This document shows, in pieces, positions 1 to 38,571 of a stretch of 38,571 nucleotides of DNA. Position 1 is the stretch's first letter; each line of letters opens with the position of its first letter. The notes below the pieces were generated by a model. The model saw only the letters and a list, made by a program, of their open reading frames with translations. It did not search any database and was not told the DNA's origin. The position numbers and the translations under genes were made by a program. The stretch spans positions 1-38,571 of IMG/VR virus record IMGVR_UViG_3300030372_004948, one strand, 5' to 3'. This stretch comes from a virus (lineage: Duplodnaviria; Caudoviricetes).

Positions 1-99
1 CGCGCAAGGCAGGCGCGCTGCATTGATGCGGATGATGGACGAGGCTGGTGGAGACCCGTTTGTCGCTGCGGAGCGCGCCTTTAGGGCTGCGGAAACGCC
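1..99. repeat. Terminal direct repeat copy 1 (identical to 38473-38571); circular-assembly overlap
   Basis: Bases 1-99 match 38473-38571 exactly; the reading frame runs continuously across the join. Confidence 0.95.
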
Positions 100-3000
100 A
101 GCCGGCACGCGGGTAGTGGGGGTGCGTGAGGCTGCTGCACCTCCTGAGCCGGTGCCAGACTTGCCACAGGTCGCGCAGGTTAGGCGTCAAGTAGAGGCTA
201 GGCGGGAGGCTGGCCGCCAAGCACCACCTCCCCAGGAAGCGGCCACGCCTCCAGATGTTGTGGCTGCTACTCAGTGGGAGAGGGCTCGAGCTGCGGTAAG
301 CGAAGCGGAGCAGTCCTCTCGAGGCCTATACGAGCGGCTTGATGCGGCGAGAGCAGAGGGCCTGCACAAGACCAATCCTGTTGAGTATGCGCGGATGTAC
401 GACGAGGCCATCAACACGTCGCACAGGCTTGACATGCAGGCCCGCCAGATGGTCGAGGCGGCAAAAGCAGCGCAGGCTGAAGCGGCTCCGCCGCAAGTGC
501 CAAGAAGCCGTGCGCTGGTTCCCATCGAAGAGGTGGTCGCGCCTGAGGTTATCAACATACCAGCGCCTCGATATGAGGTGATCCCATGGCAAAGGCCTGG
601 GCGTGCAGCATATGAGTCCCCAGTCATATCGCCGGGCCTACAACCTCCGCCACCCGGCAGGAGGTTTGGATACGAGTTTGAGCAGAAGCTCTATGACATC
701 ACTGGTGAGCCCGGCAAGCCGCGCGGTCTATCTCCAGCGAGAGAGATGACTCAAGAGGGCATCGCTGACGTAGCACCTGTGGTGCGCGATGTCGCGCCGG
801 TTGTGCAGCGCATGACGCCAGAGATGTTCCGCATCATCGAGGACGCCGCTGAGTGGTTTGAGAGCGGCCCGCTAAGGAACGTGCCTGAGTTTAGGGAGAT
901 GGTGTACCAAGAGATTCAGGCCGCGATGGACACGCGCACAGCAAACATGTTCCAGGCTAAAGCCGCTCGTGAAGGGGCGGCCAAGCTGGCCTCTTCGGAA
1001 CTGGCGCGGCGTGGCCGGGTGAAGGTGCCACCCAAAGAGGTGTTGGCGCTTCTTGATGAGGCCATAGAGGGCAGGATCAATGACGTGGCCATCCGATACA
1101 AGGACTGGCAGACCGGAGAGCCTAAGACTCTCTCTGTGGTTGACCTGCTGTCCGAGTCTCTTCAGCTTGATCCGAAGTTCAAGGAGATCGTTGTTGGCTC
1201 AATGCTAAACGCCAACATGCACAGAGCTGCAACCAGGTCACGGAAGTTGTTCCACCTGAACACCATGGGCAAGACCATCCGGGAGTGGCACCCTAGGCAC
1301 ACGACGTATGAGATGGCGTCTGTCGACCCTGCCAAGGGCCTCGTGCAGATGCAGAGCGCTGTTAAGCGCAGGCCACCGGTCGATGCGGAACTCGAGTTCT
1401 TCAAGTACAGGTACGAACGAGAGGGCACGCTTCCGCCTATAACCAGGAACTCTCCGCAGGCCATCCTGAACTACGCTAAGGACAGCGGAACTCCAATGCC
1501 TGGGCCACTGCGAAGACGCCTTGCGCGCATGAAGAAGGTGCCAGAGCCTATCCTTGACGCTCTTGGTTTGCGAAGGCCAGACATCCCGGCGGGCGTGCGC
1601 GACGTCCGCATATCTCCGATGATCTTAGACGAGGGCATGACGCCAGAGCTCTATATGAAGGGGGACCTGCTGTCCTCGGTTGAGTTTGTGTTTGCTGACA
1701 GGGCCTGGGCAGACGCACCCTTGCCTATCCTGTTTGGGCAGTCCGCGCAAAAGCTGCTTGCGGGCCTATCGAGAGGCATTAAGAAGGGGCGTGTCGCCCT
1801 TAACCCAGGCTCGCTTCAGGCGGCTGGCCTGGCAAACACCATGGCGGCCAGCCTTAAATGGGGCGACCCGCTTGCGTTGCCGAGGATGGTTGACTGGTTT
1901 GTGGACATGGCCAGGTATAACAAAGGTCTCCCCACCAAGAGACCAAAGTCTCACTTCGAAGCGCTGATGCAGTCGTCTGACATCCTTGACAGCAGCTTTA
2001 CCTTTGAGCTGGCAAAAAACAAAAACCTGCTCGACATCAAGGCGGGAGATGCCTTTATCGACAAGCTCTACAAGGGCGGTGTGCGGGCATATGACATGCC
2101 GATGGATTTTCTCTCCCGCTTGTTTGATAAGCCGGACAACATCGCCAAGGGCTGGGAGACCATGAAGAAGGCAGACAGTTATCTGTCTGACATCGCCATG
2201 CTTCCTGAGGGGAAAAGCATCGGCATACCGATGGGGAGAAACATCCAAACAAGGCTGACAAAAAGAGCTACGGACGAGCCCGGCAAGGTTGGTGTTCTCA
2301 AGGACGGCAAGGTTCAGCTGACGGAGCCACAACTGTTGAGGCTTCTGATGAAGTCCGCTGCGGTTGAGGCGGCCCGCACCTACGTCAACTTCAGGAATGT
2401 GCCTATCGCGCAGGTTGCCAAAAGAAACATCCCTTTGTGGGATGCGATCTTTGGCTCACCGTTTAGCGGCTGGCAGTCGGTGACGACAACGGTGCCGGGG
2501 CGGCAGGGCATCGTTGGGGAGATACTGAGCGGCCCAGTCAATCGCGGATGGACCGACTACGTTCCGTTGATGGTGAAGCGAAACGCAGAAGCCGTTGCAC
2601 ACGGGGCTAAGATAGGGAGCGTGATTGGCTCGCAAGCGGTTCAGCTGGACGAGAACAGTGAGCTGTTTAGGCTGGCATCTTCATGGGACCTCGACCAGGT
2701 CAAGCCAGTGCTCACCTCACCAACAGATGATGTTGGTGTCTTTGACGTGTGGAGCATAGGTACGTCAGACCCTATGGAAGACTTGGCCACAACCATCCGC
2801 ATGGTCGAGTCTGCGCTGTCGCCCGAAGAGGCTCTCGGGTTTATCGACCCGACCGCTGTTTCTGCGATAGGCGACAAGGGCTTTGAGCTCTCTAAAGCTA
2901 CGCCGGAAGAGATCGCCAACATGAGCGCATACGATAAGCGTATGTACGATGCGGCCAAGGGCCTGTCTTCGCCTAAGTTTAAGGGGATGGGGTCTCCATT

Positions 3001-3886
3001 TAAGCGCGCCCTGGATAGCGCGTTCTTAGGCGGTTCGGCTATCGCGAACATCTACATGGACTTCACCAAGGCGAAGGGGTTGCCGGGCGGGATAACGGAT
3101 GCGTGGTCCATCATCAGCCTTATAGCCAAGACGTCGCTAAGGTCTTACATACCTGCGTATGCCGGCAAGACAGCGAGTGCATACGCCGAGTGGGTCATAC
3201 CTGAGCTTCAGGACAAGGTGCTGAACCTGCAAGCAGACGACAGCATCCCCGAGCTTGAGAAGGCTGAGATGATAGCCGAGACCCAGCGCGAGATTGAGCA
3301 CGCAAAGTACTTTGCCGGGCAGAAACTCGTTGAGCCAAAGCCGCTTGAGGGTGGAGGTTTGTTTGAGCGTGCGCCTAATGACTTCATGAGCATTCTTATG
3401 GACCACTGGTTCAAGCTGCCCCGACCTGAGCTTATGGTTGGTAATGAGTCAAAGGCAGCCGAACTCTTTAAGAAAATGAAGTCTGAGGCTCTCAAGGCTG
3501 CTGGCGCTGCGTCTACAAAGCAGATCGAGGCGCAGGAAAGTCAGCTGAACGCGCTGATTAGAAGGGTGGGCCCCCTGCCGCCAGGCCCTGAGAGAGAGCG
3601 GGCGTTAGAGCGTGTGGTTGCAGCGCGGCAAATCCTCAATGAGATGAAGTCTAGGCGATCGTCGCTTCAGCAGATCATAGGTCGTGAGTTCGATGCCCAG
3701 ATGCGTGCTGTGAAAAGCCAGACTCGCAGCCAGAAGCAGATGGTCAAAGGCCTTAAGAGATACCAGAAGGACGGGCTGCGCGTGCTTAATCGGTCTCAGC
3801 GCACCAAGGGCCGAGAATACGTGCGCAAGAAGACCGAACGAGAATACGAGCAGATGGACAAAGAGTTGTTCCCGCCAGGACCATAG
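1..3886 (+). CDS. C-terminal part of a ~1973-aa probable internal virion/DNA-ejection protein that starts at 36437 and crosses the junction
   Basis: ORF 23..3886 is in frame with the open frame from 36437; last and largest gene of the structural operon; Ala/Glu/Pro-rich; function inferred from podoviral gene order. Confidence 0.75.
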   Translation, partial: AQGRRAALMRMMDEAGGDPFVAAERAFRAAETPAGTRVVGVREAAAPPEPVPDLPQVAQVRRQVEARREAGRQAPPPQEAATPPDVVAATQWERARAAVSEAEQSSRGLYERLDAARAEGLHKTNPVEYARMYDEAINTSHRLDMQARQMVEAAKAAQAEAAPPQVPRSRALVPIEEVVAPEVINIPAPRYEVIPWQRPGRAAYESPVISPGLQPPPPGRRFGYEFEQKLYDITGEPGKPRGLSPAREMTQEGIADVAPVVRDVAPVVQRMTPEMFRIIEDAAEWFESGPLRNVPEFREMVYQEIQAAMDTRTANMFQAKAAREGAAKLASSELARRGRVKVPPKEVLALLDEAIEGRINDVAIRYKDWQTGEPKTLSVVDLLSESLQLDPKFKEIVVGSMLNANMHRAATRSRKLFHLNTMGKTIREWHPRHTTYEMASVDPAKGLVQMQSAVKRRPPVDAELEFFKYRYEREGTLPPITRNSPQAILNYAKDSGTPMPGPLRRRLARMKKVPEPILDALGLRRPDIPAGVRDVRISPMILDEGMTPELYMKGDLLSSVEFVFADRAWADAPLPILFGQSAQKLLAGLSRGIKKGRVALNPGSLQAAGLANTMAASLKWGDPLALPRMVDWFVDMARYNKGLPTKRPKSHFEALMQSSDILDSSFTFELAKNKNLLDIKAGDAFIDKLYKGGVRAYDMPMDFLSRLFDKPDNIAKGWETMKKADSYLSDIAMLPEGKSIGIPMGRNIQTRLTKRATDEPGKVGVLKDGKVQLTEPQLLRLLMKSAAVEAARTYVNFRNVPIAQVAKRNIPLWDAIFGSPFSGWQSVTTTVPGRQGIVGEILSGPVNRGWTDYVPLMVKRNAEAVAHGAKIGSVIGSQAVQLDENSELFRLASSWDLDQVKPVLTSPTDDVGVFDVWSIGTSDPMEDLATTIRMVESALSPEEALGFIDPTAVSAIGDKGFELSKATPEEIANMSAYDKRMYDAAKGLSSPKFKGMGSPFKRALDSAFLGGSAIANIYMDFTKAKGLPGGITDAWSIISLIAKTSLRSYIPAYAGKTASAYAEWVIPELQDKVLNLQADDSIPELEKAEMIAETQREIEHAKYFAGQKLVEPKPLEGGGLFERAPNDFMSILMDHWFKLPRPELMVGNESKAAELFKKMKSEALKAAGAASTKQIEAQESQLNALIRRVGPLPPGPERERALERVVAARQILNEMKSRRSSLQQIIGREFDAQMRAVKSQTRSQKQMVKGLKRYQKDGLRVLNRSQRTKGREYVRKKTEREYEQMDKELFPPGP

Positions 3887-3896
3887 GAGCCAACAC

Positions 3897-4280
3897 ATGC
3901 AAGTCACCAAGCACTTCAAGCTCAGCGAGTTCGCCTGCAAGGACGGCACCCAGGTGCCCACCAAGTACCAGGGTAACGTCGCCGCGCTCTGTCTCGCGCT
4001 CGAGCACCTCCGAGCTCGGCTGGGAGCGCCCGTTGTGATCATCTCTGCCTACCGCACCAAGGAATACAACAAGCGTGTCGGTGGCGCGTCTAAGTCTCAG
4101 CACCTGACGGGCAAGGCTGCTGACATCCGCATCAGCGGCAAGACACCGGCCGAGGTATCGGCGTGTCTCGAGGAACTCATCGCCGAGGGCACCATCCCGC
4201 AGGGCGGCATTGGCGTGTACCCTGGCTCAAACTTCACGCACTACGACGTGCGCCTTTCTAAGGCTAGGTGGAACGGGTAG
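3897..4280 (+). CDS. Endolysin, peptidase M15A (D-Ala-D-Ala carboxypeptidase-like Zn peptidase)
   Basis: HFKLSEFACKDG, SAYRT..YNKRVGGASKSQHLTGKAADI, FTHYDVR are typical M15A motifs; AGGAG SD. Confidence 0.92.
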   Translation: MQVTKHFKLSEFACKDGTQVPTKYQGNVAALCLALEHLRARLGAPVVIISAYRTKEYNKRVGGASKSQHLTGKAADIRISGKTPAEVSACLEELIAEGTIPQGGIGVYPGSNFTHYDVRLSKARWNG

Positions 4281-4327
4281 TGACCTGCTATGGTCTCTGC
4301 ACTGAATGACTTGCCCCTGGAGGGAGC

Positions 4328-4624
4328 GTGAAACGGTTTGCTTTTGACTTTGTGGCGGCGCTGGCTGTGGGCGTCATCTTGATGCTCTCGATGGGCGGAT
4401 GCGGCAGCACCTACACCTTGAAGAAGGGTGGATGGTCTATCGAGAAGGACGCTGAGAAGGGCACCTGCCTGACCGTGCATGGCGACGGTGACCCGGAGGT
4501 CGTCGTCGTGTGTATTCTGTCAGCCGACCCGGTCAAGCTCCCCAAGAGCGTTCTCGAGGCATCGTGCCCCAAGTGTCCCGAGCCCCCTGCGGCGCCAGAG
4601 GAGAAGCCTGATGGCGCTAAGTGA
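4328..4624 (+). CDS. Putative lipoprotein (possible spanin-like lysis accessory)
   Basis: MKRF + hydrophobic stretch + MGG-C lipobox-like site; Pro-rich C-terminus; follows the endolysin. Confidence 0.6.
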   Translation: MKRFAFDFVAALAVGVILMLSMGGCGSTYTLKKGGWSIEKDAEKGTCLTVHGDGDPEVVVVCILSADPVKLPKSVLEASCPKCPEPPAAPEEKPDGAK

Positions 4625-4853
4625 TTCGGACAAAGACGCTCTCGGGTGGGCGCTGCTGGTGCCGGGCTTCCTTCATATGATGGGTGAGCTGACTGGCGAG
4701 GAAGGGTTCAACGAGGCGGCTGACAAGCTGGCCGAAGTGCCGGTGGAGAAGATCGCCCAGGTGCTTGGCTCGCTCCGTACCGACTACGCCAACATTGAAG
4801 TCGGCACCATGGAGATTGGTGAGGGCGTCGCTGTCGAGATTGTGGACGACTGA
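4611..4853 (+). CDS. Acidic hypothetical protein (80 aa, MALSDSDKD...)
   Basis: ATG at 4611 overlaps the end of the upstream gene with GAGGAG upstream; the track's longer start at 4479 is unlikely. Confidence 0.65.
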   Translation: MALSDSDKDALGWALLVPGFLHMMGELTGEEGFNEAADKLAEVPVEKIAQVLGSLRTDYANIEVGTMEIGEGVAVEIVDD

Positions 4854-4855
4854 GG

Positions 4856-5191
4856 GTGACGGACGACCTACTAGCCCAACTCGTTGACGCTGGTGGTATC
4901 GGTCTGCTCGCAGGCTTTCTTATCTGGCAGCACATTGGCATGCAGAAGCGCCTGGACGGCCTGGTGGCCTCGTTCCAAGAGCAAGTCGATAAGATCAATG
5001 AGTCATACGACGAGCGCATTGAGAAGATGCGTGAGCGCTACGACCTGGTCATCGAAAGCATCAGGTCTGAGTGCAAGGAAGACATCGACCGTGTCACCGA
5101 CCAGCGCGACTCGATACAGGCGGAGCTCGCCATCCTGATTCAGGATATGGGGCGCAGGGTGGACACGCTTGTGAGCAAGCTGTCTGACTAG
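4856..5191 (+). CDS. Holin-like (BhlA/UviB-type) or i-spanin-like membrane protein
   Basis: Single N-terminal TM segment (LVDAGGIGLLAGFLIWQ) followed by a charged coiled coil; in the lysis cassette. Confidence 0.6.
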   Translation: MTDDLLAQLVDAGGIGLLAGFLIWQHIGMQKRLDGLVASFQEQVDKINESYDERIEKMRERYDLVIESIRSECKEDIDRVTDQRDSIQAELAILIQDMGRRVDTLVSKLSD

Positions 5192-5763
5192 TCCCTGAGC
5201 GCGGCTCTGCGCCACCTTTTAAGCACCTTCATACCCTTGGGCGATGTCCCGCTACACCTGGGCTCACCGGCCCTGTCAGGGCGTCTCCAGAAGGGGCCTC
5301 TGTTGATGCGTATCCAGGCGAGCTTCCACCTGTCCCGCACCTTGGGGCAGTAGCGATGCACCGTGCGCTCGGTTGTGACCAGCCTGCCAAGGAATACGTG
5401 CGCGCTGGCGACTGGGTCGTTGCGGTCATGGATGAACTGCCTAGCCCATGGCCACAGCTGAAGCAACCCCACCGCCTTGCCGTTGTCACCGATGGCGCGA
5501 GGGTTGAAGCGTGACTCGTGCGCCGCCTTTGCCAGCACCATGCCGCGTAGGTGTTTGGGGATGCCGGCTAGCACCTCGACGTGTAGAAGGTCCCGAGCCA
5601 TGTGCTCAGTAGCCCCTAGCCTAACGGCCTGGTCGACGTAGTGCTCAATCAGCACCTGCTCTTGAGTGGTGCAGCAGTCTGGGCACCGCTCGCAGTTGTC
5701 TGCGATGTAGGCAGAATGCCAGCTGCCGATTAGCAGCATGGCAGATGTGATGATTGCGCTCAT
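5188..5763 (-). CDS. Lytic transglycosylase (SLT domain) with N-terminal signal-like segment
   Basis: AHESRFNPRAIGDNGKAVGLLQL matches the SLT catalytic ES...GLxQ motifs. Confidence 0.82.
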   Translation of the reverse strand: MSAIITSAMLLIGSWHSAYIADNCERCPDCCTTQEQVLIEHYVDQAVRLGATEHMARDLLHVEVLAGIPKHLRGMVLAKAAHESRFNPRAIGDNGKAVGLLQLWPWARQFIHDRNDPVASAHVFLGRLVTTERTVHRYCPKVRDRWKLAWIRINRGPFWRRPDRAGEPRCSGTSPKGMKVLKRWRRAALRD

Positions 5764-5774
5764 AAGACCTCATT

Positions 5775-5820
5775 AAAAAAGCCCCGGCAACGCGGGAGGA
5801 TAGATCCGCGCTGCCGAGGC
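5775..5820 (-). terminator. Rho-independent terminator after ssb
   Basis: 15-bp stem GCCUCGGCAGCGCGG/CCGCGUUGCCGGGGC with G-U pairs on the minus strand, followed by U6. Confidence 0.85.
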
Positions 5821-5851
5821 CAACTGGGGCTAGACCACTAGCACCCCGACA
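5775..5851 (-). ncRNA. Candidate 3'-UTR-derived antisense sRNA (two hairpins, loops UGGU and AUCUAUCCUC)
   Basis: Hairpin 5826-5847 and terminator loop 5796-5805 are complementary (9-12 nt) to leaders of several early genes. Confidence 0.45.
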
Positions 5852-6256
5852 TTAGAAGGGGATGTCGTCGTCGTTGTCAAAGGGTTGGTTGACCTGAGAC
5901 GCCGGAGCTCCAGCAACCTGACCGCCGTAGCCACCGCTGCTCTTGGTGCGCGCCGTGAGCTTCACCGACGCCTTGCTGACGTTGTTGAACACGCCCTCAC
6001 CCTGACGAGGGGCTTGGTCGTACTCACCGACAACGGTGACGGCGGTGCCACGTTGGGCTTTGTTCATGATCCAGGCCATCTGGCTCTCGGCCCACACGCT
6101 GACGCGGAAGAAGACCGGGCGCTCGGCCCGCTCCCTCCTGTCGTAGCGGCCAACAGCCACGGTGAACTCGACAAACGCCTTGCCGTTGGACGTGCTCTTC
6201 TGCTCCGGGTCCGACGTCAGGTTGCCAGTGATTGTGATGTTGCAGATATCAGACAT
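5852..6256 (-). CDS. ssb: Single-stranded DNA-binding protein
   Basis: NITITGNLTSDPE OB-fold start, FFRVSVW, Gly-rich linker, C-terminal DDDIPF; likely start ATG 6256. Confidence 0.93.
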   Translation of the reverse strand: MSDICNITITGNLTSDPEQKSTSNGKAFVEFTVAVGRYDRRERAERPVFFRVSVWAESQMAWIMNKAQRGTAVTVVGEYDQAPRQGEGVFNNVSKASVKLTARTKSSGGYGGQVAGAPASQVNQPFDNDDDIPF

Positions 6257-6443
6257 GTGACTGCTCCTGTTTGTTGATGAAGTCCTCGACCAGTGACCGG
6301 ACAAACTTGCTCCGGTCTACGTCCTGGGCGAAGGGGTCAGAGTTGCGCCTGCCAGCGTTGACAGACTTGATAGCGCCGTCGAGCTTCGCGATGAAGTCCT
6401 CGGTGACGCGGATATGAAGCACCGTGCGCTTAGGCGTTTCCAT
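6249..6443 (-). CDS. Small ribbon-helix-helix-like DNA-binding protein
   Basis: VLHIRVTEDFIAKLD...DRSKFVRSLVEDF fits the RHH pattern; overlaps both neighbours. Confidence 0.6.
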   Translation of the reverse strand: METPKRTVLHIRVTEDFIAKLDGAIKSVNAGRRNSDPFAQDVDRSKFVRSLVEDFINKQEQSHV

Positions 6444-7125
6444 TCTCAATCCTCCATGCGTCGAAGTCCTGACGCGCTGCGTGGCCTTTGTGTAAGAGCG
6501 CGCCGACCAGACGGTCAGCCTCGTTCTTGGGCATCTCGGAGAGCTTGGGCTGCCCCTTGCTGATGCGCCAGGTGTTGACCATGTTGTAGTCGATGTTGGC
6601 AGCTTCGAGGGTGGGGAACATCCCCTTCATCTTGCCGGCCTTGAAGTCAGGGCTGTGGTTGGCCCGGCGCTTTGCGTCGGCCTCCTTCTTGCGCCACCCC
6701 TTCTTGGTCTGGCCCTCGTGGCCGGTTGATGTCATGGCCCCGTTGCCGTCGTCGTCCTGCACAGCAGGGATGCCGAGGATGGCAGCGATGCAGTAGCGTT
6801 TGGTGTAGCTCATGCCTGAGCCAAACCCGTGCGCGTTCTGACGGTCGGCCAGCACCCTCATTCTCGAGACCAGCTTCTCCCCACTAGTGTGGGCGAGTAT
6901 GGTGATCATCATGTCTCCGTCCATGATGTGAGTGAAGGATAGGCCGAAGCTGTGCGCGCCCTGCGCCGCTTCGAGCACGCTTTCGTAGGATGCAAAGCGC
7001 CCGAAGTTGCTCTTGCTATCCTCGGTGGCCCTCGGCTTGGTCGCTTGGAACTCAGCGAGCGCCTTAAAGAGTTCAGGGCCGCCAAGTCCGACGGCTGCTG
7101 TTGGTGTAGTGGTCTGCTCAGTCAT
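6430..7125 (-). CDS. ERF-family single-strand annealing protein
   Basis: LFKALAEFQ, FASYESVL, ILAHTSGE, GSGMSYTKRYCIAAILGIP..DDDG signature. Confidence 0.92.
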   Translation of the reverse strand: MTEQTTTPTAAVGLGGPELFKALAEFQATKPRATEDSKSNFGRFASYESVLEAAQGAHSFGLSFTHIMDGDMMITILAHTSGEKLVSRMRVLADRQNAHGFGSGMSYTKRYCIAAILGIPAVQDDDGNGAMTSTGHEGQTKKGWRKKEADAKRRANHSPDFKAGKMKGMFPTLEAANIDYNMVNTWRISKGQPKLSEMPKNEADRLVGALLHKGHAARQDFDAWRIENGNA

Positions 7126-7297
7126 TGGTCATCTCCAGTTTGAGCCCGAGGTCGTCGGGCTGGTTGTCGGTTAGCCACTTGGTAAGTGGCAGGTACACGG
7201 TGGTGTGCAGTGGATGGTCAGGGAAGTTGGCGCGCTGTCGCACCAGCGATACCCAGGCGGCGAGTTTGTGGGCCCATGTCATGATGTCGGCACCCAT
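7118..7297 (-). CDS. Hypothetical protein (59 aa, MGADIMTWAHKLAAW...); not in the ORF track
   Basis: Fills the gap between gp157 and erf; ATG directly follows the gp157 stop and its end overlaps the erf start. Confidence 0.6.
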   Translation of the reverse strand: MGADIMTWAHKLAAWVSLVRQRANFPDHPLHTTVYLPLTKWLTDNQPDDLGLKLEMTND

Positions 7298-7852
7298 CTA
7301 CTTGCCCTCCACGACGATGAGGTCCTCGCTCTTGGTGACGAGGATGCCCAGCTGTCCGAGCTCCTCGACGGTGGACGAGCCGTTCCTGATGGCCCGCTTG
7401 ACCATAGCCCTGTTGACCCTGACCGGGGCCTCGAGAAAGTCGCTGGGCTCCCACGTCTCGCCGAGTTCGACGGAGTAGGACGTGCGCTTGTCGAGCCGCA
7501 CGTGCCCGTCCTCGCAGTCGACCTTGCTCTCCCCAGGGTTCGCCTCTTGGTGCGCCAAGAGCAGGTTCTTCATGTAGCCCCGCAGCCTGTCAGCGTCGCC
7601 GGTCCTGCGCTTGGCGATGGTTGCGATGCGTGCAGCCTCGGCCTTGAGGGTCTCGGCCTCGGCCAGCAGTCTGGTGCGCACCGCCCGTATCGACTGCAGC
7701 TTCGACTTGATGTCGGCGTTTGTCGCCTCCACCTCCGCGAGCCAGGCGTCGTATGCCTGCTCATTCACCTCACCATTGGCGTCGGTGATGTCCATAAGCG
7801 CAGCAGCAAGCCGCCGCGCACGTGTTGATATCTCAAAGGACGTGCCGCCCAT
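7298..7852 (-). CDS. Siphovirus Gp157 family protein
   Basis: Coiled coil LKAEAARI..KRR..RLRGYM and C-terminal VNRAMVKRAIRNG; beside erf; GGAGG SD. Confidence 0.8.
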   Translation of the reverse strand: MGGTSFEISTRARRLAAALMDITDANGEVNEQAYDAWLAEVEATNADIKSKLQSIRAVRTRLLAEAETLKAEAARIATIAKRRTGDADRLRGYMKNLLLAHQEANPGESKVDCEDGHVRLDKRTSYSVELGETWEPSDFLEAPVRVNRAMVKRAIRNGSSTVEELGQLGILVTKSEDLIVVEGK

Positions 7853-7867
7853 CGAATCCTCCAGTGG

Positions 7868-7932
7868 TCTAGCTCATCAGTGCCGGGAGACCATCCCCCG
7901 ACAGACGCCCCGGCGAGGGCGTTTCGCCTAGA
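7868..7932 (-). ncRNA. Hammerhead ribozyme, type II
   Basis: Minus strand UCUAGGC-GAAA-CGCCCU(CGCC)GGGGCG-UC^UGUCGGGGGA(UGG)UCUCCCGGCA-CUGAUGA-GCUAGA has the full catalytic core and three stems; predicted cleavage between 7904 and 7903. Confidence 0.9.
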
Positions 7933-8245
7933 AGGGTATGTCGTTGATTGACTCTTCGATCTCCGACGCAGTGGCACCCTTGGGCGTCTCACGCGGGCGC
8001 TCGATGTCAGCGATGACAGTCTCAAGGCCCTCAAGTGTTGTGGCAATTTGATTGAAGCTCGCGGGGGCAACGATGTGCATGTCCCTGCTTCTCCAGCCTG
8101 ACAAGAAGGCCTTGACCTCTCTACGTGCTGCCTTCAGCAACGGCAGGAGTTCTTGCCCCATGGCGTAGCGACCGAAGTCCTCACCAAGGTCGAAGTCATC
8201 GACGCCAGTGGCCCCGTCGCCCAGCAGTGTTTTAATCCCTGACAT
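7928..8245 (-). CDS. Hypothetical protein with SSB-like acidic C-terminus (...INDIPF)
   Basis: ORF in the leftward operon with a G-rich SD, overlapping the upstream gene. Confidence 0.75.
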   Translation of the reverse strand: MSGIKTLLGDGATGVDDFDLGEDFGRYAMGQELLPLLKAARREVKAFLSGWRSRDMHIVAPASFNQIATTLEGLETVIADIERPRETPKGATASEIEESINDIPF

Positions 8246-8414
8246 AGCTACCCCCTATCGCTTCCGCGAGGTCTGGAAAGTGGTCTACCGGCGGCTTCCC
8301 GCCGAGCTGTTGAAGCAGTGTGCCCAGGGCATCCACTGCGAACTCTACGTCCCCGGCAATGTCGAGGTCGGCCATGATGTCGGCGATGCGTGCCGCGATC
8401 TCTGCGTTGCTCAT
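8232..8414 (-). CDS. Hypothetical protein (60 aa, MSNAEIAARIAD...)
   Basis: ATGA overlap with the upstream gene gives a likely start at 8414. Confidence 0.65.
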   Translation of the reverse strand: MSNAEIAARIADIMADLDIAGDVEFAVDALGTLLQQLGGKPPVDHFPDLAEAIGGSYVRD

Positions 8415-8761
8415 GACTGCACCCGCGCCGGCTTGGTCACGTGCTTGCTGTGCGCGTGCCATGACTTGCCGGTCTCATCGCATACAACACGGTGAACCCG
8501 TTTCACGTAATGGTCGCCGGCCCTGACGGTGCCGTCCTTGTGGTCCCGCCGGCATACGTGGCGCGTCGTGCTGACGTGCTTGGTCCACTCCTTGTCCCAG
8601 AAGTCGTACTCGTACCCGCAGTGGGCGAGCCTGTCGAAGAGGTTGGTGTCCTCTTCGATGTTGAACCCCTCCATGGGGTGCTCAGGCTCCGGTGGTGAGC
8701 AATCGCCGTATCCGGGTAGGGTTCTGCCGCCAATCGGTCGGCCTTGGTATGTCCATCCCAT
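8411..8761 (-). CDS. Hypothetical protein (116 aa)
   Basis: AGGAG SD with a promoter directly upstream. Confidence 0.75.
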   Translation of the reverse strand: MGWTYQGRPIGGRTLPGYGDCSPPEPEHPMEGFNIEEDTNLFDRLAHCGYEYDFWDKEWTKHVSTTRHVCRRDHKDGTVRAGDHYVKRVHRVVCDETGKSWHAHSKHVTKPARVQS

Positions 8762-8791
8762 GATGGTCTCCTGTGTAGTGGTCTGGGGTCG

Positions 8792-8819
8792 AGTGTAGTC
8801 ACCGTCTGCCTGCTGTCAA
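8792..8819 (-). promoter_or_regulatory. Sigma70-like leftward promoter
   Basis: TTGACA-N16-TACACT in the intergenic gap with T-rich sequence upstream. Confidence 0.65.
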
Positions 8820-8864
8820 TACAAAAGACGGGCGGCGACCACACAAACGGGCAAGAAAAGTAAA

Positions 8865-9647
8865 TTAGGCGAGCGCTCTAGCGCTTAGCTCGCGGAATGC
8901 GAGCGCTGCTTGGGCGGGCACGACGCCGTTGCCGAGTAAGCGTATGCGGTCCACCCGATCGGGAGCCCCATGAGAGCCTCCACAAACTCCGGGTTGAGGA
9001 CCACCGGCACGGGTCCACCGTCGCCATCCTTCGGTATCGTCGGGACTTGGCGGGAACGCATGGCATCCGTTAGGCTGGTGCCGGGGTGCATCACCCCCGT
9101 TTTGGTCGTGTGACGGCCAGAGCTCCGACAGTCCGAGACCGCTGGAGTAGGCCAAGAGGAAGAGCCGGTTTCGACGGTGCGGTGCTCCAGCGTCGGACGC
9201 TTTGAAACAACCCCACTCTGCATCGTACCCCATAGCGGCAAGGTCTCGGAGCATGACGGAGAGCCCCCGCTTGCGGAGTCCGGGCACGTTTTCGAGGAAG
9301 ACGATCGGGGCTTGGCACTCCCCGATAATGCGAGCGACATCTGCCCAGATCCACCGCTCGTCGTCGGTGTGCTTGCGCTTTCCGGCGGTTGAGAAGGGCT
9401 GACAAGGCGGCCCCCCGACGAGCATATCAGGGCGCCAACCTCTGCCGTCGAAGGTGGTGACGTCAGTCCAGATAGGAGCCTGAGCCAAGGCGCCCGCTTC
9501 CATCTGCGCGACCATGTTTGCGATGACGAAGGCTTCCCTCTCCACCATACAGACCGCGCGAGCGCCTCCGATAGCTGCGGCGACACCTCTCTCGAGCCCG
9601 CCGTATCCGCTGAAGAGGCTGAGGATTGTGGTGGTACGTGTGCCCAT
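8865..9647 (-). CDS. DNA (cytosine-5) methyltransferase, alpha-like chain (motifs I-VIII and X)
   Basis: SLFSGYGG (I), GGPPCQPFS (IV), LENV (VI), PHRRNRLF (VIII), LLGNGVVP (X); likely start ATG 9647. Confidence 0.9.
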   Translation of the reverse strand: MGTRTTTILSLFSGYGGLERGVAAAIGGARAVCMVEREAFVIANMVAQMEAGALAQAPIWTDVTTFDGRGWRPDMLVGGPPCQPFSTAGKRKHTDDERWIWADVARIIGECQAPIVFLENVPGLRKRGLSVMLRDLAAMGYDAEWGCFKASDAGAPHRRNRLFLLAYSSGLGLSELWPSHDQNGGDAPRHQPNGCHAFPPSPDDTEGWRRWTRAGGPQPGVCGGSHGAPDRVDRIRLLGNGVVPAQAALAFRELSARALA

Positions 9648-9652
9648 GACAT
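8885..9652 (-). CDS. Nested alternative-frame C5-MTase beta-like chain (motif IX); start 9652 or 9340
   Basis: Second frame open over almost the whole gene, containing WPTP and LNPEFVEALMGLPIGWT, the motif IX missing from the main frame. Confidence 0.7.
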   Translation of the reverse strand: MSWAHVPPQSSASSADTAGSREVSPQLSEALARSVWWRGKPSSSQTWSRRWKRAPWLRLLSGLTSPPSTAEVGALICSSGGRLVSPSQPPESASTPTTSGGSGQMSLALSGSAKPRSSSSKTCPDSASGGSPSCSETLPLWGTMQSGVVSKRPTLEHRTVETGSSSWPTPAVSDCRSSGRHTTKTGVMHPGTSLTDAMRSRQVPTIPKDGDGGPVPVVLNPEFVEALMGLPIGWTAYAYSATASCPPKQRSHSAS

Positions 9653-9891
9653 TAGTCCCCCTCTGTGGTGGTGATGTTGATAGCGTCAATGACCCCTTCA
9701 AGAGTCGGTCGGAGCATGGAGCATAGCCCAGGCGCGTGGAGTTCAGCCACGCTCCACGACCCCGCCAAGGCGTGGCCACGGTTGAAGTGAACCGAGACGG
9801 GATCGCCCGGCACGTGTTGGCGCACCGCTGCAACGTCTGAAGCCCTGAAGGCGAGCGTCTGGCCGTGTTTTGTGGTGATGGTGATCAGCAT
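9652..9891 (-). CDS. Hypothetical protein (79 aa)
   Basis: GAGGAGG SD; tightly packed in the operon. Confidence 0.7.
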   Translation of the reverse strand: MLITITTKHGQTLAFRASDVAAVRQHVPGDPVSVHFNRGHALAGSWSVAELHAPGLCSMLRPTLEGVIDAINITTTEGD

Positions 9892-9894
9892 GGT

Positions 9895-10359
9895 CTAGCC
9901 CTCCTCTGTGGTGGCTTTGGTGATGGTCTCGGCTATGAACGCACGCAGGCGCTCAGGGTCGAGGTCGCCCGTGTCGGGGTCGATGAACCTGTCCCTGTCG
10001 TGCCCCTGCTGAACTCCGGTCCAACCTGCGCCGTCGGCAGTGTACAGGCTCACAAACTCGGCAGCCCATTTGAGCGCGTGGAGTAGGTCCGGCGCTGCGT
10101 TTTCTAGTCTGGCGGACGCGTCGTCATTCACATGCAGCTCAAGCGATTCTACTGAGAACTCAAAGGAATCGTCAGTCCAGTCGCAGTACCCGTCTTCAAT
10201 CTCTACTTCTGCACTATCAACGCAATCTTGAAGCGTTGTCAGATCCTTAGCCATTCGTTCTGCCTTGCGCTCCCAGCCATCACCCCCGGATAGGGAGATG
10301 AAGTCCGCTTTGACTGAGATTTCGCCGTAGACTGGGATGGTAAAAGTGTGCTCTAGCAT
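9895..10359 (-). CDS. Acidic hypothetical protein (154 aa; contains the AAPDLLHAL motif common in phage early proteins)
   Basis: GAGGA SD; operon position. Confidence 0.75.
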   Translation of the reverse strand: MLEHTFTIPVYGEISVKADFISLSGGDGWERKAERMAKDLTTLQDCVDSAEVEIEDGYCDWTDDSFEFSVESLELHVNDDASARLENAAPDLLHALKWAAEFVSLYTADGAGWTGVQQGHDRDRFIDPDTGDLDPERLRAFIAETITKATTEEG

Positions 10360-10380
10360 TGCTCTATCCTCTGAAAAACC

Positions 10381-10444
10381 GCGCAGAATCGCACGCCTGG
10401 CGCCCCCTCCACCGGAGAGAGCACCCGCGCGTGAGAGCCTACGC
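10381..10444 (-). other. Long imperfect intergenic RNA hairpin (RNase III-like site or attenuator)
   Basis: Interrupted stem with core GGUGCUCUCUCC/GGAGGGGGCGCC and several G-U pairs, starting at the upstream stop codon, followed by GGUUUUU. Confidence 0.55.
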
Positions 10445-11479
10445 AGCTACCGCAAAATCGCTCGCGATAGCTTCGCTCAGCTGCTCCTGTGTGGTCGCCT
10501 TCACTCGGAGCCCTACCACAAAGGGCCCCTTCTTAGGTGCGCGCGTGAACCACAGATCGTCAATATCACCGTCGATCACGTCGTACCCTTCCCAAGTAGC
10601 AGGCAAGGGCAGCTTGTTCCCGTCTTCATCGCGTGCCTTATCGGGCACGTCGAAGACCACGCAGACGCCATGCCCTTGGGCTAGCATCTTGAGCGTGAGC
10701 GCTGTGCGTCCATCCTTTCGAGAGTAGACTCGTCGCACAAAGTCGTCGCGTCGCATGTTGGACGTGATTGCAGTGTAGTCGTAGAAGTCGACGGTGGATG
10801 AGTGTCGCTGTGCTAGGTAGCCGGCTAACTCCGCGCAATCTTGTGCCACGTTCGCACGAAAGGCGAGAAGCGCTCCTTTGCGCGCAGCGCTCATCCACAA
10901 TCGCTCGATCTCGCGATTCAAGAGGGTAAGAAACACGTCCAGATTGGCGAGCATGGCCAGTGTTCGCCCCACTCGGGCGATCTCCGATGAACTGAGGCGA
11001 CCTTGGCCGGTCTGCGAACCGACGCATCCGAAGACGCATGCCGGCGTGGCACCACGGCATGCGTTCCAATCGCCTTGCACGTAGGCGCTAGCCTCGCGCG
11101 CCGTCGCCATCGTGAGACCACGGTTAACAAAGCCCGATCGCTCTTTGGATGCCTTGTCCAGTTTGGTCTGGCTGGAGGTGTGGATCTGGCGCGTACCGTG
11201 GAGGATGAGCGCTGCCTGCCACACTACCGCTTCGCGTTTGGTCATCCGGCATTGGTGCGACATCGTGACGCGCCAGCGCGGCCCGATGAAATCGGGAGCG
11301 CTCTGAATGCCGTTGCGCGAGTGAATGCGCATCAATGCATCTTCGATCGCCTCTTGGACGTCGGACAAGAGAGGAAAGGGGGCGAGATGGGCGACTAGCT
11401 CATCATAGGCCTTTTGAACGTAGGTCGTGGGGGTGAGGTACTTGTTAAACGTGGTCTGGTGTGGTGTAAGCTTGCTCAT
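10439..11479 (-). CDS. GP88-like protein (Cys-cluster, radical-SAM-like phage family)
   Basis: CRGATPACVFGC, FRANVAQD, DFYDYT, VIDGDIDDLWF, VVGLRVK match my recollection of the GP88 family. Confidence 0.75.
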   Translation of the reverse strand: MSKLTPHQTTFNKYLTPTTYVQKAYDELVAHLAPFPLLSDVQEAIEDALMRIHSRNGIQSAPDFIGPRWRVTMSHQCRMTKREAVVWQAALILHGTRQIHTSSQTKLDKASKERSGFVNRGLTMATAREASAYVQGDWNACRGATPACVFGCVGSQTGQGRLSSSEIARVGRTLAMLANLDVFLTLLNREIERLWMSAARKGALLAFRANVAQDCAELAGYLAQRHSSTVDFYDYTAITSNMRRDDFVRRVYSRKDGRTALTLKMLAQGHGVCVVFDVPDKARDEDGNKLPLPATWEGYDVIDGDIDDLWFTRAPKKGPFVVGLRVKATTQEQLSEAIASDFAVAA

Positions 11480-11528
11480 TGTGGTCTATCCTCTGCGCAT
11501 CCCTGCGCTGCTAGTGGTCTGTGGTCGT

Positions 11529-11587
11529 GCATAGGCGCACGGTGTAGAGCCCGAGCGATGCTCAGGCGCTACCCCTTGCCTCTATGC
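11529..11587 (-). other. Long imperfect intergenic RNA hairpin (RNase III-like site)
   Basis: Nested stems GCAUAG/CUAUGC, GCA/UGC, GUAG/CUAC, GCCUGAGC/GCUCGGGC starting at the upstream stop codon. Confidence 0.55.
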
Positions 11588-12091
11588 TGCCCAATTGCGC
11601 TTGGTCGGTATGAAGTGACCAATCGGCCATTCCTGCACCGTCTTATGGACGCGCCCTGTCGATGTGCTGACGCGCCGCACTTTGATGAGGCCTGAGCGCT
11701 TCGAGACACCTTCGTAGACGTAGTGCCGCCAACCACACGAGCGAGCCCATCCCTTGTCCCGGTATAGGCTCTGACCCTTGGCGTACGCGCCATTCTCAGC
11801 GATAGCCTCTGACAGCGCGAGCAGGTCGTCTGTTGAGGCTATGATCTCTGCCCCACCATCACCACAACCACATATAAACGTGGTCTCGTTGTGGTCGTAT
11901 CCACGCGACCTGCTGTCGTCGTCGACTTCGACCCAGTAACCGAGCGCTTCAAGGTCTCGGATGATGCGCCAGGGAAGGCGCGCGCTTGCTCTGATCCCGA
12001 TTGTGCTTTGTGGCCAGTGTGGAAGCCGGTCGTCTCTGATCTCAATGCCGCGACGTGCGATCTCGATTGCAATGTTGTGCAAGGTCTTCAT
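11582..12091 (-). CDS. Hypothetical protein (169 aa)
   Basis: GGAGA SD; operon position. Confidence 0.75.
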   Translation of the reverse strand: MKTLHNIAIEIARRGIEIRDDRLPHWPQSTIGIRASARLPWRIIRDLEALGYWVEVDDDSRSRGYDHNETTFICGCGDGGAEIIASTDDLLALSEAIAENGAYAKGQSLYRDKGWARSCGWRHYVYEGVSKRSGLIKVRRVSTSTGRVHKTVQEWPIGHFIPTKRNWAA

Positions 12092-12115
12092 GGTCTGTTC
12101 TCCGTGGTGGTGGTG

Positions 12116-12427
12116 CTAGTAAGAGGGTCCGATAAGCCAAACAAGGCGCTGCAGCTGACTGTCATCCGAAAGGCACGGGACACGGTCGACGCCGTCTTCT
12201 CTCAACGCCTCGCCAATGCAGACGGCGCTGATCGTCAAGACACCGTCTGAGTCGAGGTATGAGAGCAGGTGCTCAGATACGTGGTATCGGTCTCCAATCC
12301 ATTGGAGCGCTTCGACCTCAGCGTCAGTGGGACGGTAAAGCATCCCGTATGAGTAGACTGAGCACTCCATGACGCCTTGGAGGTCGTCTGTGCTCATCGC
12401 TGCGATTGTCTTGCTTGTGTGAATCAT
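12116..12427 (-). CDS. Hypothetical protein (103 aa, MIHTSKTIAAM...), first gene of the leftward operon
   Basis: AGGAG SD before ATG 12427; promoter upstream. Confidence 0.75.
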   Translation of the reverse strand: MIHTSKTIAAMSTDDLQGVMECSVYSYGMLYRPTDAEVEALQWIGDRYHVSEHLLSYLDSDGVLTISAVCIGEALREDGVDRVPCLSDDSQLQRLVWLIGPSY

Positions 12428-12453
12428 GGTCTCTCCTGATTGGTTGTGAGACC

Positions 12454-12483
12454 ACAGTAAATCCTGCGACAACACAGCGTCAA
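12454..12483 (-). promoter_or_regulatory. Sigma70-like leftward early promoter
   Basis: TTGACG-N18-TACTGT with T-rich upstream sequence at the head of the operon. Confidence 0.5.
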
Positions 12484-12536
12484 CACAATAACCAAGGAAA
12501 AGTGAAAATGGAGACCAGTGCAACGTTCACGGTTCG

Positions 12537-12565
12537 TCGTCAAAATGGCGGAACAGTGGTAGACT
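12537..12565 (+). promoter_or_regulatory. Possible rightward promoter with extended -10
   Basis: TCGTCA-N17-TAGACT with a TGn extension. Confidence 0.4.
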
Positions 12566-12591
12566 CTGAGCAATCGTGATCAGGGAGCAGT

Positions 12592-12981
12592 GTGACGTTT
12601 ATGCAGGTCAGGCCAGAAGACGTGAGAGATTACGGTTCAAGCGCCGCGATCGTGCTCTCAGTGTTGCGTTCACAGGGCTGCACAGCGTCGATGCCAGTGC
12701 TGGTTCAATACGCTGCGATAGGGCGCCTGTGTGGACTCGACCAGCGCTCAGTCAGGCGGGGTATCGACAGGCTCACTGAGGGCAAGGCTATCAGCGTCTC
12801 GCGGTATCGTCAGCAGCGCTCTCTGATGGTCAAGCTGAGACACTGCGCCGAGGTCGTGACCAGAACGGCAGCAGATGGACAGAACGTCACGACGCAAGTC
12901 GACGTCGAATCACTCGCTCAAGAATCCCCCCCATTAAGGCGATTAGACTCCGTAAGGTCGTTGCTTGACGCCCTTGGCTGA
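12592..12981 (+). CDS. Winged helix-turn-helix protein (replication-initiator-like N-terminal domain)
   Basis: AAIVLSVL...QYAAIGRLCGLDQRSVRRGIDRLTEGKAISV fits a wHTH; AGGGAG SD. Confidence 0.65.
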   Translation: MTFMQVRPEDVRDYGSSAAIVLSVLRSQGCTASMPVLVQYAAIGRLCGLDQRSVRRGIDRLTEGKAISVSRYRQQRSLMVKLRHCAEVVTRTAADGQNVTTQVDVESLAQESPPLRRLDSVRSLLDALG

Positions 12982-13065
12982 CGCCCCCGGTCGCCATGGT
13001 CAGGCCGTAGCCAACGCGGCTTTGTGATCCGGGCGCGGTTAATGGCCCCGTGCTCAAAAATACGG

Positions 13066-13103
13066 GCGCGGATGTTGAAGACGCGCGGATGTTGAAGACG
13101 CGC
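13066..13103. repeat. 17-bp tandem repeat GCGCGGATGTTGAAGAC x2
   Basis: Exact copies at 13066-13082 and 13083-13099, plus a partial GCGC. Confidence 0.9.
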
Positions 13104-13640
13104 CTATCTTGATTACGCGCGAGGCTCGAGTGGCGAAGAAGAAAGACCCTCCAGGCCGTGGGGGGTGATCGTCCCTTGCCCCCGTGGCGATTGCACCAAA
13201 CACACACCTCCGATCGCTCGCAAATTTTGAGCTCGAGCCCTTAGGGCACCCCCGATGCGTACCAGCACACCGGGGGCAGTCTCAGTGCGTTGGTGCACAC
13301 AAAGACAGCGCGAGCCGGAGAACAAGGTAAAGAGAGTCACCCCGGCCCTCGCTAGCAGTCCGCCCGGCGGAAGCGAGCTTCCAAGGCGGCGTTGCCGACG
13401 CGAGGGTAACATGTCGACTTAAAGTGGTCAACTTTAGAGCAGCATAGCGTTTCGCTGCTTCTGCTTCTCTCTTTCTCATTCAAAAAAGGGAGAGAGAGAA
13501 GTGGGAATAGCTGGGGCCATGTGTTCAGCCTGGTGTAGTCCAGTGCGAGAACAAGGCGCACGCTGTTTTCCGCCGCTAGTATAAGAACAGAGTCAGACTC
13601 GGGCTGGCGCCCTCGGCTGGATGAGCTGTTCATGCGTGAA

Positions 13641-13706
13641 TAAAAATCTCTCGCTCGCTCATCCGCTACGCTCTGCTGCGCGTTTACGCTTCGCTCGAGA
13701 TTTTTA
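13641..13706. repeat. 10-bp inverted repeat enclosing CGCT repeats
   Basis: TAAAAATCTC (13641-13650) and GAGATTTTTA (13697-13706). Confidence 0.8.
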
Positions 13707-13712
13707 CCCGGA

Positions 13713-13740
13713 TTGACCCATTTGTCTAGTTGACTACTGT
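13713..13740 (+). promoter_or_regulatory. Sigma70-like rightward promoter
   Basis: TTGACC-N16-TACTGT; shares TGACTAC and the 16-bp spacer with the 8792-8819 promoter. Confidence 0.5.
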
Positions 13741-13793
13741 TTCAATATCGCGCAACATGGACCAAGACCACATGCACAAAGAGGATAGTGCTT

Positions 13794-14537
13794 ATGAGCG
13801 ACTCACCGGGTTCGGTGCGTTCTAAGATCGCAGCCTTACCACTTGACCTTGTCAGCCCAGTACGCGGCAGAGCAGACGCCTTTGGCGATGTTCTTCCTGT
13901 GTCTAGCCTTAAAGGACGCGCGCTTCTTCTTCATGCGCTCCGTCTCTCCGGCCTTAGGCTTCCCAGCGGTACTGGCGCCTTGCTCTCCGAACCGGATCGT
14001 CTTCAGTTTACCGTTGCAGTTGGCGACGACGATATGACTCTGCTCAGGATGCCCAGGCGTGCGCTTGGGTTTGCCTACTCCGCTGACTCCTGCGGCCTTG
14101 AGCTTCCGCTTAGCGGCGCTCTGCCGTTCTTTAGCCATCTACTCGTCACCCATAGAGTCGATGAGACCCTTGAGCTCCGCGTCGTAGGCTTTCCCTTCGT
14201 CGGTCTTGGGCTTCCAGGAATCGTACATGTTGACGAGCTTCTGCTTGATCTTGCCCTTGGCGACCTTCTTGCGCGCCTTGCTGCGTTCAGGGGAGGGTCC
14301 ACCGATGACGATGGTGAGTCCCATGGGTTTACCGTGCGGGTTATCGGAGTGCTTTTTCTTCCCGTAGTCCATTCAGCTCACCTTCTTCCTTGCTGCTTTC
14401 ATGCGTTGGTAGATGTGGTTGACCAGCGCGTAGTTCTTGTTAGAGCCGCGTTTCCCTGCGGCGTACTTGGCTTTACTCCAGAGCTTCTCATCCCGCTTGG
14501 TTTTGACCAGGTTGCTAGGCATCAGGAGTCCTCGTGA
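13794..14537 (+). CDS. Possible translated antisense ORF (247 aa) covering three minus-strand genes
   Basis: Promoter plus GAGGA SD 8 nt before the ATG; its TGA overlaps the MTase GTG; the protein has no recognisable features. Confidence 0.3.
   Translation: MSDSPGSVRSKIAALPLDLVSPVRGRADAFGDVLPVSSLKGRALLLHALRLSGLRLPSGTGALLSEPDRLQFTVAVGDDDMTLLRMPRRALGFAYSADSCGLELPLSGALPFFSHLLVTHRVDETLELRVVGFPFVGLGLPGIVHVDELLLDLALGDLLARLAAFRGGSTDDDGESHGFTVRVIGVLFLPVVHSAHLLPCCFHALVDVVDQRVVLVRAAFPCGVLGFTPELLIPLGFDQVARHQESS
13836..14138 (-). CDS. Small basic conserved phage protein (KPKRTP.HP..SH...IRFG...FKARH...SAAYWADKVKW family)
   Basis: Motif set I recognise from uncultured phage proteins; function unknown. 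Confidence 0.85.
   Translation of the reverse strand: MAKERQSAAKRKLKAAGVSGVGKPKRTPGHPEQSHIVVANCNGKLKTIRFGEQGASTAGKPKAGETERMKKKRASFKARHRKNIAKGVCSAAYWADKVKW
14139..14372 (-). CDS. Small basic hypothetical protein (77 aa)
   Basis: Abuts both neighbours with zero spacing. Confidence 0.75.
   Translation of the reverse strand: MDYGKKKHSDNPHGKPMGLTIVIGGPSPERSKARKKVAKGKIKQKLVNMYDSWKPKTDEGKAYDAELKGLIDSMGDE
14373..14522 (-). CDS. Small basic protein (49 aa, MPSNLVKTKRDEKLWSKAK...); not in the ORF track
   Basis: GAGGA SD, ATG at 14522, stop immediately followed by the next ATG. Confidence 0.75.
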   Translation of the reverse strand: MPSNLVKTKRDEKLWSKAKYAAGKRGSNKNYALVNHIYQRMKAARKKVS

Positions 14538-15181
14538 TCGGCGGGGTCAATCAATACTACCCTACCCCCCCAGAGGCTGTCTTGCCCTTGCTCGACTGGT
14601 TCCTCCGTCGAGGCGTAACGGCCCTCGGGGATGTCGTAGATCCAGCTGCTGGAATGGGCGCTCTGCCACTGTGGTTGGCTCCCCTCGGCGCACACTGGAG
14701 CGTCTACGATATCGACGGACGCTTCCGAGACACTCTCGAGGGACAGGCGGGCATACGCTCGGTGAGCATTAATGATAGTCTCACGCGGCTCTGGCCACCA
14801 CACAGTCATGTCGTTGCAAACCCACCCTACGGGCGTGAGCTCGTCCGGTTCGTCCACCGCATCGAGGAACACTGCCGGTATTGGCACACCCTGGGAGCAG
14901 TGCTCACCAGGGTCACTTGGTGGGGTGAGGGTGACCGTGGTCGTGTCTACAAGCCCGATGTCCTCCTCTGGATCGAGGGCAGGCTTTCGTTTACTGCGGA
15001 CGGTCATTCGGACACCTCGTCTCATTGCTGGGCCATATGGCTTCCACAGCCTAGTGATACCACACGGATAGAGTGGACGCCGAGAGGTAAGCCCACTGTT
15101 GAGCAGCAGAAAGAGCACCGAGCCATGCTCGGCATACCCGATAACCAGATAGAGCTTTTCCAGGAGAATAGAGATGACTGA
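14534..15181 (+). CDS. DNA N6-adenine (amino) methyltransferase
   Basis: YYPTP, VDPAAGMGAL (motif I), VVANPPY (motif IV); AGGAG SD. Confidence 0.88.
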   Translation: MIGGVNQYYPTPPEAVLPLLDWFLRRGVTALGDVVDPAAGMGALPLWLAPLGAHWSVYDIDGRFRDTLEGQAGIRSVSINDSLTRLWPPHSHVVANPPYGRELVRFVHRIEEHCRYWHTLGAVLTRVTWWGEGDRGRVYKPDVLLWIEGRLSFTADGHSDTSSHCWAIWLPQPSDTTRIEWTPRGKPTVEQQKEHRAMLGIPDNQIELFQENRDD

Positions 15182-15452
15182 ACTGACCATCGTTAAAGGC
15201 AGCGCAACCGCAACACCCGGACAGCAGCTGGTATGGAAAGCCATAGCGGTCGCCACATCTGCGTGGGTAGACGCAGGTGACGCGCTGACAGACGCGCACG
15301 ACGGAGAAGATGTCGACCTCGTCGCTGCGCTTGAGTCCACTTACGCGCGACTCGGAATGGCTATCGAGGAGCTACAGGCTATCTCGGAGAAGCTCGACAA
15401 CCTCTTCCAGGCAGCCGACGACGTCATCAGCACAATCCCTGGTGCGAAATGA
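15174..15452 (+). CDS. Hypothetical helical protein (92 aa)
   Basis: AGGAG SD; overlaps both neighbours. Confidence 0.7.
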   Translation: MTELTIVKGSATATPGQQLVWKAIAVATSAWVDAGDALTDAHDGEDVDLVAALESTYARLGMAIEELQAISEKLDNLFQAADDVISTIPGAK

Positions 15453-16363
15453 AGATGCGCGAAATCTTTGAACGAGCCAGCAGGGGCCATGATACCGTCG
15501 AAGTTGGCGCCGCACGCTGGCCAGTGCCAAAGTCGGTGGCTCACTTGTGTACCCCAGAAGCAACCTTATCGACATTACATGGTTTGCGACTAGGAGAAGA
15601 CATATGCGCTTGTGGGCACCCGGTGGAGGCATCCTCCCTCTGTTCAGCGTGCGGTCGCCCTTACCAAACCCCTTGCTGCACTGAAGGGTGCGACGAATGG
15701 GTACACCCAGAGCCAAAAAGCGGCGCAGGGTGGTACCCGCCACCAAGCCAATGCAAGGCATGCACCGCTAAAGCCGAAAGAGCTCTGCGAGAAAGCCGTC
15801 TCAACTACGTCCCAAGGCGGCTTCTTGAGGCCTCTGCGGAATATGAGCGCCGAACTGAGCGAGAACCCGTAGACCAGGCGCTCCACAGCTGGATTAACGC
15901 CGACATGAACGACTCAATATGGGTCTCGGGGCCGAGAAAGGCCGGAAAATCCACCGCTGCGGCTCGTGCAGTTGCGAAACTGGTCATGAATGAGCGCGTA
16001 AAATGCGTGATGTGGCTCGAATATGAGGACTTCGTCAGCGCAGCAAAGCGATGCTACCTCGATGACAACGCCAATCAGTGGAAAATCATCGATATGGCCA
16101 TGCACGCAGAGTTGCTGGTACTAGATGATGTGTTTCCACAGGTCAGAAAGACCCCAAAGGGCAAGATATTGGGGGTCGAGCGCATGAGCGCGCATGTCGC
16201 GCAGACTTTCACTGACGTTCTGCGAAAAAGGCTGCACAATGGCCGGCCAACGCTGCTGACATCCACCCATACGGCCGAACAAGCGCTCGGTCACATGGGT
16301 GAACATGTTCTATCCTGGTGGCAGGGGGAGGGTATCGATGCCTGCATTAACCAAGAAGCCTAA
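15449..16363 (+). CDS. DnaC/IstB-like AAA+ ATPase (helicase loader) with Cys-rich N-terminus
   Basis: Walker A GPRKAGKS, Walker B LLVLDD, RPTLLTS; several CxC/CxxC pairs. Confidence 0.8.
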   Translation: MKMREIFERASRGHDTVEVGAARWPVPKSVAHLCTPEATLSTLHGLRLGEDICACGHPVEASSLCSACGRPYQTPCCTEGCDEWVHPEPKSGAGWYPPPSQCKACTAKAERALRESRLNYVPRRLLEASAEYERRTEREPVDQALHSWINADMNDSIWVSGPRKAGKSTAAARAVAKLVMNERVKCVMWLEYEDFVSAAKRCYLDDNANQWKIIDMAMHAELLVLDDVFPQVRKTPKGKILGVERMSAHVAQTFTDVLRKRLHNGRPTLLTSTHTAEQALGHMGEHVLSWWQGEGIDACINQEA

Positions 16364-16628
16364 ACGCGCTGGCCCGCTGACTCTTGGCAGCTATGTCAGG
16401 GAACTCAGGGCTGAAAACAAGGTTACTCTGCGAACCCTGTCCAAGCAGACTGGGATCAGCGTCGCATCACTGTTTCGACTCGAGCGGGGAGACCATGTCC
16501 CAAGCATACAGAGGGATATCGACGCGCTAGATAAGCTCTGGATTGTGCTCGGTGGCGACATGAACCAACTGCTGTACCTCTCTAGGAGGTGTCCTGTGTG
16601 TGAAGGGACGGGCAGAATCAGGGGTTGA
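16338..16628 (+). CDS. XRE-family HTH regulator with C-terminal CPVCEGTG
   Basis: LGSYVRELRAENKVTLRTLSKQTGISVASLFRLERG; GGAGG SD before ATG 16338. Confidence 0.85.
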   Translation: MPALTKKPKRAGPLTLGSYVRELRAENKVTLRTLSKQTGISVASLFRLERGDHVPSIQRDIDALDKLWIVLGGDMNQLLYLSRRCPVCEGTGRIRG

Positions 16629-16681
16629 CGGCAACCTAGCGCGGCCAAGCGCTTTGCCCTATGCTCCGCAAAGGAGGTCTT

Positions 16682-16921
16682 ATGGAAGAGAAACTGAAAA
16701 GCCAACTCGAGCAGCTCGGATTGCTCTTTGGCTACCCTCAAGAGGCTGACCACCAGGCACCGCTTGAGGCGGACACAGACGCACTCTACCAGAACGTCCT
16801 TCAATCGCTTGTCGAAGCTGGCGCCACCGAGGAAACGGTTGACGACCTGTTCCAAGCCGACATTGAGGAGTACACGCAACAGGTTGAGGCGGTCTTGGCC
16901 GCACACACGGTGGGAGGCTGA
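16682..16921 (+). CDS. Acidic hypothetical protein (79 aa)
   Basis: AAGGAGGT SD before ATG 16682. Confidence 0.75.
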   Translation: MEEKLKSQLEQLGLLFGYPQEADHQAPLEADTDALYQNVLQSLVEAGATEETVDDLFQADIEEYTQQVEAVLAAHTVGG

Positions 16922-16922
16922 T

Positions 16923-17933
16923 ATGGCGACCCTGCTCGTTCCAGAAAGTTACGCGGACATCAACACTGCGGTGGCAGCTGCTTCTAATGGTGACACGATC
17001 AGCATCGCTGACGGCACCTACACCGAGTACATCTACAACACTAAGCAGCTTACCTATACTGGACGCACAACAGACCCGACCGGGGTCGTCATTACAAACG
17101 GTGCGAACGCTTACACGATGGTTATCGGAACGGGCTCCGTCGTGACAGGCGTCACAGTTAACTACACCGGAGGTGTAGGCGCCGCTCGTTATGCCATTGT
17201 CGGCATGAGCTTTACCGCTGTAATCACAGTGGTAAACGTGCATATCAACACAAACGCTAGCGGCATCGGGCCAAGTGGGTGGGGCACGACCATCGACAGG
17301 TGCAAGATTGTATGCACCTACAAGGATGTTGGATACGCGACCTATGGGATATACCAAACCGCATCCGGGTCTGGCACGCCCACGTCTGTAGGCTCAACGC
17401 TTGTTCTCGACTTTAATCACGCCCAGATATACGCAGAGAACATTACCGTGGTGAACAGCGTGACATACACAAGCTATGTCAGGAACGCTTCGATCCGAGG
17501 CATGTATGCGACCCACCTGTTCAACTGCATTGCAGTGCTGGATGGACCGAACGGATATAGCGGGATCGGCGTGGCCAATGGGGGGTCGTCAACCAACTGT
17601 CTGGCGTTTGGCTGGGACGGCTCAAGCTATGGTGACTATACCTTTGGCAGCGGGACGACAAACACCAACAACCTAAGGGGAACCGACGTTACGGCGTCAG
17701 GCCAGCCTGTGTTTATCGACTCCGCTAATGACGACTTCCGGGTTGCCCCGGCAGGAGTCGCGTACCACTCAGGCAGCTACACGTTCCAGTCCACGTACAA
17801 CGCCTTCCTTAACGACCTGGCAGGAACTGCGTTTGACGACCCGCCCTCACGAGGCGCATACGAGCATGTCGCGTCTGGCGGCGGGACAACCACTAACGCC
17901 CGGTGTAGGCTCGGGCTCAAACTCGGCATATAG
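16923..17933 (+). CDS. Right-handed parallel beta-helix (pectin lyase-like) protein, possible tailspike/depolymerase
   Basis: VPESYADINTAVAAASNGDTISIADGTYTE start and PVFID..NDDFRV...RGAYE end; Thr/Gly/Asn-rich; GGAGG SD. Confidence 0.8.
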   Translation: MATLLVPESYADINTAVAAASNGDTISIADGTYTEYIYNTKQLTYTGRTTDPTGVVITNGANAYTMVIGTGSVVTGVTVNYTGGVGAARYAIVGMSFTAVITVVNVHINTNASGIGPSGWGTTIDRCKIVCTYKDVGYATYGIYQTASGSGTPTSVGSTLVLDFNHAQIYAENITVVNSVTYTSYVRNASIRGMYATHLFNCIAVLDGPNGYSGIGVANGGSSTNCLAFGWDGSSYGDYTFGSGTTNTNNLRGTDVTASGQPVFIDSANDDFRVAPAGVAYHSGSYTFQSTYNAFLNDLAGTAFDDPPSRGAYEHVASGGGTTTNARCRLGLKLGI

Positions 17934-17947
17934 CTCAGGAGAAGCTC

Positions 17948-18304
17948 ATGCAGTTCAATCGCAAAGTTCACGCAAATAGCCCAGCGCTCACGGCGGGTAG
18001 TGGGGTGCTTCAGCTCGCCTCCACCGCAGCAGCAGGCGCGTCACTGACGGCTGCCATCGCAACAGCTAACCCAAACGCCAATATCAACGAGGTCAATGGG
18101 CTGCTTATCTCGGCCTCGTCAGGCAACCCAGTCTATATTCGGACGACTGGTGGCGCGGATAGCACTGGGGTTTTTATCCCCGCAGGGCAGAACTTGTTTT
18201 TGCCTATCGCTGAGTGGCCTGCGGTTGAGCTTGAGTACCAGTGTGCATCGGCCGTGTCGGTCCTGGTCTTCCTCGCGCGCATGCCAAGGTTTAACAACAC
18301 CTGA
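17948..18304 (+). CDS. Hypothetical beta-rich protein (118 aa), possible virion accessory
   Basis: AGGAG SD; LLISA...NPVYI...GVFIPAG pattern of small beta-sandwich phage proteins. Confidence 0.65.
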   Translation: MQFNRKVHANSPALTAGSGVLQLASTAAAGASLTAAIATANPNANINEVNGLLISASSGNPVYIRTTGGADSTGVFIPAGQNLFLPIAEWPAVELEYQCASAVSVLVFLARMPRFNNT

Positions 18305-18681
18305 TGGGTGGTCGCAGTAGTCGGCAGAAGGGTAAGCGCGGTGAGCGTGAAGCCGCGCGACTCTTTACCGATCGGGGCTACCAGGCGCGTCGCGGTGACA
18401 GCCAGTCGGCTGGAGCTCGTGAGGCAGACGTCGAGGACACCCAGTTTTGGGTGGAGGTGAAGCGTGGGAAACGCTGCCCCATCAGGAGGGCAATTGCACA
18501 GAGCGAGGGTGACACAGATGGCCGTCCCACCCTCGTCCTCTGGCGGGACGATCGCTCAGATTGGCGAATCGACATGGGTGCTGATACCTTCTTTGCAATA
18601 CTGGATTCTTGCGGACCCTCCGACTGGGTCCTACCATATAAGCCGGACACGGAGGAACGTGATGGCCAAGTCGAAGACTAA
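18304..18681 (+). CDS. Holliday junction resolvase-like PD-(D/E)XK nuclease
   Basis: SRQKGKRGEREAA...ADV...VEVKR signature. Confidence 0.85.
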   Translation: MGGRSSRQKGKRGEREAARLFTDRGYQARRGDSQSAGAREADVEDTQFWVEVKRGKRCPIRRAIAQSEGDTDGRPTLVLWRDDRSDWRIDMGADTFFAILDSCGPSDWVLPYKPDTEERDGQVED

Positions 18682-18955
18682 AGCTGATGTCGAGAAGGAG
18701 CTCAAAGAGGCGCTGAAGGCGCTCAAAGACCTCGAGACGAGCGCGAGCTCAGGTCCAATCGACCTCTCGTGGCTCCCTGAGAAGTCGCAGAAGCAATGCG
18801 CCTACTTCCTTGAGCGCGCGTGCGAGAAGCGCAAGTGCGAGCCTGACCGAGTCATCGCTGCGTGTCTCGCTTGGGCTGCGCTCCAGTCGACTCAGCGACA
18901 TGGTATCCACCGGCTGATGCAGGGCATCGAGTTGTCTCTACGATGCAAAATCTAA
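18662..18955 (+). CDS. Hypothetical protein (97 aa, MAKSKTKAD...)
   Basis: GGAGG SD before ATG 18662. Confidence 0.7.
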   Translation: MAKSKTKADVEKELKEALKALKDLETSASSGPIDLSWLPEKSQKQCAYFLERACEKRKCEPDRVIAACLAWAALQSTQRHGIHRLMQGIELSLRCKI

Positions 18956-19395
18956 AAGAGCTCCGTTACGATCAGTCTCCTTCTGGCCCCTTCGTCTGGC
19001 TTATGGACTCGCTGATGGGTGCAGTCGAGGTGTGCGTGAAGGGAGACCCGTCGCTCACCGAGGTTGAGCGGGCCGTTGGTCTTCAGATCACGGCCATCCG
19101 AGACACCCAAGAGGCGCTCAAGATGCTCAAGCAGCGACGCATCACCAAGCGTGAGAAGGTCGCAATCCCGCTGCTCAAGGCTTACTTGGGTATGATCAGG
19201 GGCAATACCCTGGCCAAGACCTGGGAGAAGGGGCTCGCTAAACAGCACAAGGTGCAGCACAAGATGGACCGGCTCGGCAAAGACACGACCCGGTTCCTCC
19301 AGGCGCTCAACCTGGTCAGCCACCCTAAGACACCTATTACAGCTATCGCTCGAACGGTGGGGAAGTTTAAGAACCATGTCGAAGACCTACATTGA
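18943..19395 (+). CDS. Basic hypothetical protein (150 aa, MQNLKELRY...)
   Basis: Overlaps both neighbours in the operon. Confidence 0.7.
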   Translation: MQNLKELRYDQSPSGPFVWLMDSLMGAVEVCVKGDPSLTEVERAVGLQITAIRDTQEALKMLKQRRITKREKVAIPLLKAYLGMIRGNTLAKTWEKGLAKQHKVQHKMDRLGKDTTRFLQALNLVSHPKTPITAIARTVGKFKNHVEDLH

Positions 19396-19882
19396 TCGCT
19401 GCGCCGACCAAGTGCTTGAGCACATGGACACCATCGAGGCGATGCTGAGCATCGGGCACACCCGAACAGCTGCAGCAAAGGCTGTTGGCATGAAGCCAAC
19501 CGACTTCCACAACGTCGTCCGCGAGGGCAAGTCCAAGCGCGGCAAGTGCCACGATATCCTCATCACGGTCCTGAAGGCCGAGGGCCGAGCACAAGTGCGA
19601 CTTGAGACCATCGTCATCCGAGATGCCGAGGTCAACGTCAAGACCGCGCAGTGGCTGCTCGCTCGGCGCTTCCGGCTCAAAGAGCGTCACGAGCCTGAGA
19701 TCGATATCTTGCGTAAACTGGACTACAACCGTCTCGACCAAGAGGAGGTCAAGCTCAAGCTGCTCGAAGAGAAGCTGCGGCTGCTCCGAGAGAAGAGCGG
19801 TGAGAGCATGTCCTCTGACGATTGGCGCGCAATCATGGATGAGGCCAAGCAAGCCAAAGACCGTATCAAGTCTGTCCATTGA
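19376..19882 (+). CDS. terS: Probable terminase small subunit
   Basis: HTH-like TAAAKAVGM and KTAQWLLARRF motif; directly upstream of and overlapping terL. Confidence 0.65.
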   Translation: MSKTYIDRCADQVLEHMDTIEAMLSIGHTRTAAAKAVGMKPTDFHNVVREGKSKRGKCHDILITVLKAEGRAQVRLETIVIRDAEVNVKTAQWLLARRFRLKERHEPEIDILRKLDYNRLDQEEVKLKLLEEKLRLLREKSGESMSSDDWRAIMDEAKQAKDRIKSVH

Positions 19883-21468
19883 GGCAGAAGCAGCGCGAAG
19901 AGCTCCAGCGGTGCGCTTGGGACTTCCCATACTTCTGCGAGAAGTATCTCAAGATCTTAGACAAGCGTAAGAAGCTCGTGCCGTTGGTGCCCAACCCCAT
20001 CCAGGCGGACTTCGCTGACGTGATGGATAGGCAGCCGTTCACCTACGTGCTGAAGAGTCGTAAGGTCGGCATCTCCACGTTCGTCGCTGCTAAGTTCTTC
20101 TGGAAGGCTTTGTTCCGGCCCGGCTTCGAGGTCGCGGTTATCGCGCACACTGAGAAGGCTGTGCTCGAGAACATCGCGCCTATCTACCACCGCTTCTACG
20201 AGAACCTGCCGAAGTTCCTCCAGGTGCCGCTGAAGCACCAGACGGTACACAAGCTTCACTTCGCGCACGACAGCCGCATCATCATCGGCACTGCTAACAG
20301 CGAAGGTGCCCGTGGTGGTACGCCAGTAGCGCTGCACTGCTCGGAGTTCAGCCGGTACGAGAACCCCGACGACACGATGGCGGCGCTGTTCAACTCGCTG
20401 GGTGCAGACCCGGAGGTGGTGCTCGAGACCACCGCCAACGGCATGAACTTCGCCTACACCATGTGGATTGACGACGAGCTCGAATACCACAGGGTGTTCT
20501 ACCCATGGACTGAAGACCCGGACTGCGCGTCACCGAAGCACAAGTACAACACGCCTGATGAGATACAAGAGCTTGTCGATGAGTTTGAGCTCACCGATGA
20601 GCAGCGCAACTGGTTCACCGAGACCTACAGGCTCAAGTGCAACTCGAAGATGAGGATCCTCCAGCAGGAGTATCCCATCATTGCTGACCATGCGTTTGTG
20701 TCTTCAGGTGGTCGCTTCTTCCATGCGTCATACCCAGGTGGAGACCCGGAGCCTGGATACATTACATACGCAGAGCCTCAGAAATGGCACACGTATGTCA
20801 TGGGCGTTGACACCGCAAGCGGGGCCGATAAGGGAGACTACTCGGCCTTTTGCGTCATCGACGTGACCGACCCAAAGAAGATAAAGACGGTGGCTACGTT
20901 CTACGACCGCATCATGCCACGCGCCTTTGGCAAGCGGGTCTTGGCGGAGGCCTTGAAGTGGAAGGCCTTGGTTGTGCCAGAGGCCAACAGTTACGGTCTG
21001 ACCATCATCGAAGAACTCAGGCTCAAGAACTATCCGTACATCTATCACAAGCTCGACCAGAAGGACGGCGAGAACACTTGGACAAAGAAGTACGGCTTCT
21101 GGACTGACCGCGCGTCACGCCCTCTGATGCTGTCTAAACTCTATGAGGCGCTATACGACGGAGTCTTCGACGGCTGTGATCGGAGATTCCAAGGTGAGGC
21201 CAACCACTTCACTTACTCATCGAAGGGCAAGCCTGAGGCGCAAAGTGGTCACCATGACGACATGGTCATTGCCACAGCGCTCGCGGTTTACGGCTCACAC
21301 CAAGCGTCGATTGTGCGCGAAGACAGAATGAACGAGAAGCCTGAGAATATACGCGAGAGCTTGCAGTTCGAGCACAGGACAGGCAGAAACTATTCAGACG
21401 ACTGGGACGACTGGTATGGTGATGACGTCAACAAGTCGTACCCTCTAACAATAGAGGGGTCTTACTAG
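19879..21468 (+). CDS. terL: Terminase large subunit
   Basis: LKSRKVGIST Walker A, LHCSEF Walker B, LETTANG, MGVDTASG..GDYS, PEANSYG, HDDMVIA nuclease motifs. Confidence 0.95.
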   Translation: MRQKQREELQRCAWDFPYFCEKYLKILDKRKKLVPLVPNPIQADFADVMDRQPFTYVLKSRKVGISTFVAAKFFWKALFRPGFEVAVIAHTEKAVLENIAPIYHRFYENLPKFLQVPLKHQTVHKLHFAHDSRIIIGTANSEGARGGTPVALHCSEFSRYENPDDTMAALFNSLGADPEVVLETTANGMNFAYTMWIDDELEYHRVFYPWTEDPDCASPKHKYNTPDEIQELVDEFELTDEQRNWFTETYRLKCNSKMRILQQEYPIIADHAFVSSGGRFFHASYPGGDPEPGYITYAEPQKWHTYVMGVDTASGADKGDYSAFCVIDVTDPKKIKTVATFYDRIMPRAFGKRVLAEALKWKALVVPEANSYGLTIIEELRLKNYPYIYHKLDQKDGENTWTKKYGFWTDRASRPLMLSKLYEALYDGVFDGCDRRFQGEANHFTYSSKGKPEAQSGHHDDMVIATALAVYGSHQASIVREDRMNEKPENIRESLQFEHRTGRNYSDDWDDWYGDDVNKSYPLTIEGSY

Positions 21469-21500
21469 CCTGGCAGGGCGTTAAACATGCGAGGTAGATA

Positions 21501-22364
21501 ATGGGTATCCTAAGCGAAGAACGTTTCAATGAAATGGTAAGCCGACTCGAGGGCAACGAGCCCGCTGAGGAGGCTGTCGAAGCTCCAGAGGTATCCGCAG
21601 ATTCGTCCGAGCCCTCCGAGGACGTTAAAGAGGTGGAGAGCGATTCGTCTTCAGACACCGAGGACGTTAAAGAAGAGGTGGAGACGCAGGCGGATAGCGC
21701 AGAGGTCGAAGCTCCAAAGACCCCTGAGCACATTCCTTACAGCCGTTTCAAAGAGGTTAACGATAAGTTCCGTTCTCGAGACGAGGACCTCCAGCGTGCG
21801 ATGCAACGCATCCAAGACCTGGAGAAACTCACGCTTGCACAGCAACCGAAGACCCATCAGCCCCAGGTTGAGGAGAAGTCTGAGGACGCATGGCTGAATG
21901 AGATTTTTGGCGAGACCGAAGATCCGGCAGCCAAAGCCATGAAGCAGATGCGCGATGAAATGCGCTCAATGCAGCAGTGGCAGCAGGAGAGGACAGAGCA
22001 TCTCGTAACCGCTCAGCTCGAAGCTGAGATTGCAACGGCAGTAGAGAAGAACCCTGACGTCAAGGCAGCCGAGCTTTGGCAAGCAGTGGCGGCAGATGGC
22101 GCTATCGACATCGACAAGGCGGCTTCGTTCATTCAGAACCACCGCAATGAGATGCGACAGCAGTACAGGAGCGAGGCAAACTCTGAGATTGAAGAGCTCA
22201 AGGCCAAACTGGCTCAAGCGGAAAAGGCTGCTGAAGAGCAGAAGACCTTCCGCCGACCCAGTGCAACGGCTGCGGCTCCGACTCCAGAGCAAGGCAGGCC
22301 TCGCAGCATCGCCGACGCCACCGCAGCGTTTGCTGAAGCGCTTAAGGAGCGAGCGTCGTTCTAA
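21501..22364 (+). CDS. Capsid scaffolding protein
   Basis: Acidic N-terminus, IPYSRFKEVN motif, coiled coil; immediately before the capsid gene. Confidence 0.8.
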   Translation: MGILSEERFNEMVSRLEGNEPAEEAVEAPEVSADSSEPSEDVKEVESDSSSDTEDVKEEVETQADSAEVEAPKTPEHIPYSRFKEVNDKFRSRDEDLQRAMQRIQDLEKLTLAQQPKTHQPQVEEKSEDAWLNEIFGETEDPAAKAMKQMRDEMRSMQQWQQERTEHLVTAQLEAEIATAVEKNPDVKAAELWQAVAADGAIDIDKAASFIQNHRNEMRQQYRSEANSEIEELKAKLAQAEKAAEEQKTFRRPSATAAAPTPEQGRPRSIADATAAFAEALKERASF

Positions 22365-22390
22365 CCAATCTTTAATGAAGGAGAGGCATC

Positions 22391-23950
22391 ATGCCAGCAA
22401 CAGTAGGCATTAACGGAGCCGGCACTTTCGGCCCCATGCTCAAAGAGTTCTATCAAGGCCCAGTGGCCGAGCAGATCAACAACCGTGTCTGGATGCGCGA
22501 GTACTTCCAGAAGAAGTCGAAGGGCTGGACCGGTAAGCAGATGGTCATCCCTGTCCACGTTGGGCGCAACAGCGGCGTTGGCTTCCAGGGCGAGATGCCT
22601 GGTTTGCTTCCGACCGCCGGCCAGCAGCAGTATGCGGACCTCCGCATCAACAGCCACAGCTCCTACGGGCGCTTTCAGGTCAGTGGTCTCGCGATGGACA
22701 CTGCCACGACGGCTGGTGCTGGCGCTTTTGCTGGGGTTATGAGTGAGGAGATGGACCGCCTCGTGCGCGATGTCTCCAACAACGAGAACGCCATCAACAT
22801 CTTTGGTGGTCCGACCAAGGGCTTCCTGAATGAGCGTCGCGGCCTTGGCAACGACACAACTGGTGCCCAGACCGCCGCGCCCACCAACGTCAGCGCTGCC
22901 AACGCCAATGCTATCTGGCAGTATCAAGGGGACTTTAGCTACTTCGACGGCTCGCGCACTGGCGTGGCGGTGGACCCTGCCGTTGCGGCGTCGTGGGTGA
23001 AGGTGCGGCTCTACCGCATGGACACCTACGCTGAGATCTTGCCGGTAGACGCAGCGACAGAGTTGGTGCCCTCTGCTAACCCCAACATCTTCGTTACAAA
23101 CTTCAGCGCCGATCGAACCAACCCGACGATTACGCTTCGGCTTGGTTGCGACGACGCAGCCGCGCAGACGTTCACAACTGCTGGTGTTGGCGGGCAAGCA
23201 GCTATCTCTGTGGTTATCGCAGAGAGCGCCGCTGTTGGCGGCAACTTCCCAGTAGACAACCTGGGCGCCCAGTTTGGTCAGGACTCCCGTGTTTGGGCTA
23301 CAACTGTGTTGGGTGATGGTGCTCAGAACATCATCAACAACCAACCACGAGGTCTCTTTGAGAACCTCGCCAGCCCGACGCACTTCGGCAACGACCGGAC
23401 GACGGCGACTGGTGGCGCATCTTCCATCCTTCAGAGCACTATCGTCACGCACGACGTGGGCAACGGAGACCGTACCAACGCTGGTGCGGACCTGAGCCTC
23501 GAGCGCTTGCAGTACATGATGGACATCCTGATGCAGGACGCGGGTGTCGATGCGGACGTGATGGTGATGAACGCTCTCATGCGTCACCGCTACACGGTGC
23601 AGCTGACTGGTGTTCTGGGGTCGTATCAAGCGGCTGGCGATGGCTCTTACTCCAACGTCTCGGTCGACGGCTCAAGCGGCAAGCTGATGGAAAACCAGCA
23701 GAACCTTGCCTACGGCGGTGTGAAGTTCCAGTACGACCGGCACTTCCCTGTCTCGACCATCGCGCTCTTGCACAGCAAGGATTGGCTCTTGGCGGAGCTT
23801 GCTACCGGACAGTTCGCTGACGAGGACGGGAACATCCTCTTCCGCGTAACTGGCCAGGACGCCTACGAGGGCTTCTGGAAGCACCGGTACAACATCTGCT
23901 GCAAGCGGCCTAACGCTCAGGTGATCCTGACTGGCATTACGCCTACCTAG
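22391..23950 (+). CDS. Major capsid protein (519 aa)
   Basis: MLKEFYQGPVAEQIN, IPVHVGRNSG, LPTAG, YGRFQVSG pattern; strong SD; follows scaffold; terminator downstream. Confidence 0.88.
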   Translation: MPATVGINGAGTFGPMLKEFYQGPVAEQINNRVWMREYFQKKSKGWTGKQMVIPVHVGRNSGVGFQGEMPGLLPTAGQQQYADLRINSHSSYGRFQVSGLAMDTATTAGAGAFAGVMSEEMDRLVRDVSNNENAINIFGGPTKGFLNERRGLGNDTTGAQTAAPTNVSAANANAIWQYQGDFSYFDGSRTGVAVDPAVAASWVKVRLYRMDTYAEILPVDAATELVPSANPNIFVTNFSADRTNPTITLRLGCDDAAAQTFTTAGVGGQAAISVVIAESAAVGGNFPVDNLGAQFGQDSRVWATTVLGDGAQNIINNQPRGLFENLASPTHFGNDRTTATGGASSILQSTIVTHDVGNGDRTNAGADLSLERLQYMMDILMQDAGVDADVMVMNALMRHRYTVQLTGVLGSYQAAGDGSYSNVSVDGSSGKLMENQQNLAYGGVKFQYDRHFPVSTIALLHSKDWLLAELATGQFADEDGNILFRVTGQDAYEGFWKHRYNICCKRPNAQVILTGITPT

Positions 23951-23966
23951 CCCCCCGGCAAGGTGT

Positions 23967-24007
23967 AGAGGCGCAGCGTCGTTCCCCTTGGCGCTGCGCC
24001 TCTTTCT
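23967..24007 (+). terminator. Terminator hairpin after the capsid gene
   Basis: AGAGGCGCAGCG/CGCTGCGCCTCT 12-bp stem followed by a T-rich tract. Confidence 0.75.
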
Positions 24008-24011
24008 ATAT

Positions 24012-24167
24012 ATGCAAACAATCTTCTACTTCATCGCGTCTGTTGTGCTCATCGAGGCTGGCTACTTCTTGTGGCTGCTCATCGACAGAGAGCGATCTCT
24101 GCGGCAAGATGATGTTGCTGATATAGGTTTGCTCGACTCTATTCGGGAGGAGTTTCGCGATGGTTAG
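24012..24167 (+). CDS. Small membrane protein (51 aa, MQTIFYFIASVVLIEAGYFLWLLI...); not in the ORF track
   Basis: One TM segment; overlaps the start of the next gene. Confidence 0.6.
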   Translation: MQTIFYFIASVVLIEAGYFLWLLIDRERSLRQDDVADIGLLDSIREEFRDG

Positions 24168-24627
24168 TTTTGCAGATCCTCAGAGGGCGGCTCAGATACG
24201 CCAGCAAGCAGCGCAAAAAGCGCAGCAGGCGCATGAGTCTAAGTTTGGCTTTGACGACTTCCTTACTAAGATCTTGCTCCCGGTGGGTCTTGGTATCGCA
24301 ACCGGGGTGACCGGAGGGCTGGCAGCCCCAGCGGCGGCTGGAGTTGCAGGCGCTGTAGGGGCAGGGCTTTCCGGCGCTGCCGGAGGCATGGCTGCTGGCC
24401 AACAGATTGGCTCTGGCATTGAGAGCCTAGCAGATGGCAACACTGGTGCAGGTGTGGGCCAGCTTGTTGGTGGATTGGCCGGCGGTGTTGGAGGGCTCTT
24501 GCCCGCACCTGAAACAGCCCTTCAGGGCCAGCTGGCGGCTGCGGGCAGAGCACTGCCTGGCGTTCCAGACTATCAGCTTGCCATGCCAGCCATGAGGCCT
24601 CGGCCAACTGGCGCAAGATTCTTCTAA
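24160..24627 (+). CDS. Gly/Ala-rich glycine-zipper protein, possible pilot/ejection protein
   Basis: Repeated GxxxG hydrophobic stretches; GGAGG SD; TAATG coupling to the portal gene. Confidence 0.7.
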   Translation: MVSFADPQRAAQIRQQAAQKAQQAHESKFGFDDFLTKILLPVGLGIATGVTGGLAAPAAAGVAGAVGAGLSGAAGGMAAGQQIGSGIESLADGNTGAGVGQLVGGLAGGVGGLLPAPETALQGQLAAAGRALPGVPDYQLAMPAMRPRPTGARFF

Positions 24628-26591
24628 TGGCAAAGTTTCCAACAGACATGCAGTCGCGCATCTCTCGCTCAAAGAGTGAGCGCACTAGGCAGGATAGAGA
24701 GTGGTCAGCTGCTATTCGAATGCTGCGCGGAGACCAGTGGCTGTATTGGGACAAGCGAGCCAAGCGCTATGGCGAGGTGCCTCGAGCTCCACAGCAGGTC
24801 CGCGTCACCGTCAACCAGATGATGAACATCGAGCGTAGCATCCTGGCTAGGTTGACGCTCAACACGCCGACTCCGGTGGTTATCCCGGCAAGCGACACCA
24901 TTGACGACATCACTAAGGCCACGGCTTCAGAGATGGCGCTCAGGTATTTCTGGCTTTCCGATAAACAGACACGCAAGTGGCAAGAGTGCATCCGGTGGAT
25001 GTGCCAGACAGGCAACTGCGGACTCCACACCTACTACGAGCCAGCATACGAGGTTACAAAGGCCGCCGACTCCATGCCAGGTGACGAGGAGCTTGAGGGG
25101 CCGAAACCTGACAAGGTTGTTGGCGGCAAGAAGGTCATGGGCAAGGTGCGTTGTGATGTCATCAGCCCGCTGAACATGTTCTACGAGCCAGGCGTTCACT
25201 CGCCGGACGAAGCCCGGTGGGTTGCTATTCGGAGCTACTCAACGAAGGCCGAACTCAAGGACACCTATCCTGACAAGGCTGACAAGATTGAGCAGTTGAG
25301 CCCTGACTCACAAGAGCACAGGTACGCTTTTCAGGACTATGTCCCCGATGGCCGACTTGAGGTCTACGAGGTCTATTGGAAAGACGGACGACACGCCATC
25401 CTGTGCGGGGACTTGTACCTGCAAACAGAGTTCAGTGAAGACGTGCGAGACACCTTCCCTGTGCGCTTGGTGCGATACCATGTCATCGAGGGAGACCTCT
25501 GGGGCCAGGGTCCGATGGTCCAGATCGCCGACCTCCAACAGCTGTACAACCGCACTCGAACGCAGATCCATGCGAACGTGCGCCTTATGGGCAACCCGCC
25601 TTGGCTGATCCCGCGCACCGCTGATGTCCGAAAGGGCACCATCATGAACAAGCCTGGCGGCGTCATCCGGTTTACACCTGGTGGTGGAGCGCCCTCGCCA
25701 GCGGCGCCACAGCAACTTCCGGCCCACGTAGTCCGAGAGCCGGCCCTTCTGCGCGAAGAGATGAGCGACGTTGCCGGTGCTCACGGGGCCACCCTTGGAC
25801 GACGCGAGGCTGGTGTTAAGAGCGGGGTGCATGCTCGGACGCTGACGCAGCAGGACTCAGCCCAGTTGCTTGCAACCCAGCAGGAGGTTGTGGCTGCGGT
25901 TGAAGACACCATGATGACAGTGCTCATGTTGATGAAGCGGCACTACACCGAGCGGCGAGTCATCAAGATGCTGGACAGCGCAGGAGCTCCGGCGTGGAAG
26001 GCTATCTCGAACACTGACATTGTCGACAACCCTGAGATCTATGTCGACGGCAACACGCTCTTCAAACTCGACGCTGCCAACCGTGAGTCTCGAGTGCTTG
26101 AGATGACGCAGCTCGGACTCATGACGCCTGAAGAGGCGCGAGACGCGATTAGCTTCCGCACCTTCGACAAGCGCATCACTGAGGAGTTTGTGCAGATCAG
26201 CCACTTCAGGGACATGCTGCAAGCGGTCATCTTGGGCGAGAAGATCCAAGTGCTGCCGACAGACAACCTGGACGCCTTTACAAAGGTGTTCACCGAGTTT
26301 GTCCAGTCGCCTCCGTACTACGACCTTCCGCCAGGGACTCAGGACTACATCGCACAGCTAATCGTTGATGTCAGCATGTTCGGAGCCCCTGAGCAGCAGT
26401 GGCAAGCCGCCTCAGACATTAAGACGGTTGCGCCGCACCAGTCGCCAAAACAAACCGCGCCACAGATGATGCCGATGGCGCAGGCAGCGCCGCCCATGGA
26501 CCCAATGGAGCAGACCCCGATGCCAACAGAGGGTCAGAACCTGCCGGGACTACCTAGCGCTATCTCGTCTATGCAGGGAGGCGGAGGATGA
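24627..26591 (+). CDS. Portal protein (P22-like)
   Basis: 654 aa; WGQGP...LQQLYNR, NPPWLIP, KPGGVI, SGVH motifs; Gln/Pro/Met-rich tail. Confidence 0.88.
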   Translation: MAKFPTDMQSRISRSKSERTRQDREWSAAIRMLRGDQWLYWDKRAKRYGEVPRAPQQVRVTVNQMMNIERSILARLTLNTPTPVVIPASDTIDDITKATASEMALRYFWLSDKQTRKWQECIRWMCQTGNCGLHTYYEPAYEVTKAADSMPGDEELEGPKPDKVVGGKKVMGKVRCDVISPLNMFYEPGVHSPDEARWVAIRSYSTKAELKDTYPDKADKIEQLSPDSQEHRYAFQDYVPDGRLEVYEVYWKDGRHAILCGDLYLQTEFSEDVRDTFPVRLVRYHVIEGDLWGQGPMVQIADLQQLYNRTRTQIHANVRLMGNPPWLIPRTADVRKGTIMNKPGGVIRFTPGGGAPSPAAPQQLPAHVVREPALLREEMSDVAGAHGATLGRREAGVKSGVHARTLTQQDSAQLLATQQEVVAAVEDTMMTVLMLMKRHYTERRVIKMLDSAGAPAWKAISNTDIVDNPEIYVDGNTLFKLDAANRESRVLEMTQLGLMTPEEARDAISFRTFDKRITEEFVQISHFRDMLQAVILGEKIQVLPTDNLDAFTKVFTEFVQSPPYYDLPPGTQDYIAQLIVDVSMFGAPEQQWQAASDIKTVAPHQSPKQTAPQMMPMAQAAPPMDPMEQTPMPTEGQNLPGLPSAISSMQGGGG

Positions 26592-27250
26592 CAGTCGCCG
26601 AAGTAGCAGCCATGTTCCGAGTGTACATGGATGAGCCCGACAAGACCTTTGTCAACGACGCGCAGCTGTCGACATGGCTTGCGAGCGCTTATGACGACTT
26701 TAGGTCTATCGTCACAGAGATGGACCCGCACATCTATCTGCGCCAGCAGGTGTATTCGCTGTCGAACGCAAGGACGCTTGACCTTGCCACCTCGGCGCCG
26801 GCCATCCTTGGCTCAACAGCTGCCGCCGGCACCAGGCTTTACCAACTCGTGAACATCTACACGATTGAAAGCACGACGCAGCCGAACAACATTGTCGCGA
26901 GCCTTGAGCCGTCTCTGTCGGTTACAAGCACCTACGACTCCAGGTCGAACTACACGCTTCAGGGGACGCAGCTGACGTTCCCAGAGGCGGTGACGATGGA
27001 CATCAGGATTGACTACATCCCTGAGCCAAACATCAACTGGGCCGGGCTTGGCGCCTCTTACATCGACGACCTCAACAGGTTTCACGACATCATCGCGCTG
27101 CTTGCGTATCTGCAATACGCGATCGTTGACGTAGCTCCGAACAACGAGCTCAACGGGCAGCTAGCGCGCCGCATTGAGCAGCTGCGGTCGTATCTCGAGG
27201 GCCGCGCAGGCGGGATTGTGGAGCGCGTCGTTGACGTAAGGTGGATGTAG
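26588..27250 (+). CDS. Head-tail adaptor-like protein
   Basis: MTVAEV...R..MDEP...QLSTWLASAY and RFHDIIALLA patterns; follows portal. Confidence 0.7.
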   Translation: MTVAEVAAMFRVYMDEPDKTFVNDAQLSTWLASAYDDFRSIVTEMDPHIYLRQQVYSLSNARTLDLATSAPAILGSTAAAGTRLYQLVNIYTIESTTQPNNIVASLEPSLSVTSTYDSRSNYTLQGTQLTFPEAVTMDIRIDYIPEPNINWAGLGASYIDDLNRFHDIIALLAYLQYAIVDVAPNNELNGQLARRIEQLRSYLEGRAGGIVERVVDVRWM

Positions 27251-30130
27251 ATGGCGGTTAAGTACGACGAGGTGGAGGTCCTCGGAGGGGGTATAAAGTA
27301 CGACCGCCCATCCAAGGGGAGCTTCGCGCTTAACCTAGTGCGCCGCCACGGTGCGTGGGAAGTGCGCCAAGGTTTTGGTCAGCTTGCTCAGTACGACACC
27401 CGCATTACTAACAACATTGTGCCCGATGGCGGAAGCCCTATTAATGGCAACTGGGGATATCAAAAGCACCTCGGTAGCTACATCATGCAGACGGACTTTG
27501 GCCACGAGCAGATAATCAGCGTGTTTAAGGCCAGGGTGTACACGTCTGAAGTCGACAACAAGCGCGCCCAGATTGCCAATGTCTACGTCGTTAGCATCTA
27601 CGACACGACAACTCGAGAGAGGTGGGAAGAGCCGCTATATAGGCACACGTCTGAGTCTGGCCTGAACAACAAAGATAACCACCTCAGGAAGGGGCACTAC
27701 GAGACAAACAGGAACAGGGACTACCAGGCTTGGGTTGTTGCGACTTCCGAAGAGACGTTTTCGTTCGCAGAGATACGAGACACTGTCTACTTTGGCTCAC
27801 CTGGCACTCAGTTGTATGCGTATACCCCATGCACTTTCCGTGGCAACCGCCGGAGGTTTGTGTCCGGGGCGCACGACCATGAGTGGTCGCCTCCATATTC
27901 TGAGTCGTCGATGGTCTGGAGGGTGCGGCCGTCTCCAGGTGCAGACATCGATGTTTACGGTGTGGAGGGGTACAGGACGTCTTCAGGCATCCCGTCCCCC
28001 CAGGCTCTTATTGCGTGGGGCGGAAGGCTTGTCATCGCGGGCAACGACAGGGAGGTGTTCTTTTCCCAGAAGGACATGCCCACGGCGTACATCGACCTTG
28101 ATGTTGTTGTTATCCCAACCGAGGGCTCAATCACTGCGATGGCGGCCATGGGCCAAAGCATCTACGTGTTCACCGAGACAGAGACATTCTTCTACCAACC
28201 AGCGACAAGGTCTGGCGACCCGCTTGCGTCACAGGGGATGGAGGCTGTGCTGGTGTCTGACACCATCGGGTGCGTGTCGCAATCGTGTGTGACCAAGACA
28301 GACAACGCCGTCGTATGGGTAAGCAGCACTGGCGTCCATGTCTCCGGGACGCCAATGGATATCCAGACAATCTCAGACCCGATCGCTCCATTCTTCACCG
28401 ACTTCCTGACAGATCCGATGACCACGTTCTTTGCTGCACAAACAGCGCAGTCGGGTTCAATCAATCCGAACCTAAAGCAGCGGAACAGCGTCATCACTCC
28501 AAACATGTCAGGCGCGTCATCCACTTATAGTGAGAAGCTCTCGGCGCTGCTCATCACGCTCCCTGAGGAGAATGTCACTCTGTGCCACTCTGGCGGTGAG
28601 TGGTCCATGTGGACGTATCAATCCAACACGGGCGAGGATGCGTTTGTGCCCGATGTCGGGGCCGGCGCGGTAGAGCGCATATCTTACCCGTGGCTCTTGT
28701 GCAGGGACCAGGGCTTGTACCTTGTAGGCTCTGTTGATTCCGGGTCTTTCTACGACCAAGCGAGGTACGCAGGCACCGTAGATGTCAATGATGACGCTAC
28801 CTCTCGGTCAGCGTATCTTCTTGAGTACGGTCGCGGCGGAGCTATCGACAGAAGCGTTGACGACGAAGACGAGCGCGCGCTGGCGGGCAAGTTTGTTTAC
28901 CACGCGACCGGCGCTGTTACGAGTGCGTACACACCCATCCTTGTTTTGGGCGAGTGGTTGCCTGTCGAGCAGCGGTACAAGTTCCAAGGCCTTTCGTCTG
29001 GCGCCCCGACCGGGGAGTCGGCTCCCTCTGCGCCCAATAAGACGTTCCTTGTGCCTGTTTATATTGTTCCGGGGCCAAGCATTACCGGCGCCGCGACGGT
29101 CAACCAGTATCATCGGATTAGGATACGGTTCTTCTTTGACTCGACGAAGTGGCGCCCAATCTTTGACGACGCGACAACGTCGACAGACATTAGTCTGATA
29201 TACCCGCCAGAGCGCATGGCCTCGTCAGCTGGGTGGGTAAAGCGCAAGTGCGAAGATGGCGCTGGTGCAGCCGCCAGGAACGGCCTTGAGATTAACCTTG
29301 AGTGGCTCGGGTCAAGCGGGGGGCACAACCTTGGGCCAGCCATGAACGTGGCCCCGAGTAAGCTCAACCTGTTGTGCTACATCCCAATGATGACCATTGC
29401 GGATGCAGATGTTTCAGGCATGGGCATCACTAGGCCGCAGACCGCTCCTGCGGGATATATTAATACTTTTTGCGAGGTTGAGGACGGTGATGTGCCAACA
29501 ACATACCAGGCGCCAGAGGTGCTGGTGTGGAGGCAGTGGCGGATATTTAACACAAACAAGGAAGACAACGTTTCAAGGCCGGTGGACTGGGCCTACATGT
29601 CTGAAGATGTTGGTCTGCCTGAAGACGCTCGAGTCAAAGGCAGGGGTGTGTCCGCAAGGCTGTTGAGCCACGGTGTCGGCACTGACGTTACTGGGTCGTG
29701 GACGCAGAGCATATTCAACACCATGCTCGCGGCGGACCTGAAGACGTGGACGCCGCAGGTCCTGGACTACCTTGGCAACCCGGCTTCATACACGGGCCCG
29801 GTGAGCATTAAGAGCAACCTGTACCCAACGCCTGAGGCGCACAACACCATTAGGGACAGGGTTCAAAATGGCTCAGGGACGCTTATCAAGCCAACGTATG
29901 ACTCGGGGGCCGTGTATGGCGACCCGGCCACGCATTCATTCCAAGCGAACACGTACCTCATCGGCGACGAGCAGGTGGATGAGATCACCACTTCCGAGTC
30001 CATGAAGGGCAACAGTGTTGCAATGATGCTGTTCGGGTTTATGCGAAACCCGGCAGAGCGACTCAAACTCGAGAGCGTTAAGCTGCTCTTCCGCATAGTC
30101 GGCGCTGGTCGACGGAGGAGGGGTAGATGA
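27251..30130 (+). CDS. Tail nozzle/DNA-stabilisation protein (beta-propeller; P22 gp10 / T7 gp12-like)
   Basis: 959 aa, beta-rich; WGGRLVIAG..VFFS, IGCVSQ, VVWVS repeats; follows adaptor. Confidence 0.7.
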   Translation: MAVKYDEVEVLGGGIKYDRPSKGSFALNLVRRHGAWEVRQGFGQLAQYDTRITNNIVPDGGSPINGNWGYQKHLGSYIMQTDFGHEQIISVFKARVYTSEVDNKRAQIANVYVVSIYDTTTRERWEEPLYRHTSESGLNNKDNHLRKGHYETNRNRDYQAWVVATSEETFSFAEIRDTVYFGSPGTQLYAYTPCTFRGNRRRFVSGAHDHEWSPPYSESSMVWRVRPSPGADIDVYGVEGYRTSSGIPSPQALIAWGGRLVIAGNDREVFFSQKDMPTAYIDLDVVVIPTEGSITAMAAMGQSIYVFTETETFFYQPATRSGDPLASQGMEAVLVSDTIGCVSQSCVTKTDNAVVWVSSTGVHVSGTPMDIQTISDPIAPFFTDFLTDPMTTFFAAQTAQSGSINPNLKQRNSVITPNMSGASSTYSEKLSALLITLPEENVTLCHSGGEWSMWTYQSNTGEDAFVPDVGAGAVERISYPWLLCRDQGLYLVGSVDSGSFYDQARYAGTVDVNDDATSRSAYLLEYGRGGAIDRSVDDEDERALAGKFVYHATGAVTSAYTPILVLGEWLPVEQRYKFQGLSSGAPTGESAPSAPNKTFLVPVYIVPGPSITGAATVNQYHRIRIRFFFDSTKWRPIFDDATTSTDISLIYPPERMASSAGWVKRKCEDGAGAAARNGLEINLEWLGSSGGHNLGPAMNVAPSKLNLLCYIPMMTIADADVSGMGITRPQTAPAGYINTFCEVEDGDVPTTYQAPEVLVWRQWRIFNTNKEDNVSRPVDWAYMSEDVGLPEDARVKGRGVSARLLSHGVGTDVTGSWTQSIFNTMLAADLKTWTPQVLDYLGNPASYTGPVSIKSNLYPTPEAHNTIRDRVQNGSGTLIKPTYDSGAVYGDPATHSFQANTYLIGDEQVDEITTSESMKGNSVAMMLFGFMRNPAERLKLESVKLLFRIVGAGRRRRGR

Positions 30131-30750
30131 GCCTGAACGAGATCTGGTTAAAGAAGAGAGCCAAGGCAAGGGTCGACACTGGCGAGGCAAAGGACGCGCC
30201 AGCTCCGGCAGCGCAGGGTTTTAACGATATTGTCCGAAGAAAACTCGGGGACATTGCGTCTGCGCTAAGGCTTACGATGCCCGGCTCGACGTTCAAAGAG
30301 ACGCGCGTGGCCAACAACACCTTTCTGCTTGCCCCAGGCGGATACGGTGGCGCTACGCTGTCAAAGACCTTGTCGGAGATGCACGCAGTGTCGCCTGGAG
30401 CTCGCATGGACAGGGGCCTTAACCTTGTCGGCTCTGCGGTTATTGATGGCGTCTTGCTCGCAGGCTCTGGACCAGAGGGGTGTGCGGTGGTTAGGAGCAC
30501 GGCCACGGTGATATTCAGGGGATGCACCTTTGAGAGGCCGACTGACTCGGCCCAGTCAATGGTGACCGTTGAGGCCAGTGGCCGGGCGATCTTTCTTGGT
30601 TGCGTCTTTAGGGGTAGTGGGACGACAGCGCTGCCGATGATCTCTCACGGTGGCCCTGCCGCAAACGTGCAGGTAGCGTTCTGCTACAACGCAACTGGGA
30701 ACCCCACGTTGTTCACCCCCGGCACCGCTACAGGGACAGGGAATATCTGA
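30127..30750 (+). CDS. Probable tail protein with short beta-helix-like repeats
   Basis: VIFRGCTF / IFLGCVF repeats; ATGA overlap. Confidence 0.6.
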   Translation: MSLNEIWLKKRAKARVDTGEAKDAPAPAAQGFNDIVRRKLGDIASALRLTMPGSTFKETRVANNTFLLAPGGYGGATLSKTLSEMHAVSPGARMDRGLNLVGSAVIDGVLLAGSGPEGCAVVRSTATVIFRGCTFERPTDSAQSMVTVEASGRAIFLGCVFRGSGTTALPMISHGGPAANVQVAFCYNATGNPTLFTPGTATGTGNI

Positions 30751-31715
30751 TGGCTTGGAAGCGGCACACGCGCAACCTTACGAAGGAAGTGTTCTATGAC
30801 GGCACCACGATCGATGGCTCGCGCTTGGAGAAAGCGCTTGGCGATATCGAAGAGGGCGTCAACAACGTCCAAAAGGGCAACACCAGGCAGCGCTTCGTTG
30901 CGACGCAGTATCACGCGGGCTTTAACCCTCAGATGGAGCTCGGTACTGACAACACGCACAGGTGGCCATGGCTTGACGCCACAAACAACAAATCGCCGGT
31001 CGGGGGAGGCCTGCCCGTCAGTAGTGTTTCAATGCCAGAAAACGCTCCGTACAACTTAAAGAGGTTCAAGGGCATAACTGTCCCAGGCATCGATGACGGG
31101 ATTCAATCCTCAGATCAGTTTGCTTGGACGCGAACGCTTTATTTTGACAAGCCGGTGATTCTCTACGGCGTAAGCGTGCTGCTGCAAAACGACCTCGGGG
31201 TTACCGCGGATAGACCGTTTCCGGGGACGAGAGATGCAGCGAGCGCCCCTGCGTACACCTATACCGGGGGGGCAACCGGCGCATCTGTCCCCGGAGGACT
31301 CTCGGCAAGCTCAAACACAATAGACTTGCCCATTGTCCTCGATGTCATGAACCCTGGCTCCCCAGAGGACGCCGAGTTGACTGACGTTGAGTACACAAGG
31401 ACCCTCCTTGAGATCAACGAGGAAACAACGTCTGCGCTCCAACCGAACTCAAGCGGCGTTGGCTGGGCGGATTTTCAGCCGACGTATGACTCGGTGGACG
31501 TTGCCGACGCGAGGCCCCTATATGGAAGGCTGTTTGAGCACCGGGACCTGAATATACCGATTCACGAGAGGGCGAGGGTGCGTCTTGCGATCGTGCTGCC
31601 GCTCTACGACAACACCAGTGACGGGTTCACGTATGGCTCATGGGGTTTCGACCCGTGGTACCTCCAGGGATGGAGCGTCACTATTACGGTGCTCGAGGAG
31701 GTTCAGACCCTGTAA
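30750..31715 (+). CDS. Probable tail/virion protein (321 aa)
   Basis: TGATG coupling; beta-rich; in the structural block. Confidence 0.65.
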   Translation: MAWKRHTRNLTKEVFYDGTTIDGSRLEKALGDIEEGVNNVQKGNTRQRFVATQYHAGFNPQMELGTDNTHRWPWLDATNNKSPVGGGLPVSSVSMPENAPYNLKRFKGITVPGIDDGIQSSDQFAWTRTLYFDKPVILYGVSVLLQNDLGVTADRPFPGTRDAASAPAYTYTGGATGASVPGGLSASSNTIDLPIVLDVMNPGSPEDAELTDVEYTRTLLEINEETTSALQPNSSGVGWADFQPTYDSVDVADARPLYGRLFEHRDLNIPIHERARVRLAIVLPLYDNTSDGFTYGSWGFDPWYLQGWSVTITVLEEVQTL

Positions 31716-33592
31716 TGGCCAAGATCACACGCAGCAAACTGGCCCGTGGTGCCAAACTCCTGAAGGAGCATGTCTTTGACCCAATGATCTCGGCCCAGAG
31801 CCAAGCTACGTCGGCAAACATTGAATCGGACCAGCGCTCTGGTCCATACGCACCGTTCCGAATAAACCTGTCGGTGCCCTTTTTGGACAGACTAAGCAAC
31901 AAGACAGCCTCTGAAATACCAGACTTTGTAACGGGACACTCTAATGGGCCGTTCCATGCCATTCCGTTCATGCTCCCGCCATTCCAAGAGCAACTTTCAT
32001 TCAGCACGTCAGGCGCGCGCGGCGGACGCGCTGTCCAAGTGTCGGACAGCATGCCTGAGGTTGTCTTGGACGAAATCTCGTTTTCGTTCGACCAGCGTCT
32101 AGAGCCAGCTGCGATTGTTAGCAACTGGGACGGCGCCCCAACCGGCGACGATGGGGAGGGCATTTACCAGGGGCTCACTTCGTATGAAAGATCTGACCGG
32201 CTAACGATTGACCTTGCGGTCATGGAGAAGATGCCGACGTGGTTTGAAGGCACGCCAAACCCGACAAACTTTCTTCCCGGACGTGTTGTTTGGTCTGGGA
32301 GAATCAACGCGCTTGATGTTCAGGATGGCTTCTTTCGCCTTAACCCGTGGGTGAGTTCCTCGATCAATGAGGTCATCGACCCCTTTAAGACCTACGTGTT
32401 TACCATCTCGGCCCCCAACCTGGGGACTGGGCCGATATCAGATGTCGCTGCGCGGACAGATGTCACCCTTGTGTCCATTGAGGTGTCGCTCAAGTTCCTA
32501 ACGAAACTGACGGCGCGAGACTCGGGGACGCGGATTCAAAACATACCGAAGCGCCACGACGGACTGCCTAACGATAACATGACGCTGGTCGAAAGGCTGG
32601 TCACCACGGGGGCCGGGCAGAACTCGGCTACCGCAAGGCCGCTGATTAACACCCCTGGGATGGCGGTGGGCCCTGGCAACCCCATATCGGCAAACAACGC
32701 AACCGTAGGCGTGCAGACGTCAATGGCCGTAATCGATGAGATGTCGAGGCGGAAGTTCCAAGGTGGATACAAGCTAGACTCAGACCTCCCCATGATTGAG
32801 GAGCTCAAGGATACGGCGGCGTACACCGTCATTGCCGTGCCGCTGTTCAACAACATGCAGTTTGGCGGGTTGTGCGCCCAGGACTTTGGCGACATGCCCT
32901 ACATCGGTTCAACCGGTGCGAACAAGTTTGCAATCGACCGCAGGTATATTCCGATTGAAAGCCCCATGACCATTCACCATGTGCTGTTCACTTACAGTTG
33001 GATGCCTTTCTACCGCAAACAGTCTGGCGGGGCGGGTGGTCCTCAGTCCATCGACGGACTGCCATACAATACTCCTGGGGCGGCATATACGCCCATGCAG
33101 CTGACTGTTGGCGTGGGCATCGGCATGGGCATGCGGGGTGACTCGTTTGGCTACCAACAGGTAGCCGGCCCCAAAACGATACAGGCGCCGGGCACACCGT
33201 CGTGGTACGGTGCAGCGGTTGACCTCATCCAGCACGGGCAGCCGGAAACTCTTCCGCAAACGGGTGAGAGCGCTGATTGGAACGCCGGCACTCGGAACCC
33301 GTGGAACATTGAACTCCATGCAATGGACTTGGTAGGCACTGGCTCGCCGAGCCTTAACGGGATGACGTCGCAAGGCGAACCCGTGTTTGTCGGTCGCGGC
33401 TCTTCTACGACTGGCTCGCGCCAAAATATTGCCGGCGCACCGTCTGCTGTTGCGGGGGGAGAGCAGTGGATTGAAGTTCGGGCAAAACTTGGAGACCCAA
33501 CACTGAGCCCCGGTAGTTATGACGCCACGTCAATGATGGTCGGCGCTGGGGGTATTTGGGTGTACATTATCGGCAAGACACACTTGGTGTGA
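31715..33592 (+). CDS. Probable tail/virion protein (625 aa, MAKITRSKL...)
   Basis: TAATG coupling and GAGGAGG upstream place the start at 31715 rather than 31640. Confidence 0.65.
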   Translation: MAKITRSKLARGAKLLKEHVFDPMISAQSQATSANIESDQRSGPYAPFRINLSVPFLDRLSNKTASEIPDFVTGHSNGPFHAIPFMLPPFQEQLSFSTSGARGGRAVQVSDSMPEVVLDEISFSFDQRLEPAAIVSNWDGAPTGDDGEGIYQGLTSYERSDRLTIDLAVMEKMPTWFEGTPNPTNFLPGRVVWSGRINALDVQDGFFRLNPWVSSSINEVIDPFKTYVFTISAPNLGTGPISDVAARTDVTLVSIEVSLKFLTKLTARDSGTRIQNIPKRHDGLPNDNMTLVERLVTTGAGQNSATARPLINTPGMAVGPGNPISANNATVGVQTSMAVIDEMSRRKFQGGYKLDSDLPMIEELKDTAAYTVIAVPLFNNMQFGGLCAQDFGDMPYIGSTGANKFAIDRRYIPIESPMTIHHVLFTYSWMPFYRKQSGGAGGPQSIDGLPYNTPGAAYTPMQLTVGVGIGMGMRGDSFGYQQVAGPKTIQAPGTPSWYGAAVDLIQHGQPETLPQTGESADWNAGTRNPWNIELHAMDLVGTGSPSLNGMTSQGEPVFVGRGSSTTGSRQNIAGAPSAVAGGEQWIEVRAKLGDPTLSPGSYDATSMMVGAGGIWVYIIGKTHLV

Positions 33593-33600
33593 GGTAGGTC

Positions 33601-34518
33601 ATGAGTTCAAGCACAGAGGGCGGCGGCATTAGCGTTGCGCCATTCCTTGCAGGCAAGTCACAGCAAGACATTCTTGGCGCTTTGTCGGCGCAGACTGCGG
33701 AGGCCAGGAAGGCCGCAGCCGCTCAGAAGGACTTTGGCAAGCAGGCTGGCACTGCCATCAGGCGCGCGGCTGACGAGGCGAACAAACTCTCTCGAGCGCA
33801 GGTTGCGCGCGGAGTTGCGGCTGCAAGAGGCTCCGGCATCGCGACGGGTGGTGGGCTTGCTGGCCTTAGCGGCTCGACAGCTGTCAACGCCATGAGGGAG
33901 CAGATGGCGGCAGCCGCTCAGGCAGAAGCTGGCGCTGTAAGCGCGGAGCAGGCGGCTGAGAAGGCGTACTTTGACATGCGCGAAAAGGCTGCCCTCGCTG
34001 CCTCTGAAGAAGCGGTTAAGCGTGGCGAGCTCAAGTCGGGCCAGCAGGGAGCCGGCATGGCGTTTGTCGATGAGATCGCGCTCATCGAGAATCAGTACGA
34101 GTCTGGTCAGATCAACGAAGAGCAAGCGGCTGCGCAGATTGCCGGCAAGGCGAAGTTCCTCGACCCGAACGACCCGACCCAGAGAACCGCGCTTAAGCAG
34201 TCCTTTAACCAGCTCTGGATGATGGCAACAGAAAGCCCGGAGAGCGCCCCGGGCGATGCGATGCTTGAAGCGCTCTTATCCGCTGGCATTCCAGTTGAGC
34301 AATTGTTTGCATCGTGGACCGGCGGCACGGATAGCGCAAACACCAATGCGTTCTACAACATGGCGATGGCGGTATATAATGCGAACAGGCCAGCTGGGAC
34401 TGAGGAGCTAAAGGTCGGGTTGCCTGGCTCTAGTGGGTGGGACGTCGACAACGGTGCTGCGAGCAAGGCGGCCATTGAAGCCGCCCTGATGTCAATCCAG
34501 CCGCAGGCGGGGGCGTAA
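33601..34518 (+). CDS. Probable ejection/internal virion protein (Ala-rich, helical)
   Basis: Composition, and first of three increasingly large genes ending the structural operon. Confidence 0.6.
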   Translation: MSSSTEGGGISVAPFLAGKSQQDILGALSAQTAEARKAAAAQKDFGKQAGTAIRRAADEANKLSRAQVARGVAAARGSGIATGGGLAGLSGSTAVNAMREQMAAAAQAEAGAVSAEQAAEKAYFDMREKAALAASEEAVKRGELKSGQQGAGMAFVDEIALIENQYESGQINEEQAAAQIAGKAKFLDPNDPTQRTALKQSFNQLWMMATESPESAPGDAMLEALLSAGIPVEQLFASWTGGTDSANTNAFYNMAMAVYNANRPAGTEELKVGLPGSSGWDVDNGAASKAAIEAALMSIQPQAGA

Positions 34519-34520
34519 AC

Positions 34521-36434
34521 ATGGCGCGCATCCTTCCTGACATCTCAGCAGCCACCGGCCCGCTGACCCCTACTCGCCAGCGCTTCTTCAACAAGGTGCA
34601 GAGCGACGAGGACAAGGCGCTCAAGATCATGCAAGCCATCAGCGGCGGTGTGCGCACGGCCTCTGACTTGTACGATCTGGGCTCTAACATCTATCAGACG
34701 TACATCAAGGAGACGCCAGAGGAGGCGCTGCGTCGTCGTCAGGAAGAACTCGGAGATGCAGAGGCGCGTCAGAATATTGCCAGGGGCGTGTTGGGCGGCG
34801 GCATGGGTGCTGAGAGGCCAGACCTGCGTCCGTTTAACGAGGCGCAGGAAGAGTTCGCGCAGGACTTCGCAGCCACCGACCAAGAGACATTTATCCCTGG
34901 CAGAACAAAGCCTGCGCCCTTTGCGCAAACTCCACAAGGGGCTCTCGACTACCTTGGTCCTCCAGCGGAGGCCGCTGCTCCTGCGCCCGCGACTACAATG
35001 CTTGACGAGTCTGAAGTTATTGGAGACCTGGGCAAGCTCGGCAGGCTGTTGCCACAGTACGCAGCACAGCGCGGCATGAACGTTGATGAAGTGCGAAAGA
35101 TGGTTGCCACGGGTGACTGGCAGGGCTTGGGGCCCGGCAGCACAGAGACGTTTGGGCGGTATCTTGACCGCATGCAGGAGTCGGGTCGGTTTGGGGGTGG
35201 CCCTCCCGCGCCGCAACCGCAGGCCCCGGCGGCTGCCGACCCTGTAATCACCAGGTATGAGCAAGCGCTCCAGAGGGTCGCCCAGGCTGGAAGGCCAGAG
35301 CTTGTGGAGTATCTCGCCAAGAAGTCTGGCCAAGTAGCTGCAGAGAGAGGCAGGCCAGACTTGGTGCCCCAGATGGACGCAGTCACCGCAAAGTACAGAG
35401 AGAACTTGACGCCTCGAGCTCAAGCCACCTTGGATTACATTCAAAGGCCCAAGCAGCAGCAGTTCTTGCGGGAGCCCAGGACCGCTCAAGAGTTTGCCAT
35501 GGGGCGAGAGAGCGGCAGGGAGTTCTCTATTCGAGAGCTGAACATGGCCTACAACTCCTTGTGGCGGCAAGGTAAGCAGCAGGAAGCGGAAGACTTGGTT
35601 CGACTGGCTGGCGCTGCAAAGGACATCGGACAGTTTGTGCAAAGCGGTACAGACTCACCCGTCCTGGTCAGGGCGCGAGCTGAAGAAGCTGTGGCTAAGA
35701 TGGCCAAGGGAGGTGCCGACAGGCTTTCCTCCGCTCAGGCTATTAGCCTTGCGAGGCTCAAGGGTAGCCGCAGAGGGAGTAGTAAAAGTCGCGGTGGCCG
35801 AACAGGTGCAACCAAACCAAAAGGGTCGCCCAAAGATCCAACCGCTGAGGAGCGACAAAGCAAAGAGTTTCTAATCGTTGCTGCTGAGAGAGGAATCCAG
35901 CAAGCTCGCAACCTGTATTACAACTCAAAAACCAAAAAGGTCACAGACGTAACACAGCAGAAGATAATCAACGCGGCGCGCACCATCTTGAAGGAAGTTA
36001 AAAAGGAGAGGTTTAAAACCTCACCAGCTTACGAGTTGGTTAGGCAGCAGTTTGGCCAAGACTTTTACGAGACCGCTGCTACCGAGAAGGTAGTGTTGGA
36101 GGAGGCGTCCGCTGCGGAACAGGCATTAAGCGAAGCAATAGGGCTCGCCATCGAAGACTTTGGCGACAAGATGAAGGCAGCCGACAGCCGGATAGCCGAG
36201 ATGGAGAAGCGGCGCGACAAGCTACCCAAGAGTTCAGACCCGCAACCTGGTGACTACACGCTTCCTGAGACCGCCAAGAGCCTGAACGAGTTCAAGACGC
36301 TGGCCCCGGATGATGTCAAGAGCCAAACAGCCGAGATCAGGAAGCGAAAGGCGGCGCAGGTCAAAGAAAGGAAGTCGCTAGACGAAAATATCACAAGGGC
36401 AAAGAACGCACTGCGAACCCTTAAGGGCAAATAA
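34521..36434 (+). CDS. Probable ejection/internal virion protein (637 aa)
   Basis: Helical, charged, low complexity; position. Confidence 0.6.
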   Translation: MARILPDISAATGPLTPTRQRFFNKVQSDEDKALKIMQAISGGVRTASDLYDLGSNIYQTYIKETPEEALRRRQEELGDAEARQNIARGVLGGGMGAERPDLRPFNEAQEEFAQDFAATDQETFIPGRTKPAPFAQTPQGALDYLGPPAEAAAPAPATTMLDESEVIGDLGKLGRLLPQYAAQRGMNVDEVRKMVATGDWQGLGPGSTETFGRYLDRMQESGRFGGGPPAPQPQAPAAADPVITRYEQALQRVAQAGRPELVEYLAKKSGQVAAERGRPDLVPQMDAVTAKYRENLTPRAQATLDYIQRPKQQQFLREPRTAQEFAMGRESGREFSIRELNMAYNSLWRQGKQQEAEDLVRLAGAAKDIGQFVQSGTDSPVLVRARAEEAVAKMAKGGADRLSSAQAISLARLKGSRRGSSKSRGGRTGATKPKGSPKDPTAEERQSKEFLIVAAERGIQQARNLYYNSKTKKVTDVTQQKIINAARTILKEVKKERFKTSPAYELVRQQFGQDFYETAATEKVVLEEASAAEQALSEAIGLAIEDFGDKMKAADSRIAEMEKRRDKLPKSSDPQPGDYTLPETAKSLNEFKTLAPDDVKSQTAEIRKRKAAQVKERKSLDENITRAKNALRTLKGK

Positions 36435-36436
36435 AC

Positions 36437-38571
36437 GTGGCAACCGTGCGCCAGCTTGCTCAAAGGCTTGCGTCCCAGGGCGTAACGAGAGAGCGCTTTG
36501 TTGAACTCATGTCGAGCTTTGGCATTGACCCGCTTGACCCAGCAAGCCAGGACATCGAGGTCTCCGAGCAGTTTGCCTCTGCGCCCATGATCCCAAACGA
36601 AGGCCCTCAACGTGGAGCTCCGCTGACGTTTGACCAGCCAGCCGCGTTTGACTTCCAGCAGCAGGCACCCGTTGCACCTCAGCCTGTACCAATGCAGCAA
36701 CGCCCGCTGCCATACGCGACAGACGTGCAGCGGCCTTTTGAGGCACCGCCAGGGCAGGCCGCCCTTCGCAACCAACGGGTAGAGCCGCAACCATCCGACG
36801 TCTCCGATTACCTGACCACATACGGCAAGCCAGAAACAGGCTCGCCCGCGTACTACGGGACGGGCTCGCTTGAAGACGTTGCGAAGTACGGCTTCGAGCC
36901 ACTACCAAGAACGCGCGCTTTTGCTGAGGCCGAGAGCAGGCCTGATACACCGCTTGTTTCGGCCGTAAAAGGCGTACTAGCGCCAGAAGAAGACCCAGGC
37001 TTTGAGCGTGCTCGAGAACTTCAGAGCGGCTTGAACCCGTACCAGAAGGCAGCTTTTGGAGACATACCAAAGGTTGCCGCAGCTCGCGGCCAGGCTCTTC
37101 TCACAAGGGTGGGTGCCCTGCCTGGTGTTGCCGCCGGGGCTGCAACAAGCTACGCCCTTGAAGGCATTAAGGCAGCCAGCCCAGACGAGTGGCAGTCGAA
37201 CGAAGACATGTCTATTGCGGGCATAACGATGTCGCCTGAAGAGCGTCGCGGCTGGGATAGGCGCTTTGCTGAAGAGGACATGGCATCGGTTGACCTGTTG
37301 GACGAGATTATCTCCGACAGTGTCATGCGAAGCGAGACCAGCACGTTTGCTCAGAACGCAGTCAGAAGCGCTCTTGAGTTTACAGAGGCAACGTTTGAGC
37401 TCCTGTCGTGGCTGTCGGGCGGAAACATCCCTAAGGCCTTTTGGGAGAACTCTACCGAGGCTGACCGCAAGAAGGTCATCGCCGACATCGTCGGGCCCGA
37501 CCTCTTCCCGGACATCAGCGCACCACTTAAAGAGTCTGAGGCCATGGCTCAACGGCAGCAGGACGTCTTGACTGAGGAGGCTGTCGATCGCTGGCCGCAG
37601 CTTGGCCGCGAGCTTGTCGCATTCATGTCTGCGTTATTCAACAAGCCTTATGAGGTCTCGCACGCACACCCCGTTCCTGTCGCTGCCATGGTCTACCCCA
37701 TAGCGCGCAGGGCCGGTATTAAACTGGGCCCTAAAGCGGCCGAGGTCGGGCGTCGTGTCCAGTCTGCGTTAGACAAGTTTTCTGACAAGCCGGTAGCGCC
37801 GAGGGGACCGCTTGAGGGACCTGTGCGTCCTTTCATGGAGACGGGCGTCAGGAAGACGGCGGGCGCGGTTGCTGGTTTTAACGAGCTTGTCGGCGACGTG
37901 TGGAGCGCTTTCCAGAGGTGGAAGGTCGACCCGACGTCAGTTGCAGACCCGTCTATGCGGCCCGTGACTGAGCAGATTATACGCGGCGCGTCTGATGTTG
38001 AGGCTGGTGTGGCGACGCTGGGCCCCATGTTGCAGCGCGCGGCAAGGGTTCCCGGTGACGAACTGCCTGCGAGGCCGCGCCCAGCACCAGAGCCTGTGCC
38101 GGAGGGGCCGCCCCCCGCGCCTGAGAGTTTTGTCTTCCGCGATGTGCCTGGCGATGAACTGCCAGAGGTCGCGTCTATCCGACAAGCGATGGAGGCACGC
38201 CGAGCAGGCGCTCGGCCAGAGGGCACTGTGGTTCCGCAAGAGCCGCTTGGGCTCCCGGCTCCTGAGCAAGTGGCTCCTCGCCTTGGTAGATACTCCTTGA
38301 GCCCAGAGGCCGAGGCGCTGGGGCTTCGACTGCTTGATATGGACAGCCCGTTTCTTAGGCGGATGGCCGAGCAGGCCTACGCTTTTGAGGGCCGCATCCC
38401 AACGCAGCTAGAGAGGGCCGCGCTGGCGGAGGCTCTTGCCTATTTGATTGACAGCACAAGAACCTTCCCGACCGCGCAAGGCAGGCGCGCTGCATTGATG
38501 CGGATGATGGACGAGGCTGGTGGAGACCCGTTTGTCGCTGCGGAGCGCGCCTTTAGGGCTGCGGAAACGCC
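36437..38571 (+). CDS. N-terminal part of the ~1973-aa protein (MATVRQLAQRL...); missed by the ORF track because it runs off the end
   Basis: Manual translation from GTG 36437 shows no stop and reads ...QGRRAALMRMMDEAGG into ORF 23..3886. Confidence 0.85.
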   Translation, partial: MATVRQLAQRLASQGVTRERFVELMSSFGIDPLDPASQDIEVSEQFASAPMIPNEGPQRGAPLTFDQPAAFDFQQQAPVAPQPVPMQQRPLPYATDVQRPFEAPPGQAALRNQRVEPQPSDVSDYLTTYGKPETGSPAYYGTGSLEDVAKYGFEPLPRTRAFAEAESRPDTPLVSAVKGVLAPEEDPGFERARELQSGLNPYQKAAFGDIPKVAAARGQALLTRVGALPGVAAGAATSYALEGIKAASPDEWQSNEDMSIAGITMSPEERRGWDRRFAEEDMASVDLLDEIISDSVMRSETSTFAQNAVRSALEFTEATFELLSWLSGGNIPKAFWENSTEADRKKVIADIVGPDLFPDISAPLKESEAMAQRQQDVLTEEAVDRWPQLGRELVAFMSALFNKPYEVSHAHPVPVAAMVYPIARRAGIKLGPKAAEVGRRVQSALDKFSDKPVAPRGPLEGPVRPFMETGVRKTAGAVAGFNELVGDVWSAFQRWKVDPTSVADPSMRPVTEQIIRGASDVEAGVATLGPMLQRAARVPGDELPARPRPAPEPVPEGPPPAPESFVFRDVPGDELPEVASIRQAMEARRAGARPEGTVVPQEPLGLPAPEQVAPRLGRYSLSPEAEALGLRLLDMDSPFLRRMAEQAYAFEGRIPTQLERAALAEALAYLIDSTRTFPTAQGRRAALMRMMDEAGGDPFVAAERAFRAAET
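38473..38571. repeat. Terminal direct repeat copy 2
   Basis: Identical to bases 1-99. Confidence 0.95.

Follow-up and report, generated by a model that had tools for sequence, protein, structure and literature searches.

A conserved two-hairpin RNA behind the ssb gene of a phage carries loops complementary to tags at early start codons: a candidate multi-target antisense RNA

Results

Genome setting of the element

The window analyzed here is the entire stretch of 38,571 nucleotides (38.6 kb), a complete phage record bounded by direct terminal repeats. Its leftward early operon (12427-5852) includes the GP88, methylase, gp157, ERF and ssb genes, and the rightward unit contains dam-like, dnaC-like, HTH, terminase, capsid and portal genes. 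Neither integrase or partition genes nor an antirepressor were found among the 45 proteins scanned with Pfam and the 24 scanned with PHROGs. No close cultured relative was present in the phage collection, where the capsid protein matched four records at about 33% identity over 23% of its length and blastn with the element returned only 24-30-nt matches to the ssb tail. The element lies directly behind ssb and comprises the following features.

5852..6256, minus strand: ssb (PF00436), carrying a predicted promoter in its tail
5775..5846, minus strand: candidate small RNA of about 70 nt, made of hairpin 1, a short linker, terminator hairpin 2 and a U tail; predicted start at about 5844-5846
5826..5846, minus strand: hairpin 1, with loop UGGU at 5837-5834
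5839-5832, minus strand: hairpin 1 seed AGUGGUCU, complement of AGACCAC(U)/AGACCAU(G)
5780..5821, minus strand: hairpin 2, an intrinsic terminator stem
5805-5796, minus strand: 10-nt loop of hairpin 2, AUCUAUCCUC, complement of GAGGAUAG(A)

Several smaller features of the genome were recorded on the way. The ORF at 7928-8245 (minus strand), before the hammerhead described below, ends in an SSB-like acidic tail, INDIPF, with DIPF or DVPF in six relatives; judged by its sequence, this tail is a possible mimic of the SSB C-terminus. Irregular long hairpins lie between early genes at 10381-10442 and 11529-11587 (both minus strand), with tagged leaders directly after each; the module at 10381-10442 is present in up to three repeats in relatives and resembles an RNase III-type processing site. 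The methylase-like gene (8885-9652, minus strand) starts at ATGTCATGG with two overlapping start frames. In relatives the methylase is an ORF of about 335 aa in another frame, and the copy in the window may be frameshifted. The gap between the two transcription units contains strong inverted repeats (13452-13513 and about 13640-13710) and short direct repeats (13066-13100), which are possibly origin or terminus signals.

A structured RNA conserved at the 3' end of ssb

The original prediction described a minus-strand RNA behind the ssb stop, formed by a hairpin with a UGGU loop and a terminator. Both hairpins fold in this way (-45.9 kcal/mol, z -6.4, 0/200 shuffles). Relatives were gathered via ERF, the capsid protein, a 59-aa marker protein (without a match in the ESM Atlas), an SLT-like protein and DNA patterns; they belong to one clade and are not independent samples. 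We aligned 12 distinct copies of the element, every one directly behind an ssb stop. In the stems 97.9% of 235 cells were paired, compared with 38-48% in slid controls, and 7 of the 20 pairs were changed on both sides, a count that none of 500 shuffles equaled but that is no probability because the aligned sequences are related. All five pairs of hairpin 1 were 100% paired (two changed on both sides), and five pairs of hairpin 2 were changed on both sides. What stayed fixed was loop 1 with its closing pairs (AGUGGUYU; 7/8 seed columns invariant in 12 rows) and UAUCCU in loop 2, while the flanks averaged 66% identity. The alignment held 30 G.U cells versus a single A.C cell, which identifies the minus strand as the functional RNA and rules out the plus strand. 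By its pattern of substitutions, the alignment thus shows a minus-strand RNA fold in which the stems co-vary and the loops do not change, and we regard it as very likely from this comparison that the element at 5775-5846 is a structured RNA.

A model built from the alignment (R1) gave 14 strong matches in 63 sources, all at the 3' end of ssb, and no strong match in three loci of a sister clade (L106, L108 and L117). Pattern and relative searches turned up no relative with altered loops; 10 of the 17 loci returned by one search were chance matches, and one candidate for such a relative, L120, proved to be unrelated. Rfam contained nothing for the element, its sole match being the type II hammerhead at 7863-7929. 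We also considered that hairpin 1 might be a relic of a hammerhead stem I and rejected this, as the 5' likeness is confined to the window, relatives differ and only the UGGU loop is shared.

A predicted promoter in the ssb tail

The last codons of ssb contain a sigma70-like sequence with an 18-bp spacer.

5875..5880, minus strand: -35 box TTGACA, within the ssb codons F-D-N (TTT GAC AAC)
5851..5856, minus strand: -10 box TCTAAT, read across the last Phe codon, the TAA stop and the T that follows

The pattern TTGAC-N18-TAAT was present in the ssb tail of 10/10 element-bearing rows. In all ten the codon before Asp was TTT, ATT or GTT although the residue varies between Phe, Ile and Val, and these codons account for only 46%, 22% and 24%, respectively, of the usage for their residues. 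The ssb stop was likewise always TAA followed by T (10/10 rows), the -10 box of one relative (L104) reading TTTAAT. A strict form of the pattern occurs three times in the genome, at the two early promoters and in the ssb tail; among viral sequences, 3 of 9 matches to the promoter pattern fell in unrelated phages without the RNA. Transcription starting 6-7 nt past the -10 box would coincide with the first pairs of hairpin 1. The -10 box does not have the usual A at position 2, and the promoter is missing from the scanner list because the scanner demands that base.

This bears on the form in which the RNA is made. The original prediction assumed a stable fragment released from the 3' end of the early message, and the conserved promoter favors instead an independent RNA of about 70 nt. 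The active species could also be the polycistronic early message at its 3' end, acting by cis fold-back or as a processed fragment, with translation continuing until the terminator has been transcribed. Such a species would suit the position of the element, which directly follows the ssb stop and has the terminator of the operon at its end, the presence in the early mRNA of a hammerhead and of long irregular hairpins resembling processing sites, and the atypical -10 box. However, the promoter bases are kept through amino-acid changes and aim at the first base of hairpin 1, which makes independent transcription likelier than a processed fragment, and several element-bearing relatives are without the hammerhead. 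Together with the separate transcript of the rightward leader (see below), this leads us to rate the mRNA 3' end as unlikely to be the active species. With regard to the class of 3'-UTR-derived trans-acting sRNAs, which have the intrinsic terminator of an mRNA and arise by processing or from an internal promoter, the terminator and the promoter-like motif are both conserved and the element of the relative G001 is without a U tail. Metatranscriptome X1 yielded four short contigs within 4000-16500, all outside the element, and X2 yielded none, which is uninformative on transcription.

Loop complements are concentrated at early start codons

Translation initiation regions (TIRs) were defined as -45..+20 around each start, with starts called by script and a few corrected by hand, and a match as a perfect complement of at least 8 nt. 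The sites considered below are as follows.

7107..7115, minus strand: loop-1 target in the first codons of ERF, at +11..+19 of the CDS
7863-7873, minus strand: loop-1 target within the hammerhead, the ribozyme's 3' AGACCA
8279-8287, minus strand: loop-1 target 34-42 nt upstream of its start, within another ORF
8776..8784, minus strand: loop-1 target at the predicted transcript 5' end of the second early promoter (8819-8792)
9891..9901, minus strand: loop-1 target GGGCUAGACCA, extending to the AUG
10363..10371, minus strand: loop-2 target, Shine-Dalgarno sequence GAGGAUAGA, -8.4 kcal/mol net
11481..11520, minus strand: bipartite GP88 leader with AGACCACUAGCA, a small hairpin and GAGGAUAGACCAC, -11.0 kcal/mol net
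12091..12120, minus strand: leader with ACUAGCACC and AGACCAUG, the site at 12112-12120 spanning the stop codon upstream
12427..12483, minus strand: first early promoter, TTGACG-N18-TACTGT (conserved-pattern match), and leader ending in GAGACCAUG

All nine complementary sites claimed beforehand were recovered on the minus strand with the same positions and lengths, and AGACCAUG sites at 12427 and 12091 had been overlooked. The proposed enrichment at starts also held in a check that was set in advance: 5775-5851 matched 8 of the 14 early TIRs, a number reached by 0/2000 dinucleotide shuffles. No other 77-nt segment of the minus strand did as well, the best non-overlapping one matching 5/14. Within the early region of the window, 11 of 13 copies of AGACC[AG][CT] fell inside TIRs, which make up 13.7% of that region (binomial p 2e-8). 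The same motif was found inside start regions in 8/11 cases in G001, 10/15 in L104, 7/8 in L094, 11/12 in L095, 11/16 in L098 and 7/9 in L099, against an expected 13-15%; it was not significant in L105 (3/7) and L106 (3/6). At rightward genes the loop-1 tag occurred once among 26 in the window and at 0/19 in G001.

When the 7-mers of 86 pooled early leaders were ranked without reference to the RNA, TAGACCA, AGACCAT and AGACCAC came out on top, with AGAGGAT and GGATAGA among the first 16. When successive 7-mers of the RNA were compared with 90 leaders, peaks appeared only at the two loops (26 and 10), stem 7-mers scoring 0-3 except for the 3' arm of hairpin 1 (9-12). Either tag was present at 57/75 free-standing early starts versus 7/37 translationally coupled ones (7/7 versus 2/7 in the window), and both tags stood together in 8 distinct leaders from 5 genomes. 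In L105 the RNA is present with tags at only 2/7 free starts; in L106 it is absent with tags at 4/13. These counts show, as far as sequence distribution goes, that the loop complements are private tags of free-standing early starts and the rightward leader, structural genes having few of them. In ERF the tag lies within the coding sequence, at +10..+17, and its AG ACC A was kept while the residue was Gln, Glu or Lys, in 7/7 element-bearing ERF starts inspected and in L102; it was missing in L074 and in the sister-clade locus L106.

A very unlikely reading, in our judgment, is that an ordinary terminator and shared gene-boundary sequences, such as recombination cassettes or a favored ribosome-binding context, coincide here with no regulation at all. 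The early region is indeed mosaic, with repeated junctions (for instance GGAGGGCTAGACCATG) and a repeated intergenic hairpin, ERF and gp157 are near, the PeSL cassettes provide a precedent (available text of PMC2839356), and L106 is tagged at those 4/13 free starts without having the RNA. Boundary sequences would nevertheless fail to account for hairpin 1, for two loops that stay fixed while their stems change, for the conserved promoter, for the tag within the ERF codons and for structural genes being nearly free of tags.

The tags and hairpin 1 could also be DNA operators for a phage repressor, encoded either by the gene at 6249-6443 or by the HTH-like gene near 16338 in the rightward unit (phrog_3, E 1.7e-4). 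Tags do lie near three promoters and hairpin 1 is palindromic. The gene at 6249-6443 (minus strand, between ERF and ssb) encodes a conserved 64-aa protein, 39% identical to the G001 copy, which looks ribbon-helix-helix-like by eye only; it belongs to no Pfam or PHROGs family and found no sequence match in the PDB. The tags, however, are oriented by strand to start codons, most of them have no promoter nearby, and the stems tolerate G.U but not A.C, so that we find DNA operators scarcely credible.

Net binding energies were computed with hairpin opening charged and for single helices only. Under these terms loop-2 sites reached -8 to -11 kcal/mol at GAGGAUAGA, loop-1-only sites ranged from +1.8 to -6.7 kcal/mol and 5 of the 14 early TIRs had no favorable site; early TIRs bound better than 25 rightward TIRs (Mann-Whitney p 0.005). 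Target sites were mostly open, with an opening cost of mostly 0.2-4 kcal/mol. This last point weighs against the idea that pairing activates or stabilizes early messages instead of repressing them, since at sites that are already open there is little structure for activation to relieve. Some sites lie upstream of the Shine-Dalgarno sequence or near predicted 5' ends (8776-8784, 11509-11520), and in IsrK a phage RNA is known that activates by way of a coupled leader ORF (PMC4825925, in its available part), but most sites overlap the Shine-Dalgarno sequence, the AUG or the first codons, and activation appears highly improbable to us.

The expectation that loops and leader motifs are conserved together in relatives was borne out in part. 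The loops are fixed and the tags recur at starts; no compensatory change between loop and target was seen, and such co-variation is invisible because the loops do not vary. Tag variants with a pairing-preserving C-to-U change mostly concerned the U of AUG, and 20 near-matches break pairing.

A hammerhead ribozyme is an optional client

One of the loop-1 sites lies within a ribozyme.

7863..7929, minus strand: type II hammerhead before gp157 (Rfam RF02276, 61.8 bits), with catalytic core and three stems present; activity predicted

Type II hammerheads contain a loop-tail pseudoknot. Here the stem-I loop UGGUCU complements the ribozyme's own 3' AGACCA and was unchanged in 7 loci, and site 7863-7873 consequently has an explanation in cis as well. 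The hammerhead was not found in L104, L098, L099 or L092 (region covered) nor in L103 (partial coverage), that is in 5 of 6 element-bearing or related loci. A possible link between the RNA and the ribozyme, raised in the original prediction, is at most optional: because the hammerhead is absent from the RNA-bearing L104, L098, L099 and G001, it is an optional client outside the core circuit.

A tagged leader on the rightward transcript

Both tags also occur on the plus strand, at 13765-13788, a site that had escaped the original prediction.

13730..13796, plus strand: promoter-like site (TTGACT), then AGACCAC (13765), GAGGATAG (13781) and ATG (13794), all read from the sequence
13794..14537, plus strand: leader ORF of 247 aa, running antisense across three small genes of the leftward strand and ending in a TGA that overlaps the start of dam (GTGA)

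The targets had been proposed to be genes of the RNA's own operon. Early starts do carry matching tags, but the restriction to one operon fails because the rightward leader ORF carries tags. Since this leader is on another transcript, it could be reached only in trans, which argues against an RNA confined to the end of the early mRNA. A start led by GAGGATAG was present at the same position in the window, G001, L094, L104 and L070, the G001 leader having the loop-2 tag without the loop-1 tag.

The frame that ends at the dam start was open for 267-397 codons at 7 distinct loci with differing leftward genes, two further contigs being incomplete. From codon use, a stop-free antisense run of 229 codons is expected about 0.03 times; zero-gap gene junctions preserve the rightward frame by themselves. 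The tagged ORFs of L104 and L070, 20 and 249 aa long respectively, stop at GTGA, and another open frame continues to dam; the open stretch before dam in L061 and L062 yielded no tagged start in frame. The three small lysine/arginine-rich genes on the opposite strand (13836-14522, minus) abut in one frame, and relatives swap the genes and keep the frame. We rejected the rightward ORF as a conserved protein, because synonymous changes follow the leftward frame (6/7 and 23/30 versus 0/7 and 7/30 in the rightward frame). Judged from these substitutions, it seems to matter as a ribosome track and not as a protein.

A sister clade lacks both loops

Three loci related to the element-bearing ones differ in their ssb, which is followed by a similar GC-rich stem whose larger loop contains CCACAA.

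L106:8260-8332, L108:2509-2580 and L117:2928-2981, behind ssb: sister-clade RNA with a 21-45-nt loop containing CCACAA (plus CAUCGACA in two)

This stem is the homologous terminator stem, and hairpin 1 is absent. Joint loss of both loops and of most tags, as read from these sequences, weakly fits an antisense model, being one contrast in which 4/13 free starts are still tagged. The L106 leader motif ACCCACAAC has the same sense as the CCACAA loop, and a complement to it was sought and not found.

Such a sense copy misfits the antisense model and keeps a decoy alive as a rival. The tags would then bind a protein or a host RNA as A/C-rich translation enhancers, with the 3' RNA as decoy or anti-decoy and its complementarity to mRNA as a secondary matter. 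A/C-rich leaders occur clade-wide, the sister-clade loop holds the leader motif in sense, like a sponge, and GcvB silences ACA motifs, which are enhancers of translation (PMC3879156, in the available text). In the element-bearing clade, however, the two loops match the two tags as exact reverse complements, and the strand that would show the tags in sense is excluded by the G.U pattern, and we consider a decoy quite unlikely.

Proposed mechanism

The reading we prefer, with a probability of about 0.6, is a multi-target antisense repressor of the c4/CI type, which would be transcribed from its own promoter and act in trans. Widened to include a processed or cis form, the proposal of an antisense repressor becomes likely. 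The part of the original prediction that is supported is a structured RNA, kept in relatives, with fixed loops complementary to tags that are concentrated at early start codons.

In this antisense model, host sigma70 polymerase would fire from TTGACA-N18-TCTAAT and stop at hairpin 2. Given an independent promoter, the RNA would build up from the start of infection, regardless of the early mRNA. The open 10-nt loop would bind GAGGAUAG Shine-Dalgarno sites directly, and the UGGU loop would kiss ACCA, with pairing then zipping on into the stem of that loop so as to mask the AUG, the first codons or the A/C-rich leader. Pairing in trans at tagged starts would block ribosome entry, bipartite leaders (GP88 and the rightward leader) being held by both loops, and coupled downstream genes (ssb, the small regulator-like gene and the methylase) would follow their lead gene. 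With the rightward leader ORF blocked, dam and the dnaC-like gene would become uncoupled, in the way that c4 acts via icd-ant. The net result would be a brake without protein, serving as a delay timer in lytic growth or as immunity if the phage has a carrier state.

If this is true, one 70-nt RNA without a repressor protein runs the early regulon and the entry into replication, and newly acquired genes would join the regulon simply by carrying the tag. The pair of a two-seed RNA and its tags would also make a compact tool for coordinated translational control.

Comparison with known systems

To our knowledge the known phage antisense RNAs c4, CI, sar, OOP and aQ have one target each. The literature that we searched, with sparse coverage of subscription journals and with the candidate-RNA tables of PMC10690425 outside the search, contained no report of this RNA or of any multi-target anti-tag RNA; related motifs were also sought in the available parts of PMC2864571 and PMC10690425. 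The original prediction that no described phage circuit resembles this one was too strong, because c4 of P1/P7 and CI of P4 are antisense RNAs that pair by loops with their own phage's messages.

According to the available portions of PMC12197685 and PMC8198154, c4 is a short, phage-encoded RNA with loop-exposed complementarity to ribosome-binding regions of its own mRNA. The loops of the present RNA likewise complement ribosome-binding regions of the phage's own mRNA, a likeness to c4 (RF01695) at the sequence level only, and both systems would control a small upstream ORF, here the leader ORF coupled to dam. The coupled ORF precedes a dam-like gene, however, and not the icd-ant antirepressor operon, and c4 has one target whereas about ten predicted targets in two operons, and probably an own promoter, are found here. 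C4 RNAs have a closing stem around internal hairpins (alignment rows in the supplement of PMC2864571, as available), unlike the two tandem hairpins here, which end in a terminator and are without a closing stem. The RF01695 covariance model gave no match at the gathering score, nor at E<=10 over 5600-14000. The element is not a C4 member.

As described in the available part of PMC4825925, P4 CI is processed from its target transcript and causes termination, and IsrK of Gifsy-1 activates, the stop of the orf45 leader ORF overlapping the anrP start. The present RNA would resemble P4 CI in being a same-strand antisense RNA on replication genes, but its putative targets, instead of flanking it, lie 1.3-8 kb off, one of them on another transcript, the RNA gene being about 8 kb from the replication leader. 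The rightward leader resembles IsrK-orf45-anrP in that the stop of a leader ORF overlaps the next start. With GcvB (PMC3879156, available text) the RNA shares one seed for many leaders and A/C-rich sites beside the Shine-Dalgarno sequence; unlike GcvB, a host RNA that depends on Hfq and has an unstructured seed, it is encoded by a phage, its seed is capped by a stem and it has a second, anti-Shine-Dalgarno loop.

The closest parallel to the tags themselves is found in the start-associated sequences (SAS) of Cluster K mycobacteriophages. The available text of PMC3203893 describes SAS as an asymmetric tag that marks free-standing non-structural genes at their starts and notes a single reversed copy in four genomes; whether RNA or protein binds the tag was left undecided in that 2011 paper. 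Our tags are similarly asymmetric repeats in one orientation at the starts of free-standing non-structural genes. They differ in that the 13-bp Cluster K consensus is absent, that there are two tags (AGACCA[C/U] and GAGGAUAG) instead of one, and that the shared part is only GGAUAG. We examined the SAS of cultured phages for a hairpin.

L124:28800-28900 (CrimD ~58800-58900), and L122 and L125-L128: reversed-SAS hairpin of Cluster K1-type mycobacteriophages with invariant loop, mostly in unannotated intergenic DNA

The stretches from Anaya, CrimD, Shaobing, Nutello, Validus and LastHope each contained 9-15 sense SAS and exactly one reversed copy, and in 6/6 Anayavirus genomes this copy fell in a loop of 10-11 nt that caps a long hairpin. 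In Validus an annotated ORF runs over the hairpin, and Pixie has 18 tags and no reversed copy. The Anayavirus hairpin matched 126 phage records; 90/90 of its cells pair, with co-variation not above shuffles (84/500). Both its loop (CCUCCUAUCC) and the top of its stem (GCGCGG/CCGCG) are similar to those of hairpin 2, a likeness in sequence and layout.

We therefore offer, tentatively and as a conjecture with the odds somewhat against it, a wider view in which phages would have widespread, so far undescribed regulons of tag and anti-tag that include the Cluster K SAS, and in which the ssb-borne RNA would be a master switch that silences the early operon and gates the replication operon via a leader ORF maintained solely as a ribosome track opposite interchangeable genes. 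The reversed SAS in a hairpin loop is a concrete candidate partner for the unexplained SAS of cultured phages, and the same tag-in-loop layout in six cultured phages makes these sequences testable.

What the first reader, a model, noticed from the sequence alone, without database searches (positions are those of the whole stretch)
7863..7932. Type II hammerhead ribozyme between an early gene and gp157, with a possible pseudoknot next to the RBS
Seen: intact core (CUGAUGA, GAAA, GUC cleavage triplet at 7906-7904), a 10-bp stem I, a 7-bp stem III, and a stem II with one bulge that contains the upstream UAG stop. The stem I apex UGGUC(U) can pair with (A)GACCA just 3' of stem II, directly before the GGAGG SD. 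Established: hammerheads occur in phage intergenic regions and type II forms often use such pseudoknots. Inference: cleavage releases a 5'-OH gp157-erf-RHH-ssb mRNA; terminating ribosomes or the candidate sRNA, which binds this same segment, could gate cleavage.
Basis: partly seen in the sequence, partly recalled or inferred. Interest (0 to 1): 0.85.

Follow-up and report, generated by a model that had tools for sequence, protein, structure and literature searches.

The report
Phage hammerhead overlapping an antisense target
This is a standard self-cutting hammerhead RNA inside a phage early operon, and its 3' strand is one of many start-site motifs that match a conserved small RNA at the operon's end, which likely pairs with them to damp translation and might also block the cut.

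Summary
The hammerhead is real: Rfam RF02276, 61.8 bits, canonical core, cut predicted at 7904/7903, 93-97% identical in relatives while flanking genes are 64-80%. Type II form, loop I/3'-tail pseudoknot and phage intergenic location are all published (Perreault 2011), so the ribozyme alone is a new member of a known family. The pseudoknot does not covary (invariant). The unusual part lies around it. Its 3' strand (GCUAGACCAC) is one of 15 AGACCA sites in the early region (2.35 expected), clustered at start codons. A structured RNA after ssb (5775-5851) has two near-invariant loops complementary to these sites and to GAGGAUAGA. It pairs 13 bp with the ribozyme tail, covering stem II, the pseudoknot strand and the SD edge. 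Motif and RNA also occur in relatives without the hammerhead, so the ribozyme uses an independent start-site motif. Best reading: a processing ribozyme on a likely antisense-controlled operon. True gating of cleavage is possible (about 25%) but untested; there are no expression data.

The parts
7863..7932 (-). Type II hammerhead ribozyme (Rfam RF02276)
   Evidence: 61.8 bits, full-length model match; 65-68 of 70 nt identical in 8 of 8 relatives compared
7922..7927 (-). Stem II 5' pairs (G7927, C7926 = C11.1) and GAAA (G12-A15.1)
   Evidence: sequence; invariant in alignment A3
7905..7922 (-). Stem III with variable tetraloop
7903..7906 (-). GUC triplet (7906-7904); scissile bond predicted between C7904 and U7903
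   Evidence: sequence plus hammerhead consensus; not assayed
7881..7903 (-). Stem I: 7 core bp plus 3 apical bp that compete with the pseudoknot; loop UGGUCU 7893-7888
7872..7880 (-). CUGAUGA core and stem II 3' pairs (G10.1, C10.2); N7 is the only core base that varies (U/C)
7861..7873 (-). 3' strand: pseudoknot partner AGACCA (7870-7865) and 13-nt site complementary to hairpin 1 of the post-ssb RNA
7850..7862 (-). SD GGAGG (7862-7858) and gp157 start codon
   Evidence: sequence
7928..8245 (-). Upstream 105-aa gene, no family match, ends in DIPF like an SSB tail; its stop codon lies in the stem II extension
7298..7852 (-). Siphovirus Gp157 / Mu Gam-like gene
   Evidence: PF05565 E 1.5e-9; phrog_253
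7118..7297 (-). 59-aa conserved gene, no family match
6430..7125 (-). ERF ssDNA-annealing protein; AGACCAC site 10 nt into the gene
   Evidence: PF04404
6249..6443 (-).
5852..6256 (-). SSB
   Evidence: PF00436 E 3e-15
5775..5851 (-). Conserved two-hairpin RNA after ssb: hairpin 1 (5842-5829, loop UGGU), hairpin 2 (5821-5780, loop holding UCUAUCCUC, 5804-5796), U tail
   Evidence: fold z -5.8; 7 of 21 pairs with changes on both sides in 12 rows; no Rfam match
8792..8819 (-). Sigma-70-like promoter candidate for the transcript that holds the ribozyme
   Evidence: 10 of 12 consensus; same site in L001, L006, L008, L010, L011, L013, a variant in L018, none found in L103 or L145
6705..12432 (-). 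AGACCA sites at 12432, 12096, 11886, 11520, 11487, 11457, 11169, 9929, 9896, 8784, 8769, 8286, 7870, 7115, 6710; 12 lie within -41..+22 of a start codon
13765..13788 (-). Second place with both antisense seeds (CUAUCCUC, GUGGUC) behind a small leftward gene cluster
   Evidence: both seeds kept in G006, only the first in G005; no stable fold

Best explanation
This is a canonical type II hammerhead that likely cuts the phage early transcript at 7904/7903, and its 3' strand is one copy of an operon-wide start-site motif that is predicted to be the target of a conserved antisense RNA encoded after ssb. Shown: the intact core, its conservation, the motif's enrichment at early start codons, the RNA's conserved structure and the complementarity. 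Inferred: (1) transcription from the site at 8819-8792 gives a ~3 kb RNA; (2) the ribozyme folds with stem I 7 bp, stem II 2 bp and a 6-bp loop I/tail pseudoknot and cleaves within about a minute, giving an ~880-nt 5' piece and an ~2,130-nt 5'-OH piece that starts with a hairpin, which would insulate and stabilise the gp157-erf-ssb (recombination) message; (3) the stable two-hairpin 3' end of that message accumulates and pairs through its UGGU and UCUAUCCUC loops with early ribosome-binding regions, a negative feedback on early translation; (4) at the ribozyme the same pairing competes with the pseudoknot. Because cleavage is fast and the RNA is made 2 kb downstream, it would act mostly on the cleaved product's ribosome-binding site, and only secondarily on cleavage of later transcripts.
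For: Rfam 61.8 bits. Hammerhead in L001 and 11 of 17 further loci; six distinct core sequences in all; differences mainly at N7, loop III and the bulge, plus a two-base change at the base of stem I in 2 of 9 rows. Identity 93-97% vs 64-80% (upstream gene, 7 loci) and 73-77% (gp157, 8 loci). Pseudoknot needed for fast cleavage (k >1.2/min, 0.5 mM Mg) in a type II example (Perreault 2011, passages). AGACCA: 15 in 6,749 nt vs 2.35 +/- 1.58, 0 of 500 shuffles, top hexamer; AGACCAY near 7 of 14 early and 0 of 21 other starts, Fisher p 5e-4; 8 of 13 sites within -30..+18 (p 9e-6), 4 of 9 after removing AUG-overlapping sites and the ribozyme (p 0.009). Seed energy with RNA opening cost: early mean -7.6 (n 13) vs other -4.0 (n 23), p 0.005; difference beats 120 of 120 shuffled RNAs. 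RNA stems covary, loop cores GUGGU and UAUCCU invariant in 12 of 12 rows; about 39 G-U cells against 1 C-A cell fix the strand as the mRNA strand (my count from the table). AGACCAY in 34 of 87 start regions of 7 loci with hairpin 1 vs 4 of 67 in 4 loci without. In L018 the RNA has C-to-U in the seed, and two starts read GUUAAACCAU, a form seen in no other of 11 loci. Cofold: 13-bp duplex, net -7 to -14 kcal/mol, stem II lost.
Against: No cleavage, expression or end data of any kind. The pseudoknot shows no covariation, and without it the nearest-neighbour model prefers other folds: stem II pair probability 0.01-0.04 once the SD is present, and the MFE with the start codon (-37.0) beats the hammerhead fold (-28.0). 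Early-site binding alone is only modestly better than for shuffled RNAs (6 of 120 reach it). L145 has 4 of 12 AGACCAY starts but no hairpin 1 after ssb, and its 72%-complete record holds no such hairpin by pattern. Distant relatives have other repeated start motifs (GAGAUGAGACG, GCUAGAACC, GCUAGACAA) with no clear match to their own post-ssb RNA, so repeated start motifs arise in this group without an antisense partner. The incompatible form GCUAGACAAU also occurs in L008 and L018. The L018 covariation is one lineage. The loci are related, so the counts are not independent; motif and windows were chosen after seeing the data. Starts of 7 of 14 early genes, ssb among them, lack the motif.
Confidence: 0.55

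Rival explanations
1. Plain processing ribozyme. The AGACCA repeats are gene-cassette boundary repeats or CA-rich translation enhancers spread by duplication and ERF-type recombination, and the match to the post-ssb hairpin is incidental; that hairpin is only a terminator or a leader of the next gene.
For: Distant relatives carry several unrelated repeated start motifs without a matching RNA; L145 has the motif without hairpin 1; GAGGAGGGCUAG also encodes EEG-stop of the upstream gene; ACA-type motifs enhance translation (Yang 2014, abstract); processing of phage polycistronic RNA is the published proposal.
Against: Two separate loops stay near-invariant while stems covary, and both match start regions; GAGGAUA is enriched (3 vs 0.23, 1 of 500 shuffles) while the 16S-type extension GAGGUGA is not; 34 of 87 vs 4 of 67; L018 and L031-type RNAs lack a U tail yet keep both loops.
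Confidence: 0.25
2. One reading: the stem II extension (UCUA/UAGA), which holds the upstream stop codon, locks out the pseudoknot; a terminating ribosome opens it, so cleavage is coupled to translation of the upstream gene.
For: Ribozyme always starts at the upstream stop codon; the extension is predicted at 0.8-0.9 probability in a transcript ending at 7863 and adds 3.3 kcal/mol; the bulged base varies G/A with UAG/UAA; an added stem II pair slowed a pseudoknot hammerhead.
Against: Both strands are explained by other constraints (Phe-stop codons; start-site motif); no compensatory change; a ribosome at the stop would also cover GCGAAAC and unfold the core (footprint size recalled); extension probability falls to 0.02 once the SD is transcribed.
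Confidence: 0.1
3. The start-site motif is bound by a phage protein (a translational repressor on RNA or a stoperator-like site on DNA), and the post-ssb element is a decoy or operator.
For: Asymmetric, oriented repeats at starts of non-structural genes resemble Cluster K start-associated sequences, for which a protein or RNA partner was left open (Pope 2011, passages); a small gene of possible DNA-binding type sits in the operon; hairpin 1 is a palindrome with a 4-nt spacer.
Against: The element is the complement, not a copy, of the motif on the mRNA strand, and G-U pairs show it works on that strand; motif variants GCUAGGCCAU, GCUAGGCUAU, GUUAAACCAU keep RNA pairing by wobble; the small gene has no family match.
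Confidence: 0.06
4. The ribozyme is misfolded or inactive in its natural context, and the sequence is kept for another reason, for example as a 5' UTR structure.
For: Competing folds are more stable in the model without pseudoknot; folding z-score only -1.0; some hammerhead-like candidates were inactive in Perreault 2011.
Against: All catalytic bases are invariant while N7 and loop III vary; the start-codon-trapping fold is specific to the window and not the MFE in 7 of 7 relatives.
Confidence: 0.04

Closest known systems
Type II hammerhead ribozymes, Rfam RF02276 (Perreault et al. 2011, PMC3088659; passages read)
   Same: Core, permutation, 2-bp stem II, loop I/3'-tail pseudoknot (family consensus has UGG and CCA at the same places), phage intergenic position, proposed processing of polycistronic RNA
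   Different: Single copy, not a tandem set; the tail is an operon-wide start-site motif with a complementary RNA in the same operon, which I did not find described
PK hammerhead variant (Zhan et al. 2024, PMC11300833; passages read)
   Same: A 6-bp pseudoknot in a hammerhead
   Different: There the pseudoknot replaces helix II; here helix II (G10.1-C11.1) is kept and the pseudoknot is a tertiary contact
Start-associated sequences of Cluster K mycobacteriophages (Pope et al. 2011, PMC3203893; passages read)
   Same: Oriented asymmetric repeat at ribosome-binding sites of non-structural genes
   Different: Other sequence, shorter core; here a candidate complementary RNA is encoded in the same operon, whereas the partner was unknown there
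P1/P7 C4 antisense RNA (passages in PMC8198154) and P4 CI RNA (recalled)
   Same: Small structured RNA made from the same strand and operon as its targets
   Different: No Rfam match of the 5775-5851 RNA to any family; it lies at the 3' end and matches about ten start regions, one of them a ribozyme
GcvB-type multi-target sRNA (Yang et al. 2014, PMC3879156; abstract read) and RNAIII-type anti-SD loops (recalled)
   Same: GU-rich seed against CA-rich start regions; C-rich loop against SD
   Different: Phage RNA aimed at its own early genes
glmS ribozyme (Weinberg et al. 2019, PMC6765202, section 13 read) and synthetic RiboJ-type insulators (recalled)
   Same: Self-cleavage just 5' of a ribosome-binding site
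   Different: No metabolite; the proposed control is an RNA; the product would be stabilised, not degraded (inferred)

Membership tests
Hammerhead type II (RF02276) | Score above the Rfam gathering threshold over the whole model | tested here: met
   61.8 vs 37 bits, positions 1-66 of 66
Hammerhead type II (RF02276) | Core CUGANGA, GAAA, NUH triplet, G10.1-C11.1, A15.1-U16.1 | tested here: met
   sequence; kept in 9 of 9 rows, N7 variable
Hammerhead type II (RF02276) | Stems I and III closed by loops, stem II open | tested here: met
Hammerhead type II (RF02276) | Loop I / 3'-tail pseudoknot | tested here: inconclusive
   6 Watson-Crick pairs possible in 9 of 9 rows but never vary; energy of the pseudoknot not computable here
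Hammerhead type II (RF02276) | Mg-dependent site-specific self-cleavage | not testable with these tools
   needs an assay
PK hammerhead variant (helix II replaced) | Helix II replaced by a pseudoknot from an extra stem-loop | tested here: not met
   helix II present, no extra stem-loop
Trans-acting antisense sRNA (C4 / GcvB-like mode) for 5775-5851 | Conserved structure with exposed, conserved seed loops | tested here: met
Trans-acting antisense sRNA (C4 / GcvB-like mode) for 5775-5851 | Complementary sites enriched at target start regions | tested here: met
Trans-acting antisense sRNA (C4 / GcvB-like mode) for 5775-5851 | Seed and targets covary | tested here: inconclusive
   one lineage (L018) fits; L145 is an exception; distant lineage shows no cognate advantage
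Trans-acting antisense sRNA (C4 / GcvB-like mode) for 5775-5851 | Expressed as a discrete RNA and represses targets | not testable with these tools
   needs infection RNA data and reporters
Known Rfam sRNA families | Match to a described family | tested here: not met
   no match at 5775-5851 up to E 5
Cluster K start-associated sequence | 13-bp Cluster K consensus 3-7 nt before the start | tested here: not met
   motif here differs in sequence and spreads from -41 to +22; analogy only

The most novel reading that the evidence does not exclude
A natural hammerhead switched by a trans-acting phage RNA: the post-ssb RNA presents the same UGGUCU as the ribozyme's own loop I, steals the pseudoknot strand and stem II, and so turns off both cleavage and translation, as one arm of an RNA-only feedback that shuts down some ten early genes through a shared start-site code. 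It would also supply a mechanism for start-associated repeats in phages.
Probability: 0.25. Interest if true: 0.88.

Novelty: new variant of a known kind. Interest (0 to 1): 0.56.

Why it matters
What bacterial and phage self-cleaving ribozymes do is described as largely unknown apart from glmS (Weinberg 2019, section 13), and the partner of phage start-associated repeats was left open (Pope 2011). This locus offers a small, fully in vitro testable case for both: a 70-nt ribozyme, a 77-nt RNA and defined target sites with natural variants. If only the ribozyme is real, it is one more RF02276 member and of low interest.

Tried and rejected
No RNA holder listed for 5700-8900; the one same-sample RNA run laid 0 contigs: no information on expression. 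No gp157 relative in genome contigs or among 50,697 phage records; four distant ERF hits in genome contigs were not examined, so no host is assigned. L003 matched the hammerhead pattern by chance: no stems, other context. Most of the 95 loci are chance; those with the real element are L088, L103, L110, L120, L128, L130. L138, L139, L142 and the unrelated loci did not hold the element. L015 lacks the ribozyme only because its contig does not reach the junction. Idea that cleavage unmasks the SD: no consistent gain in SD accessibility in window plus 7 relatives (pseudoknot not modelled). Start-codon-trapping fold: window-specific. Idea that the post-ssb RNA is a decayed hammerhead stem I: the resembling flank varies among relatives; model R1 hits the ribozyme region only at E 0.068, in part through the shared DIPF-stop. 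Possible covariation in L147 and L226 noticed by eye: not supported by the cross matrix. Plain duplex energies over 61-nt start regions did not separate early from other genes (p 0.09 and 0.34); only the seed model with opening cost did. One search used a misregistered pseudoknot and is superseded. No second ribozyme in the window. Earlier findings of the scan: none returned.

Full report
Setting. The window is a complete 38,571-nt phage record with direct terminal repeats, with terminase, portal and capsid genes on the plus strand and a leftward early region from about 12,600 to 5,775. No cultured relative or host was found.

The observation. Rfam finds one match over threshold in the window: Hammerhead_II at 7863-7929 minus, 61.8 bits. 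The core is canonical and the cut is predicted at C7904/U7903. The Rfam consensus has a 2-bp stem II and UGG/CCA at these places, and Perreault 2011 (passages) shows that this pseudoknot gives fast cleavage and that extra stem pairs slow it. I therefore infer an active fold of 7 + 2 + 6 bp. The model without pseudoknot prefers other folds once the SD or start codon is present, which is a caution but is expected when the pseudoknot energy is missing.

Conservation. The ribozyme is in L001 and 11 of 17 further loci; the six misses are L015, whose contig does not reach the junction, and five distant loci with gp157 at 47-51%. None of 7 plus 6 more distant loci has it. There are six distinct core sequences. 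Identity to the window is 65-68 of 70 nt against 64-80% and 73-77% in the flanking genes. Catalytic bases never change, N7 and loop III do. The pseudoknot pairs never vary, so they are untested by covariation. The ribozyme always follows the upstream gene's stop; in four loci another gene follows it instead of gp157. A promoter-like site at 8819-8792 is conserved in six close relatives.

What is known. Type II hammerheads, their pseudoknot and their place between phage genes, with processing of polycistronic RNA as the proposed role, are in Perreault 2011 and Weinberg 2019 (passages and section 13). The link of ribozymes to recombination and SSB genes in Weinberg 2015 is recalled; the paper is not held. 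So the ribozyme alone is a new member of a known family.

The wider pattern. The tail hexamer AGACCA occurs 15 times on the minus strand of 5852-12600 against 2.35 in shuffles (0 of 500) and is the top hexamer there; AGACCAY lies near 7 of 14 early starts and 0 of 21 other starts. Depending on the window, 8 or 12 of 13 sites are at starts, and the excess holds after removing sites that overlap AUG and the ribozyme (4 of 9, p 0.009 for -30..+18). These windows were chosen after seeing the sites. Relatives without the hammerhead have AGACCA at the same junction in L017, L018, L019, L145 and L143, but not in L146 or L147, so the motif does not depend on the ribozyme; whether the ribozyme was gained or lost is not settled.

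The RNA after ssb. 5775-5851 folds into two hairpins (z -5.8). In 12 aligned rows the stems covary (7 of 21 pairs) while the loop cores GUGGU and UAUCCU are invariant; G-U pairs place it on the mRNA strand. Loop 1 with its stem is the complement of GCUAGACCAC; loop 2 is the complement of GAGGAUAGA, found at the starts at 11479 and 10359, an SD extension that 16S rRNA would not read (GAGGAUA 3 vs 0.23 expected). A seed model with opening cost gives -7.6 for 13 early and -4.0 for 23 other starts (p 0.005; difference beyond 120 of 120 shuffled RNAs, early mean alone reached by 6 of 120; some of the 23 heuristic starts are probably not real genes). Seven loci with hairpin 1 have AGACCAY at 34 of 87 starts, four loci without it at 4 of 67, all in L145. 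L018 has a seed C-to-U change and the unique start form GUUAAACCAU twice. All 7 related loci with both ribozyme and RNA keep a 10-bp perfect match. Cofolding gives a 13-bp duplex that removes stem II and reaches the first two SD bases, net -7 to -14 kcal/mol without counting the pseudoknot.

Against. L145 keeps the motif without hairpin 1, and pattern searches of four incomplete records found no such hairpin. Distant relatives have other repeated start motifs and a homologous hairpin 2 with another loop, with no cognate binding advantage. So repeated start motifs are a trait of this phage group and may come from cassette duplication. The loci are related and few. There is no expression evidence either way.

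Mechanism and odds. Active ribozyme about 0.9. Antisense control of early starts about 0.55-0.6. Real gating of cleavage in vivo about 0.25, because cleavage should be fast and the RNA comes from the far end of the same transcript; action on the cleaved product's ribosome-binding site is more likely. That 5'-OH ends with a terminal hairpin resist decay is recalled textbook knowledge. Ribosome gating through the stop codon about 0.1.

Novelty. Eight full-text searches listed no paper on a natural hammerhead controlled by a phage antisense RNA or on this motif-RNA pair; one search returned 0 papers for hammerhead, phage and gp157. I read listings only for most hits, part 2 of 6 of a review on phage sRNAs (PMC12197685), passages of PMC5737381, PMC12192606, PMC11300833, PMC8198154 and PMC3203893 and the abstract of PMC3879156. 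The library lacks most subscription papers, and I did not see supplements; Dataset S1 of Perreault 2011 and the motif lists of Weinberg 2017 may hold this hammerhead or the RNA. Verdict: new variant of a known kind, interest 0.56.

Noticed in passing
window 8865-9833 and 8885-9652 (minus): DNA methyltransferase region read in two long overlapping frames with starts 5 nt apart (9652 and 9647); same arrangement in L018, L103, L145. Recalls two-subunit C5 methyltransferases with an alternative-frame subunit (recalled). Only the 255-aa frame was scanned (phrog_1008).
   Followed up: partly
window 7928-8245 and 5852-6256 (minus): The upstream 105-aa protein and SSB both end in DIPF; the acidic IPF/ITF/VNF tail is kept in distant relatives, so the small protein may mimic the SSB tail.
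   Followed up: partly
window 13765-13788 (minus): Second site with both antisense seeds behind three small basic-protein genes (about 13836-14520); both seeds kept in G006, one in G005.
   Followed up: partly
window 12425-12455 (minus): Local UGGUCUC/GAGACCA hairpin could hide the ribosome-binding site of the first early gene; the 5' arm differs in L008 and L010.
   Followed up: partly
window 5188-5763 (minus): SLT-domain gene directly behind the RNA, more conserved (78-96%) than SSB, facing the lysis genes; L018 and L031-type loci lack the U tail, so read-through or leader control is possible.
   Followed up: partly
L145, L146, L147, L226 after ssb; L228 early region: Distant relatives have a homologous hairpin with a larger loop holding CUCAUC-like bases and their own repeated start motifs; L228 repeats a 20-nt start motif three times.
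   Followed up: partly
window 12592-12981 (plus): 129-aa ORF opposite the early region, with DNA homology in L008 and L010; no family match; possible regulator.
   Followed up: no
L053:3426-3530 and L126: Unrelated phages with a long hairpin after a DLPF/DMPF-stop whose loop also shows UAUCCUCC; L056 has a similar anti-SD hairpin.
   Followed up: no
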